Part shown: positions 1 through 64,000 of the stretch, piece by piece
How positions within the stretch are numbered: position 1 is the first letter of the stretch
Layout of the letters: each line of letters opens with the position of its first letter
Origin: Ascidiella aspersa
Lineage: Eukaryota
Assembly: GCA_963924565.1 (NCBI GenBank)
Contig: OZ004615.1
Span: 5,890,001-5,954,000 of the forward strand
Direction of reading: 5' to 3'
DNA: 64,000 nt
The notes under the pieces: generated by a model
The model's database searches: none
The model's input: the letters and a program-made list of their open reading frames with translations, nothing else
What the model was told of the DNA's origin: nothing
Translations under genes and position numbers: made by a program

Positions 1-769
1 GCCAAACCGGTTTGGAAGCTATTACAATTTTCCCCAAGCTTTTTAGAACAGTGTTTTGTGATGTATAATTAGTCTTAGAATTTGTTTTGAAGCATGCATT
101 GAGCAAAAAAGTACAAACCAGCAATGTCATTTTTTGAATGCTGTTTTTTTTTGAAAATCTGTTTTCTAATTAGCTATTACAAGAGGGTAAATTTTTCAGA
201 AAATCCCAAAATGACAAAATAAAGGAATGTAAAATATAAAAATGTTCAGAAACGCAAGCCACATTTGGAAATTCAAGAGCCGCGTATAATGGATAAAAGT
301 TTGTAAAATGAATTAGAAGTTTTTTTTATGTGGCATTACGTAAGAGTGAGTTCTGGAGATTTGAGACCACAATCCTTAAAAGCATCGAAACAAACGATAA
401 ATATTATATACCGGTACTTTTGTATTGTTCGGTTCTTTGGGGCAGTCACATTGCAATGTTACATCACAGTGTAAACTATAGTTTAATTGCGAGGTTCTAA
501 GAAAAAAAACTTTACTGTTTCGTCATAATGAAATTGTTAATAAATAAACAAAAACGTATAGTTATAGTTGATATGTGAGGTACACTATCTTATGAACTAG
601 GATGTTACTCTTCAAGCAGAAGAGCCATAAAAACATACGGAGAGTAGCATTCGGTTCAACGCAGTTTGCCCACGTTTAGTTTAAAAGGGTTTTGACTGCT
701 CCAAATAATCTCAACTGCATGTTCCTTGTAGAAGTACGCTTGAGACCTTAACATGTGTTTTCTCCGCAG

Positions 770-924
770 TCGTTTCTCCCACCGAGTTCGGTCCGAACCA
801 ACTGAAATGCCCTTCCCCCAAGAACGTTATTCTCGGCATCGGCGACACCGTTGTCCTCCAGGTGACCTTGAACGGCGGAGTCAGCTTCATTTCGAGCAAC
901 GTCACAATCACCACCGTTTATTGC
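770..924 (+). CDS. ANTXR1/2: ANTXR exon, end of Ig-like domain
   Basis: tctccgcag|...|gtgagc; [51 protein letters not shown]. Confidence 0.93.
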
Positions 925-3900
925 GTGAGCAGATTTTTACTTGATCTTAATCCGTGTAAAAGTAAACATGATCATGGTGCCTCTGGATAGGCTTACCGAA
1001 ATCAGTCAGCCACGCATAATGTGGTTACATGTGCGAACAGGATACAGCAGGCAAAGGTGCTATGGTCGTTTTTTAAACAAATGCCACTGATACTGCGTAA
1101 TTGGCAGAGCGACGGTCCCGGTATGGGCGGAGGTCGTGAGTTCGAACCTCATCGCAGGCTATAGTTATTTGTTTTTTTTTCGTCTCGCCTTTTTTGCACG
1201 AATATCCTTATAAGGCCAACTGGTTTGGTTAACCTTTCCAGGGCATCATGAGTACTATGTTATGTGTGCCATTGTCGTCCCAGAAGGGCTTGATCACAGA
1301 TTGTACACATTGTGTATATGTATGTGTTAGTCGTGTAAAAGGAGTCAAACCTAATTTGCGACAAAAATTAGCTATTTGCGACGAAAAACCTATATTTCTA
1401 ATAACTGAAATGACAAAAAACGCCGTTTAACATGTTCCAACAGCAATACATTTAGAGGCTTTCTAATTGATGTAGATTCGTTGTTTCCAGTTTGTTGTGT
1501 ACGGTAAAAAAATAGTTCGTTGGGTACCTTAATAAAGACGTCTTAGTTTGTCGAATTAACGCAATTTCTAATCGTCAAATTGGGTGTAATGTTGATGTTG
1601 CACAGCCGTGCTTAACCGGGTAAAATTATCTTGGAAACAGGTTGACCTCAAACAAATTTATTTTAAACAAAACGCCCGATCGTACTAATTTGCAGTTATA
1701 ACGCTCTCAAATTTCCAATTGTTTTGCTGATTATTTCACAGCGTCGCACAATTGGCGGGGTGCTGGTGGCTCTCGCGTTCTTCGGTTTGCTGTTTTTGCT
1801 TGCCCTGTGGTGGTTCTGGAAAGCGCTCTGCTGTGTGGTGGTAAGTGAGTTAGAAACAAACCTACATCAGTCACGTATTTGCATTAAATGGGGTTATACT
1901 TTTTTACAGAAATATTTTACTTTTGCATTTTATTTTATTAGTATTAATATTTGTATATTTTGGGGGAGAGGAGGGGCATTAAAATCCACGACTGATTGAA
2001 AACGCGATTAATGCCTCAGTTTAGGGGTAGTTTAAACAAACCCACTCAAATTCAAAAAATTATAATATTGGGGCTGTATGAGTTCCCATAGATGTTTACA
2101 AAATTCCGTTTCTTGGTGATGTCTGTACCATAGCCATGTGACAGCAACGCGTTTTTTTGTTGGGTATGTGTTCGATGTATGTACATTCCACAGGGTGTCT
2201 TTCCGAAAGCGCAACAGTTTAAAATTGACACAAACGTTCCAATCAGCATAATTGCTCGCCTGTCGTAAATAGAGCGTCTGGCGTCTCTCTGAGAGCTCCA
2301 AAATAGCAAAAAAAAGTGGTCTCAATTTCAGCCCTGTCCAAGTAGGCTTTAGGCTTCCGCGGAGCCAACAATGTCGAAATTTATGACGCAAGAAATGCGA
2401 TTGCTAACTTCCTGAATGGTTCCTGTGCAGAGCGGCCACTTGCAAGCGCAGCTGTATGCCAACTTATCGGCTATTTTTACACCTTAGGGCAGACATCGCT
2501 TGGCATAAAGCATGTTCCGGTATCCTGTAGTCTAAGTCAGTGGCGTAGCCAGCCGAAATTTTTTTTGGGGGGCCAAAAAGTTTGAACTTTTATGTTTAGC
2601 TTTTGTTATTGTTCTAACTGCCGTAACGAACACAAATAACAATGTTAGCAAACCGTTTTGAGCATCAACTGACCGAGTGTTTATGCCATTATTAATGTAT
2701 AGCAAACGTGATATTAACTACATCTTTTGTGACGTAACAGTGCATGACAATTGAAGGTGCGGCATGCCTGTGATCGACTTTAGTGCTACTGCTCATAAAT
2801 ACTAAAAAAACAGATTATTAAGAGTAAAATATTCATAAATTTTTGGGGGGGCCTATGGTCCAAGTTGGTTCAACGCCTGGACATACTTAAAGTTCTGCTC
2901 ATTGCCGCGACTAGACGTTTAACAACCGCTCAGTTGGAACTTGGAAACTGTAAATTGCGACCTGAATTCGCCCATAACAGAAAATTAAGAGAATGACTGA
3001 CAATTGTAAAAAAAAAGCTTCGGACACAATCGGAATGTAACTTCGGGAGACAAAAAAATGTCGACTGAAATTGTTTGACTTGACGACAAACAAACAAGAA
3101 GACTTTTAAATGGACTGGACGTCACCTTGGCCCTGAGTCGTTTAGGAAAATGGTTTAAATTGCACTTAACAGTTGCGATTTGTTTGGTAAAAACGACGAA
3201 AAACAATTTTATCTAACAAAGTATTTTGTTTTCTTGACGCAGGTAATGGAACCCAAGCGCCAAGCCCCTCAACGACCGGTGCCACCCCCACCCCCTCCGC
3301 CGCCTGTAAGTCGTGACGTCATACAGGATGACGTTTGTTCTTTAAAATGTCATTTAGCATTGTAAACGGCCATTTATCCAAAAAAAGTGGTTAACAACTG
3401 GATGTAATTAAACCTCTTTGCGCTAAAGTAAATTTGAGCCTAATAATCTGGAAAAAAATCTTTGAATGTTTGGATTTTATCTAATTTGCTCGTTTGAGAA
3501 AAGTAATCACGACATTTGCTATTGGATCAGATCGCGATACTGTCAAAACTTAATGCTGTACCATTTCATAAATTCCTCGATTGACACAATAGCCTCGGTT
3601 TTACTCGAATTCTTTTACAAGATATAGGCTCGATGTGATATTGTTCGGCCTTTTTAATCCTTATGGTAAAACATTGTGTCGTCTTCCCCTCGTAAAACGC
3701 GCATGCACAAAAGCGAATTAAAAGCCTGAAATATAGTTGAGACTTCAATGTAAATCGTCATTAGGGTCTGAAAGTTACTTCTTGATATTTAAGTGCTTGT
3801 CGGAATCGAATTCAATAGATGCAATAGTTATCCTGTAAAGTAGCTGCGACCTAAATTGAATTATGCCCAACGCGCGTAACATACGGTCTTATAATATTAA

Positions 3901-6900
3901 ACCGGACACTTTTGCTAATAAATATTTTAATAATACCAAAATGTTTGGAGCATAATGGTTGGAGGTTGTAGTAAATCGTAGTAAGAATTTTAAAGCCTAT
4001 GCTGAAGTAGGTAGCATTTTGAACGTATAGAATGTCTCCCTATTTATTTTCATCATCAAATGAAAGTTCGATGCGTGTGAAATGTCTATACACTTCAGTA
4101 TACGCTTTGATATTCTTACTACGTAATACCAATATCATTACGAAATAGTCAGGAAACACAGAGAGTTAATTGACGTATATAAATTTTCCTCGATATTTGC
4201 GTCAGTTGTCTTCGTTTATTTAACTTGAGTCAGCGTTCAAACAGCCTTGTTCAAGCTGCAACGCCAATAGAGAGCGCCTAATACATCATCATCGCGCCTA
4301 GTACCAGTAGTACCCACCTCTGTACTGTACAGCAAGAGCAGCCGGACGACATCCCCAACAAACGCTGCCCTTGTCGTTGTCTCGAACTTGGAAATCGATC
4401 CGTTCCTGGATACGCGCCAATAGCGATGCGGCCGCTTGGCACCGGCGCCATTGGCCTGTCCCCGAACGCTCTCGTATTGCCCCTCGTGTAGTCTCGGAGC
4501 CCTGGCTATGATGTTTACTACGCTTTTGTCGCTCGTGTTGTTGTTGCTCTCGCTCGCGATTGACTGTCGCTTCGCACGAGATGTGCAAAGTCCGCGACTT
4601 TTGCGAAAGTATAGCAAGAGCCCGTTGGATGGACTGCGCTATGCTTTGTAACTGATGACTGATTTACCTTAGAGTTAAACGCATTGAAAGGCTTAGTACT
4701 GCATTGGCGTTTGTCGCTAGGATTTTGTACAATGTGGGTCTTTGTTTACTTTTAAAAAACAAGTGGCAACATGCCACGGTTGAGCAAGAGCTTGCCAGCT
4801 TTAATATATATTTTTTTACAGTGCCACTTGTTTTTATAATTATAATACAACTGCGTATCAAAACGTCTTTATTTAGATAATGTCGATTTACGCGACATAT
4901 TTGGCTTTGGTTTTATTTTTAAGCCATTTGTTTTCATTTTTTTAATAAAACAAATACAGATCTAGGTCAAGATAAATATCTGGTTTCAGAAATGCTGTGA
5001 AAATTTAATCGGGTCGGGTCATTTTAGAACTCATCTTAAAAAGTTTTGTTTTTGCAATTCTCTAGCTTCTTGTTGGTTAGTTAAAACAACCTATACATTT
5101 TTTCTTAACTTTTTTTCGTTTTCATGTTTAGCCGATGACGGCGGTACAGCAATGGCCTACCGTCGACGCATCGTTTTATGGAGGCAGGGGTGCCGGTGGA
5201 ATCCATGCCATGAAGGTAAATGCTTTAATGCTTGTTTTTGAACGCAAAATAGGAAGTTGTTTACCAGGTGCATAATGTTATTGCTTAGCAATAATACTTT
5301 CCTGTCTTAGTCAAAGTCAGTCATTCATAAGTTCGACTTCCTATTTTTTAGTCAAAGTCCGTCATTCTTAAGTTCTAGTCTATATTTCTCTGTTAAAGAC
5401 TAGAACTTATGAATGACTGACTTTGACTAAGACAGGAAAGCCTAAAGTATATTTGCTCCCATTTGAAGCCATTGTCGTAATTTAGATGTAAGAGCGAGGA
5501 GATATCCACATATTTTAGACATTTAGTTGTTATTGCTTACCTTTACTGGTTTATTTCGTTTATTCCCTTCCAATAACCCCTCAACTTGGCGGTTTTTCAG
5601 GTCAAGTGGGGCGACAAGGGGTGCACGGAGGGGGCGATGCACCTCGAGAAGACCAAAGACGCAAAAGAGGTCGGATTCCTGGAGCGGGAAGTCCTGGTGG
5701 ACGGCGTGGAAGAGGAGGAGCCAGAGATCAAAACAAGAAGGCCGCTGACCTGCTGCGAAAAGTTCAAGGTTTGAGTCTTTAAGCCAGTGTTTGTCAACCT
5801 TTTATGGCGCACGGCACCCCTCGAAAATAATAAACAGATTTTCGGCACCTCGACTGGAATTTTCGTTGAGTATTTTACTGAAATGTCATTACAAATAAAA
5901 CTGGAATAACACAATCAATGTAAAACATGTAGGAAAATCATTTTGATATAATGGTATCTTATATCCTACACAAATAGGTGTATCAAGAAGCTTACCGATT
6001 GAGCAAAAATCAGATACTAAAAAACTTCTTAAAGAGGCACCCTTGAGCATTCAAGGCACCACTGCTTTACGACATTCTTAATCTATTACTCGTTACACTT
6101 AAATATCTATATTTTCAGTTTTAAATAACTTAAGCGCACCTCGCAACAGTTACGTTGGTGGGAGAATCAGGCATATCCTGTAGTGTTGTAATGACTAAGT
6201 CAATGACATGACTTAAGTACACTTAAGTCTATGTTCTCAAATGGCTTGCCTTGTCTGAAGTCTTTTGGGTAGAATAACTTGACTTGGCTTGATTTAATTC
6301 ATTTAGACAAATTACTTGACTTGATGACTTAAGGTATGTTAAGGTGCCTGAATGAAATACTTGAAAATTGGGTTCTTTTAAGTCAATTATTAAATGTAAT
6401 AAATGTTGCTATTTGTTTTGTTTTTGTGTGTTTGTTTTGTAAAATAATGGACAGACTGGAACGTTTTATACCAATTTTAGAAGTTTAATGATATTTTTTG
6501 TTCCAATACTGTGACTTGAAATTGACTTGCGTCACTAATGACTTGGCCTGGGACTTGACTTGATATTCGTTTAAAATAACTTAACTTTTTTCAGTTACTT
6601 AAAAAAATGACTTTACTGGGACTGAAGTCATTTCGAAAATGACTTGTTTACAACACTGATATCATACATAAAAAGTAAATCAATCCCTTTTTCCAACCTG
6701 TCACTATGCTTTGCTTCATTTAAAAAAAATTGTTACAGTAAAACTAGGAAAGTCAGATGCTTCGTAATTTTAATCCAGTACCCGATATTTTAGGCAAACA
6801 TTGCTCTCGTCTGACGGGATTCCAGTTATGCCATTATTCAACAAAATATCATTTAAATTGTTCTAATCTACACAAACAAATGTTTGCAATGGAAATGTGC

Positions 6901-8263
6901 CAAGGCAATATATTTGTGTTATTATCATTATTTAACTACAAAATGTTAGTTGATTTCAGATATTAATATTTCCTTAACGAAAGAAAACAACACTCGGTTT
7001 GCAAGACATTGATTAAAAACATACTATTTTTGTTATATGATCGGTATCGATATTATAGCTTATTATCCAGCAGCTAGAAATTTCCAACATGGTATCGGAT
7101 ATCTAATATCACACATGCCTAATGCCCATTGACTAATTATACGACACTACTATAAGTGTTTGACCCGATAATTTATCGAAACCCGATTTTTATTTCACCT
7201 TAATTGTGAATTTTCTCCGCAGAGATTTTTCCTGCGTCTGCTGGCTCCACTTATTTCACTCTACAAACGACTGGACGTGAGACGTCCCGGACCTGACGAA
7301 GTGGTAAGTAAGAGAAATCACCAAAATGAAGGCGTGTGCTTTGTTGGCTGCAACGAACCCAATTACAAAATCAGCACCCGGCGCTTACTGTGCTTTACTG
7401 ATTGTTTGAATCACCCGTATAGGCAAAAACTGGCAAAACGTCCACTCGTCCAGTCATTGCAATCAACGTGTTTTTATCGTACACTAAAAACTGACAAGTG
7501 CTTGAACATTTTATTTACTTCAGCTCCATGTAGCCTGGTAGATTTTTTTATATTTAAATAGGCCAAAATCATTCAAAACGCACGAAAAATATGATATTGT
7601 TTTGTGCGGTTCTGTTCCATTGAATTATTTTAAGTCTAGCTACGACAAATGCTTTTATCATCATTTCAAGCCACGTGTTTACAAATGATTTAACTGATGC
7701 ACATTCGATTTAACTCATTACAATTGCAATAAACCATGTAAAGTGTTAGCCAGTATTTAAATGTGTTGATTTCGTTATTGGCTAGATAACTGTAAGGCAC
7801 AACGATGCTGGATAAAAAAATTGTGTCGCAATATGTTTATTAGGATTTAACTTGATTAAACACTTTTATATTAATTATTATCGTTGAACGAAAGAAATAT
7901 AAATACCTATGCAATAAAAACTGTAGCTAGCTTTACAAAATTGTCCTTTGCTTTAAAAAATCATCCAAATATTTCAAGTGTGCTAACAAGATATGCCTCG
8001 GTTTGGTAGAATTGACTCTGCGGGTCGGATCTGTCCCGCGGCCGTAGATAGGCCACCCCTGGTTTACGCCAAGGCCACATACAATTGTGGCCAGATTGTA
8101 TCGTTTTTTAGTTGTATATAGTTTTCGGCGCTCTACCGATACTTCCATAATGGAAGTCTTTTGGGTTATTCAGGGCAAATGCGTCTTGTGCAAGAGCGGA
8201 GAGGCACTTGGCAACGCTAAGAGAGAAAGTCTGACCGGCGGTTATCTCGACACAAGAAACTGA
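770..8263 (+). CDS. ANTXR1/2: Anthrax toxin receptor-like (ANTXR1/TEM8, ANTXR2/CMG2 family), 3' part; join(770..924,1742..1840,3243..3305,5132..5215,5601..5768,7223..7303,8174..8263); vWA exons lie upstream of the window
   Basis: The spliced translation has family hallmarks: [19 protein letters not shown] (Ig-like stalk), TM helix ending [45 protein letters not shown]|GKC. All introns are GT-AG and in phase. Confidence 0.95.
1090..1330 (+). mobile_element. tRNA-derived SINE-like element (pol III A/B boxes)
   Basis: A-box-like TGGCAGAGCG, T-arm GTGAG-TTCGAAC-CTCAT, acceptor-like CTGCG/CGCAG; anticodon arm unpaired; T-run after the head; right boundary uncertain. Confidence 0.5.
1742..1840 (+). 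CDS. ANTXR1/2: ANTXR exon, transmembrane helix and juxtamembrane CC
   Basis: ttcacag|...|gtaagt; [33 protein letters not shown]. Confidence 0.95.
3243..3305 (+). CDS. ANTXR1/2: ANTXR exon, proline-rich juxtamembrane segment
   Basis: gacgcag|...|gtaagt; [21 protein letters not shown]; phase 0-0. Confidence 0.9.
5132..5215 (+). CDS. ANTXR1/2: ANTXR exon, conserved cytoplasmic motif
   Basis: tgtttag|...|gtaaat; [28 protein letters not shown]. Confidence 0.95.
5297..5440. repeat. Foldback with perfect 38-bp inverted arms
   Basis: ctttcctgtcttagtcaaagtcagtcattcataagttc (5297-5334) and its reverse complement (5403-5440); internal partial direct copy. Confidence 0.9.
5601..5768 (+). CDS. ANTXR1/2: ANTXR exon, cytoplasmic (Ant_C-like) region
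   Basis: ttttcag|...|gtttga; [56 protein letters not shown]. Confidence 0.93.
5785..6064. mobile_element. hAT-like MITE
   Basis: CAGTG...CACTG ends; degenerate 8-bp TSD ctttaagc/ctttacga. Confidence 0.6.
6181..6658. mobile_element. hAT MITE family 1 (CAGTGTTGTAA TIR, GACTT subrepeats)
   Basis: tagtgttgtaa...ttacaacactg; flanks atatcctg/atatcata; homologous to the 30727, 39235, 47342 and 61686 copies. Confidence 0.85.
7223..7303 (+). CDS. ANTXR1/2: ANTXR exon
   Basis: tctccgcag|...|gtaagt; [27 protein letters not shown] (cf. vertebrate YDRVSVMRPQPGD). Confidence 0.9.
8174..8263 (+). CDS. ANTXR1/2: ANTXR terminal coding exon
   Basis: tattcag|[29 protein letters not shown]; a T-rich 3'UTR-like tract follows, AATAAA at 8865-8870. 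Confidence 0.8.
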   Translation, partial: GKCVLCKSGEALGNAKRESLTGGYLDTRN

Positions 8264-8864
8264 ACAAACGTGGAATCTTTTCAAGCTACTATTCCACAAC
8301 AATGAAAGACAATTACAGTTATTGTCTTTCCAGCTTTACCAACATTTTTAATTTTATTTGTCAACTGTGTCTGAAGCTTTCTTAAAGCAGATTTTACGCT
8401 TTGACCAAATTCGCGTTAAAAAGTGTCAGGTTTTTCTATTCACTTTGAATGCCATTACGGCTGAAAAATTCGCTTTAGGCAAACTAATGTTAAAGCGTCG
8501 TTTTACTTTAAGACCAGCATTGTTTCTTTTTTTGCTATATTTTTTATTTATGTCGCTCTAACGATGCCTATTTTGCTGGCATGTTCTTTAATTAAACCCT
8601 CGCGTCAACTATTATATAAATATTGTTGACATAAATGCACTGAATATACGTCATTTTTTAGTTGTTTGCTGTTGCTCATTCAGGTGGTTTTATTATGTAC
8701 ATTCCGCTTGCATTTTTTGTTGTGTGACTGTCCTGCATAATTGTTACACGTGTTTGTTGTTTTTTTACCAGGCCAAGTGGGTCTCCTATTTGTAGTTGCC
8801 AAGCATCATACTCGCTTATTTGTGTTTGTATCAATCTGTGCTGCTTTATCACGTTTTGTGCGCC

Positions 8865-8870
8865 AATAAA
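8865..8870 (+). terminator. Candidate ANTXR polyadenylation signal (AATAAA)
   Basis: About 600 nt after the stop, at the end of a T-rich tract. Confidence 0.5.
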
Positions 8871-10141
8871 ATACCCTTGGTCATGAATCAGGTTAATTTG
8901 TAATATGCGGTGAGACCTTTTTAAAAACTGAAAAAACAACTGGGATGATTTAAATGGTAGCGCTATTTGCTGTTCTTATTCCATACTCATATACCTTTAG
9001 TCTCTTTCGGCACATAAAAGTCGTTTGGTATAATCTATATTTAGTCAATATATAAATGATAAAGCACAGCTTACCTTTCCTAAGTTTAGGTGCAGTACAA
9101 CTGGCTTCTAATAACGAGCTTACAGCACAAGCTGAGCTTAACCTATAACGTAAATAGAACAGCAGTCAAACAGCAGCTAACTTTTAACCAGTCACTAAGC
9201 CTAGTTTAAATTATCTTTTCAAGTCAGCCCCCAAAATCAATAATATATTTGCTTCAACAAGTCAAAATGACACATGTACACAGCAATAAGGTTACAAAGC
9301 GGTTAGTAGTTGTTTCTCGTTTGCTGGTTTGTCATGCTATAAGTATAAAGTAGCGTAAGAGTGGTAAGATTTCACAATGATTGGCGCGAGTTTTGTACAG
9401 TAAATCAAAGCTGGCGAGCGGCTGAACGTACATTGGCCAAACGTTAAAAAAACGAAGATGCTGCTAGAGCTTGAACAAAAGGCAAGCCAGTGAGTGCGCA
9501 AAGCGTTTCTGAGTTTTGTTTGAAGGTGATAATTGACAAATTAAAAAGCGGTTCGCTCGCGTGAGTTCGAGTTCAGTGTTTCGGATGGCAAGACGCTAAT
9601 TTGCACGGACACCACTACAGAAATTAGTCAGAAATATAAATCTACAAAATGTCGGTTCAAAACATAAAAAGAGACTGTAGCAAACGCAATAAACTTAAAG
9701 TCGATAAATTTGTTTTATGTCAAAGTTAAAAGTGAAAGCTCATTAAGTATTGTTCAGAGAATAAAAATATTGACAAAATATCAGATTTTCTGATCAACAA
9801 GATTCTGAAGTTGACCCATACGATTTATATAAGAGTTTAATATTAAATATACAATTTTAAAGATCCTGTGTTATTTGCGAGCCTCGAGAAGACAATGTGC
9901 ACGAAAACGAATTGAAGCGTGTACAAAACAAAAACGGCTAAAAACGGTACAGCAAACGCACGTCGTATACATACTGCAAATATGAGTAAAATCGGGCAAG
10001 CCTGGTTAAAAAAGAAATCCCTACGTCATCAGTCAAAATGACGTCATAATGTGAGTCGCTTTCTTGATTTCGCTGTTAAAATGCGGCGCGGCTAATGTGA
10101 CTCTGTGTAGCGTGAGTTTCGCAAAATACCACACTGACAAT

Positions 10142-10490
10142 TAGGGATGTCTGATAATATGGAAAATAAACACATCATAAAGGTGCCAAGCGGAAGTAAC
10201 GGGACAAGTCCCATACCAGGTTGTGTCGGTACGGATCCCATATCACAATATTAAAGGGATTCCGCCAATTTTATTTATAAAAAAATAGTAGGCAAACAGC
10301 TGGATGTAACTAAACTACTTTACGTGAAATCAAATTTAGACCCAATAACCCTGGTAATACAGGTTTTAAGTTAACCTATTTTGCTCGTTTAAGCTTATCA
10401 ATGACGTCATTTAGTATTGGATTGGACCACTGAAGGTTTCGTCCGAAATTTTGAGTATCGATATCGGAACATCCTTATCGGACAACCCTA
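10142..10490. mobile_element. MITE family 3 copy, downstream of the PDLIM stop
   Basis: tagggatgtc...gacaacccta; internal similarity to 3370-3545. Confidence 0.65.
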
Positions 10491-10884
10491 TTTGCCTACT
10501 GATAATACTAAGTTCGGTTATCAGTTGTTGAAATCTTTGCGCAAAAGCAGGTTGAAAAATTTGAACATCGAAGAAACTTAGAGGTTATAGTACGACATCA
10601 AAAATGATAGATAATGAAAAGATTTTTCGTGTCACATGTTGCCAGCTACAGTATGTTCTTAAAATACAGCTAGTTACAATACTTTTTTAAGTATTGTGAA
10701 AAGGTGCTTTCATATCCAATATATTCCATTACTGACTCCGCATTTAATAAACGACAAGAATGTACCTTAAAGCGGACGAAATCACACCGAACAAAACATT
10801 ATAGCGTTTTGGGCCCATAGCGAATCGAGTCTAAGACAGATGAAAAATCATAGAAATCGCAACCCGGAAGATGCTGATGACGTG

Positions 10885-10903
10885 TAGCGCCCCCTGCTGG
10901 CGG
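10885..10903 (-). promoter_or_regulatory. Near-consensus CTCF motif
   Basis: Minus strand reads CCGCCAGCAGGGGGCGCTA. Confidence 0.6.
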
Positions 10904-10924
10904 CAAGATGGCTCAGGGGCGCCC

Positions 10925-11017
10925 TTACGCGGGCAGTCTGGCGTTCTTGTGATTTGAGCAAACCGGCTTGGCGTTGATTGCGAAGAAACCGGCGTTCTTC
11001 AAGTCGCAATGGCACAC
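10925..11017 (-). CDS. PDLIM5/7/LDB3: PDLIM terminal coding exon
   Basis: [30 protein letters not shown]. Confidence 0.93.
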   Translation of the reverse strand: MCHCDLKNAGFFAINAKPVCSNHKNARLPA

Positions 11018-14000
11018 CTGGAAGATTACGTATTAAATTACATGGTGCCTACCCCATAGCGTAAATACGTAAGTACAATTATAACGCAATCATCTGGTTG
11101 AAAATTGAAAACAGGAAAAATATAAGGTGGTTAATTAGTAAACACTTCGAATCAGAATTGTACAACTAGATAATTCTATAGTTTTATAATTCAATGAGTT
11201 AGAGCAAAATGTGACTAATTCTAGTCGAATTGTGAACTGTTTGTGTGCTCTGATTCCAGTTCTAATCCAATTCGGATTTTACAAAAAATGCTACTTTACT
11301 TTGTCCAACGGCATTTTTAGTCTCTCAGTCAATACAAAGAATTTCAATTACTACTCTTTGGTTGTAACGACTAGTATGTAATTTTTACAGTCTGAAAAGC
11401 ATAAAAAGGCATAAAACTGTCACAAACATATTTACCACTGACGTTCCTGTTAGAATAATTTGCGATTTAATTAAATTGATTGTGAATAATTAAATGCAAT
11501 TCTAGTTAAAATTTGATTTTTTAAGAATTCGGTAATTCTCATTCAAATAAATCGAATTCGAGAAAGCTCAAAGCAATCTAATTTCAATTCTAATCTAATT
11601 TGGAAAAAATGAAATGCTCTAATTCTAAAAAGCTAAAAAAAAAATTAGTTGTCGAAGTCTAGATAACAACGATGAAAGATTGTACCATGACTTGTTGTAA
11701 ACGTATAACTCATAAAACGTAAAAGTAATATCTGTTAATAGTAAAGTCGGCAAACAAATTCAAACTTGGAAAAGAACTGTTAAAAATTAATTAATAACAG
11801 GTAAAGAACCAAAGTTTTTCGAATAAGGGCAGAATATGGATATGTTATAAGTGTGACGCACTGTAAAAGCTATCAGGGGGTTATCAGCAACGGCCCTCTC
11901 TAAATAATGTACACTAAAATAAGGTATACACAGCGATAAGGCAGGGTTTGTGTGAACTTTGTCGTTTGTTCAGCATCGCGAGTGATAAGAGTACAACAAA
12001 CAATTTTAGTGCCCTAATTAAACAAAATTGAAACCAAGGTTGCGTTAAATATTTTTTATACGAACCCACATAAATTGATTGTCTGTGATTAGTCTACGGA
12101 ACGTTTAATATTTTGGTGGAAATCGAAATTAAAACCTACCCAGGGTAAATTATTAAGGTAGTTCAAACATCAGTTTAAGCCAAATAACAAATCCACTTTC
12201 CACTCTTTCTGTATCGTTTCGCGCTTCAATTATTATATGTAAAAGGTGTAAGAACTGAGATAGTTACAATCACATTTAAAGCAAACATGATAGAAAACTA
12301 TGGTTTAGGAAAGACCTGTAACCATAATTTGCATAGCTGTAGCTCAAATGACGGTATAATCCAGGGGTAGGGAGTTTTTCTGCTTATGGGGCCGTAAAAT
12401 CCGATTGTTTTTGGCTGATTTTCATAAGAGCCATATAATATTTTCCAACATCAAGCTAAGGTTGGCAAAATAGTGATTTGAAATCATTTAAAAAGGCCAC
12501 ATAATTCTTTCTTCAAATCGGGATTTTCTTCGAATTGGCCTACAGCCACGTGGAAAAGTTTGCTATTAGACTATAGTTTTGAATAGTTTCCATGCGGAGA
12601 CAGTTATGCAGCGACAACCTACTGGAGATCATTAAGCGATATTGGGCTTTTCGATTTAGGCAGACTGGAAATTAAGCTAGAACAGGCGGAGCCCGAAGAA
12701 AAAAAACAGAATCCTTACGGCGCAAGTGAAGCAAGTCTCGTGCCACTGTGCCTTGATTGCTTCAACGTAGTGGTCTCCAGCCTCAATCGGAAAGCCGCAA
12801 CCCTTGCACATTGTGCTGAACAGCCTGTTGTAGTCTGCAAAAAGAAGAAGAAATAAATATGGTAATAAAATAATTTCCAACACGAAAAATTTTCAAGTTA
12901 CGAAAATTAATCTAAACGTTACTTTTTTTTTCTCTTTTTTTTATGTTAACCAGATTTTTAATGGCAAGTTTTATTGAAGTTTTATATCTTATTAAACTTA
13001 ACTGGTCAACAGTATTTCTTACAACGTGGGTAAATGCCTATTGGTGAAGTAAAATTTGCCCTCCGTGTCTATGTAGCTTTCTATTAACATTCAAAAAAAA
13101 CTTTTTTTATTTCGGTCAGTTTTATCCAGGGCTTTTGTAACCTAATTTTAACACCTATACAAAAAATGTGAAGAATAAAAATATATTTCAAGAAGATTCG
13201 TTGGGAATTATTACACGGTTCTACCTATATTGAGGTGAACTAAGTTTATACCGAGAAAAAAGTGTTGAAAAATGTGAAATGGGGCTAATTAGCACCAATT
13301 ATGTACAGGCAGCTTAAACGATTTCTCCAACAGGTGGTGATATCTATGAAATGGGCAATACTATCAGAGCTTGTAATACATCCATTGACAACAAGTTCTG
13401 ACAAAAATGAAGAGCCAAATATACGAGTGACGTAGCCCAGTGACTCATGTACTCCCGTTGATAAATAATTATCGAGACTGTTGATTGGCAAAACATCACA
13501 CCGGAATCATACCTAATGTGTGTTTCTGCTTATTATCCTACGGTTAGATACGTGACTTTCGTAGGCCTTGTTTTCGGCATCGCAATATGTTAAAACACAA
13601 GCGCTCATTCATCGAGTCCGTACTTATATCACGGCAATCGGGTTTTGCGGGTTCGACTCGCTGTATATTTGTTGGGCTCGAAGCGGCAAATGAGAAAGTC
13701 GTTTTCACGCACAAAACAACGCGTTCCTTCGGCGAGATAACATCGCACAAGTTCGACTTTACGAAAACCGATTTTTTTTGTTCGTAGGTCGGCTTGTTTG
13801 TGCGAGGACGGTAAAACACGTGAAAATTCCACAATTCGTTCGACGGAAACGCGATGAAGACTGCTGTCTCGAATTTAGGATTTAGATTTTTTACTGAATG
13901 TTGTATTGTCAGCAAGTCAATAGAAGCGAACTGATCTTTGCAAATAAGATCGATATTGAGTTTTTGTTATTTATAAACCCATAAACCCAGGGATAAATGA

Positions 14001-17000
14001 CTTAAAACGCTAGGCATGACATAACTATGTTGGGCAGAAATTACTAAAATTGACCCAATCATTTTGAGAAAACCATTGGATTTCAGTTTCTTTTTTCTTC
14101 CCGTGAACCCCGACCTATTTAAATTTAACTAGATATAATTTACAATCAATATAATACATAATTTTGGCAAACTTTCAGGTGATTTTTAAACAAGTTGTAA
14201 TAGCATTGACCCCACAGATGTACGGAAATTTCGTTACCTAAACGTCATGGGTCTAACGGCAATACGATTTACAACATCCGCCCTTAAACTTCGAAACCCC
14301 GCTACGGTTAAATACCCCACACCTTCCCGGTTGAGAACCTCTGCCTTAAACGTAAAACTCTCTGAACTTACAACTTTATGCATGCACGACATTACTATTC
14401 CCCCGGCCGTTAATCAGGTTTACGACTCTTCAGGAAATCAAAACGCTTTCAAGAGTTATACCAACGCAATAGTAAAGTACAACGGGGTGCATCAGCTTAC
14501 CTGCAACGCAGTAGGGCTTATCGTGCTCCATTTGGAATACGCCGTCCCGGAATGGTTTCTCACAAGCAGTACACACGAAACAGTTGACGTGCCAGTCCTG
14601 GCTCAGTGCGTGCATCACTTCCTGTTAAGGCAACAGAAAATACAATTGAGCATCTTTAAAGCTGCTATTCGTATATGTCCGATTATTATTAAAGTGTTAC
14701 AACAATCAGGTTGCGTTTTGATATGGTTGGGTAGCCGCCTGAAATAGTTCACAAAATTAAACAATAAAACTGAAAGTTTAAAAACCCGAGGGAACCAGGA
14801 TACGACATTTTTCAAAGGAATGTGTATTTCGCTTATACTGGAATCGTCAGTTCCGTAATTCGAATAGTTTATGTACAAACAGTGATCGACAAGCAGAAAC
14901 CTGTTGCCAATGGTTTTGGATTCCATAAAGATACGCCTTTTTTACAAGATTAGGTTTGTTAAGATTGGTTCTGAGCAAGATTTCTCCAAAAGACATTGCT
15001 AATTTTGCGTTTATGATGCTTTTAGTTAGGTCGCTAAAACCTCGCTGGAATACTTTCACTAAGTATATTTGATCGCAACAAAAACGGTTGAGGAATACTG
15101 AGTTATAAAGTAATAGGAACCTAATAAAAAGCATCCATATCTTCATCCGCCGATAAATATTTAAAAGGTGACAACTAATTAAGCGTATGCGGAAAAAAAT
15201 TAGAAACCAAGTATAGGCCGAATAACGAAATCTAATGAGGCGCTTATGGCTATCTATGCAGGCCGCGTGCTCTCTGCATTCGTCAACGGTTTTAATTGCG
15301 TGGGCCAGTGTTATTTTAAGTGCAATCAGAAATGGAAGACAAAACCCAAACCAGCGTGTAACAGAGCTTCCGAATTGAATTGACTGGGTTTATGCGTAAT
15401 ATGTGGAGATAGATGCTGATAAGCATCCAATGTGAGATATCAATCAATGTGGGATGTAATCAAAAAACAAAAAACGATTTAACTGCAACTCAGTTTAATT
15501 CTACAATTCAATTGTTCATAGATTAAAAACATGAATAAAGCCCGTACAAATATTAAAAGCAATTCTCTGCGTGTAGCTTTTAAATTTAGCATGTTACATT
15601 AACAATAGGTTGTGTATCGTCAAAAAATATTCACAAAACAGTTACAGCAGATTTACCCGTCAAATACAGTTTTGCTGGTGTCTGTTTTAACCAAATGGGA
15701 CAATGTTGATTTGGATGATAGAACCCCGTTTGTTTGTTTTTCTCTTTCAGAATATAATAGGTGGCAGCTGGGTCAAATAAAAATTGAAATACCCAGATTA
15801 GGGCTATGCAGGATTATCACAGTGAAGCCAACACCTGATAACACGTCATAGTGGCAAAAATCGTAGAACACCTAGGCTAAAAACGGTGCCATATCAATCC
15901 GCTATATGCATTTCAGCTACGATTAATGATCAAAGGCAAATATTCTACCTTGAATCGAAATTAGTGAAAAATCATAAATTCACAGTCGAAAATAAATACA
16001 CTTTCCATAGTTAAATCAAATTTTATCCTAATTTTTCCGAAAACATTGCAGTAACACGTGTTATCATTAACAGTTTTTTTCGAATTTAACTATACAATCG
16101 ACGTAATTTAGTATCCGATAAGACGGCCGCACTTTGCCCCCGAAATATATTGGATTAAACTACAGAGTATTGGACATCGCTAAACCCAATTGCAATATAC
16201 ATCACGCGCAAATGGGTTAGTCGCCTTACAGGGGTGGGGATTCTTAAACCTTTTTTACCGCGGACCCTTAACATTTTTTTGGAATGACGTCATAAATTTA
16301 CGTCACAATACAAATTTCGGTCCAAAAAATGTGAAAGTGAAATGGAGTCTTAATACATTCAGTGCAAAACCGTTTTTTAAACTGTTTTCTTTGATATGTT
16401 AATTACTTCTTAAATATACACTAATATTTCGATTAGGCGTTCATGGACCCCATAAAACTAGTTCATAGACCCCCAATGGTTCCATGGACCCCAGTTTGAA
16501 CCTCTGCCGAAAAAGATGGGATAAGGGATCACCTGCCAAACACCTGGGCTAAATAAATAGAGCAGCAGGCAAACTCACCCCGACGATTTTCATCCTGCAT
16601 TTTCCGCAGCTCTTTGCGTAGTAGCGTTCGTAACATCCGGAGCAGTAGCGTCCGCCTTCTTCCTCGATGAAGCCGCAGTCTTTGAGCGGGCGACGACAGT
16701 TTTGCGACGAACAGACGAACTCGTCCGGGTGCCAGTTCTTGCCCTGCGCCGTGAGGTAGGGGCCCCTGGTACGTAAGTTGGGTTAGGACTGGGTCAAGGT
16801 CTTTGAAACGATTTTTAAGGTACTTTAAAACGTTTTTTTAAGTTATTTTGAAACGATTTTTTAAGGTACTTTGAAACGGTTTTTAAGGTACTTTAAAACG
16901 ATTTTTTTCTAATTTTGGGGTAGACATTTAGGTATTGCAACTTGAACATATTTTTCGGGTAACAATATCTTTTTTTAAAAACACCCATAAGGGGTGCGAG

Positions 17001-20000
17001 AACTGTTCTAAGAAGTGTGGGGATGCTGAATGAGACACAATAATGTATTATTGTAATTTATTTCTTTGCGCAATTACCTGTAAAACTAACTCATATTTTG
17101 GTATTGTGTTATTGTGTTTAGTTACTTGTATAAAAATAAAGTACAATGCCAATGGTTTTGTTATTTAAGCAATTCAAGAAGGGGTTGCGAGAATAAGTTG
17201 GTGATTTGAAAGGTGTGCAGCAAGGAAAAAGGTTACGAACCACTGACCTATAAGGTTATTCCGATACTTCTTGTTCAAATTACCACAAACAATACAACAA
17301 CGGAGAAATCGCATAAGAAAACAGGCAGCGAAAACTTGACACGTTTGCAACAAACCTGATAAGCTGTCGACATCCCTCGCATATGAGGTCTTGTGTTGAG
17401 GTGGTGCTCGTGTTCGAAACTGGCACTGTTACGACGCTGCGTGGGGGCGGGGGTAAATCATCCATGGGTACAGGGTCGGCGGCAGCCTGGGGCAAAAAAA
17501 AAACAGATGACGCTTTAGGGTAGTGGTTCCCAACTTTTTTGACTTGCGGCACTCTAAAAAAATCTTAACTATTTTGCGGCACACTTTGACCAGAACAACA
17601 ATAGAGTAATTTTATAATCGCCCTTAACACACGACAAACTATATGTAAATGTCTCAAAATTATTAGTTTGTAATGAACATTGCGAATTTAAGTCTAAAAT
17701 GCTTGAATGTATGCCTATTGGTAATATAAAATACTCTCTTTTCCGGAATACCAAAAAGTTTCGCGACACACTTGACAATCTCTCGAGGCACACTAGTGTA
17801 CCACAGTTTGGGAATCACTGCTTTATAGGGCCTTCTTGGTGGTCGGAAAGTTATAAAATTAAAGTCAAATGAGCTAAGCCTAATGGGAAAGTAAAACATA
17901 TATATACTAAACAATATAAAATACGAATTCAAAAGGCATAACTGCTCATTCAAATTACCAAACAGGATATAAGATTTGGGTTGGGTTTTACCCTCCGCCA
18001 GCCCGTTTTTAAATTGGGTAAATTTTCGCTGCATTCTTTACAAATCGACAAAACATTAATAGAAACACGGCTGCCAAAACGTTAAACGGGCGTAAAAAGA
18101 TTTCGGTGCTTAAAAGTGTGATTTTAGGATTTGTGAATTTCGCGTGCTCTTGGTGCAAATTTTGTTTCCAACCTTTTCACTATTTTTATTTTAAACCTTT
18201 TTACAATATATTTGTTTACCTTTGTTCAGGTTTTTTCACGATAATCGTTCTTTTAAAAGCGAAAGAGCCAACGAAGCAAAATGCGTTTACAGTATAAGAA
18301 CACCGTGGTGCCTCATTATAGGCCGACTGAAATTAGCCGATGACAACGAATTGATTGCAAGCAAACATTAGATGACTATAGCCCGCGGTGAAATTCACTT
18401 TTGTGGCCTTAATTACACCATCGTTTTGCTGATCGAGCTACGCAGGCTTCGTAAAACATGTCTGCTGCATTATAATCGACAACTTAGACGGGAACAACAA
18501 GTTCCGAATTAATCAACTTAAACGACATATCACGACAAATTGGCTGCGTTTTTTGGGGGGTTATACGGAAGTTAGGAATGGTCGACACATTTACCAAATT
18601 CATTTTTTTCTGAATTGCTATCTTTAGTTTTATACATACAAAATAACAAAGTCTTAAAAAATTAATACTGCTTTCATAAAATATTATTTGCACGCCTTTC
18701 ATTTTTAAAACAATCTAGCTTTTAAGCCTTAACGTTTTCCCCCAACCTAGGCTGCAAACACGTGTGCATAATATCAGCACCGGATTTACGCTAATAGGTG
18801 CCCAAAGCACTTACAAGATTGTGGTCCACTCTATATATGTGTAATTCAAAATTAGAAATGAGAACTAAAAACAAAACTTAACTATTCGATAAAATCGACA
18901 TTTTTCTGTTTACAGACGTTTCACCAATACCTCATGCGATCATCAGTGTAAAAATACAAGTAAACTGAACTAATTTAAAACAAACATTTGTATATATTAT
19001 ATTTTACCTTAAATCCGTTATCTTAAAAATATTTGGGTAGAACGAATATTAACTTAAATGCGACAATAATTGTTTCACGGGGTCCCCTTTTCCGGGATGC
19101 CATAAGCACGTACTTATATTGCTTAGTGGTTAATCCAGCCCTGATTAATTAAAACCACATAATTATGAAGTCATACTGGCCAACCGTAACGACTGCTTGG
19201 CAAATAGAATTGTCCTTTTTCAGTTTGGTGAAAATAGGTTCAGATTTTCCAGCATGTTTCTCTCACCGTGTGAGGTTGGTTTTGGAGCATGGATGAAGGC
19301 GGAGGCGGAAGAAAATCGTCGTTTCGTTTCTCCTGAGGGGGATTGACTTTGTTCTGCGACGGTTGCCATGGTTTCTGGGATCAAGTCGAAACTTTAGACT
19401 TTTAAACTCCAAGTAAAAGGATAGGAATGTGTATATGTTTTATCCGAACTAATTTGACGGTTAAGGCTTAGTAGGCTATGCAAGTAACAAATACAATTTA
19501 AATAGCGGACATTAATTTTCAAGATGTATGAAATGGACAAGTTCTTTCAAGCAAAAGTTATTTTTAACCGAGTAAATTTTGGATAAAGTAGTGTCATGAG
19601 GTAGATTGTTCGTTATAAAAAATTAATTTTGTAAAAAAAAAAAAATTAAACTACGGAATCACTCGATCCCAACGGTCAAACTTAATGAGCACGAGTATAT
19701 TTTTTAAAATTCGACCGTTTGGTCTTTAACTTAGTTAAAGTGCTAGTCTGGCGTAGATTAACTCGCGGCAAAAAAACACACAAATTAGCTTAGGTGCAAT
19801 ACTTACGGAGGGAATAGTTACGGTCGAGGTAAAGGTGGAGGGTTTGTTACTCGACGGGGGTGACGAGTAGTTTTGTGTGGGTGCCGGGGCGACGGGGGCG
19901 GGGGCAGAGTTTGCTTCACCAGCACTGCAAAATGAACTATAAGTTACATTGACCATGTTTAATTGGGAGTAACTATGGCGCTGGTCTAGAATCCTACCAC

Positions 20001-23000
20001 AATCATTAAATCAACGCACAATATTTGGGTTAGGGTGGGTCAAATATTATTATATTCATAATTTATTAATATTACTTGACCCACCCTAACCCAAAACGCT
20101 AACCCGCACCCTCAACCAAATATTGTGCGTTGTGGTAGGATTCTAGACCAGCAACACGTGTGTTTACCACATGGGGCATTTTTTTGGTCACTGTGTTTCC
20201 TAGTTCACATAAACAATACCGCCAAATATAGCAGTTTGTTAAACAGGGCGTGCTCATCAAAGTGTTAATCTAATTTTTAATATATTCGTGTATTGATATT
20301 TGCGAAGGCTTGGGCGTCATGCGACGTTATGGAGTCAATTTAATTAAGTGTGTGACGTGTTTGAAGAGTCGCGAAAATTTAGAAAAGTGCGACGACGGGA
20401 AAAAAAGCGATACAGGTTTAAAACAAGTTATAAAGGAATGAATGTAATAAAGAGGAACTGTTTCCTTAATAGGGGCTAATACACTCGGTAATGGTGAGAA
20501 CAATTTCATATTTTAAAATGAATTTCGCCTATTCTTAGCGGTTACGGAAACACTAAAAATATGTAAAAAGATAGCTAAGTATCGTTTAAAAGGGGAAATA
20601 TAGCGTACTAAACCTAATAAGTGGCAAATTGCGTTTAATTATATAGGAGCACAATTCTAATATGATCAACTGCAAATTTATCAAACATCTCACTTCAAAA
20701 ATTTGAAACTTTTAGTATTTTACTTTGGATAAAAACTTTAGAATAAGTTTCATCTATCATTTAATCGTTACCATACTTAAAGCACCAAAGTTTGTCAATG
20801 TAATACGTCTATCCTACTTCTAATTAAATACAGCCTCAAATATTGACCAAAAAACGTTATTTAGCACCTTTTTATCGTGAGGGTTAATTCTGAGGTGGAC
20901 GACTTAACGTGGTTTTGAGCCTCCAGATGCGAAAGGTTGCTGGAATCAACGCCATTAATGGACTGTATGACATCACCTGGCTTTAAGCCCTTCTGGCTGG
21001 CCTTGCCGCCCGGGGTTACCTGAGTTCAAAAAACAACTAAATGAGAGGTCACTTCGGTTCACGTGAGGTGCTTGAAGCTCGGTGGTGGTGGTAATATGTC
21101 TATGTGTTAAGGCTTTAAAGCCTATTATACGTGATCTAACGTAAACAAGGCTATCACTGCAAGTTGACTTTGCAAGTTGACTTTGCAAGTTGCATTGCAA
21201 GTTAAACCATCAAGGGGGGTCAACTATTTAGGGTTAAAGTTGCATAAAAAGGGATGGTTGTACGTTAAAGATTGAAAACTTTCCGAATTTTGTGGCAGAA
21301 ACCAATCTTTGCAGTTTTTAAGATAAAAACGGCAAACGTTGAATAAAAATTTGCAACAATGTATACTTTTTTTAAGTAGAGCACATACATGTTTTTTTTT
21401 TTTTTTGTCAAACATGCTTATGGGCCTTGTTAAACTTTTGCGCTGTGCAAATTCAAATGTGCTCTGTATGTATGTCAGTTTGCAATATCAACCAGCTTCA
21501 AAAATATTACTCAAATAAAGTTACTTTTGTTGTTTTATAAACTGGTAATAAAACAAAACAATAAACCTGTCTTTATACATACTTTTAAAAATGCTAGGAA
21601 TTGCAATTTTAGGTCGTAGTGTACACACATTAACGTGATGTTGCACACCGGTTGCAGCCAAAATGCAACGGCCTGGTGGTAACGTTTTTGCACGGGACGT
21701 ATGCCAGTAAATTTTGTTGCAGCATTCCCGTCACGCCAAATAAGGACGTGGCAAATAACTGCCAAACAAATACGGTCCCAGTTGTGGCTACAGCATTCCC
21801 AGCGCGACGGTAAATAATTGACATTACGCCGAGGTCGCCCGTTCTAGCAAATTCGATTTTAACAAGTAAAACTCGATCTCTAAGCTATTTCAAACCAGCG
21901 GGTTCCAAATGTTTAAAATAGAGCTTACAACTTTATTAAATATATAGCCTATAAATTTACAGATTTATCTGAGTTTTGTAAACCATGCAAAATCAAGATT
22001 CCGATAAACTGTTTTTTTTTCTTTCAGGCAAAAAAAACATTTTGCCAAATAGCAGCATGTGGGATAGAATACAAACCACCATTCAAATTTGAAATCAATA
22101 ATAAATTAGAAGAAAAAAAAATGGTTTTAAACCTCGGTCAACCGGTCTCCACTATTTTAATGGGTGTTTCGGTACACTGTGAATATGTGTCACAAAACGT
22201 CGCTTTAAATGTGTAAAAGCGGGTCCCTCTTAGGTGGTTATGCAAACAGGATAGTGGAAACCGCCACAGATAGCAGACAAACTCTGGTCTTGACACATTG
22301 CGGCGCTGTGGCATGTATAACGTCTGTTGCCGCTATGGCAGGATACAAGTGCGCGGTCGTCTGCCATTCACACCACTTCCGCCAATCGAAAATCGCTATC
22401 AATAGCAAGAGACTTGGCCCACCTGAAAACTGCAAAGGACGTCGTATTGAAAGCGATCTTAAACCTCAATCAAAACGTCGCCTACGGTGTTGGGAATTGC
22501 AAGTTTAAGTTTTTGCGTAAATTGCAAAATCGAAATTACATGATGACGTGTTTCGGATTTACAACTACTAAAATAAACAGGCAGATTGGCAAAAGGTAAT
22601 AACTGGACGCGGAAACTGGTGTATTTCAACGTCTGTTTTTGTGGTAATACACTAAACCGCACAATTTTAGTTCAGGGAGTAAAACGGTAAAGCCATGTAC
22701 CAACCACCTCTGTATAAATAAAAAAAAAGGAAGCCTGTATAATAAAAGCAAGGCTGAAAAACGGTACTGCAATTACAATAGAGCCCATTTGGCTAGCAGT
22801 CATCAGCCTTACGACAACATGCCCTCTATTTCACCGGCGGCTTGGCCGTTACTGACCGACATTCTATTTGTCGTTCGCTGTTGTTTTAAAAGTCGTCACG
22901 AGCGAAAATAACGAGGTTAAGATGATTTGAGAGCGCCGTCGCCGTCCGTTTGCCAAATAAGGCAATGGGTTCAGTCGAGCGCGACCGCTTCGAATGCCTA

Positions 23001-23748
23001 GTATTGTGTCGTCACAAAACGGATGCGCGTTTCAGTGCGCACGAAAACTTAGGGGCTGCTTTTATTCCAGCAATTCAGCAGGCAAGCGTTGGCTAAAGCC
23101 GGTGGCTTGTTTTTGCCAGAAACGTCAACAAACACGATACTGTTGAAAGGTCGCACGTCGCAATTAAGCGCGGCCGAAACGGGCAGGTGAATTTCGAACC
23201 CTGCACCCAAGTTTTTCCATATAAGTCGATAGTTCACAACAGTCGCGTTAAGGCGAATTTGTGGTTTACACTGAGGACAGTTTGAAGAAACGGCACAGTC
23301 CGGGCAAGGTGTTTCTAGTTTGATTTTATCAACATAATATGCTTGTCGAGTTTATCATAATATGCTTGTCGAGTTTATAAGTTATAAAAAGTGACAATGG
23401 TTGACCTGAGTTTCACGCCTGTACCTAAAACAATACGTTATTTCTGAGTTGTACAGCATTAGACCCATTACTATAGGCACACACACACTCGGTATTGCAG
23501 CAAACTTCCTAACATTTCCAAAATGATTTTAAACAAGGAGAGAAAAAACATAAACAGTTATCACACAGCATATTTAAGGATACAAACGATATTATAACTA
23601 CGAACTGCACAGGTTAAGGAAATGTCCATCTTCTGAGTCAATATTACCATCACTTTACCTTCGATATTGCCAAGCTTGCGTGGAAATCGCTGCCACCGAC
23701 CAGTCGAAATCCCCACGGACTGCCACCGCTCAATGTTACAACGCGCAT
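10925..23748 (-). CDS. PDLIM5/7/LDB3: Enigma-subfamily PDZ and LIM domain protein (1 PDZ + 3 LIM), 371 aa; complement(join(10925..11017,12719..12834,14501..14621,16579..16765,17356..17486,19267..19374,19807..19924,20868..21019,23659..23748))
   Basis: N-terminal PDZ with PWGFRLVGG and LSHLEAQN; three C-terminal LIMs ([18 protein letters not shown]; [16 protein letters not shown]; [24 protein letters not shown]). 1116 nt, all GT-AG, phases consistent. Confidence 0.95.
11153..11661. mobile_element. hAT MITE family 2, older copy
   Basis: Colinear homology to 24945-25475 along its length (e.g. shared tttgtccaacggcatttttagtctctcagt); TIRs degenerate. Confidence 0.88.
12719..12834 (-). CDS. PDLIM5/7/LDB3: PDLIM exon 8 (LIM3)
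   Basis: [39 protein letters not shown]. Confidence 0.95.
14501..14621 (-). CDS. PDLIM5/7/LDB3: PDLIM exon 7 (LIM2)
   Basis: [40 protein letters not shown]. Confidence 0.95.
16579..16765 (-). CDS. PDLIM5/7/LDB3: PDLIM exon 6 (LIM1, start of LIM2)
   Basis: [62 protein letters not shown]. Confidence 0.95.
16796..16908. repeat. ~22-bp minisatellite, about 5 copies
   Basis: Unit aaggtactttRaaacgattttt. Confidence 0.85.
17356..17486 (-). CDS. PDLIM5/7/LDB3: PDLIM exon 5 (linker and start of LIM1)
   Basis: [43 protein letters not shown]. Confidence 0.9.
17521..17820. mobile_element. hAT/Charlie-like MITE
   Basis: tagtggttcccaa...ttgggaatcactg; TSD ctttaggg/ctttatag. Confidence 0.8.
18909..18952 (-). 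ncRNA. Minimal type-I hammerhead ribozyme motif (Penelope-associated type); stem II degenerate
   Basis: UUUACA-CUGAUGA-...-GAAAC-GUC-UGUAAA; stem I is a perfect 6 bp. Confidence 0.65.
19267..19374 (-). CDS. PDLIM5/7/LDB3: PDLIM exon 4 (linker; symmetric phase 0-0)
   Basis: [36 protein letters not shown]; cccag|...|gtgaga. Confidence 0.8.
19807..19924 (-). CDS. PDLIM5/7/LDB3: PDLIM exon 3 (Pro/Ser linker)
   Basis: [39 protein letters not shown]; ttgcag|...|gtaagt. Confidence 0.85.
19980..20152. mobile_element. Palindromic MITE with ccctaaccc motifs
   Basis: 23-bp TIR gctggtctagaatcctaccacaa; copies at 40305-40506 and, truncated, at 63940-64000. Confidence 0.85.
20868..21019 (-). CDS. PDLIM5/7/LDB3: PDLIM exon 2 (PDZ end)
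   Basis: [50 protein letters not shown]; ctcag|...|gtgcta. Confidence 0.93.
21736..22962. promoter_or_regulatory. Two identical CArG boxes (CCAAATAAGG at 21736 and 22953) in PDLIM intron 1
   Basis: Match CC(A/T)6GG; CATTCC (MCAT core) at 21723 and 21794. Confidence 0.55.
23659..23748 (-). CDS. PDLIM5/7/LDB3: PDLIM coding exon 1 (PDZ start); acceptor places the exon start at 23755
   Basis: [30 protein letters not shown]|gtaaag. Confidence 0.93.
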
Positions 23749-24944
23749 ATTGTCGCTGAGATCAAAGTGCAATTTAAAAAGCTTAACAAATAAAGCAGTA
23801 CAACTATACAGCGGAATGTTGCTCTGAAAAGAGACAGAACGTCGATTTAGAAACACGGACGTGATAGCTTTATCGCAGTCTGCGATCTTTTCAGCTCTGT
23901 CTAGCTCTAACCTCAACTGGTAACTTCACCTGCAGCAACTTTCGATTTCCGTTAACCTAAATTAAACAACGTCTTAGCAAACCCTTATTTTCTGGTGGGA
24001 ACTGACAGTGTCAGCCGCAAGCAGTACTATTGGTAAGGATTTCTCAGAATTACAGTTTGTGCGGCCTAACAGCGGCGCACTCCAAACCAAAATCCGTTTG
24101 TAGCGGCCTAATCGGGCCTTATTAGTCGCGCAAATCTGCTTGCAATAGGCCTGTACTATAACTTCCGGAGGTGGGCCCAAGCCAACAGCCTTGCACAACG
24201 TAACACATCTCTTTACCCCACTGTAACCAGCGTAACTACGATGTCTCGCTTTGAGTGAGAATGGCCGACGCCTATGTCTGTGTTGTTTGCATTACAGAGC
24301 GGGAAAAAAGGCGACGGGCGCAGTGCTCGAAATACGCTGCACTGATGGCTCGCTACGACTTTTGCACGACTGCAGACCGATAAATGCGACTTGCATATAG
24401 TTTAGTCGCTATACTTTATGGAAAGTTAAGTACTAGCCGTGAGAAACCACACTGTTTCGCAATCCCTGTCTTTCACAATAGGCTGAACAGTAAACACAAA
24501 AATGAACCACACATTGTTTTGTTTGGACACAACTGCTGGTACATTGTAGGCGCGACAGGGGGGATTGTTTTAACGCGCAACACAGATTTACTGTCAAATA
24601 AGGAAGCGACGTAGACTTGGTTTCGAGATGTAGTTTCTTCATTTGTAAAATTTTTGTAACTAGTGAAAACTAGTTTATTTCAAGTTAACACCTAGGCAAC
24701 TGACATTTTTTACTAGTTACACCTTGACGGTCTTGTCACGTTTTATGTTCATACAGTTTTACATGGAAATTTATCGGGGTTAAGTCAACTACACAAAACT
24801 CTAATAATATAAAGTCAGATATGTGCCTTTCTTAAACCGCGTTGGCAACGACAACGGCATATTTATGACTAACAATAAAACACCGGGGCCAGCAAGCCTT
24901 CTTGGAAGCTTGAAGAAAGTTGAAAAATATAGCCTGTCATAACC

Positions 24945-25475
24945 CAGACTTGGACAACTAGATAATTCTAGTTTTCTAATTCAATGAATTAGAGCAAAAT
25001 GCTTCTAATTCTACTTCTAATCTAATTTGTGAATTGCTTGTTTGCTCTAATTCTAGTTCTAATCTAATTTGGATTTTACCAAAATTGCTACTTTGTCCAA
25101 CGGCATTTTTAGTCTCTCAGTTCAAACACAGAATTTCAATTAAAATTTTCTGGTTGGAACGACTTGTATGTAATTTTTACAGTCTAACAATATAAAAATG
25201 CATACAAATTAGCACACACATATTTACCATTCACGTTCTTATAAGAATAAATTGTGATTAAATTAAATTGGTTGTAAAAACTAAATGTGATTCTAGTTCA
25301 AATTCTAGTTGAAATTGATTTTTTAGGAATTCGGTAATTCTAATTCTAATCTAATTTGAAAAACCTCAAAACGATCTAATTCTAATTCTAATCTAATTTG
25401 GAAAAACTAAAATGCTCTACTTTTAATTCTAATCTAATTTTAAAAAGCTAAAATAAATCTAGTTGTCCAAGTCTG
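24945..25475. mobile_element. hAT MITE family 2 with perfect 8-bp TSD
   Basis: tcataacc|cagacttggacaactag...ctagttgtccaagtctg|tcataacc; internal ttctaatctaat subrepeats. Confidence 0.93.
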
Positions 25476-26105
25476 TCATAACCAAAGGGTCATTGTAAGC
25501 TGTGTCCTGATCATAAGTGTTTAACGCCAGGTATTCATCAGCCTTGGTCGAGCAACTAATATCATTGTATTATACACTCGTGTGTTTGTGTATATCTGCT
25601 CTGCCATCTGTCCCTCTGAAGTTCTAATTAACGATTAACACATATTTTCATACAGCAATAGTAACTTGGTGCCGGAAATACGGATTCAAAGCATTGGCCA
25701 ACCAAGAATTTTTTTTCAACAACGGAATGACTAAAAGTTTGACCAAAAGCCATGGCATTCCGTTTACTGGCATAAGCATTTAAATTGATTGACTTAATTA
25801 GCCGGTAGCGCCAGTGGTGCAATATGATTTATTACTAAACAAATCTACATCCTTGTTTGTTTTTGGTAATTTAAATGACATGAAAAGCTTTCGTAGATCA
25901 ACCACCAAAATAAATATAAATCAAAGCTAGTCATAATATTCGAATGTTGATGTTTGGATTTTGGCTGAAATACCTCCCCACTCAAGTGGCTCTATACTTC
26001 GCAATCGAATATTCTATAAATGTTTCGGATTTTTAAAAAAGGACGATGTAGAATTCAAAAATAATATCAAACACATTAGATATTGGCAGCAACAATAGTA
26101 ATGTT

Positions 26106-26111
26106 TTTATT
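26106..26111 (-). terminator. Candidate ADAMTS polyadenylation signal (AATAAA)
   Basis: tttatt on +, at the end of a ~1.5 kb tract that is U-rich on the minus strand; GU-rich tgtgtttg about 35 nt downstream. Confidence 0.5.
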
Positions 26112-27579
26112 CACTTAAGCCTAAGGAATTACAAGAAACGAAGATTATTGCTAGTGAGCAACAGTTTTTTTAAAGTAGATTGTAATTTTGTTTCTGGTGT
26201 AGTAAAGAATACCAAGAAATTAAATCTATAAAACAAATCAGAAAAAAGTGCCACAAACGTATTTCTTTTTGTTTCGCGACTAACGAACGTCTTAGCAAGT
26301 AAACACTTAAATTAAAGAAAACTGATCTACGGCAGGCTCTCTTGTTAAACACTCAGCTATCGCCTGACATTCGATAGATAAAACAAACAAACAAAGACAA
26401 CTGGTTTTGCTCTTTTACAAAAATAGCTTATAATTTCCCCAATTCTTTCGACGTAGAAAGGGAAATAAGGCAATGAAAGTAATATTGACCACCGACTGCA
26501 CAAAAAAGAGAGAAAGACTCAGCAACGAACAAAACACATAATATAAAGAAATGAAAAAAACAACAACAACAACAAAGACTGAAAGCGAAAAAGGGAATTT
26601 CGCAAGATTGGAACTCGAAACGCAAGAAGGTATTTGTGCGACAAGATAGACTAAAATAGCGCCCTATATGTGAAAAATGTAATGATATAACGATGGGTTT
26701 AAGCCCCTTGCTTCAAGAGTTTATCTTACTGAAACTACTGGCAAAGACATAAAAACTATAGGAGCTGTATACTACTGTTGAGGTCTTATGGAACTTGAGA
26801 TAAACGGCAAGATTCTGGGTTTTACGTTTACCAAATAGTAAAATGCAGTAGATTTATGCTTACGCCGCACCGTTACGTCTTGTAAAGCTGCGAACAATGC
26901 AGAAAGGGGCGAACAAGGCAGAAAGGGGCAAACAACAGTATGCTGAACGTCAACTTAAAATAGCAAAGCAACAAACCGCAATAATACTGCTAAACGAACA
27001 TTCGCCGCTGCACATTTACAAGTGTTCGACCATAATTATCTCCAACTTTCGTTAAATATCGCGAGGAACTGACAGGTTTCAAAGTTCAGGAGGTCCTGTA
27101 ACGCAGAATGACTTAAACTAATACTTCTATTGCTTATAAAAGCGACTGCAATCATTTGCGCAGAAATTGGCCGGACGTAATGGCAAGCGACAGAAAAAGT
27201 GCACGGCGGTTGCGGCCGCTGGGTGGCAGAAACAAACGGCGGGCACAGCTATCACCATGACAACGCACTGCGTGTGTCAAGCTTTGGGGCGCGCGCGATA
27301 AGCAAAAATTTAAACAGCGAAATAAACCAAGCAAAGGCGACTGGAAAAAATAAATAAAAAGGTTGGGCACGCGTTTTTTTCGGCGAAAAAATAGGCTGCT
27401 GTCCAGCGGGCTTCTTTTTCGCGCCCGGGGGGTGAAGCTCACCCCTCCTTCCGAGGGGGCTTTCCCCGGATTTGGAAAGCCGGCGGCGGCGCGCACAGTA
27501 TCTTGGCTGCGGCGGACTAAATACAAAAAGCGCACGGGCCGGCACGTGACGTCACTGACTGACGGCTGCGATGACATCA

Positions 27580-27763
27580 TCAGGTGCCTCGAAAGTGGTC
27601 GCGCGGGCGCGTTAGGCCCTGGTCCCAGTCCAGGCCCGGCTGCCGGTAGTTGCAGCGCGCCGGGTGCGCCCGGGCCCCGGGGAAGCCCCGCTTGAATTCG
27701 CGACACGCAGAGCTGTGGTGCGAGGGGAATCCCCGGCGTCGCGAGGACTTGTGCGGCAGGCGC
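27580..27763 (-). CDS. ADAMTS2/3/14: ADAMTS terminal exon T (cationic tail)
   Basis: ttctcacag|[60 protein letters not shown]; in phase with exon S. Confidence 0.75.
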
Positions 27764-30700
27764 CTGTGAGAAAAGGAAAAGTCTTATTGCTGGCTAATTA
27801 GGGTGCATTAAGACTAGGTAATGTGTGGAAATTTTAACTGAAAATCTTGTTCATTTGTCGAGTTGTGGGACTTTTGTTTTTTAACCAAATTTGAATTTTT
27901 TACGTTTATACATATTTAAACGAATATTTATAAACTATCCCCCTAAAACTGGCGGTCGAGTAATGGCCTTTTTGGAAGAGTAGACTCGTAGGGATCATCC
28001 TATATGAGTCACTTTAAACGTTTAAAAATGTTAAGTCCGAAAAGGCTGAATATTAATATTTTTTTTTGTTGATAATTTCTAATGGCTGGCTAAGTTATAG
28101 GTTGCTTTGAGTAATGTGTGAACATTTCTGATTGATATCTTTTTACTTCCGGAGATATTACACAATAAAATCCAGCTGCATGCTTATCTTTGGTATAAAA
28201 AGAGGTATCGGGTTTTGTGGTGCATTGGTGGATTACAAGATTAAACTATCGGTTGGTCAACGGTTTAATCATAATTTTACCTTTTAACACATTGAGTTAG
28301 AATTGGTCAACAATCGAACAGTGTACACTTTAAATGTGTTGAATTAGAATTGGTCTACATTCTAACAGTTTACGCTTTAAATGTGTAGAATTCAAATTGG
28401 TGAGCATTATAGCACTTAACACTTTTGATACGTTGAGTTAGAATAGAACCGCGTAAAACGGTTAAGAAACACTGTGCCAGATCACAGATATACCCACGTG
28501 TCTACATAATGGTTGTGTGTGTTTCAATATTGGGTCAATTCTCATTGCAAATCGATGCTAATTTCAAGTCAATATTTCGCCGAAGGCAAGTAACTGTACT
28601 TACAAGTAGCACGGCACCACGCAGCGTGACGATGATGACGTCACAGGATGTCGACACGCGGATGACGTCACCCAGGCCGACCGGCTCTCGTTCCAGCAGC
28701 CGTATATGGCGCGTCTGCGGAGAGACAAAGTCGGTTAATTGACTAATTAACGCAATAAAACTTTTGCTCGAGCACGCCCGCCCACCACCATTAGCCGTCA
28801 CGTTAGCGGAAATGACGCGAGAGAAATGGCATATTTGCCTAACTTCCGGTATTAAACGAAGGCGGTGTTCCCTCGCCGTGTATGCTAACGGCGAGCTATC
28901 CATGTATACGCGTTGTCGTTGCAATTAGGTTGGCTAAATTGGATAATGTGTAGGCCTTCGTGCAAGGTTAGGGAGCAAACTTTTTAACTTTTTAACTGTT
29001 GAATTCAAAAAGTTTCCAGCCTCCGACCACCTCTGACATATTCATCCCGAAAATTGACTAAAAGTATTTTTGAAACAAAAAATGTGGCCGGCTTTTAAAG
29101 ACTAAATAGGCTTAGAGAATCTTCGGTCATAGCGAAATGACCTCTTCAGGCAATAAGTTCAATTTTACATATAGGCCTCTGTCATAAAGGTAATGTCCTA
29201 TGTCGTGTTTACGTCATGTCTTACATGTAAAAAGTTATTCAAGAAGATCTTCAATTTCACTTGTATTTTATTGAAATCAATCTGCTTAAATTTATTAGCA
29301 ACGATATAATCATTTTTTATTTAAACCAGGCAAAATTCGTCTTAAAATCGCAGGATTGAAAATTCCTTATGCTCAATTTTCGTTTCATTGTTTTACTTCT
29401 AAATCAAACCTTTTCTTTAAACAAATGATCATCTTTCAAATATACACTAATATTTGAATTAGGCCTTCACTGACCCCTTAAAACTAGTTTACGTACCCTC
29501 AAAGGGTCCATGGACCCCAAGAACCCCTGTTTTAAAGGCAATACTAAATGTAAAGCCGAATGCTTGCTCAAGGTCAAGGATTATTGCTTTCTTGTTTCCA
29601 ACAAAACTCGATGGTCGATGACGAAAATGAATGAACTTCAAATTAAATCGAGTCATTCATATATCGCAGAGCTGGCAAAATCTTACCTTTTCCCGACGCC
29701 GCATCCCATCTCTGAGCCGCACATGCCCCATTCGCGAAACACGCTCCGAACCGATCTCCTACGCCGTCTAGCGGCAGCGGAAATCTCCTCCGAATCAGGA
29801 TTCTCGGCGTCGAGCAACGACTGGGGAGTGCTCCGGGTCCTGTTTACTTGCGGCGAGAGAGTCTGGATGACTTCGCGGACCCCGGAGTTTGCGTCTGGAT
29901 CGTGATCTTCTTCTTCGTCTTCTTCATCTTCATAGTCGTCCAGAACTGCTTCCCGGTCAACATCCTCGTCTCCGACATCTCGGATCGCTTCCTCCTCACC
30001 TTGAAGAGCGGAGGGATTTGGGACGACCTCCGGATGCAGGAAGACCTCGCCGTGAACGGTGGTGAGGCGCGTCAAGTTAAGGTTGTTGAGCGCGGACTGC
30101 GAAAAGCAGATTTGTTAATGAGAATCGCAGATAAATAGGTTGAACAAAAGCAAGTCATTCGAATTCAGCTTTGATTTTCAAGGTGGAGAAGGTAAAAGAC
30201 AATTTTTTTATGAATTCATTTTATTTCTAGCAATATTTCGCGTATTTTCCAAAATTGTATTTAATTGAAGCGCTCAATTTTAATCTAAATCATTCGCCAA
30301 ATTCACTAAAGTACAACTTAAATAATTTATGCAAAAGGCTTAAGTCATGCGATTTAAAAAGCAATGACTAGCACTTTTTAAGTGTTTGACACCAATCAAA
30401 ACTGTTTTAAACAAACTTTTTACTTCTTTCTTTTATTTCTTTTTCTACAGCGCCATATGGAAAAAGGTTTTATTAAAATGGGCAAAACCTAACAAAAAAT
30501 TGAAAAAAAACGGCATTTAACATAATTTAAAAACATAGTTTTCGGTTTCTATATGGCCTTGTACCTATTTGGTAATTCAGAAAAGCTTTAATCACTTTTC
30601 GAGAATTAAAACTGTGCTTAAAGAATAGATTTTGCACATTTATTGATAACTTGGTCAAACTCAAATTCCAAAGCGTTTTGACGCCCAGCCAGAAATCCAG

Positions 30701-33700
30701 GGCGTCCAAAAACGCTCTGTACACCCCAGTGTTGTAATAACTTATGTCATTGACTTGACTTTAGGGCACTTAAAACACTGTTTTCCTATGACTTGACTTG
30801 ACTTGCCTTAAGTTTTTTGACCAAAATAACTTGACTTGACTTAAATCTTTTGGACAAATGACTCGACATGGTTTGTCAAATAACTTGGGATAAATTAAGT
30901 GTTTTTCTTTAAAATTTATCTCGAGTTTTGCACATTAAACACTTTTATTACCGTATATTGCATTTGTGGTATTTTTTAGTTAAATTGTTTCTTATAATCG
31001 GACGAGTTTACCAATTTTAATAGTTTAACAGTTTACTTTTATGTCAATAACATGACCTGAAATTGACTTGCTCTCATAATGACTTGACTAGGACTTGACT
31101 TGTTATTTTTTGCAAAAGACTTGCCTTGGACGAAGTTATTTTTTAAATGACTCGACTGTAATTTGAGGAATTTTAAATGACTTGTTTACAACACTGGACA
31201 TCCACATTCGGCACCAAAGCTCCAAAGTCTTTCACAACTAGAAGCGCAAATGCTCTTACTTGATTGTTTCCGTACAGCGAATCGTTGTTGAAATACCGCG
31301 AGACGGCGTCGCTGAGCAGATGACGTACCGCTGGCACCTCGCCAGGTGCTTCCCCGTACTGACGTCGGTGCTTGCGGCACGAGCGGCAACACAAACTGCG
31401 GTAACCCTTGATCTCACAGTAGCTCGAGATTGCCTTCAGCTTGCAGAAGATCGACTGGTCGGTGGTGCATTCGCTTTCTGCGCGAATGAAGAGGGTTTGG
31501 ACGCTTTTTAAAACTTTACAAATATATATATCATGTTTTAAACTTGGGTAAACTATGCACGGATCTGTAATGTAGCTTGATAATAAATTGCAAAGCCAAA
31601 AAGGTCGATAGATCGACAACGTCTTATTCAAGAAGATGTCGATCTACCCGACCTTTTTGGCTTTGCAATTTATTATCATGTTTTAAACTATTGGGTGCAT
31701 AATGGCTCACAAATGGTGGCCAAAAAGACCAAAACCGAGACGCAATGCCTTATATGCCTCGACAAAATATTACATCCAATTCCAAAGTAGGTAAAACATA
31801 AAATCCTGATTGAAAAACAAACATCACGTGTCCATACTGAAGTAGGTGGCATTTTATAAACGCTTTAAATAAAGTTGGAAGATTTATTTCAAACTTTTAC
31901 GAAATGTTTTACCTACTTCTTTATGGGAGATTTTCGTTTGAGACTTTTGAGGCATTGTTTCTCGTTTTGGACTGTCATTTTTTTTAGTGACCAACAAGTT
32001 TAAAGCGCCTGGAAAAAGCTCTCGTGTGGATAATGTGCAACACAAGGTAAAAGGTTTTTGTCTTGGTTTGTATAAATTATTATTTCGGCCAAGAGATCAA
32101 GGTATTGTCTTTAGTGAGAAATGTTTATACTGATGACGCTAAAATAAATTTTCCACGATACTGATAGCAATTCCAGCAAATTTGTCATTAAGGGATCATT
32201 GGACAAAACACAGTAAGTTACAAAAATACATCCAAGAACTTATTATAATATGTATAAGTAAACTAGCAAAGCGTATAGTCAAAAACAAAAGCAAGGCCAC
32301 TGCTTAAGCTTAAGCAATATTCGCAAACAAGCAAGCACCAAGAATATGCAGTAACGATAAAGCACTCTTACAAGTTAACCTACTTGTTTAATTTTTTTTT
32401 TCAAAACTATAATAAAACGTTTTTCTCGCAAAACTACCTTTCTTTGACTTGTCGCGTGACCGGGATGAGCTGCCGGATGTTGGGCGAAAGCGCCTGCCTA
32501 GGGGTACAAGCGCAGTCAGTATTCGGCGAAGCGTTATGGAACGAAGGCAAAAGCAAAGCCACCGGTGCAAATATAAACACACATGCATATATATATGGCA
32601 AAAGGCAAAGGTCTAACCGACTAACTCGATAGCTAGGGATGTCCGATACTTGGCATTTTATTCCGATACAGATACCCGATATTTTAAACAAAAATTATCT
32701 AATTCGATCCTATACCAAATGAAGTCGTTGATATGCTTAAACAAGCAAAATCAAATCGTTTAAATATCATGTTTTCCAGGTTAATATGTCAAAATTTTCT
32801 TCAGTGTTTTTAGGTTAGTTACTTATAGTCGTTAACCTAATAATATTTGATCAATTTGTTGGCATCAGGTATCGGCTCCGATCTGATATTATTGGACATC
32901 CCTAACTATAAGAATAAATCTTTAGGTAGACTTGAAACTAAACCAAAGTCAAATGTTTTACGAGAGTAATAGAAATTACTTTTTTGGGAAAAAAGACTTG
33001 GGACTAGTTTGGTTTCATTTCTGTTTTCTAGTCATTTGCTTTAAAATCAATTTTGTTGTGTGTGATAAATTTAAGTAAAATGTCAGTTAAACAAAATGAT
33101 ATAAACTATTAAAATATTCACCACAAGCGTTTTAAATATTCGCCACAAGCTTCAAAAATACAGCATTGGTTTAGCCTTTGTCAGTGCAAAAAAGCTTATC
33201 AAACAAATATATGAGCTATCTATACGATACAATAAATTGAAATCAATTAATATTTAATTGAAAATCTATTGTCTGTTCAGCTTACGTTCGCAATCGGCTA
33301 GTTGACAGGTTTTCACGTCGAGGGGGCGTGTCTCGAGGCAGTTGGGCGAGGCGTAGGTGGTTCCCCGGCCTCTGCAGATGACCTGACGTCGTTGAATGCC
33401 TTCGCCACAGGTTGCCGAGCACTGGGGACAGAAAAGAGTTGATTTTTTTTAATAAAGGGTTAATTTTGACATTTGTAAAGTTAGGCGCGGTGGTTTGCTA
33501 AGTAGGTTAAGTTAAACCCGGGAAGGAAATATTTCATTCGCAATGTAAAATATACTCAAAGTATTTTACTGATAACACTGATTTTATAAAATAAAAACAA
33601 ACTAGCAAATCGCACTTAGCTGACAACGAGAAATACAAAATGGAATGCACCGATATATATTAAACTTAGGGCAACGCTGTATAATAGTGAACGCGCAAAC

Positions 33701-36700
33701 TTTGTTGATAATACGAATTATTTCTTAAAAAATATCGCAATTATCAGCTGTTCAGTGCCCAACTTAACCAAACGCATTAGGCAGAACTCGTTTAGTCTTC
33801 ACCGTTTAAAGAATACACGCACTGTTCAATCCCATAAGACGCATTGGTGATGGTGGGTACATAATAGTTCTCAACAAAGTTCGCAATTTTTAGCTGTTCA
33901 GTGCGCAACTGAACAAACACCATCAGCAGAAATCGATTCTTTGCGAGAAAAATAGTACAAAAACGCTGCGAAACTTACTCTAGACCAGTTGCCCTTCCTC
34001 CATACTGCCGGACACGGAGGCGGCATACAGCGGCGTTGGGAGACCGGCATCGCATACCCAGAGCAGCGGGCATTGTCCAACTGCTCTCCGCTGGCCGTCT
34101 GTCTGCAGGTGACTGACCTGTGGTGGACTCCTGGAAAGCCGCAGGTCCGCGAGCAGGATCCCCACTCTGACACGACCCAGCTGCGTGAAAATAGGGACAC
34201 TTGTCATCAGGGTTTAGGATTAGGAGTCTAAATGGGGACTCGAGACTAGGTGGAGTCGGTTAATTTTACTGAAGTAGGACTCCGGACTCGAGTAACGCTC
34301 CTTAAGATTACCCGAACGAGTAAAGAGCAGGATCCCCACTCCGATTTGACCCAGCTGCGCGAAAACTCGCGACACTGGTCAGCAGGGCTGCGGAGTCGGG
34401 ACTTGACGATATCGTTTTATTCTGCCAACCCGGGTAGATAACCGACTTGTACATGCGCAGTACTAAACTTCGAAACGGATAAGGCCGCAAACTTTCAGTT
34501 GTAATTAGGGATGACGATAATATCGGATTGAAGCCGATACCCGATACCAAGTGGTAGTATTGATACTCGTCCGATATACGCAGGAATTTCAGTCATGGTT
34601 TGTAATCTAACGCAACGATTCAAACTTGAAAGGTTAATTTATCAAAAACTATACTAGGTTAACAACTGAAGGCAACTACATTTTTTACCATTGTTGTGGA
34701 ACGCAACCGCGCCATTCCCGAGCACGCGGCTCGAGGCATTCTTGTGTTATTTTAATTGCTATGCGTTGTTTGTGTGTACGCGCTTGATTTGTGCCTACTG
34801 CAGGAATGTAATTGGTGTGTTTGTAATTACTTCGTGAGCCTATAAAAGGCTGTTCACTTACTACTACGTTACCATTCCATTTTACTGATTCCGACTGAAT
34901 ACAACCTAAGTTACAACAAACTGTGCTTATTTGGACTCTGTAAAGAAGCAAGGCGCAAACGTGATTGAAAACACAACAACCATTAAAGCAAATGTTGGCA
35001 TAATAACCTGGAAAAGGGCCTTAAATGTTTCGATTTCACCTATTTTGCTTATTGGAGAATAGCAATGACGTCATTTGGTATCGGATCGGATCGCGATACT
35101 TTTTGTCTAAAATATCGGGTATCGGTGTCGAAATGAAATATCAAGTATCGAACATCCCTAAAAGGTGGAATAGCATATAATAAAATACTTTCCAACCACG
35201 TGTTCTGTGTGTACGGGTAATTAGACCCCCGGCATGGGCGGATTGCTGGACATCCACCATATTTTGGTTACGTAAATGGGTGAAGGTAAAAAAGATAGGA
35301 ACCAAAATAGTCGCTAAGTGTTTGTGGTTTAAACCACGAGCAAAATAGACAGTTTAAAAATTCTTGCCGTGACACAAAGTTTAGGGTGATTTTATTAAGA
35401 GTAGCCATAGCTCCGAAAAAACTCATTTCGGAAGAACATTCGAGTCACCAACCTGATAGAGGCCGGGCATTCCCCGGCGTTGCAGGTCTTGCCCCAGTTT
35501 TTTGGGGGCGAACCCAGGCACTTCCTTTTTGTCACCCACTTGCCCATCCGCTTGCTACGACAGCCGAAACGAGGGGTCCTGGATAGATAACAAACGGAAA
35601 TGTTAGAAGGCGTAAGTAGTATAGTAGGAGGTAGAACACATTAGCTCTTTGTTTTAATGTAGTGCTAAGTGTTTTATTAAGTGCTAACGATGTAAGAGAG
35701 GCCGATGAATATCTGTAAGAAGTAAATCGAGATTTTGCTACGCGTGTTATTTGACGTTTAACGTTTGTTATTGTCTAATTTTTTTCATAGTGATTTTATA
35801 ACTGTAACCAATACCATAACACCTCAATAAATCTAGCCCTGTCAATTACTGCAGACTGCGACTCAACAAAATCAAACGCCAACCCAAATTTAGGTCGCAA
35901 ACCATAGGTTGAGAAACACAGGCTTTGGCGAAGCCATTCTTGGTCATCTCAAATAACGGCCATGTTTACATGGGACAAAAAGACAATACGCGACAGGCGC
36001 TTTAAACCGGTCGCGCAAATCGAGCGAACCGGGTTCGAACCTCTGTCCTTCCCCGCATGTCACGGAACAGGGCGTCCAGCGTCGCACCGCAAAGTTGTAA
36101 ACGTCGCGCGGCCTCGGAACGTCGCGCTGGTGCAGCACGTAGTTGTAGCGCACGTCGACGCGCACCTGGCGAGAGCGGACCAAGATCTGAAAAGGGAAAG
36201 GGGAGAATGTTTTTAAGTATAGTTGCTGAGGGAACTTTACAAGCAAAGTGCCGACTTATAGGCCAGTGAGTTCCACTTAGTGTTAAAAAGATACAAAAGT
36301 GCCGAGGTGCTATACCGTATAACACCTCAGCACCTTTGTATCTTTTTAACACTTAGTGCTACTCACTGACCTATACAGTGCCGACTTGGTTTTGAAAACC
36401 CTTATACGTATAGCTGATTAGTCAGTGGTCCTGAATTTAAACCCAACCGCAGTTAGTTTTTGTATCATTTCTGTTGTGCATGTAAATTAAATCAACAACG
36501 AATAATATTGGTAAGCCCTTTAAACAATTGCCCAACGTATTATACTAAAAATAAAAGATCGTTTAGAGCTGCTGTATGACCTCATAATATTTGGTCCGCA
36601 ATGTGCATATTGCTTGCCTTAATGTGTTGTTTATTAACTGGAGAACATGACTTTTAAACAATCTTAGATATAACCACCAGACGTGCAGCTTTGCTTTCTC

Positions 36701-39700
36701 TAGTGACCGAAGCAATTTTGCAAAACAACTTGGGTTTTGCTGCAATATGCACGTAAGGTCGTCAGGTGCTCAAAAAGTTTCTTTTAGTCTCTTAAAATAC
36801 CAGCTAGGCTCCTGTTAAACATATTTTTACGGCTCTGAATGGCGTCCACCGTGATTTGGAGTGAGCTGCAGCTCTCTTATTTTAATTGCAAAAACAAATA
36901 CTTTACGAAACTTGGGTTGTCACAGTTGAACAGAACGTTATTGTTGGCTAAACGCCATCAGCAATTTCTCATCAATTTACATAGGTGTAGCTGACGCAAA
37001 ACAGTGTCGTGTTTAAGAACTTCAAACAAGGTGGGTAGGGAATTTCGAGGCGTTTCGACACAAGATCGATAGACCAATAATAAGTTAAAATGGCAAACTA
37101 ACATTCCGACACTAATCCTTCGCATTTTTGAGTTGCCAATTTGCGCAAACCGTGTTTTCCGCAGTGTGTGTACTGTGTAATCAAAAACCAAGGGCTCGTT
37201 CGAACGGTCGACGGGCACGTCGGGATTACCTAATGGCTGTTGTCGATGACTCAAGGCCAAACAAGAGATCAAGTTAGAATTCGAAATGCAGCAGCAAGGA
37301 AAACAACAATTCCCACATGATGACGTCACTGCCCTACACCTGATATGACTCATGAGCGGCATGGACTGAAAACCGTGTCCTTTTCACAAGGAAGTGCTTT
37401 GAGAGTCCTTTAGACAAAAAGAGGGGCGCAAATACTTCACCAGAATGACGTGCGTCATAACGACGGGGGGCATCAAAGCAGGGACTGCCCCGTTACCCAA
37501 CGTCAATAAACAGGCCAACTTGGGGCCACTGATCTCGTTACAAAGAGGGGAGGGGGCTGTTGACGTATTCGTGGAGAGCAATTGGGCAGCAACTTGGTGG
37601 AGGGATAGACATTCGCAAACCGTGTGCCGCGAAACTTTTTGTGAGTTTGGAAAAACTATCCATGTTACACATTTGAATACAGACAAGACTTGAATTTATT
37701 ATTATTTTTTTGGTTAGTTGACGCTGCGTCTTTTTTAGTGACGCTGTGCATCACCAGGGTATAGAAAAAAACATTTCATCTAATTTTATTTTATTGCCTA
37801 TGGTGAACTGCAAAACATTAACGCGCTGTTTCAATCTCGTTTATTGTAACTTTACAGTTAACCACTCAGCAAAAAAACGAGCAAGGGTGCAACGAACTAT
37901 GTATAACTTATGTATGGTGCCGCAAGTCAAAAATAACGAAACACTGCTGCGATTTATTTTTTTATTTTTATTTTTTTTTTAAGGGCGATTTCGCAATTTA
38001 ATTGTAGGCTACTTTCGTTTCGAAATTACATATACGACTTAAAATCGGCCGGCCTACTACTTGTGGCGCGCATACAACAGGTGAAGAACCGCTGAGATAA
38101 TTGCAAGTGTTACGGTATTAACCTTTTGCCAAGTGTATCGCGATTTTCTTTGGAATTTTTCCCAGTAAGCTGAAAAAGTTTGAGAAACCCTTCGTTTAAG
38201 TAGGGAAATTTTGCTTTTGTGTTAAGGCACTTTGCATGACCGCAAACGAATGAAAGTCTTCGCAGTGGATAAGCAAAAACACGAGACGCCGCAAAGTAAT
38301 GGGACTTTTGTAACCCCCGTAAAAAACCTAACGTCGTTTCATCGGCCGGCGAGTTAGATCGTGCGCGCCGCTATTTGCGCTGGCAGTGACACGAGCGACG
38401 GTCTTAAACAGCGCGCTCCCTATTGTGACGTGTTCACGTGTTGATAATCGTGCCGGCGACACGGGTCTTTAAAAAAGAGTAATTGTGCTTCGGAAAATAG
38501 GAGGCGCTTTTGGCTGTTAAAACTGTTAGGTTTCTTTCCCTTATGTTTGAGCTGTTAAATTTCTTCTCTTTTAGTATATTTTTTTCATTAAACACTGCTC
38601 AACAAGCTTGACATCAAACAAAAATCAAGTAAATTGCGTAAAATTTCTATTTTTATAATAGCAGAAAATCGCTACTATAGCTATCTACATCCAGGTATCG
38701 TTTGTTTATCGTTGTTTTTGTCCCGGAAAGCCTTGTTCTAGACTGAAATCTAGCAAATTCTAAGGTATCTCAAAGGATGCCTCAAGACCAATAGAAGAAC
38801 TTAAGAAATGATTTAAGAAGTTGTAAAACGGGGGTAAACTCCCGGGCTCATTAGGGAACACGGGCTTTAAAGCGACCAACTAATCGAGCATATCAAACAG
38901 TAGATCACAGCAACGAATTATCTCACAATACCCGTACCATTAGGTTGACGTCTGAGTTGGTCGGTCCATAGGCGGTAATGTTCTCGACTCCGTTTTCGCT
39001 ATCGTATGTCCACACCGTCCCCGCGCTCACAGTGCGGTAGGGAAGCGAATCGCCGCTGATCACACGACTTCGCTGGTTGAGAAAGTAACGGCGGCCTTCG
39101 CGACTCTTGAGCGCTGTTTCGGGAAGCAAAGGTGTGTGTTAACTCGGTGCAGAGAAAACGCGTTTTGGGTCGAGGTTTTCTTTCAACGGGAGCTGTTGTG
39201 TTGCCGTAAATATATATTGGATGCAAGTCTATAGCAGTGTTGTAAACAATTCATCATTTACAATGACTAAAAAGTCCCAGCCGAATCATTTGTGAAATAA
39301 CTTAACTCAATCCAAGCCTTTTTAAAAAATAACAAGTCCAGTCCCAGTCTAAGTCATCAGTTGCCAAGTCAAGTGCCATTCAAGTCACTATTGGAGCAAG
39401 CCAACTACAAGTTAAATCACTGATATAAGAATAAATTGATAAAAAATCATTATAATTTGTAAACCCGTCCGAATATGAGCACAAAACCGACTAAAAAAAT
39501 AACAAAAATTTCATGTACCAAAAATGTGCAAAAATTTAGATAAATAGTTCAAATTTGGAATAAATTGTTAAATGAAACCACTTAATTTTAACCCAAGTCA
39601 TTGGACTGACTTAAAAGACTCAAGTCGGTTTTCCAAAACCACTCAAATCAAGTCATTTAAAAAACAGTGAATTAGGTCTTTACAACACTGGTCTATAGTA

Positions 39701-42700
39701 AATTATTTGGACAAACTAAGTTTAGAATTTGAAACCCCCCAACTCCATTTCGTCAGATATGTACGATTGTTTTTACTGCATTATAACTATTTTTAGTATC
39801 TTATTGGGATTTAATTTCGCTATTAAGATTCTTATAACAATCCGGTTGCGGTAATAGTTTAGAGTTCACTATTGTCTGGGACATAGAATCAGTTGATATT
39901 ATTGATAGCGATACCTACAACATAATTTTTGGATTCCAGGTGATACTAAAGTAGCGGATAAATTACCGTGTTTGGATAATTTCGCCTATTATACTTTAAC
40001 CAATTCGTAAAACATTTGACAAATAAATTTACTTCAGTTAGTCACTGCTTCAGGCCCATTTAACCCGCAAACCAACTAACCTACTTCATTTAAATGGACT
40101 AAGCATTGCGTTTCGAGACACACGTGACTAACTGTCTACAAACCTAGACACGATGGTCGTTAGTTTTGAAGTATGGCTTTGTTTTTCCAGAACTAAATTA
40201 CTCAGCGCTAACGAGTTGTTAATGGTAAGAGTTGTTTTAGTGATTCAGACTCATTGCAAGTTTTTAACCTTTGCTTGTCACCCTAACTGTGCCCCCAAAG
40301 ACTTGACGCTAGTCTAGAATCTTACCACATTTTCGATTTGGGATTTATATTGCTTATATTATTTGGGTTAGGGTGCGAGTTAGCGTTTGGGTTCGGTTCG
40401 AGTGGTTCAAATATTGTTATGATATTTATTTTACTCTCCTTGGCATTTTATTTTTGACAACTCGTTTCTTTAGTGTAAAAAAGTGGTAGGATTGTAGACC
40501 AGCGCCAAATATTTCCATTATATTCCTAATAGGCAGGTCTATCGCATCTGAAATCGAATTAGCTGATAAGGTCAAATTCAAATTACCATACAACTTACAG
40601 CAAACACTTTGCCCAAGGTTCTTACCGAGAATGTTGGCGTTATCTGATGAGGGAATTTCCCGAATGTGGATGTGGCGTGCGCCGCGCGGGATCTTGTACA
40701 CCTTCATGTATTCTGAAAATAGCATCGAAATTATCTCAACGTTTGATCATTTTTGGAAAATTGAAGTTTTTTTTTGTATTTCATTGTTTTGTTTTACTAA
40801 CCTCCTGTTTAACAACATAGATAACTTAAAAATACGCTACAGCGGGCAAAATACATTTTCATTATATACCAATTTAAAAGGTAAATTTGTATAGCAACTT
40901 AAATACAATTGACTTCTTGTAGAAACAAAAATATTAAACAAACGGAAAATATTAAAAGAATCTGCAGCCAAGGGTGGAATAACAAAAGTTTCGTGATCAA
41001 CAACTTAAAGTGTTCCACGTTAAACATAAATATGCCGTTGCTACCATAGGCATAGTATACTAAAACAACTCTGCTTATACTTATTTATTTTTTCCAACGT
41101 TTCAGCTAAACCTACACAGGATGCCTTCATCACGTTAACCATAACTTGACGGTCGCGAATTGAACCAAATGCTGTAGCCAGCCCCTGTACTTACGGTTTA
41201 TCTTCCTCTTGGTGGTCTTGGTCAGCTCCCCCGTTACATTTCTGCACTGGCTTCCATCCCCGTTGCAAACCCCGCACGCGTCTTCACGCAAAGGCGATCC
41301 GATCATCTTATCACAACCGACGTTCTGCCAATACAGAGTCGATTTAGTTTTACAATGTGGTATACCATTGTTAAAGCCGAAAAGTTTCTCAGTTTGTTCA
41401 AATTGATCCCAAAATCGGAACGCCTTATCGGCGACTAAAAATACAATGAATGACTTTCTCTGCTACCGGACAGGACTCAGTTAAAGCCCAGTACAAGAAA
41501 GCCCGAAACCCCTGTATTTTAATGCCTCTCTGCTAAATTCGTCCAAGTGACCTAGATTTTTACACTGAAGATAGCATGAGGTATTGCTAAAACGTCTGCA
41601 AACTGTGAAATGTCAATTTTATCGAATATTATTCAAATTGCTAAAAAAATGAGTGTTTTGTTCCAATGGTTCTTTTAAGGTTTGCAAAACCTTCATTAAA
41701 GTTATCGTCCATACATGAGAAATTTTAAGCCATAAACAGATATCAAGTTGAATAGAGGGTTGTCAACAGCGCAATCCCATTTATGCTGATCAATTAAAAT
41801 CCTCAACGCCCGAATGTACATGGATTGCAGATCAGTTTTTCAAAGTTTTGCTTGAGGTGCTGTAGAATTTTTTTTATTTTTTTTTTAACAAATACCAATG
41901 CAATAAAACACTGCTAGAACCCGCTACAAAATTAGAGCATTTTAGGGAAAATCACGCGTGTCAAATCTATAATCTTTTCCATAACTTGCTATCTCGGCTT
42001 GAGCCCTTCCGGCCATATTCGCGCCTGGCTGCAGAAATGACGCCATCAAGGCAGTATTTACGTCGTGGGAGGTTAAAAAACAATCAAAGGCGCGCGGAAA
42101 AAGCTTGCGGCTCAACAGATTAAGATAAAAAGCGCCAGATTATAATCCGGAGGCAGCTAAAAGCGTTCGCCGCCGCCTTTTGACGGCAAAATGCCAATAA
42201 ACAAGCCACGGCTGCGGTTACCGCTTCGGATTTCGCGGCTGGAACTTTGTCTCTTCGGGCCAGGTCAAGGCAATCACAAGAGTTCGATGTTTTTTTGCTA
42301 CAAAGAAGGCCTCAAAGCTGATCGGAAAGATACTGTAGTGTGCTGTGTAGCTATCCGCCTAAACTGTAGACCAGTGGTTCTTTACCGGGGTGCCGCGGCG
42401 CCCTGGTGTGCCACTTCTAATGCTCAAGGATGCATATATAGACATTTGAGATGTTTCAAGAATCTGATTTTAGCTCAATTGGTAAGCTTTCTGATACAAC
42501 TATTCGTGTACGATTAGAGACCATTATATCAAATGACATTTTCCTACATGTTTTAAGTTGATTGTTTTGTTACAGTTCCATTTACAGTGACATTTCAATA
42601 AAATAGTTAACGAAAATTTCAGTCGGGGTGCCGACAATCTATTTATTATTTTTGAGGGGTGCCGTAAGCCATAGAAGGCTGAGAATCACGGCCGTAGACA

Positions 42701-45700
42701 CTTAAAAATTACACGGCTTATTTAAGTGGTATACACGAGATTAAACTTATCAGACCGCAAGGTGTAATTTTTTGTGAATTTGTCCAAGCATTGGTGATTA
42801 TCGAGCAGTTCAAAAACGATCACCGATCTTAATTGGATCAGCAAGCGAAAGCGAATTTAAAAAGAGGAACGTTGCTTGAACACGTTTAGGTCATTATCGG
42901 AAAACACATCAAAGGATTTCGAGAGAAACGCAGGATTCAAGGCAACGTTAATCAGGGCCAGAAAGAGAAAGATAAAAAAGCTCTTAAGGTCATTGCGGTG
43001 ATATCTTAGCTTAAGCGCGCGTAGTGGTGTCTAAATGGGAATCCTTTGTCGCTGTACTATAGTCTCCTGAAAGCCGATATATATATCTCTCTTTTTGGAT
43101 CAACAATACGCGTCCCAAACTTGTGGCTTTTTTGGATCGCGTTCCGACAATTAGATCTTTTTAAAGACGCTTCGAGTTTAACTACGAGTTTAACGACATT
43201 ACACCTGGGTATGTCTAAATATCTCATCACAAAGGGGATTGGAAACTGTTTAGGAAGGAAATACTTCATCGTGTTTCTTTTTTAGGCCTACCCATATTGA
43301 ACTCACACTTGAGTTCGTATATGGGGTTAAGAATGTTGTTTTGTCAACGGAGAAAACACTGTATTTCGAGTTAAAGTTTGTCCGCGCAAGAATATGCGAC
43401 GCTCTTGAAATGCAAGAATTTTTCTTTTTTTTTTCTAGTATTTTTTTTCAATCTCAAAGAAAGTAAAGAAAGTAATGTAAAGTAAGTGGTGAACGTGTAG
43501 TAACTTTTTCTTTCCATAGGCCAAAAAGTCGACCGGAAATGCCTGAAATGTCAGTAAAAGTTTGGCCCAGTCCTCGAGACAAACGACCTCCCATAAGGAG
43601 GCGGTGCTGCCGCTTAGAGGTAGGGCCAGAGTTGAACTGCTAATCGACAGAGGGTCAACATTGATACCTTTTTGTTTATAATGTAAGTAATAATTGTAAG
43701 TGTCAGTGTAGTAATAATTTCAGTATTTTATTGCCCCTAAAATCGGTTTACCCAGTAAAAATAATGGCAGGATAACCTTAAGGAATCCGGTCAAAAAACC
43801 CTGTTAGGTAAGTATGGACAAATATATATGTCTCAGTGAGCTCAAAGTGGGCCCTAATAGGACCTACCACGCACTCCCCGCGAATGCAGATCCCGTGCGG
43901 GTCTTCGTAGCTGCAGAAAGTCCCGTCCTCAACTATGTCGCCCATGCTCGCCACCAGGTGTCGCTTTCTCGACACGCAGAAGAGCTCGCATTTGAGAAAG
44001 ACTGAAAAAAATATATTTTCAAAATTAAAAAAAATACAATGAAAAATAGTAACACTTTTTTCCGGAAAGCAGGAATAAACAGCCATGAAGTTTGTTTTAG
44101 AAAGGGAACAGTGTAAAACGTAACGCACAAATACAACAAAAATTGACGAAGAAACACCAAACATGTTTCAGAATCCTTGAAAAACAATAGTATCACACAT
44201 CTACATGTTTTACAAATGCACTGTAGAAATTAATACAAAGTGATCGTACGCCACATATTTACATAAGAGAACACTCCATGGTGTGCAATTATTTTTGCTA
44301 GCAGGCCGCGTGATGCGTGTCAAAATGGGGAACTGGAATACACATAATAAAACGTGCAATTCCTTTTAAAAGAAACTTTAAATGGCCTTGTTTAGACAAA
44401 TTGGTAAGAGTACGAAAAAGTTTACAAGAAAATTCCTTACAAGAATAATGTATAAAACAAAATATTTTAAAATGTTGTTGTTTTCAAGTTGCTTGGCGGG
44501 CCGGCGGTAATTTACCCACGTCTGTTCTAATCGCTTTAATGCCGAGAAACTTGAAACAAAATCAACTGACAACTTACGCTTGGGGTGCTCGTAGGGTTGC
44601 CACTTGTGCTTCTCGCGCTTGATCGACACGCCGTTGCTGTTCATGCACTGCTCGGCTCGGAAGTCGCGTCCACTCGGGCAAGGGCGCCGGTTGCACAAAT
44701 CGGGCTCCATGTTTTGTCCCGTGCAGTCGCGCCCGCCGTTTGCGGCGCTGCGGAGCAAGGTCGGCGCGGTTAGAATTTCATAAAGGAAACGACGTGGAAA
44801 TCAACGTGGGAATCCTTAGCCTTTAACTAATTAAAACAAATAAAATAAAAAAGAGACGTGAAGGTTGCGCAAAAGAGTTGTAGTTTTCGTTCCAATATTT
44901 TGCGTTGCCTTCGTGAATTTCGCTTTATTGCTGTTTTCGATAATGCAAATCGTCTTGTTTTACCTGTTTTATTTTCGTTCATTGCGATATTGCAATGTCT
45001 CAAAATTATGTATGAAATTGGTTATAAAAATGTCATGACTGAGTATTGCATTTTGAGGGTTCGGCATTGTTATTTCAGCTTTTACCATAACGACATTTCC
45101 AATCGTTGTATAAATTGTCGAATAGTACAGGGCAAATTGTAAGAATCATAAATTACGCAGTTAACGGTGAACCTCTAAAAGTCAAGTGTAAACTGCCGCT
45201 GTAATATAATGGGATTCAAACGAAGAGCCCTAAACGACCGCGTAATATTAAAACACCCTAAAAATACGCTGTTTTTAAACGACCAATAGGTAGCCTCACG
45301 CGCCACAGCGGCTTGCAAGAAAATTCGCTCAAAGCACCCACTACAATATCCCCGTAAACTTAAATCTCCGTTGAGAGATCACTGAATCCGCTCAGACCAC
45401 TAGTCTAGCAAAAAAAAGACTCGAGCTCAAGCGACAAACAGTCAGAACACCGCAGACACTACGCTACGTGCCAAACTGAACGTTCGCTCACAAAAAAGCG
45501 CAAATCCGTCTCTCCTTGGGAAGATACTAATCCCGCGCCGCACTTCTGGTCTCTATCTGGAAGCGGATCGCTACCTTGACGAGCCGCAGCCGGAAACAAC
45601 AAATCGCGTTTCTGCTGCTGACATTTCGCTCGTCTCTTCAAAGGCTCGAGTATTTACGCTAAACTACGCCGTAAGTTTTCGCGGCGAGTTTCGGATTTGT

Positions 45701-48700
45701 GAACTGACAAAACGAATCCGTTGCACATGCGCTTTCGGATGTACACGTAGAAAGTTGCCGATATGTAAACTGGCGCTACCTGGCGTAGTAATGTTAATCA
45801 AAAAACGGCTCCTCTGGTAGTTGTAATTCTTTACCAACGTTTCGGCAACCTATTTAAGGCGCCTTTGTCAGAGTGAATGACATCGAGCGCTTACATGAAA
45901 AACACACAAAGGTAAAAAAATAAAGTTGCCAATGTATAAACTGTTGCTACCAGGCGTGGTAATATTAAAAAGCAAACCAAAATTTCATACATTAAATCGC
46001 AAATTTTGTACATCAAAATCTATTTTTCCTATATAGGTCATTGAACTGAATTGACCACATAAATTGCTTGATGCGCAAACTGTTATAGTTCGGAAAAAGC
46101 CGGTGCATGTTAAATAATAAACTCCAACATAAGATGTTATTCCGACATCACTATCCGCCGTACCCGGTTTAGTTGACAGGGAGATTTTACAGACTCCTTT
46201 AACAGCGAAATCGAATTAAACCAATAGCGAATGCATAAGAGCCTCCAGATATGATCGTTGATCCTTATAAGGTCGCCGGTGTACACGTGTCGTGCTGTAC
46301 AACAGCGTCGGTGCAAAGCAGTTGAATGGTTAGCACCCGGGGGACTTTGCTGGCAAGCGCTATTAGAGCTGGACGTGAACGCCAATCAGTGGCCCGCTAG
46401 TTGGTCACGTGCCAGTAGAAGGGTCTCGTTTTAGTCTTTGCGTAATGCGAGGTTCACCGGGTTGCCTGGCACTTATACGTAGAGTATTATAGAGCTAAGT
46501 GAATTGTAAGCGCCATGCGTAAGCGGCTGAATTGGAATCCTGTGTCGCTATGTATTATGGTGTCGTGTCTTACACGCGCGCCAATTAGAAGGCGAGCAGA
46601 TGGCCTCTGCAAATGCAAATATTGGGCGAATGAGGTCACGTTCCCGCTTTAAAGGAAGGACTGGAACCATCATGGGTTTGATCTAGTTTTTCGCAATTTG
46701 CGACCGCTTCTTCCAGAAACAGAAATTACACATTAATAGAAGGAAACGGGCTTTATTGTTTGTTAAGTTACTACCGGGTTTCGTAAAGTTGGTAGAAGAT
46801 ATTTTAAACTTGGTTTTACAAAAATCATCAAATTTCAGGTTATGAAAATTTGACATCGGATTTTGGGTTTGTATCTCGTTTGTAAATTTGGTATCAAATT
46901 TGGCAAAAATAACAGTGAATTTCGAAAAGTGTTTAGGTTTCGGATCTTTTAAAGTTGGAAACTGGTTTTGTAGAGTTGATATCGAATTTCGTACAGTTAT
47001 ATTTAACTCTTTTTGTAGATGACAAATTGGCAGCTAAAACATTCACTCATATTTAAGTGATTGATGCTTTAGCTGGCACACATTTCTAGATTTCCATGAC
47101 CAAAATGGTACCAAAAGTGCTCTTTTACCCCTCCCTTTCAACACACACCAACCGTATTAAAAACGTATAGTATACTCACGGCGGCCGATTGCAGAGTCGA
47201 GTCCTGTACATGACCCCTGTCCCGCAAGTCCTGGAACAGTCCCCGTAGGTGGACCAGGGACCCCAGTTGCCATCCACCGACTGACGGGTGTCCCTTCGCA
47301 GGCAGTGACCCTTGAAGCACCACTAAAATAACAGATTTGGTCAGTGTTGTAAACAAGTCATTTTGAAATGACTAAAGTCCAAGTCAAGTCATTTGTAAAA
47401 CAAGTTAAGTCCAAGTCAAGTCTTTTTGCATAAATAACAAGTTAAGTCCCTGTTTTGTGGTCAGTGTTGTAAACAAGTCTTTTTCAAATGACTTAAGTCA
47501 AGTCAGGTCATTTGTCCAAAAGACTTAAGTCAAGTCAAAACATTTGAAAACAGTGACTTAAGTGAGTTACTTAAGTCATTACAACACTACATTGGGCCTA
47601 GGGTTATCTTTTTAGCCTAATTGTGATCCAGCTTTTTAGGGAGATCCTTACCGCTTTTTGCGTATCTTATAATAAACAAAAATAACAATTTAACAAAAAA
47701 AGCGAATCTTTTTGGAATTTAGAATCATGAGCAGCAGGAAATATTCCCCTTAAGCGTAAAAAATATTACTTTTAAACAAACGTCTTATCCTGTACGTACA
47801 ATACAAGTGTTTAAACGTTTCGGTATTCTTTATGCTGTAAAACACAAACGCACACAAAAAGTAAACTAGAAGCCCACGAAAAGTTTAGCCGTGGTAATTT
47901 AAATGCAAATAGCGTGTATGTTTGGTTATTTTTACATAAGCTTGATATGTTTTCCTTCTTGGACAAAAAAATGACACATAACACCCCTTAAATTAAGAAT
48001 ATTGCTTAACCAACCATGTTATCGCCGCACGCTGTCCCGTCGGCCGGAGGGCCGGACTTGGTCAGGCAGAACATCGGATTGTCCACGTGGCTGCACCAGA
48101 GAGTCTTGCACTTGTCCAGGTTGGAGAACTGCTCTTGGAGAGAAACAACCATTCTTTAAAAGCGGAAGTAAGAACTGTTTTTTGCCAGGAATGTGTAAAA
48201 TAATGTCGGGTGCAAATTTGCGGGACAAAAGTTTGCGCCAAATGTTATCTTTATGGCTCTGCGACTCTCACTATGTATAAGGTTGTGGTCTAATTAGAAC
48301 GGAATTTATCCCTTCCCCCTCATGCTAATGTATACCACGCTAGAGTTTCATCCAAATATTTGAATTAGTTATTCTAACTTTTATTGTGAAACGAATCTTA
48401 AGAGACGTACAATATTTTTCGCAATCGGTAATTAGTTAACACTCCAGCGTACCGCAGGCCTTTAAAAGTTCCTAGAGAAATTACCGGTCGTCGCACGCTA
48501 CAACTTTTCAAATTCGTTTTCATAAGACCTAATTTGAGAAATTAACCGTAAGACCACAGAGTTGTATCGGTAAATGCAGGGAGGGGCAAGGCTTGCTGGT
48601 TAACCCGAGTCTCTGCAATTATAAATTAATTGTGGGGCCGACCGCTATATGTTCTCCCTCTTTTCTTGCTCTCTCTCTCTATCTATCTTTTCCGTTGTTG

Positions 48701-51700
48701 TCGTTCTCTCTTTTTTTCTCTCGCTACACTTCTTTCTCTTTTCTTTCTCTCTTTTCTCTAAACTTCTTTCTCTGTTTCTGTCTCTCTTGCGTTCGGTTCT
48801 TTTTTGCTTCACTCCCTTATATATAAAAAAAAAGTTTGCTATAAAAAACCAATGTGAACAAATTAAAAAAAATATGAGGGTGTTTGACATCGTTATGAAT
48901 TCATTTATTTCAGTTAATAGCGACAGGCGCTAATCATTACAATCAACAGAGTTGCCAAACCAATAAGGCAAATCAAAAATACTGAAAATAGAAAAACTTT
49001 TTTTTTTCTTTTTACTAAAAACTTTCAAGGTTTAAAACGGGTCAAAGCTTTTCTTAGCAAAGTCAAAGAAATGCCGCGTGCACGTTTTGTAAAGAATTCG
49101 GACGAGCAAATTAAAATGAACCTGAACCTAAATAACTGCTGGGTGCGAAATGCCTGAAACGCATCGTCGGGTTAGAGTTTCAATTTTTCGGCGATGCCTT
49201 GCTTTTGACTCAGGCTGCCCCACCGACTTGGATAAACACCGGTCAAGGTTTGTCACCCCTCTAAGTGCCCCCTAAGTTATGACTCCGGACCCCGCCCCGA
49301 AACGTGATGGGACACATAACAATCCGGACCCCCGAAAATTGGCCCCAACGGAAACCACCAAATAAATGTCCCTTGGGCGAGCTGCTAGTTTGGGTTAGAG
49401 TTTGATGTCCCACAAATAAGCCCACTCTAAACGAGGGATACTCTTGCGAATTTTTCGCGTGTCTGGGTCGTTAGCAATATAAGCAAGCTCAGAGCCCATC
49501 CTTTCGGCGGAATCCGCCGTTAAAACCCTACACCGGCTCGAAACCACTCAACGTTACAAAAGCGTATCGATTCCGACCAGGCAATATGGTCCCTAAACTG
49601 CCGGTTGGCCAACTATGCCTAATTAAAACTTGCAAGCAGAAACGTGTCAATCAGTGTTGATTTTACGTTTTTTCCGCTGTTCTGTAGACGCCGTTTTTAC
49701 GGAAGGCAGGAATGCTTTTCACTGATTAAACTTACAACGAACGTTGCGACAAATATCGGTTAACGGAATAAATCATCTTGATCATTTACTCGCGAAAGAT
49801 TATCTTCGTCACTCTTTGGACGAATCGCCGGAAATTAAGCAAGTTAGAAATTTACAAAGACGCGCATTATTTAAGTTCGGAACAAGACTTTTTACTTGTT
49901 AGATGTTTTGTAAATCGCGTCTTCTTGATATAGCTGATCGCGATAATTATTTACAAGTTATCGGGCATTGTTAAATGTAATGCTCTACTAATGCCTTGCA
50001 TACATAAAAGTGAACAGGGGCTAGGGGATATGTGTTAACATTTAAACAAAATTAGCGGTCAAACATTTCGACAAAAGCTTAGTGAAATAGTGCCACCCGG
50101 TCAGATAAGTATGAAATAAGCCAATAAAAGGTTGCAAACAGCATGATGCTCTAGCAAAGATGCCAATTCAGGTCGGACACCATTAAAATATCTTAAAAGA
50201 TATATTTATATATATCGCAAGCAAAGGCACTGTCAGTATATCTTAATTCGATCATTCCATATATTTTAATAGTATCTGATCTAGACTATTCCACTTATAC
50301 TGATTAGGAATTATAGTCGACATTTATCTTGCAAGGGTCAAGGCGATTTCCAATATCACATATTTACTGCAAGCATGAAAATGTTTCTAAACGACAAAAA
50401 GACCATCCCCAAACTACAGTAACTACCAAACAACGATATAAAGGGTGTTTTTCACAAGCTTATAAACGAATCACACTACTTAACGAAGGAAAGTTTAAGG
50501 GCGGAAAAAGTCATGTACTCACAGCAGGACAAAGCCGGTGCCCCTGACCGAAGTTGAAACGGCATTGGTCGTCCACCGAGTAGGTGACTCCTGGGTAAAT
50601 TGGGGTTGGGCCCCAGTTCTTGGTGTGGGGGTCGTCAATCAAGCAATCGAACCGTCTGCGTAAAAGCAATCGTTATGCTTTTAAGTCGGTTCAGGGGGTG
50701 GTTACAGAACTATATAAAAGATATAGTATATTTGTTTAAGTGTTAATACACTTTTTACTGATAGTCAGCAAGTAAATGGTGATTTGAACGTAATTTACAA
50801 ATAGTAAAAAACACACAAGTCTATACAACGTTTACTTTCGGGTTTGAAAACAATACTTGTAAATGAAAAATGTTCGACAGTTTAAAAATCCAAGCTTTTT
50901 AAGTTTTACGCGACAATATTTTGCAGCAAACTGCATTGCCATTTCGAAGAACCGGTGCAGTAGATGCGGAATTCGAAACCATTTCAACCTCTTCTGTTGT
51001 CTTGTAACGTTTAAAAAGCCCAAAGGGCGAGTAGCAAAAACGATACTTTTCGAACTCCCTCGTTAAGAGGTTCTAATTAGCGCCAGGCACGTTGGAAAAG
51101 CCGCTCATTACAGAGAGAACGTTTTACACGCAAAAGCAACAATTCCTCGGAAATCAGCGGCGGCATCTCGAAAAAAAAAAACGAAATCTGGCACGAAAAC
51201 AGCCGGGACGATAATGAAGCGGCAACAAACAACTGGGTATTCTCGGCTCGTTACCTAAAAATAAGCGCGGAGATTGCGGATAGCCGGGCCCCGCTGTCAC
51301 CGCGCGCTTGACTGTAAACGCTGCCTTCATTAGCCGCCTAACCCGCAAGGAGGGGTTGTTGTATGTTGCCCGACTCGAGCACAAAGCATGCGAGTGTATG
51401 TTGCATTGGAAGAAAGTGAACGCCCCGCTTGTAATGGGCTGGTGAGGTCACGGGCAAAGCAAATGGCTACAAACAGCGCCTGGGAACGCGAGTTTGGGGT
51501 AGTGAGAAAGGCGCTGTGTGTGTGCAGTGCAGACGCGCCCCGGAGAAAACATGTTTTCGACCTATGCTGGGGTCGCGAAGTAATTTTTCGTTTAAATAAC
51601 TGAGCGCCTTTGAAGTCGCTTTATGATAACCATGCGCGCATGTGGAGTGACATCACAGCAAAGAGTTTGCGGTGCGAAATGTTCTTCACACAAGAAGTAT

Positions 51701-54700
51701 TCGCGGTTTACCGGCTTTCTAATCTGTTTGCTGTATGTCAGCCGAGGGTGTGCCCCAGATTACAATCCATTAGGGTTTGCTTGAAGTCTGTAAATTGCAA
51801 AAGTGCGGCGACTGTGAACGCAGCGTAATTTTTTTAGCTATACTAAGTACTTTATATATATATATATATATATGCCTCAAGCAAGTTTGCAAAAACCGTT
51901 GACACTGAACCACAACCTGAAAAAATGACGCAGTCGGGTGCTTAATTTGTGTTTTATATGACCTATGCTGATAACTTTTTTAGGCGACGGTAAAAATGGT
52001 TATCAGCACGCGACGAATAAAGGATAAATTACTATTTCAAACTAATTTCCTGTTCATAATGCCACAGACAGTGTAGAGACGAGGGATTTCCTGGTGGCTT
52101 TGTGGTTAATCGTGAAGGATTTGTCTTAGAGGTTATAAAAGCGCTTAGCTTAAACTTATGAGATTAGTTCACCCTCAGGATTGTGCGGGTCAAGGGTATA
52201 TTACTACATTCCTCGCGTTGCATCGTAAGTCATAGCTAAAATACTTTACTTGGTTTAGCGTCGCAACGACACCCTATAGCACCGTACGATTTCCGAAACT
52301 ACCACTCTGCTTTGTGTAGCGGCTCCGATAGAACAACATCGGACATCTAATTCTCGTAAAACAGTCTTTGTACAACGCACAAAAGAGTCCGAAGAAACGT
52401 CTGCCTGGACTATGGTGTACCGCATAATCTAGTTCGCGGTTTTGCCAGAAGCATGTCAATACAGTAGCAGATTAACTGACGTCCAATTGCCAATGTATGC
52501 ACTTACCCGATGTTGCTGATGATCTCCTGTTGGCTGCACCTCGACCAGTGGTAGCGGTGGAAGGCGGCCTGGACTATGGGCGCCATGATTGATCCCATCA
52601 CAGTCTCGTCAATGCATCGGTTCCCCTCACCGTCGTGCTCCATTCCTAAGCTGGCCGCGCAAATGAAAAGAAAGTGAGTTCTATATATAGTCGCTGGAAA
52701 CGTAGCCGCTGTTGGGTACACACAAAATGACTCGTATTCAAGTAGAGTGGTACACAAAATAACTCGCGACTCATGATTGTAAAATTGCTCAGCCCTGGCT
52801 ATAAAATTGCTCAGCTTAAAGTCATTTGGTGACATGAGTAAAAACGTGTGTCACAACTGACTCGAGGCAAAATTTCAAAAATATTCCACGTTTTACTGTG
52901 TCAACTTGAGACACTTTAATCACTTCGAAGTTTAAAGGCATTCACTTCAAAGTCTGGTTTGTAAATAGTAATAGGATCGTGATTGCCCAATGCACGGGAA
53001 TGTTTAATATCAAATAAATACGTAAACATTTTAAAACAAAGGTCCTACATAGTAAAGAAATACAATTTTAGTGCAGGCCATTGGCTATACAAAATGCCTC
53101 ACAAAATGACCCGTATTTACGTCGAGTGGTTCACCAAATAACCCGCGACCTATGCGTACTAGCAGTTCTTCCATCCCAGGTTATAAAATTGCTTAGCCCT
53201 AAAAAAAAAAATGATTTTTACAAATGACTGGAGTCAAAATTATTCCACGTCTTTATGTCTCAAAGACTCAACTTAAATTAAGTCTAAGTCTACAGGAATT
53301 CTATTTGAAATTTGGTTTGTAAATATCAATGGGCTTGTGATTGCCAAATAATTACGTAAACAGTTTAAAACAAACGTCCTACGTGTATAGTTCCCATATA
53401 GCAATACAATTTTAGTGCGGTAGGCCTAATCGCTTTTACTTCGTAACGGCATGATAAATATAAGTAATTAGAATGACTCATTTGAATAAGAGAGATTAAA
53501 GTGTGATTCGAACAAAATAAATTACAAGGCATTTAATGGAAACTGAAATTTGAGCTTTGGATTTGTCTTCATTAGGCGTTTTTTTTTTCTTAAGAGCTAC
53601 CTCATGTCAAACTGCTGGAAATATGTAGAGCCGATTCGGTTTTTATACTTCGAAAAGTGGCTTAGGGTTGTCATCGCATAAGGTTCGTGCAACTCAAACC
53701 TACTGGATTTTCAAGCCATGACCTCGCGGCAGCAGTTCAGCTTATTGGAAAAAACTCGCCTACGTCGCCGAAGTAAAAAAAACGGGGTCGCTTTCGATAA
53801 CAAATGAGGTTAACGCCACTGTCCATCATCGCCCGGTGTGCGCGCGCAAGCCTGAATTCACATCAAACGCCCCTCTCAAACTAGGGCAAATACTTGGGGG
53901 TAGATTAGCTTTTCTGCATTTTCCCACACCTTGGGCAGCCAGTCTATTTTTACGAGCTTTGGTCGCATTGCATAGAACAGGACCTATACAGGTTTGAAAG
54001 TAACGGCGGCTGCCTGAAGGTTATCATGTAAACAGGCAAATTACTGCATCACACGACTAAAATGCTTTGCACACAGATTCGACAAAATTGAAATGCAGTA
54101 GTATGTTGTGCAATTATCGTGGCCTGTTCGTGCAATTTAGTTAAAACTAAAGTATTCCCAACAGAGCGTTATCCAGGTGGTGGCATTAACGATCCAACGC
54201 AACTAAGGAATACCTTTTCACGCAATCGTTTGGGCGAAACGGCCTTTTAGCAAACCCGTCGAGTGGGTCAAACGCGAGCGCTTCGAATTACTCCCAGCGC
54301 TATAAGGAAAGGATTAAAAACGTCCGCGAAAGAACTGGAAAGATGCAGAATCTGGCATAAGAAAAGGCAGGAGAATCGAACCCGGGCGGCAATTTATCAG
54401 CCCCCGCTGTCAAAGCGTTTCAAACAGAAGCGTGTTGAGTTCTGAGATGAAGAATTAGTGCTAAGGGCAACGCCCGGACCCTCTAAATACCGAAGCCGCG
54501 TCGAGATAAGATCTCCACATACACCGGCCAAATCCACGATCGAGTTCTCAGCGCTCGGGGTCAGAGTTCGAGCGGCCGGACATTTTGTTTTCACAAGTCG
54601 GATTTGCTCGGCAACTCGATACACTTTCGGCAATTCGGCTTTGCGCTCATCGGACGGGCGGCAATGCGTATACACTTGTTTTCTTAATTTTTCGGCGGGT

Positions 54701-57700
54701 TTAGTGTACTTAAATTCTTGAAGGTTGGTAGAATTAGTGGGAACACTTTGCGCGAATCTGTAACGTAGCTTTAAAATGAATTGCAAAGACAAAAAGGTCG
54801 GGTAGATCGACATCATCTTGATTAAGACGTTTCTAAAGATGATACAAGTTCGTATCGAAACGCCTTAATCAGGATGATGTCGATTTGATCGACCTTTTTG
54901 GCTTTGAAATTTACTATCTGGCAAGATTCAGTTGAGGAAAAAAGAAAAATAACAAAGTTGCAATTGTAAAATCGAATTCGTTACAGATTTTTAGTGTCAA
55001 ACTAAGTGTTGGAACAACCTAAGTGTTGGAGAACGGGAGGACATCTTCTATATAATCAAGTTTCGGGTAAATAGTTAAGTTCGGGTAAATCACTATTGTA
55101 TACTTACACGTGTCCCAGCTCGTGCGCCACAACGAAGGAGGTCGAGAATCCATCCTCGAAGTTCAGCGAGCAGCTGCGCAGTCGATCGCACATCCCCGAC
55201 ACGTGGGCGAAGCCTGCGCCAATCACAAGGCAAGGTTAAGTCACGTGACTACGCAAAACAGGCAACAGTTAATAGGGGTTGCTTGAATGTAGATTTCAGT
55301 CTCTGGCTTCAAAAAATGTGATAAAACATCTTTCAAATATAGACTGGCAATATATTTCTACTGTTATGATTAGTCACTATTAAAAAGGAAAAAAAGCAAC
55401 GTTGTAACGACCTAAGTGAATGAGTGGTAAAGTACATTTAGACTTAACTTGACCAATGTCTTCAGAGGAAAATGACCTGACTTGAAATAAGTTAGTAAAG
55501 CAATTGAATGGATTTCGTATCACGTCTGGTATAGTCAAACTATTGCTCAGAAAGGGACGAGTTTACAAATTTTAAATGTTAAACATTTATTCTGCTTTTA
55601 ATCGCTTCGTATGACACCTAAAATATTTTACAACGAATTGACTGGCATTCAAGTCATTACTGATTGTGTTATTACAACACTGGAAAAACATGTTGCGCTA
55701 TATTTCAATAAAAAGCCAAATAAGACTAAATCGGCGCGCGTTAAACCTAATCAAAAAGTGTATGAAAATGGAATGCTGTGATAAAGTCATGCCTGTAAAG
55801 CACAACGGTTTGCAGCCTCTCCAAAACACTCGTGCGCATTCCGGATGTTTTTCAGCGTTCCGCATCCTGAGCGATTCGGCATTTCCCAGCCCGGGGCCGC
55901 CACAATTACTGCCAAAAAAACTAAAAAAACACCAAAAATCAGGGCGGGCCCATAATCGCGTCCATATATCTGCGAAATCGGGCGTCGACACGCGATAGAG
56001 ATTTTTTGTGCAGATGGCGATTTCGTCGTTGACTTATCGAGATTTACGGCGTTTATGGCCGTGATCCTATCGCGGCAAAACGCGGACAAGTTATGACCCA
56101 ACAAGGCATTGGAATTGGGCGCGGCGTCTTGATTGCCGCGGACATTCGACGAGCAAAAATGTTCTACCAGCAGAAGCGGGCCAATTAAATTGCGCAAGGT
56201 CGCGATGGCATCGTAGCAGCGGCGATAAGGATCGGACGCGTTACAGCGATAATCGCCACAGCTATAGGGCGTCGAGGAATGTCAATAGGTCGCCGTGAAA
56301 TGCGACTGGAAACATCCGAACGGAAGACACGGGTCTCCCAAAGAACGATTCCCATCTCCACGAATTTCGCGTCATTGTAACACACTCACCATTTACGAGT
56401 GATGCGGTTTCGAGCTTTGGATTGCGACTACTTTTGTGCGTTTACCACTTGCAGAAGTTTTTATTTCTGAACGCCTTTTTATGCTTTGTGTATTGGTAGA
56501 AAAACACAACTAAACTCGCTTTACCCGTTGTACATATTACATCGCTCTCTCGCTGTGAAAGAATGTAATGATAAATTTTATGTTTTTTTATTTGTGATAA
56601 AACGCTGGATGTTTATAGAAGACAGTTAGATTTTACCCTAAGGGTTCGGATAATCGTTATACTTTTTTTTCTAAATTTGGAATCGTTAACCACTTTTTGT
56701 GTAAGACTTGATTCATTACCTTTAAAAGGGCAATCGTGGTTTTCCAGCAATCGTACAGAGAAAGGTTCAATAATTTTAAAAACAAATCTAAAACTCTCCA
56801 GTTTTATCATTAACAGTAAAATGCTTGCGCGTTATTAATACAGGTGTCCTTTCTTTAAATAGTACTTTGGTTCTAAAATGGGTTATTTGTGCTCGCCACT
56901 CGATGATCAGATTGTTCAGATAATATGAATCAGCAAAAAAACTACAGGGGTCTGGGTTATCAAATCGGCAGCTGGGTCAAAGCGAAAGTCAATCTGTGAA
57001 GAAGCCAGGATGTGTACACTTCAGCTATTATTAGGCCTGCATATCAGGTGGAAAACATCTTGAGATATCGTCAAATAAACATTTAATATTTGATTTAACC
57101 CGTCTGTGTGTTGAGTTACTCCCCCCAAAGCGGAATATGACTACTTAATCTTATTTTTGACAAGCTTATGTTATGTTCGCCTGATTTCCTTGCCGGCGAC
57201 AAAAAAGCCGCGGTAATTTTCCCGGCTGATACATATACGATAAACTCGCCGCCATGTTTTTTGAATCAGTTTATCAATGGAAAAATGTCGCTCCAACCCA
57301 AACCATCTGTTTTACTTGAAATTATCTTTCGATTCTCAAAATCACATCACAAAAGACACAAAAAAGAGTCCTCAATTTTTCATACCGCACGAAAGCCATG
57401 GCCATACGTCCAATGTAATGTAATAAACTTTTTTTCATGTTGTGCTTTTCCAACCAATCTTTTCTGTCTTTTTTCAGGCCTAGGCCGGCTTACGTGGCCA
57501 CCTTAAAAGCAAGCCCCATCCCTGTTTCTCCCTCTTTGTGTCATTTCAGTCTCCAGAGTTGTGTGAAAACTGGAGAAAAACCAGGCGGCTTTGAAGTGGC
57601 CAGATGTGAACATAACATGTCCTGTTGTGACGAGTGGCGCAAGTTTTTTCCCCGGAAAAATGCGATTCCGCAGAAATCGTAAAGCCGTCATGTCGAACAG

Positions 57701-60378
57701 AACCTGGCGGGAGGTTAATTCGTTTCGGGGAATCAAGCAATAGCGCTAAAATTACTCTATTGTAATAAAGCTAGCCATGTGAGCATTCTCCCGGCAGATT
57801 GTTTAGCTTCCCAAAATCCAGATTTCAGGACATTTTTCCAAAATGTATGTAGCTTTCCAAAATCTTTATAGAGCTTCCCGAAATATATGTAGCTACCCGA
57901 AATATTTATATAGCTTCCCAAAATCTATCTAGCTACCAAATAATCTTTATTTAGCTTTCAAAAATGTTTATATGTAGCTTCCAAAAATGTATGTAGCTAC
58001 CTAAAATCTTATGTAGCTACCCGAAATCTATATCTAGCTACCCAAAATCGTTATGTACCTTCCCCAAATCTTTATGTATAGCTTTCCACAATCTATGTAG
58101 TTACCCAAAATCTTTATGTGGATTCCCCAAATCCAGATGTAACCCTATAGCCTTGAAAATTACGCAATGACAATTAAACGAGTAACGTAACTTTAGCAAA
58201 AATAGACTGTGGATCGCTTGCATAACCATCGCGTTTTTGTTGTTGCGTCGGCCGGCGTTCTTCAGTTCTGACTCACGCCGGTTAACAAGGTGAAGTAAAA
58301 GCAGCTAAACAACAGCCGGGAGACTCGCTGTTTTCGCGCCTCGATCCCAAATGTTTACCAGAAGTAAGGCGGCGGTTCGCGGTAATCTGCGATTGTGCAT
58401 CCGGCCGACGACGTGCGATCTTCCCGAACCTCGAGCGGCGGAGCGCGATAACGACCAGCTATTCGCCGAATGCCGCCCGCCCTAAACAGTCGAGCACCTG
58501 CGCCCCAAACCACATTGGCACGACTGACCACAAGACACGCTCAAAACCTACGCCGCTTTGAAGTCGCTTTCCCAGCAGCAGCGGCGGCGGACAAAAGTTG
58601 CCAGGGACCCTTACCGGGGTTCACCCCCCTTGGGTCTCTGCTACGGTTCGACTGCTCGCTCGGGGGTAGGGGTAGGGGGTAATCGCGTCGGGTCCCTCGG
58701 GAGTGTTCGATTTCGTCAACAAGCGCTGGATCTGAGACCGTTTCAAACGGGAAGAGCGCTGGTTGAAGGAAAAGGCGTTTAATCGGCTTTGGGTGCGCCC
58801 CGATGCTGACGATTGACAATTGCAAGACCGGGAATAGATTTCTCCGCGTCTGTACCAAATCCGAAGGAGGGGTTTGAGAATTGGGTTTTGCCGAATGCAG
58901 CAAAAGCGGGCGGCTATTACAAATCAATAGAAAAAACTTTCTCAGGACCCTTTATACTTTAGCGGCCACTTTGTTAGATTATTACAGGACTGGGCTAACG
59001 TACTATCCGCTTTGATGACATTGCCCAATATTGGGTTCAAACGTAGGCTATTCTGTATTAATGACAAAATTGTGATATATTACATAAATGTAAGTATTGC
59101 GACTGTTAGGCCTGCATTTGGCTTCTCATAAACGGTGACTTAATAATCAAACTATATTTTCCCTGCTTAGGTTGGGCTTACTGGGTATCCCAATATTGCA
59201 GAAATGTCACGTTTTTTGGCGAAGCATAATCTACCCAGAAATACTTTAAAGTACGATGGGTTTGTTATAAAATGAAGTTTAAAATTCGTATCACGTTACA
59301 AATGTGCGTAATAAATGTAAAGCGCAAAAATCGGTTAAATTGGGTGTAAAAGACAAAAGCCGTTCTCTCACAGCTTGCAGCCCCCGGTTTTGACCCACTT
59401 TTCACAAGCCCCGGGGCAAACCGCTGGCCCCGGGCCAATGCCCCAGGGCGCACGTGTTCGGCGCTGACGAAACCAAATCGAACGGAACAGAGATAAGATC
59501 GCGCGCTTGATTTTCCAGACTAAACAACAATCAATTTTTCAATCGCCGAAAACACACAACACCGAGGGGGCCTCGACCTCGCGGCAAGGCGATATTTTAA
59601 TTTTCACGGCTCTGCTTTTTTTGCCTTTTTTTTCGTCTCGCTTCACGTGAAGCGAAAATCCTTTTTTTAGCCGACCGGCGAAATTTGTCGAACACTTGGT
59701 GGTCCCGGGAGCCGAAGCGGATTTTGTATCGCGAGATGAATTCAGTGAAGGTCTTTAGGGTTAACGAAGCATTATGTTTTCATTACTAGTATTGCCTTAC
59801 AATACTCGTGGTTTTATCAAACGACAGGAACACAGTTATTTGGTAAAACATTGTCTTGTAAAAATTGCAATTTCGCTTTTGATTGTGCGAGACCAATACA
59901 TCTAGTTTTGAAACAACAAGCCGAAAGTTATACAAAAATACATGGTGTAGTATATGTAAATAGGTGACAAGAAATTTTAGACTGTACGACGGTTTACAAA
60001 GGTTCGCTACAGTTTTTATTGCACCTAGTTGTTCATATTTTCCTAGCATAATAATAATTTAGTTAGGTAAGTTCGACAACAAAATTTAGATCCAGTTTGC
60101 GATCGTAAATCCTACCAGTTATCCGGCCCTCGACGGCCAGGCTTTACAGTTATCCGGCCTATTTTAAAAAAAGTTTGCATATCCCTGACCCAACTATAAT
60201 TAAGCACTACAAAGCAGGAACTCTCACCTGCGGGTCCAAAGCTCCTCCTTGTGAGAAAGATGCTGCTGTCCGGACGTCGGTTGTGCTCCGGAGGGTCCTC
60301 CGTGAAGATGTCGTCGGCCCATTTGCAAACGTTGCGCAGACTTGTTTTCGCCTGGTTCGAGCGGATCAGCTTTCGTGA
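27580..60378 (-). CDS. ADAMTS2/3/14: ADAMTS procollagen N-proteinase-like (ADAMTS2/3/14 clade), 5'-partial; 20 exons, about 1026 aa in the window: M12B protease, disintegrin-like, TSP1, Cys-rich, spacer, 3xTSP1, PLAC, unusual C-terminal extension
   Basis: Clade-diagnostic segments [96 protein letters not shown] and [27 protein letters not shown]. All introns GT-AG with consistent phases (3081 nt). Confidence 0.95.
28283..28446. repeat. 47-bp tandem repeat, about 3.3 copies
   Basis: ttgagttagaattgg-like unit starts at 28292, 28339, 28386, 28433. Confidence 0.85.
28604..28714 (-). CDS. ADAMTS2/3/14: ADAMTS exon S (extra TSP1-like module)
   Basis: ctccgcag|[36 protein letters not shown]|gtaagt; phase 2-2. 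Confidence 0.8.
29687..30096 (-). CDS. ADAMTS2/3/14: ADAMTS exon R (acidic spacer, RRRRRSVR, start of extra TSP1-like module)
   Basis: ttttcgcag|[19 protein letters not shown]...[12 protein letters not shown]...[30 protein letters not shown]|gtaaga; 410-nt open frame, GC-rich. Confidence 0.85.
30727..31196. mobile_element. hAT MITE family 1 copy
   Basis: cagtgttgtaa...ttacaacactg with gacttgactt arrays. Confidence 0.85.
31260..31477 (-). CDS. ADAMTS2/3/14: ADAMTS exon Q (PLAC domain)
   Basis: [73 protein letters not shown]. Confidence 0.93.
31578..31678. repeat. Foldback (Penelope pLTR-tail-like); related copy at 54779-54911
   Basis: tgataataaattgcaaagccaaaaaggtcg / cgacctttttggctttgcaatttattatca. 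Confidence 0.85.
32438..32497 (-). CDS. ADAMTS2/3/14: ADAMTS exon P (basic linker, symmetric phase 1-1)
   Basis: cccctag|[20 protein letters not shown]|gtagtt; skippable without frameshift. Confidence 0.7.
32634..32904. mobile_element. MITE family 3 (TAGGGATGTCC TIR, CCGATA subrepeats)
   Basis: tagggatgtcc...ggacatcccta; related copies at 10142-10490 and 34506-35160. Confidence 0.75.
33286..33421 (-). CDS. ADAMTS2/3/14: ADAMTS exon O (TSP1-4)
   Basis: [45 protein letters not shown]. Confidence 0.95.
33979..34180 (-). CDS. ADAMTS2/3/14: ADAMTS exon N (TSP1-3)
   Basis: [67 protein letters not shown]. Confidence 0.95.
34506..35160. mobile_element. MITE family 3 copy
   Basis: tagggatg...catcccta; ccgatac/gtatcgg subrepeats. 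Confidence 0.7.
35453..35578 (-). CDS. ADAMTS2/3/14: ADAMTS exon M (TSP1-2)
   Basis: [41 protein letters not shown]; phase 2-2. Confidence 0.9.
36041..36186 (-). CDS. ADAMTS2/3/14: ADAMTS exon L (spacer end, TSP1-2 start)
   Basis: [48 protein letters not shown]; weak donor AG|GTTCGA chosen to match the phase of the next exon. Confidence 0.87.
36247..36387. repeat. ~119-nt near-perfect hairpin flanked by 11-bp direct repeats
   Basis: agtgccgactt at 36247 and 36377; arms tataggccagtgag...gctatac / gtataac...ctcactgacctata. Confidence 0.88.
38938..39113 (-). CDS. ADAMTS2/3/14: ADAMTS exon K (spacer)
   Basis: [58 protein letters not shown]. Confidence 0.93.
39235..39690. mobile_element. hAT MITE family 1 copy with perfect 8-bp TSD
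   Basis: gtctatag|cagtgttgtaa...ttacaacactg|gtctatag. Confidence 0.92.
40305..40506. mobile_element. Second copy of the palindromic MITE
   Basis: gacgctagtctagaatcttaccac...gtggtaggattgtagaccagcgcc. Confidence 0.8.
40626..40712 (-). CDS. ADAMTS2/3/14: ADAMTS exon J (spacer)
   Basis: [28 protein letters not shown]. Confidence 0.93.
41195..41324 (-). CDS. ADAMTS2/3/14: ADAMTS exon I
   Basis: [43 protein letters not shown]. Confidence 0.95.
41559..41602 (+). ncRNA. Minimal hammerhead motif, same family, G12->A
   Basis: UUUACA-CUGAAGA-U-AGCA..UGCU-AAAAC-GUC-UGCAAA. Confidence 0.6.
42372..42691. mobile_element. hAT/Charlie-like MITE
   Basis: cagtggttct...agaatcacgg; TSD ctgtagac/ccgtagac. Confidence 0.8.
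43868..44001 (-). CDS. ADAMTS2/3/14: ADAMTS exon H (Cys-rich)
   Basis: [44 protein letters not shown]. Confidence 0.95.
44578..44747 (-). CDS. ADAMTS2/3/14: ADAMTS exon G
   Basis: [56 protein letters not shown]. Confidence 0.95.
45830..45877 (-). ncRNA. Degenerate minimal hammerhead motif (family B); second copy at 41091-41138
   Basis: CUGACAA-A-GGC.CCU..AGG..GCC-GAAAC-GUU; the sister copy reads GUGAUGA..GAAAC-GUU. Confidence 0.55.
47180..47322 (-). CDS. ADAMTS2/3/14: ADAMTS exon F (central TSP1)
   Basis: [47 protein letters not shown]. Confidence 0.95.
47342..47589. mobile_element. hAT MITE family 1, short copy with a duplicated end
   Basis: cagtgttgtaaacaagtc at 47342 and again at 47462; ends ttacaacacta. 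Confidence 0.8.
48015..48128 (-). CDS. ADAMTS2/3/14: ADAMTS exon E (disintegrin-like)
   Basis: [38 protein letters not shown]. Confidence 0.93.
48650..48820. repeat. CT-rich low-complexity tract
   Basis: Runs of ctct/tttc. Confidence 0.8.
50523..50655 (-). CDS. ADAMTS2/3/14: ADAMTS exon D
   Basis: [44 protein letters not shown]. Confidence 0.95.
52507..52650 (-). CDS. ADAMTS2/3/14: ADAMTS exon C (third Zn His, Met-turn)
   Basis: [47 protein letters not shown]. Confidence 0.95.
52720..53418. repeat. Old tandem duplication, period about 380 bp
   Basis: cacaaaatgac..., tggtttgtaaata, aatacaattttagtgc each occur twice in the same order. Confidence 0.75.
55108..55213 (-). CDS. ADAMTS2/3/14: ADAMTS exon B (HExxH)
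   Basis: [35 protein letters not shown]. Confidence 0.95.
57803..58140. repeat. ~20-21-bp minisatellite, about 15 copies
   Basis: Unit tagctWcccaaaatctWtatg. Confidence 0.9.
60228..60378 (-). CDS. ADAMTS2/3/14: ADAMTS exon A (metalloprotease)
   Basis: [50 protein letters not shown]. Confidence 0.92.
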
Positions 60379-61177
60379 CTGTGTGACGTAACAAACATGT
60401 GATCAACGGCTTGTTTTCGTTTGAATTTAAACCCTATTGCTAGTGACCAGTGTGTATACCGGTGATTACAAAGCGTTTTACAACATGTTTTTTGCAATGC
60501 TTCAAGGTAGGGCTTTCTGAACCGGTGGTCGCTTAATAATTTCAGGACTGACAAGTAAGGCAACATCAATGTGTTCTTTTATCTAATGAACCCATGGACT
60601 TTTTCTTACTTTCGGACAAGTGGAAAAAACGATGTAAAAACTATTTTTAATCCGGCTTCTATATAGCATTTTAACTTTCTAATTAGTTAAGTCGTAGCCC
60701 ATTGGACACGTTTAAGCTCAGACTGTAATATTAGAGTTGGTTATAAAAATCCAAGTGAGTTTTTTTCACAATTTAACATTTTTTTAACGAAAGAAAGAAC
60801 TTTTAAGGGTATATATAGTTTACGCCGGATTCTGCCGGTTTACAAACTTGACGGCACAAGTCTGTTAATATCCTTGCCAATTTCCTGTCGCCGGTGTGTA
60901 CAAATTACACACGCCAATTCGCCGGCAAAATGTAAACGGCCAAAGTGCCGCTGCTATCTCAGAGATCAATTCAAAGCTAAAAAAACACTCTTCACGGCCT
61001 CCGTAGGTTTATCGAGTTAAAATGGCAAGTCCGTCCGATCGCCTTAATCGGATTAACGTCGCGGCTCTTGACGAAAACGACTGGCGATCTTTTCCTTTGT
61101 TTCCGCGCGCGGCGTAATCAAGCCCGGGTGTTTGTTTAGGTATCCGGCGCTTCAGTAACCGGCCGGGCCTCGTAGAA

Positions 61178-61434
61178 CAGTGCTTCTTATACTTTTTTGG
61201 TTTTGTTCACCCCTAGCATCTATCTTCAGATTTTATTCACCCTTGTCTCATGATATGATAAAACCATCCCGTCTATATATAACAGCACAAAATGAACACC
61301 CAGGATATCCGCCCTGCTCGCATGCTATCATCCATTTCTGCCGGTTCACCCTTATTCACCCGTTTTGGTTGGTTCACCCCTGCAAAAAATGTATTCACCC
61401 TGTGATGAACCATTCACCTGATTAAGAAACAGTG
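61178..61434. mobile_element. hAT MITE with TTCACCC subrepeats and perfect 8-bp TSD
   Basis: tcgtagaa|cagtgcttctta...taagaaacagtg|tcgtagaa. Confidence 0.85.
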
Positions 61435-61685
61435 TCGTAGAACACAACAGTTCATAATAAGAGCAGAGGCTCTCAAATTTAGATTGGTTGCGGCAATCAA
61501 ACATATTCGGGAACACTTTCTACTAAAGAATAACTTTGTAACTTAACAGCCGAGCCCAAACAAGGCTAAGCAATAGCTAAACACCATTAATATATATAGT
61601 TGTATTCTGGATAGTGTGCTTTTGCTCTTGTATGTGTGTTTTTATTTGTAACACAAAACAGTTATTTAAAACTTGTACCGATATG

Positions 61686-61905
61686 CAGTGTTGTAATGAT
61701 TTAATGACTTAACTTAAGTGTACTCAAGGGTGTTGATTTCACTTATAGATGACTTCTCTAATGATGACTTAAATCGGATTTGACTTGGGTAAATGATCTT
61801 GATCTTGGACTTGACTTTCTTTTTGACTACAATTGACTTGGACTCAAGTTATTTCAAAATTGAATTGACTGGGACTCAATGATTTCAAAACGCCTTTACA
61901 ATAAT
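61686..61905. mobile_element. hAT MITE family 1, degenerate copy (another remnant at ~55399-55682)
   Basis: cagtgttgtaatga start and gactt subrepeats. Confidence 0.6.
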
Positions 61906-64000
61906 GCCTTTACATATAAGCGTTTGACCTGTTTATTGGTCAGCACAGTTACAAAACTAAATGCTGCTTTGGTCACTGACATTTGTGAACCAAGGAACGA
62001 AAAATTGACTCCAGGCCAAATAGATGTGTTGTGTGCGGTCCTAAAACACCCAAAAGCCACACTGGTCGTAATGAACAGCTAAACGTTGTGTAAAAAATTT
62101 GAAAGGAAAGTCGATCTGTGTCATCATTTCACGACTGTAATCGCCAAACAACAACGCACTTTGAAAAGGTTAAACAAATTTGGTGAAAAGGGCGGCACGA
62201 ATTTGCTCCATAAACTTTACTGCTTCGAATTCTTGCATTCGGTATATGAATGTCGCGATAGTTCAAATCAGTATTGTATGACTTAACCTGAGTACACGAA
62301 AGTAACTGTGCTTTATTAAAATACCTTGAAAAGCGTGTTGACCCAACTTTATTCCATTTACATTAGTAGTTTGGCCTAAACGCAGGTATTTTAGACGAAT
62401 GGCTGGACTTGTAAAATTGCATTATAACCCTTATTTTTTGTAAGCCTTTGCTTACTTTGAGTTCGATGCCAATGACTTCAATGGCAAAATAGGAAGATTA
62501 CTTATCATTTTACCCGTAAAACAGTTTACTTGCTATATGACTTAATGACAATGAATTGATCTGGCTTGTCTTTCTATGGAAATAAATTGGACTGGAAGTT
62601 CCTGTTTATTGCAAACGACCCAAAACCTAAACCCAATGATATCTTGCTGGCAAATTGTAACCGATTTAACGGCGGCTGTGTAGCAACAGCTGTACCCATC
62701 GCGCTGCGTACGTGCTGAGCTTGGCCTTGACAGCGAACCGCCAAGGTTTCGCGCGAATTATATACCCCCTGTTTTTGTTGACCGAAAGCCGCTAGAACAT
62801 CAATCTCTGCACCTCGCCGCTTTCCGCTGAGATGAGTCGACAACCGCAAGCAAATAAACAATAGACCGTATGCGTCACTTCTTAACGGCGGGGGTATTTG
62901 CGGGGGGCTAGTCAGCTCGTATATCGTACACAAGGACCACATCAATTTAACAGCATAGCAGCTGTTTTGACAAGTTGAAGTGGACAGGAAATATTATGTT
63001 GCCTATATTTTTGTTCGTTATTTGTGAATTCAAGGACCACTCCTTAAGTTTCATTATTTTTAACCTTGTGATCAGTTTACTTACATTCAGAAACCCAACC
63101 TTGTAATGTGCGATAGAACATTAAAACACGAGCGCTATGTTCAAGGACAGGTTGCTTGAATCACTTTGCAATGACAAGACGAAAAAACAAATATTAACTG
63201 GGGGATGCGCCCACAGCTGTTCTCTAGGCAGCCAACAAGGCCAATATACAACCGGCAACCTGCCTATTTCGCAAATGCAAAAAAATTATACGTGACGGGC
63301 TTTTTGGTGCAATTTGCAAACGGGATATTTCCCCGGCGACTGGACCAGGCATTTTTTTGTGGGCCTCTACACGGGCATTTATTTTGCCCCACGAAATAGT
63401 TCACATCGTCCACAACAGACATCTTTTCATTTCACAAACCTTAAAACACATGGCTGAAGCTTTTGATGTAGCCGCTTGCACAACGGCCAATTGTGTTACG
63501 GCCAAATTGCGTTGTATATTTATACAGTTGCAAAGTGCCGTCAATCGGCAAGGCAAGATCAAAAGTGGAAAATTTGGGGTGCCGGATGGCGTGTTACACC
63601 TGTCTGGCAGTATACGACCCTCTGTGCAATCAACTAAGGCCACGGCATGATCAAAGACATCGCATAAATCGGTCAAACCACCCATTACACGGGATCGCCG
63701 CAAAAATAGCTCAATTTTTTGAGGATCAAAGCTACACTTCCAACGGGATTAAAATGTGCGGTGAAAAAACAATATAACGTAATAGCGAAATTGCATTAGA
63801 GTTGCGTGCAAGATAAAACAAGATCACGGATCCCTTGCGAAACACCGAACGTTATAGTATGGCCCTTGGGTATAGACTCCAGAGGGGTAACACTAATTTA
63901 CGGAATAATGAATGGTCGGAATGGTCGGAACGCTCACAGTATTATTATTAAACATAATAACACTTGACCCACCTTCACCCAAACGCTAACCCCCACCCTA

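Follow-up and report, generated by a model that had tools for sequence, protein, structure and literature searches.

The tail of an ascidian ADAMTS2/3/14 gene

The window, i.e., the whole 64,000-nucleotide stretch of Ascidiella aspersa DNA analysed here (contig OZ004615.1, 5890001-5954000, in a genome of 308.6 Mb), holds most of an ADAMTS gene, which is encoded on its minus strand. A search with the catalytic exon at 52509..52649 returned 938 proteins; among the best 120 of these, every subfamily-named protein was an ADAMTS3 or ADAMTS14, and the only recognisably non-vertebrate named match was ADAMTS3 of Phallusia mammillata (P0016, CAB3219998.1, 1367 aa). By tblastn, P0016 aligns exon by exon and collinearly across the window, and it also maps to prodomain exons and basic sites further upstream (stretches L003 and L005). 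The domain order found is TSR1, Cys-rich, spacer, three more TSRs and PLAC, and the order from prodomain to PLAC is collinear with that of the procollagen N-proteinases ADAMTS2/3/14 (Ciona ADAMTSa or 'Ciona 3'; Phallusia CAB3219998.1). The reprolysin zinc-binding domain is closest to ADAMTS2/3/14, which by best matches assigns the gene to this clade, for which a single Ciona orthologue is reported (PMC549037, PMC1867822); a procollagen N-proteinase function is putative for the ascidian gene. Its zinc-binding motif reads HELGH, whereas the 107 fetched relatives in which this motif is visible all have HETGH. A putative signal-peptide exon upstream (L006:1736-1668) is one of five heuristic candidates. 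The features of the window, in order of transcription, are as follows.

55107..55217, minus strand: catalytic exon with the zinc-binding motif HELGH (domain search and homology)
52509..52649, minus strand: catalytic exon behind the clade assignment, 83% to Phallusia ADAMTS3
36041..36186, minus strand: exon M, spacer end and first half of TSR2, phase-2 intron after CG-x-G-x
35453..35578, minus strand: exon N, which completes TSR2 and is in phase 2 on either side, likely donor of the terminal module
33979..34183, minus strand: exon O, TSR3 and start of TSR4 (contig joint 33421/33979)
33286..33421, minus strand: exon P, remainder of TSR4 (domain search and contig joints)
32438..32497, minus strand: in-frame alternative exon of 60 nt, rich in Arg, Lys and Ser, lying between TSR4 and PLAC (contig joints)
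31260..31477, minus strand: exon Q, encoding PLAC (PF08686, E 0.0073, below cut-off) and the first part of the spacer
29687..30096, minus strand: exon R, spacer, basic site and module Cys 1-2
29899..29940, minus strand: acidic tract with a Tyr amid acidic residues, a candidate sulfotyrosine (sulfation putative)
29746..29769, minus strand: polybasic RRRRRSVR, predicted scissile bond 29755/29754 (RRRR/SV)
28604..28714, minus strand: exon S, Cys 3-6 of the putative TSR2-derived repeat (single genome match)
27580..27763, minus strand: exon T, a basic tail of net charge +10 in which Cys 7 and 8 (27705-27643) are conserved
26405..27579, minus strand: 3' UTR, at least to 26405 (about 1.2 kb; contig of run X3)

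Exons Q, R, S and T have AG/GT ends and one open frame, in which R, S and T amount to 705 nt, i.e., 234 codons plus the stop, just as the preliminary description had proposed for three in-phase exons after PLAC. The coding end of exon T is GT-stop, and neither AATAAA nor ATTAAA occurs in 26250-27580. In run X3, a single contig of 740 nt comprises 112 nt of S, 411 nt of R and 217 nt of Q, both introns being skipped; transcripts thus do not end before R, since this spliced contig runs past it. The joints S-T (27762/28603), P-Q (31477/33286) and O-P of the same run have canonical CT..AC ends, those of S-T and P-Q lying on 30-letter contig ends, one below the 31-letter bridging bar. The Q-R joint is called one base off with the same 1163-nt skip, and we infer that the one-base shift reflects a synonymous allele affecting the final base of this exon. 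The library kind of run X3 is unrecorded, and the run is likely cDNA, because its joints are exon-exact and runs X1 and X2 give intron-containing contigs, which continue into the intron sequence flanking R and S. Run X3 and the probable source of the assembly belong to the same study. In the portion of the independent raw RNA run X4 that was read (about 6 in 100), sparse, one-sided reads fall on the 3' UTR and R, none falls in the bins of S and most of T, and none is listed across a Q-R-S-T joint.

Several other origins of these contigs or ends of the transcript were considered. A retrocopy as their source is unlikely, since R and S each have one genomic match. A transcript stop right after Q is not favoured, as contig depth, a crude measure, is steady along the tail (O-P 48.7, Q-R-S 39.8, T-UTR 63.9), although the Q-R intron holds nine AATAAA/ATTAAA hexamers. 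Alternative donors in exon Q (31337 and 31328) are excluded by the 1163-nt skip. On the X3 contig that joins T to the UTR, all 22 listed substitutions lie within the 1175 nt of UTR, and the 183 nt of T are free of them; the probability of this by chance is about 0.03, with the substitutions clustered. None is listed in R or S. The joints of the alternative exon (32496/33285 and 31477/32438) have a depth of 12.9 versus 34.3 for skipping it, with two reads of run X4; this exon was absent from the preliminary description.

The tail in other tunicates and in vertebrates

The cassette encoded by R, S and T is present as a whole in the single chain of Phallusia P0016, i.e., in the same protein as the protease, which argues against a separate transcript for R-T. 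Along the tail, identity to P0016 is 25/31 in PLAC, 57/148 in the spacer, 36/59 in the terminal TSR and 21/61 in the basic tail, and in the other TSRs it is 26/52 (TSR2), 23/57 (TSR3) and 33/52 (TSR4). The terminal TSR is thus 61% identical versus 39% for the spacer, and its conservation is on par with that of the structural TSRs (40-63%). A phmmer search with the Phallusia sequence from PLAC to the end against 1.84 billion representatives (50% clusters) gave 26 matches: 23 to PLAC only, one to a spurious repeat protein and two to the cassette, namely the unnamed fragment P0121, which is equivalent to exon R, and the Ciona intestinalis protein H2XPK5 (P0122). P0016 itself is missing from these matches, which means that full-length orthologues are hidden inside the 50% clusters and that the search says nothing on taxonomic range. 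H2XPK5 sits in UniProt as a separate, uncharacterised protein of 177 aa. The 2005 Ciona model, as given in supplement 2, ends at PLAC, at residue 997 (PMC549037), and the modules tabulated for Ciona XP_018671182.1 reach residue 1008 (PMC10499240); we infer that H2XPK5 is the missing end of the Ciona ADAMTS gene, which would mend the annotation.

The three complete modules, all from one ascidian group going by their names, each have eight Cys, a net charge of +14 to +16 and a length of 105-120 aa; the cassette products have pI values of 10.2-10.8, and the spacers carry net charges of -26 and -16. The cysteines are thus conserved, as is the basic site discussed below. The spacer match P0128, a repetitive snail protein, was dropped as spurious, and the one match of a PDB sequence search with the Ciona protein was due to chance. 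Word-based homologue searches with exons R and O against longer proteins gave no matches, which is weak evidence; exon R had no usable match in the ESM Atlas, and a metagenome scan with the PLAC exon gave 597 pattern matches and no relatives. In Branchiostoma belcheri, P0126 ends 28 residues past PLAC in a model that looks faulty, with a repetitive insert and most of TSR4 missing.

The cassette is real, spliced and conserved on an ascidian ADAMTS2/3/14 orthologue, and it is apparently undescribed: full-text searches of the literature brought up no description of it. Huxley-Jones 2005, which is said to report six Ciona ADAMTS, could cover the Ciona domain layout, and Colige 2005 reportedly treats the domains of ADAMTS2. 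Because the Phallusia and Ciona sequences were already public, the novelty lies in recognising the cassette.

From the 120 fetched proteins, 102 of at least 800 aa, 101 of them with the PLAC CCxxC, 100 vertebrate tails were compared, P0016 being left out. These tails, mostly of ADAMTS14, with many isoforms and close relatives and hence not independent, have a median length of 151 aa; 77 are without Cys, none has more than five Cys, and the terminal module is absent from all 100. The rows of human ADAMTS2 and ADAMTS3 in the available part of the 2005 alignment likewise contain no TSR past PLAC (PMC549037). Compared with vertebrate ADAMTS2/3/14, the ascidian gene thus adds an eight-Cys module, likely derived from TSR2, behind an acidic spacer and a predicted convertase site, whereas the tails of vertebrates are rich in Ser, Thr and Pro and contain no more than 8 acidic residues in 30, compared with 19 in the ascidian spacer. 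The earlier statement that human ADAMTS2/3/14 end in PLAC and an unstructured tail agrees with this as far as the module is concerned, but it missed the basic sites near the end of many ADAMTS14 proteins. Of the 100 tails, 35 contain R-x-K/R-R, against a shuffle mean of 4.3, and in most of these it lies 18 residues from the end; among tails of at least 110 aa, 33 of 71 have the site in the last 30 residues (shuffle mean 0.7), and 47 of 71 do so with a relaxed pattern. It was seen in rays, teleosts, frogs and a turtle, and not in the lungfish or several birds inspected, and it is possibly homologous to the ascidian site.

Identity and origin of the terminal module

The terminal module had been described as TSP1-like with six Cys. 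The TSR likeness stands, though only with a custom TSR2 profile and below Pfam detection, and the Cys count is eight, six of which are in TSR spacing with the W..C..CG.G..R pattern. Pfam TSP1_ADAMTS and TSP_1 matched neither exons R, S and T, which are split by introns, nor the uninterrupted Phallusia tail. With a pooled TSR profile, the scores were 5.2 and 2.7 bits, inside the shuffle tail. Separate TSR2, TSR3 and TSR4 profiles, built from 74 fetched vertebrate proteins and separating cleanly, gave a different picture: the TSR2 profile scores 14.5 and 14.0 bits against the module, with none of 1000 shuffles as high, whereas the TSR3 and TSR4 profiles are not significant (47-107 of 1000 shuffles as high). 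Pairwise scores also peak against the TSR2 of both species (69-80, 0/500 shuffles), with lower values, still above the shuffles, against Phallusia TSR4 (49, 0/500) and the TSR3 of the window (48, 2/500).

The gene structure agrees with this relationship. The module and TSR2 have a common YGC/FGC-x6-W-x5-C spacing, exons R and M both end in a phase-2 intron at an identical codon position following CG-x-G-x, the boundaries of M being set by sequence and homology, and S and N both run from phase 2 to phase 2. Since only the TSR2 profile matches and the position and phase of the intron are common to both, the module likely arose within the gene as a copy of the TSR2 of this enzyme. The simplest account is that the TSR2 exons M and N were copied to the 3' end, after which a basic tail exon with two Cys was gained; this would be a clear, intron-supported case of a domain born through exon duplication within one gene. 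An alignment hint that the Cys7-Cys8 stretch of exon T is a further half-TSR was not supported by nine profile tests (one with 10 of 500 shuffles as high, another with 25, and the rest with at least 101).

Structure-based searches added little. In the ESM Atlas, the best 10 of 10 matches are TSP1 with a score of 0.89, which is a lead only. Two AlphaFold models, the second from an alignment that was seeded with TSR2 rows and partly misaligned, are poor (mean pLDDT 33.5 and 50.8), with only a two-strand hairpin at 60-70, and Foldseek with the poor second model gave no match at E <= 0.001.

Relative to TSR2, the TSR part of the module has lost about half of its charge (+4/+5 versus +10/+11) and its first Trp, and it has no Ser/Thr before the second Cys, where the O-fucosylation consensus involves such a residue. 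These losses suggest that the module may have a new ligand. The cationic tail noted before is indeed encoded by exon T. Positive charge is no pointer to a role in defence, because the module is likely a duplicate of TSR2 and an ordinary TSR2 is itself strongly basic.

A predicted convertase site and a putatively detachable module

The spacer of exon R contains a conserved HGE-x-F-x-HP at 30054-30031 and a conserved EVIQTL at 29874-29857, and it is highly acidic with a Tyr in a sulfation-like context, as the preliminary description had it; the acid-flanked Tyr is found in all four tunicate-type sequences. The polybasic RRRRRSVR is also where it had been placed. Furin prefers R-x-K/R-R and has further residue preferences around the bond. 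This motif forms a single cluster in the spacer, 8-10 residues before the module Trp, in 4/4 sequences (with RRKR/DV in Phallusia and P0121 and RQRR/SM in Ciona); for each sequence, shuffling the spacer produces a site of this kind with a probability of 0.005-0.105. All four have Arg at P4 and P1, a basic P2, Ser or Asp at P1' and Val or Met at P2'; a conserved R-x-K/R-R in the linker of a secretory protein is, as a sequence, what a furin/PCSK substrate should look like. A convertase probably cuts at RRRR/SV, given the Arg at P4 and P1, the Ser/Asp-Val/Met after the bond and the identical RRRRRSV in the prodomain of the same gene (L005). Cutting after the fifth Arg would give a product of 120 aa, so that the earlier proposal of a released module holds up as to the likely cut and needs correcting as to its length of about 115 aa. 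No second site that would excise the spacer was found among the spacer sites.

It is improbable that the basic cluster stays uncut in vivo, being glycan-shielded or serving as a heparin-binding surface, in which case the cassette would be a fifth TSR on a long linker. Some ADAMTS furin sites do stay uncut (PMC8275829), and the spacer contains stretches rich in Ser/Thr along with four sequons for N-glycosylation, but the features conserved in 4/4 sequences are those of a convertase site at a fixed distance from a domain. The relevant parts of two reviews describe ADAMTS furin sites in the prodomain only (PMC12362006, PMC8275829). If true, regulating a procollagen N-proteinase by detaching a folded module at a second, conserved convertase site would be new.

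Our best reading, to which we give a probability of roughly 45%, is that the module is a matrix anchor or decoy that a convertase can remove. A furin-like convertase would detach it during or after secretion; the enzyme would stick more tightly to sulfated matrix or cell surfaces as long as it is uncut and would be freer once cut, when it would retain PLAC and an acidic tail of about 145 aa. The 12-14 kDa product would bind polyanions through its basic tail and TSR2-like face and, once freed, would compete for the same sites. In the uncut chain, the spacer, being acidic and possibly sulfated, would hold on to the basic module or to TSR2. Partial or cell-specific cutting would set the ratio of tethered to mobile enzyme.

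This reading is favoured because of what is reported on ADAMTS2 retention and trimming, heparan-sulfate binding and SOD3. ADAMTS2 is probably held near the cell by its second TSR, TSR2 and TSR4 are needed for its full activity, and trimming of its C-terminal domain raises activity 3-4 fold (PMC12362006). Binding to heparan sulfate is reported for ADAMTS1, 2, 4 and 5, and mobilisation through C-terminal trimming is suggested for ADAMTS4 (PMC8275829). SOD3, like the predicted product of this gene, is a secreted enzyme with a C-terminal basic segment; its heparin-binding anchor is removed by furin, and the furin site governs matrix retention (PMC12774472). However, the SOD3 anchor is a short peptide without homology to the ascidian sequence, which has a disulfide module of 105-120 aa behind an acidic spacer of 140 aa, and the parallel is one of functional analogy only. 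Likewise, TSR-bearing ancillary pieces are removed from ADAMTS1, 4, 5, 12 and 18, altering matrix binding or giving active fragments, but in the sources available the cuts, which lie in the ancillary region, are made by MMPs, thrombin, autolysis or unidentified proteases; the C-terminal trimming of ADAMTS2 is autocatalytic rather than due to furin (PMC12362006). The basic alternative exon at 32438..32497 fits a tuned retention. Against an anchor, cleavage of an optimal furin site may already go to completion in the Golgi, which would leave no tethering by the module unless it stayed bound non-covalently, and an identity of 61% exceeds what a plain charge anchor would seem to need. The loss of charge and of TSR2 residues from the module, with the new ligand that this may entail, also counts against it.

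Trimming of ADAMTS2 also bears on a different role, in which the cassette would work solely in the uncut chain, either by assisting its folding or by clamping the enzyme in a latent state, away from procollagen, while it passes through the secretory pathway; the released piece would be waste. In ADAMTS2, the C-terminal domain acts as a negative regulator and is taken off by proteolysis (PMC12362006), the propeptides of ADAMTS9 and ADAMTS17 are secretion chaperones (PMC8275829), and the conserved HGE-x-F-x-HP and EVIQTL could dock on the enzyme. We nevertheless regard such a C-terminal propeptide as improbable, as the vertebrate orthologues are secreted without the module and the conserved basic surface suggests an external polyanion as ligand.

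The remaining possibility is the one originally put forward, i.e., that a single gene yields both a protease and a prohormone-like or antimicrobial effector. Of this proposal, the convertase cut is likely, whereas the effector has found no direct support. Prohormone and antimicrobial precursors combine an acidic segment, a basic site and a cationic Cys-rich product, as in defensin-like and cathelicidin-like precursors, and the acidic spacer, optimal site and conserved Cys-rich basic module follow this layout, the spacer then being a neutralising pro-piece and the product an independent ligand of a receptor or the matrix, or an antimicrobial. The module is better conserved than the spacer, and it has diverged from the TSR2 signature. 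Released TSR pieces of ADAMTS can act on their own, e.g., the 45-kDa ADAMTS18 fragment released by thrombin (PMC3712723), and heparin-binding segments are often bactericidal in vitro, but a cationic SOD3 peptide lost its killing in physiological salt (PMC2717103), which is relevant to a marine animal. Moreover, the predicted product is TSR-derived, the Pfam, ESM Atlas and PDB sequence searches brought no homology to a hormone or antimicrobial peptide family, and the genome has no stand-alone copy of the module. Unlike a disposable pro-piece, the spacer would remain on the large protease after the cut, given the single site. We therefore consider an independent effector rather unlikely, though less so than either an uncut cluster or a propeptide. 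The same somewhat doubtful standing applies to a broader version, in which furin would free from a two-product precursor, in addition to the protease, an eight-cysteine effector of 12-14 kDa built from a duplicated TSR2 and aimed at a receptor, matrix or antimicrobial target of its own, and the site about 18 residues from the end of ADAMTS14 in sharks, teleosts, amphibians and reptiles would be what is left of an ancestral C-terminal convertase cut, overlooked so far in vertebrates. The conserved basic site near the end of vertebrate ADAMTS14 offers a cheap, testable prediction in zebrafish or Xenopus.

Conserved motifs and an alternative exon

The post-PLAC spacer contains two short, conserved hydrophobic motifs, and X3, a read set which is likely cDNA and whose contigs show exon-exact joints, contains an in-frame alternative exon between TSR4 and PLAC:
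30031-30054, minus strand: HGE-x-F-x-HP motif
29857-29874, minus strand: EVIQTL motif
32438-32497, minus strand: alternative exon, 60 nt, in X3 contigs

The two motifs flank the acidic tract, the remaining spacer being divergent, and both would remain with the protease after the predicted convertase cut (RRRR/SV). The alternative exon is rich in Arg/Lys/Ser, and X3 contigs include it at a lower depth than they skip it (12.9 vs. 34.3). At this position Phallusia carries a linker of like length that is non-basic. The exon could tune polyanion binding.

C-terminal ends of ascidian and vertebrate proteins

All three complete ascidian modules (the window, 27583-27588; Phallusia mammillata P0016; Ciona intestinalis P0122) end in Gly-Thr. 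Thr is also the final residue in 32 of the 71 vertebrate post-PLAC tails of at least 110 aa among the fetched relatives (Thr frequency 0.12), where V-x-T is common. These terminal residues suggest that the two groups possibly have a C-terminal motif in common.

In many vertebrate ADAMTS14-type tails (among P0020-P0120), a basic cluster lies about 18 aa from the end, with acidic residues after it. A strict pattern, R-x-K/R-R in the last 30 residues, is found in 33/71 tails, and one literature search turned up no title concerning this cluster. The tails of two goby ADAMTS14-like proteins, P0123 and P0124, each hold a second, duplicated PLAC domain, which is a further instance of module duplication at the C-terminal end of the ADAMTS family.

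Zinc-binding motif and surroundings

Other features of the window are:
within 55107-55217, minus strand: zinc-binding motif, HELGH
about 20860-23720, minus strand: next gene downstream, same strand as the ADAMTS gene, N-terminal PDZ domain
24944-25475, 30440-31200, 31544-31650, 34700-35100: intronic and intergenic interspersed repeats of high copy number

The motif reads HETGH in Ciona and in all 107 fetched relatives that show it. The downstream gene, which matches PF00595 (PDZ; E 2.4e-14), is presumably a PDZ-LIM family member. Over the window's interspersed repeats, contig depth reaches about 190,000.
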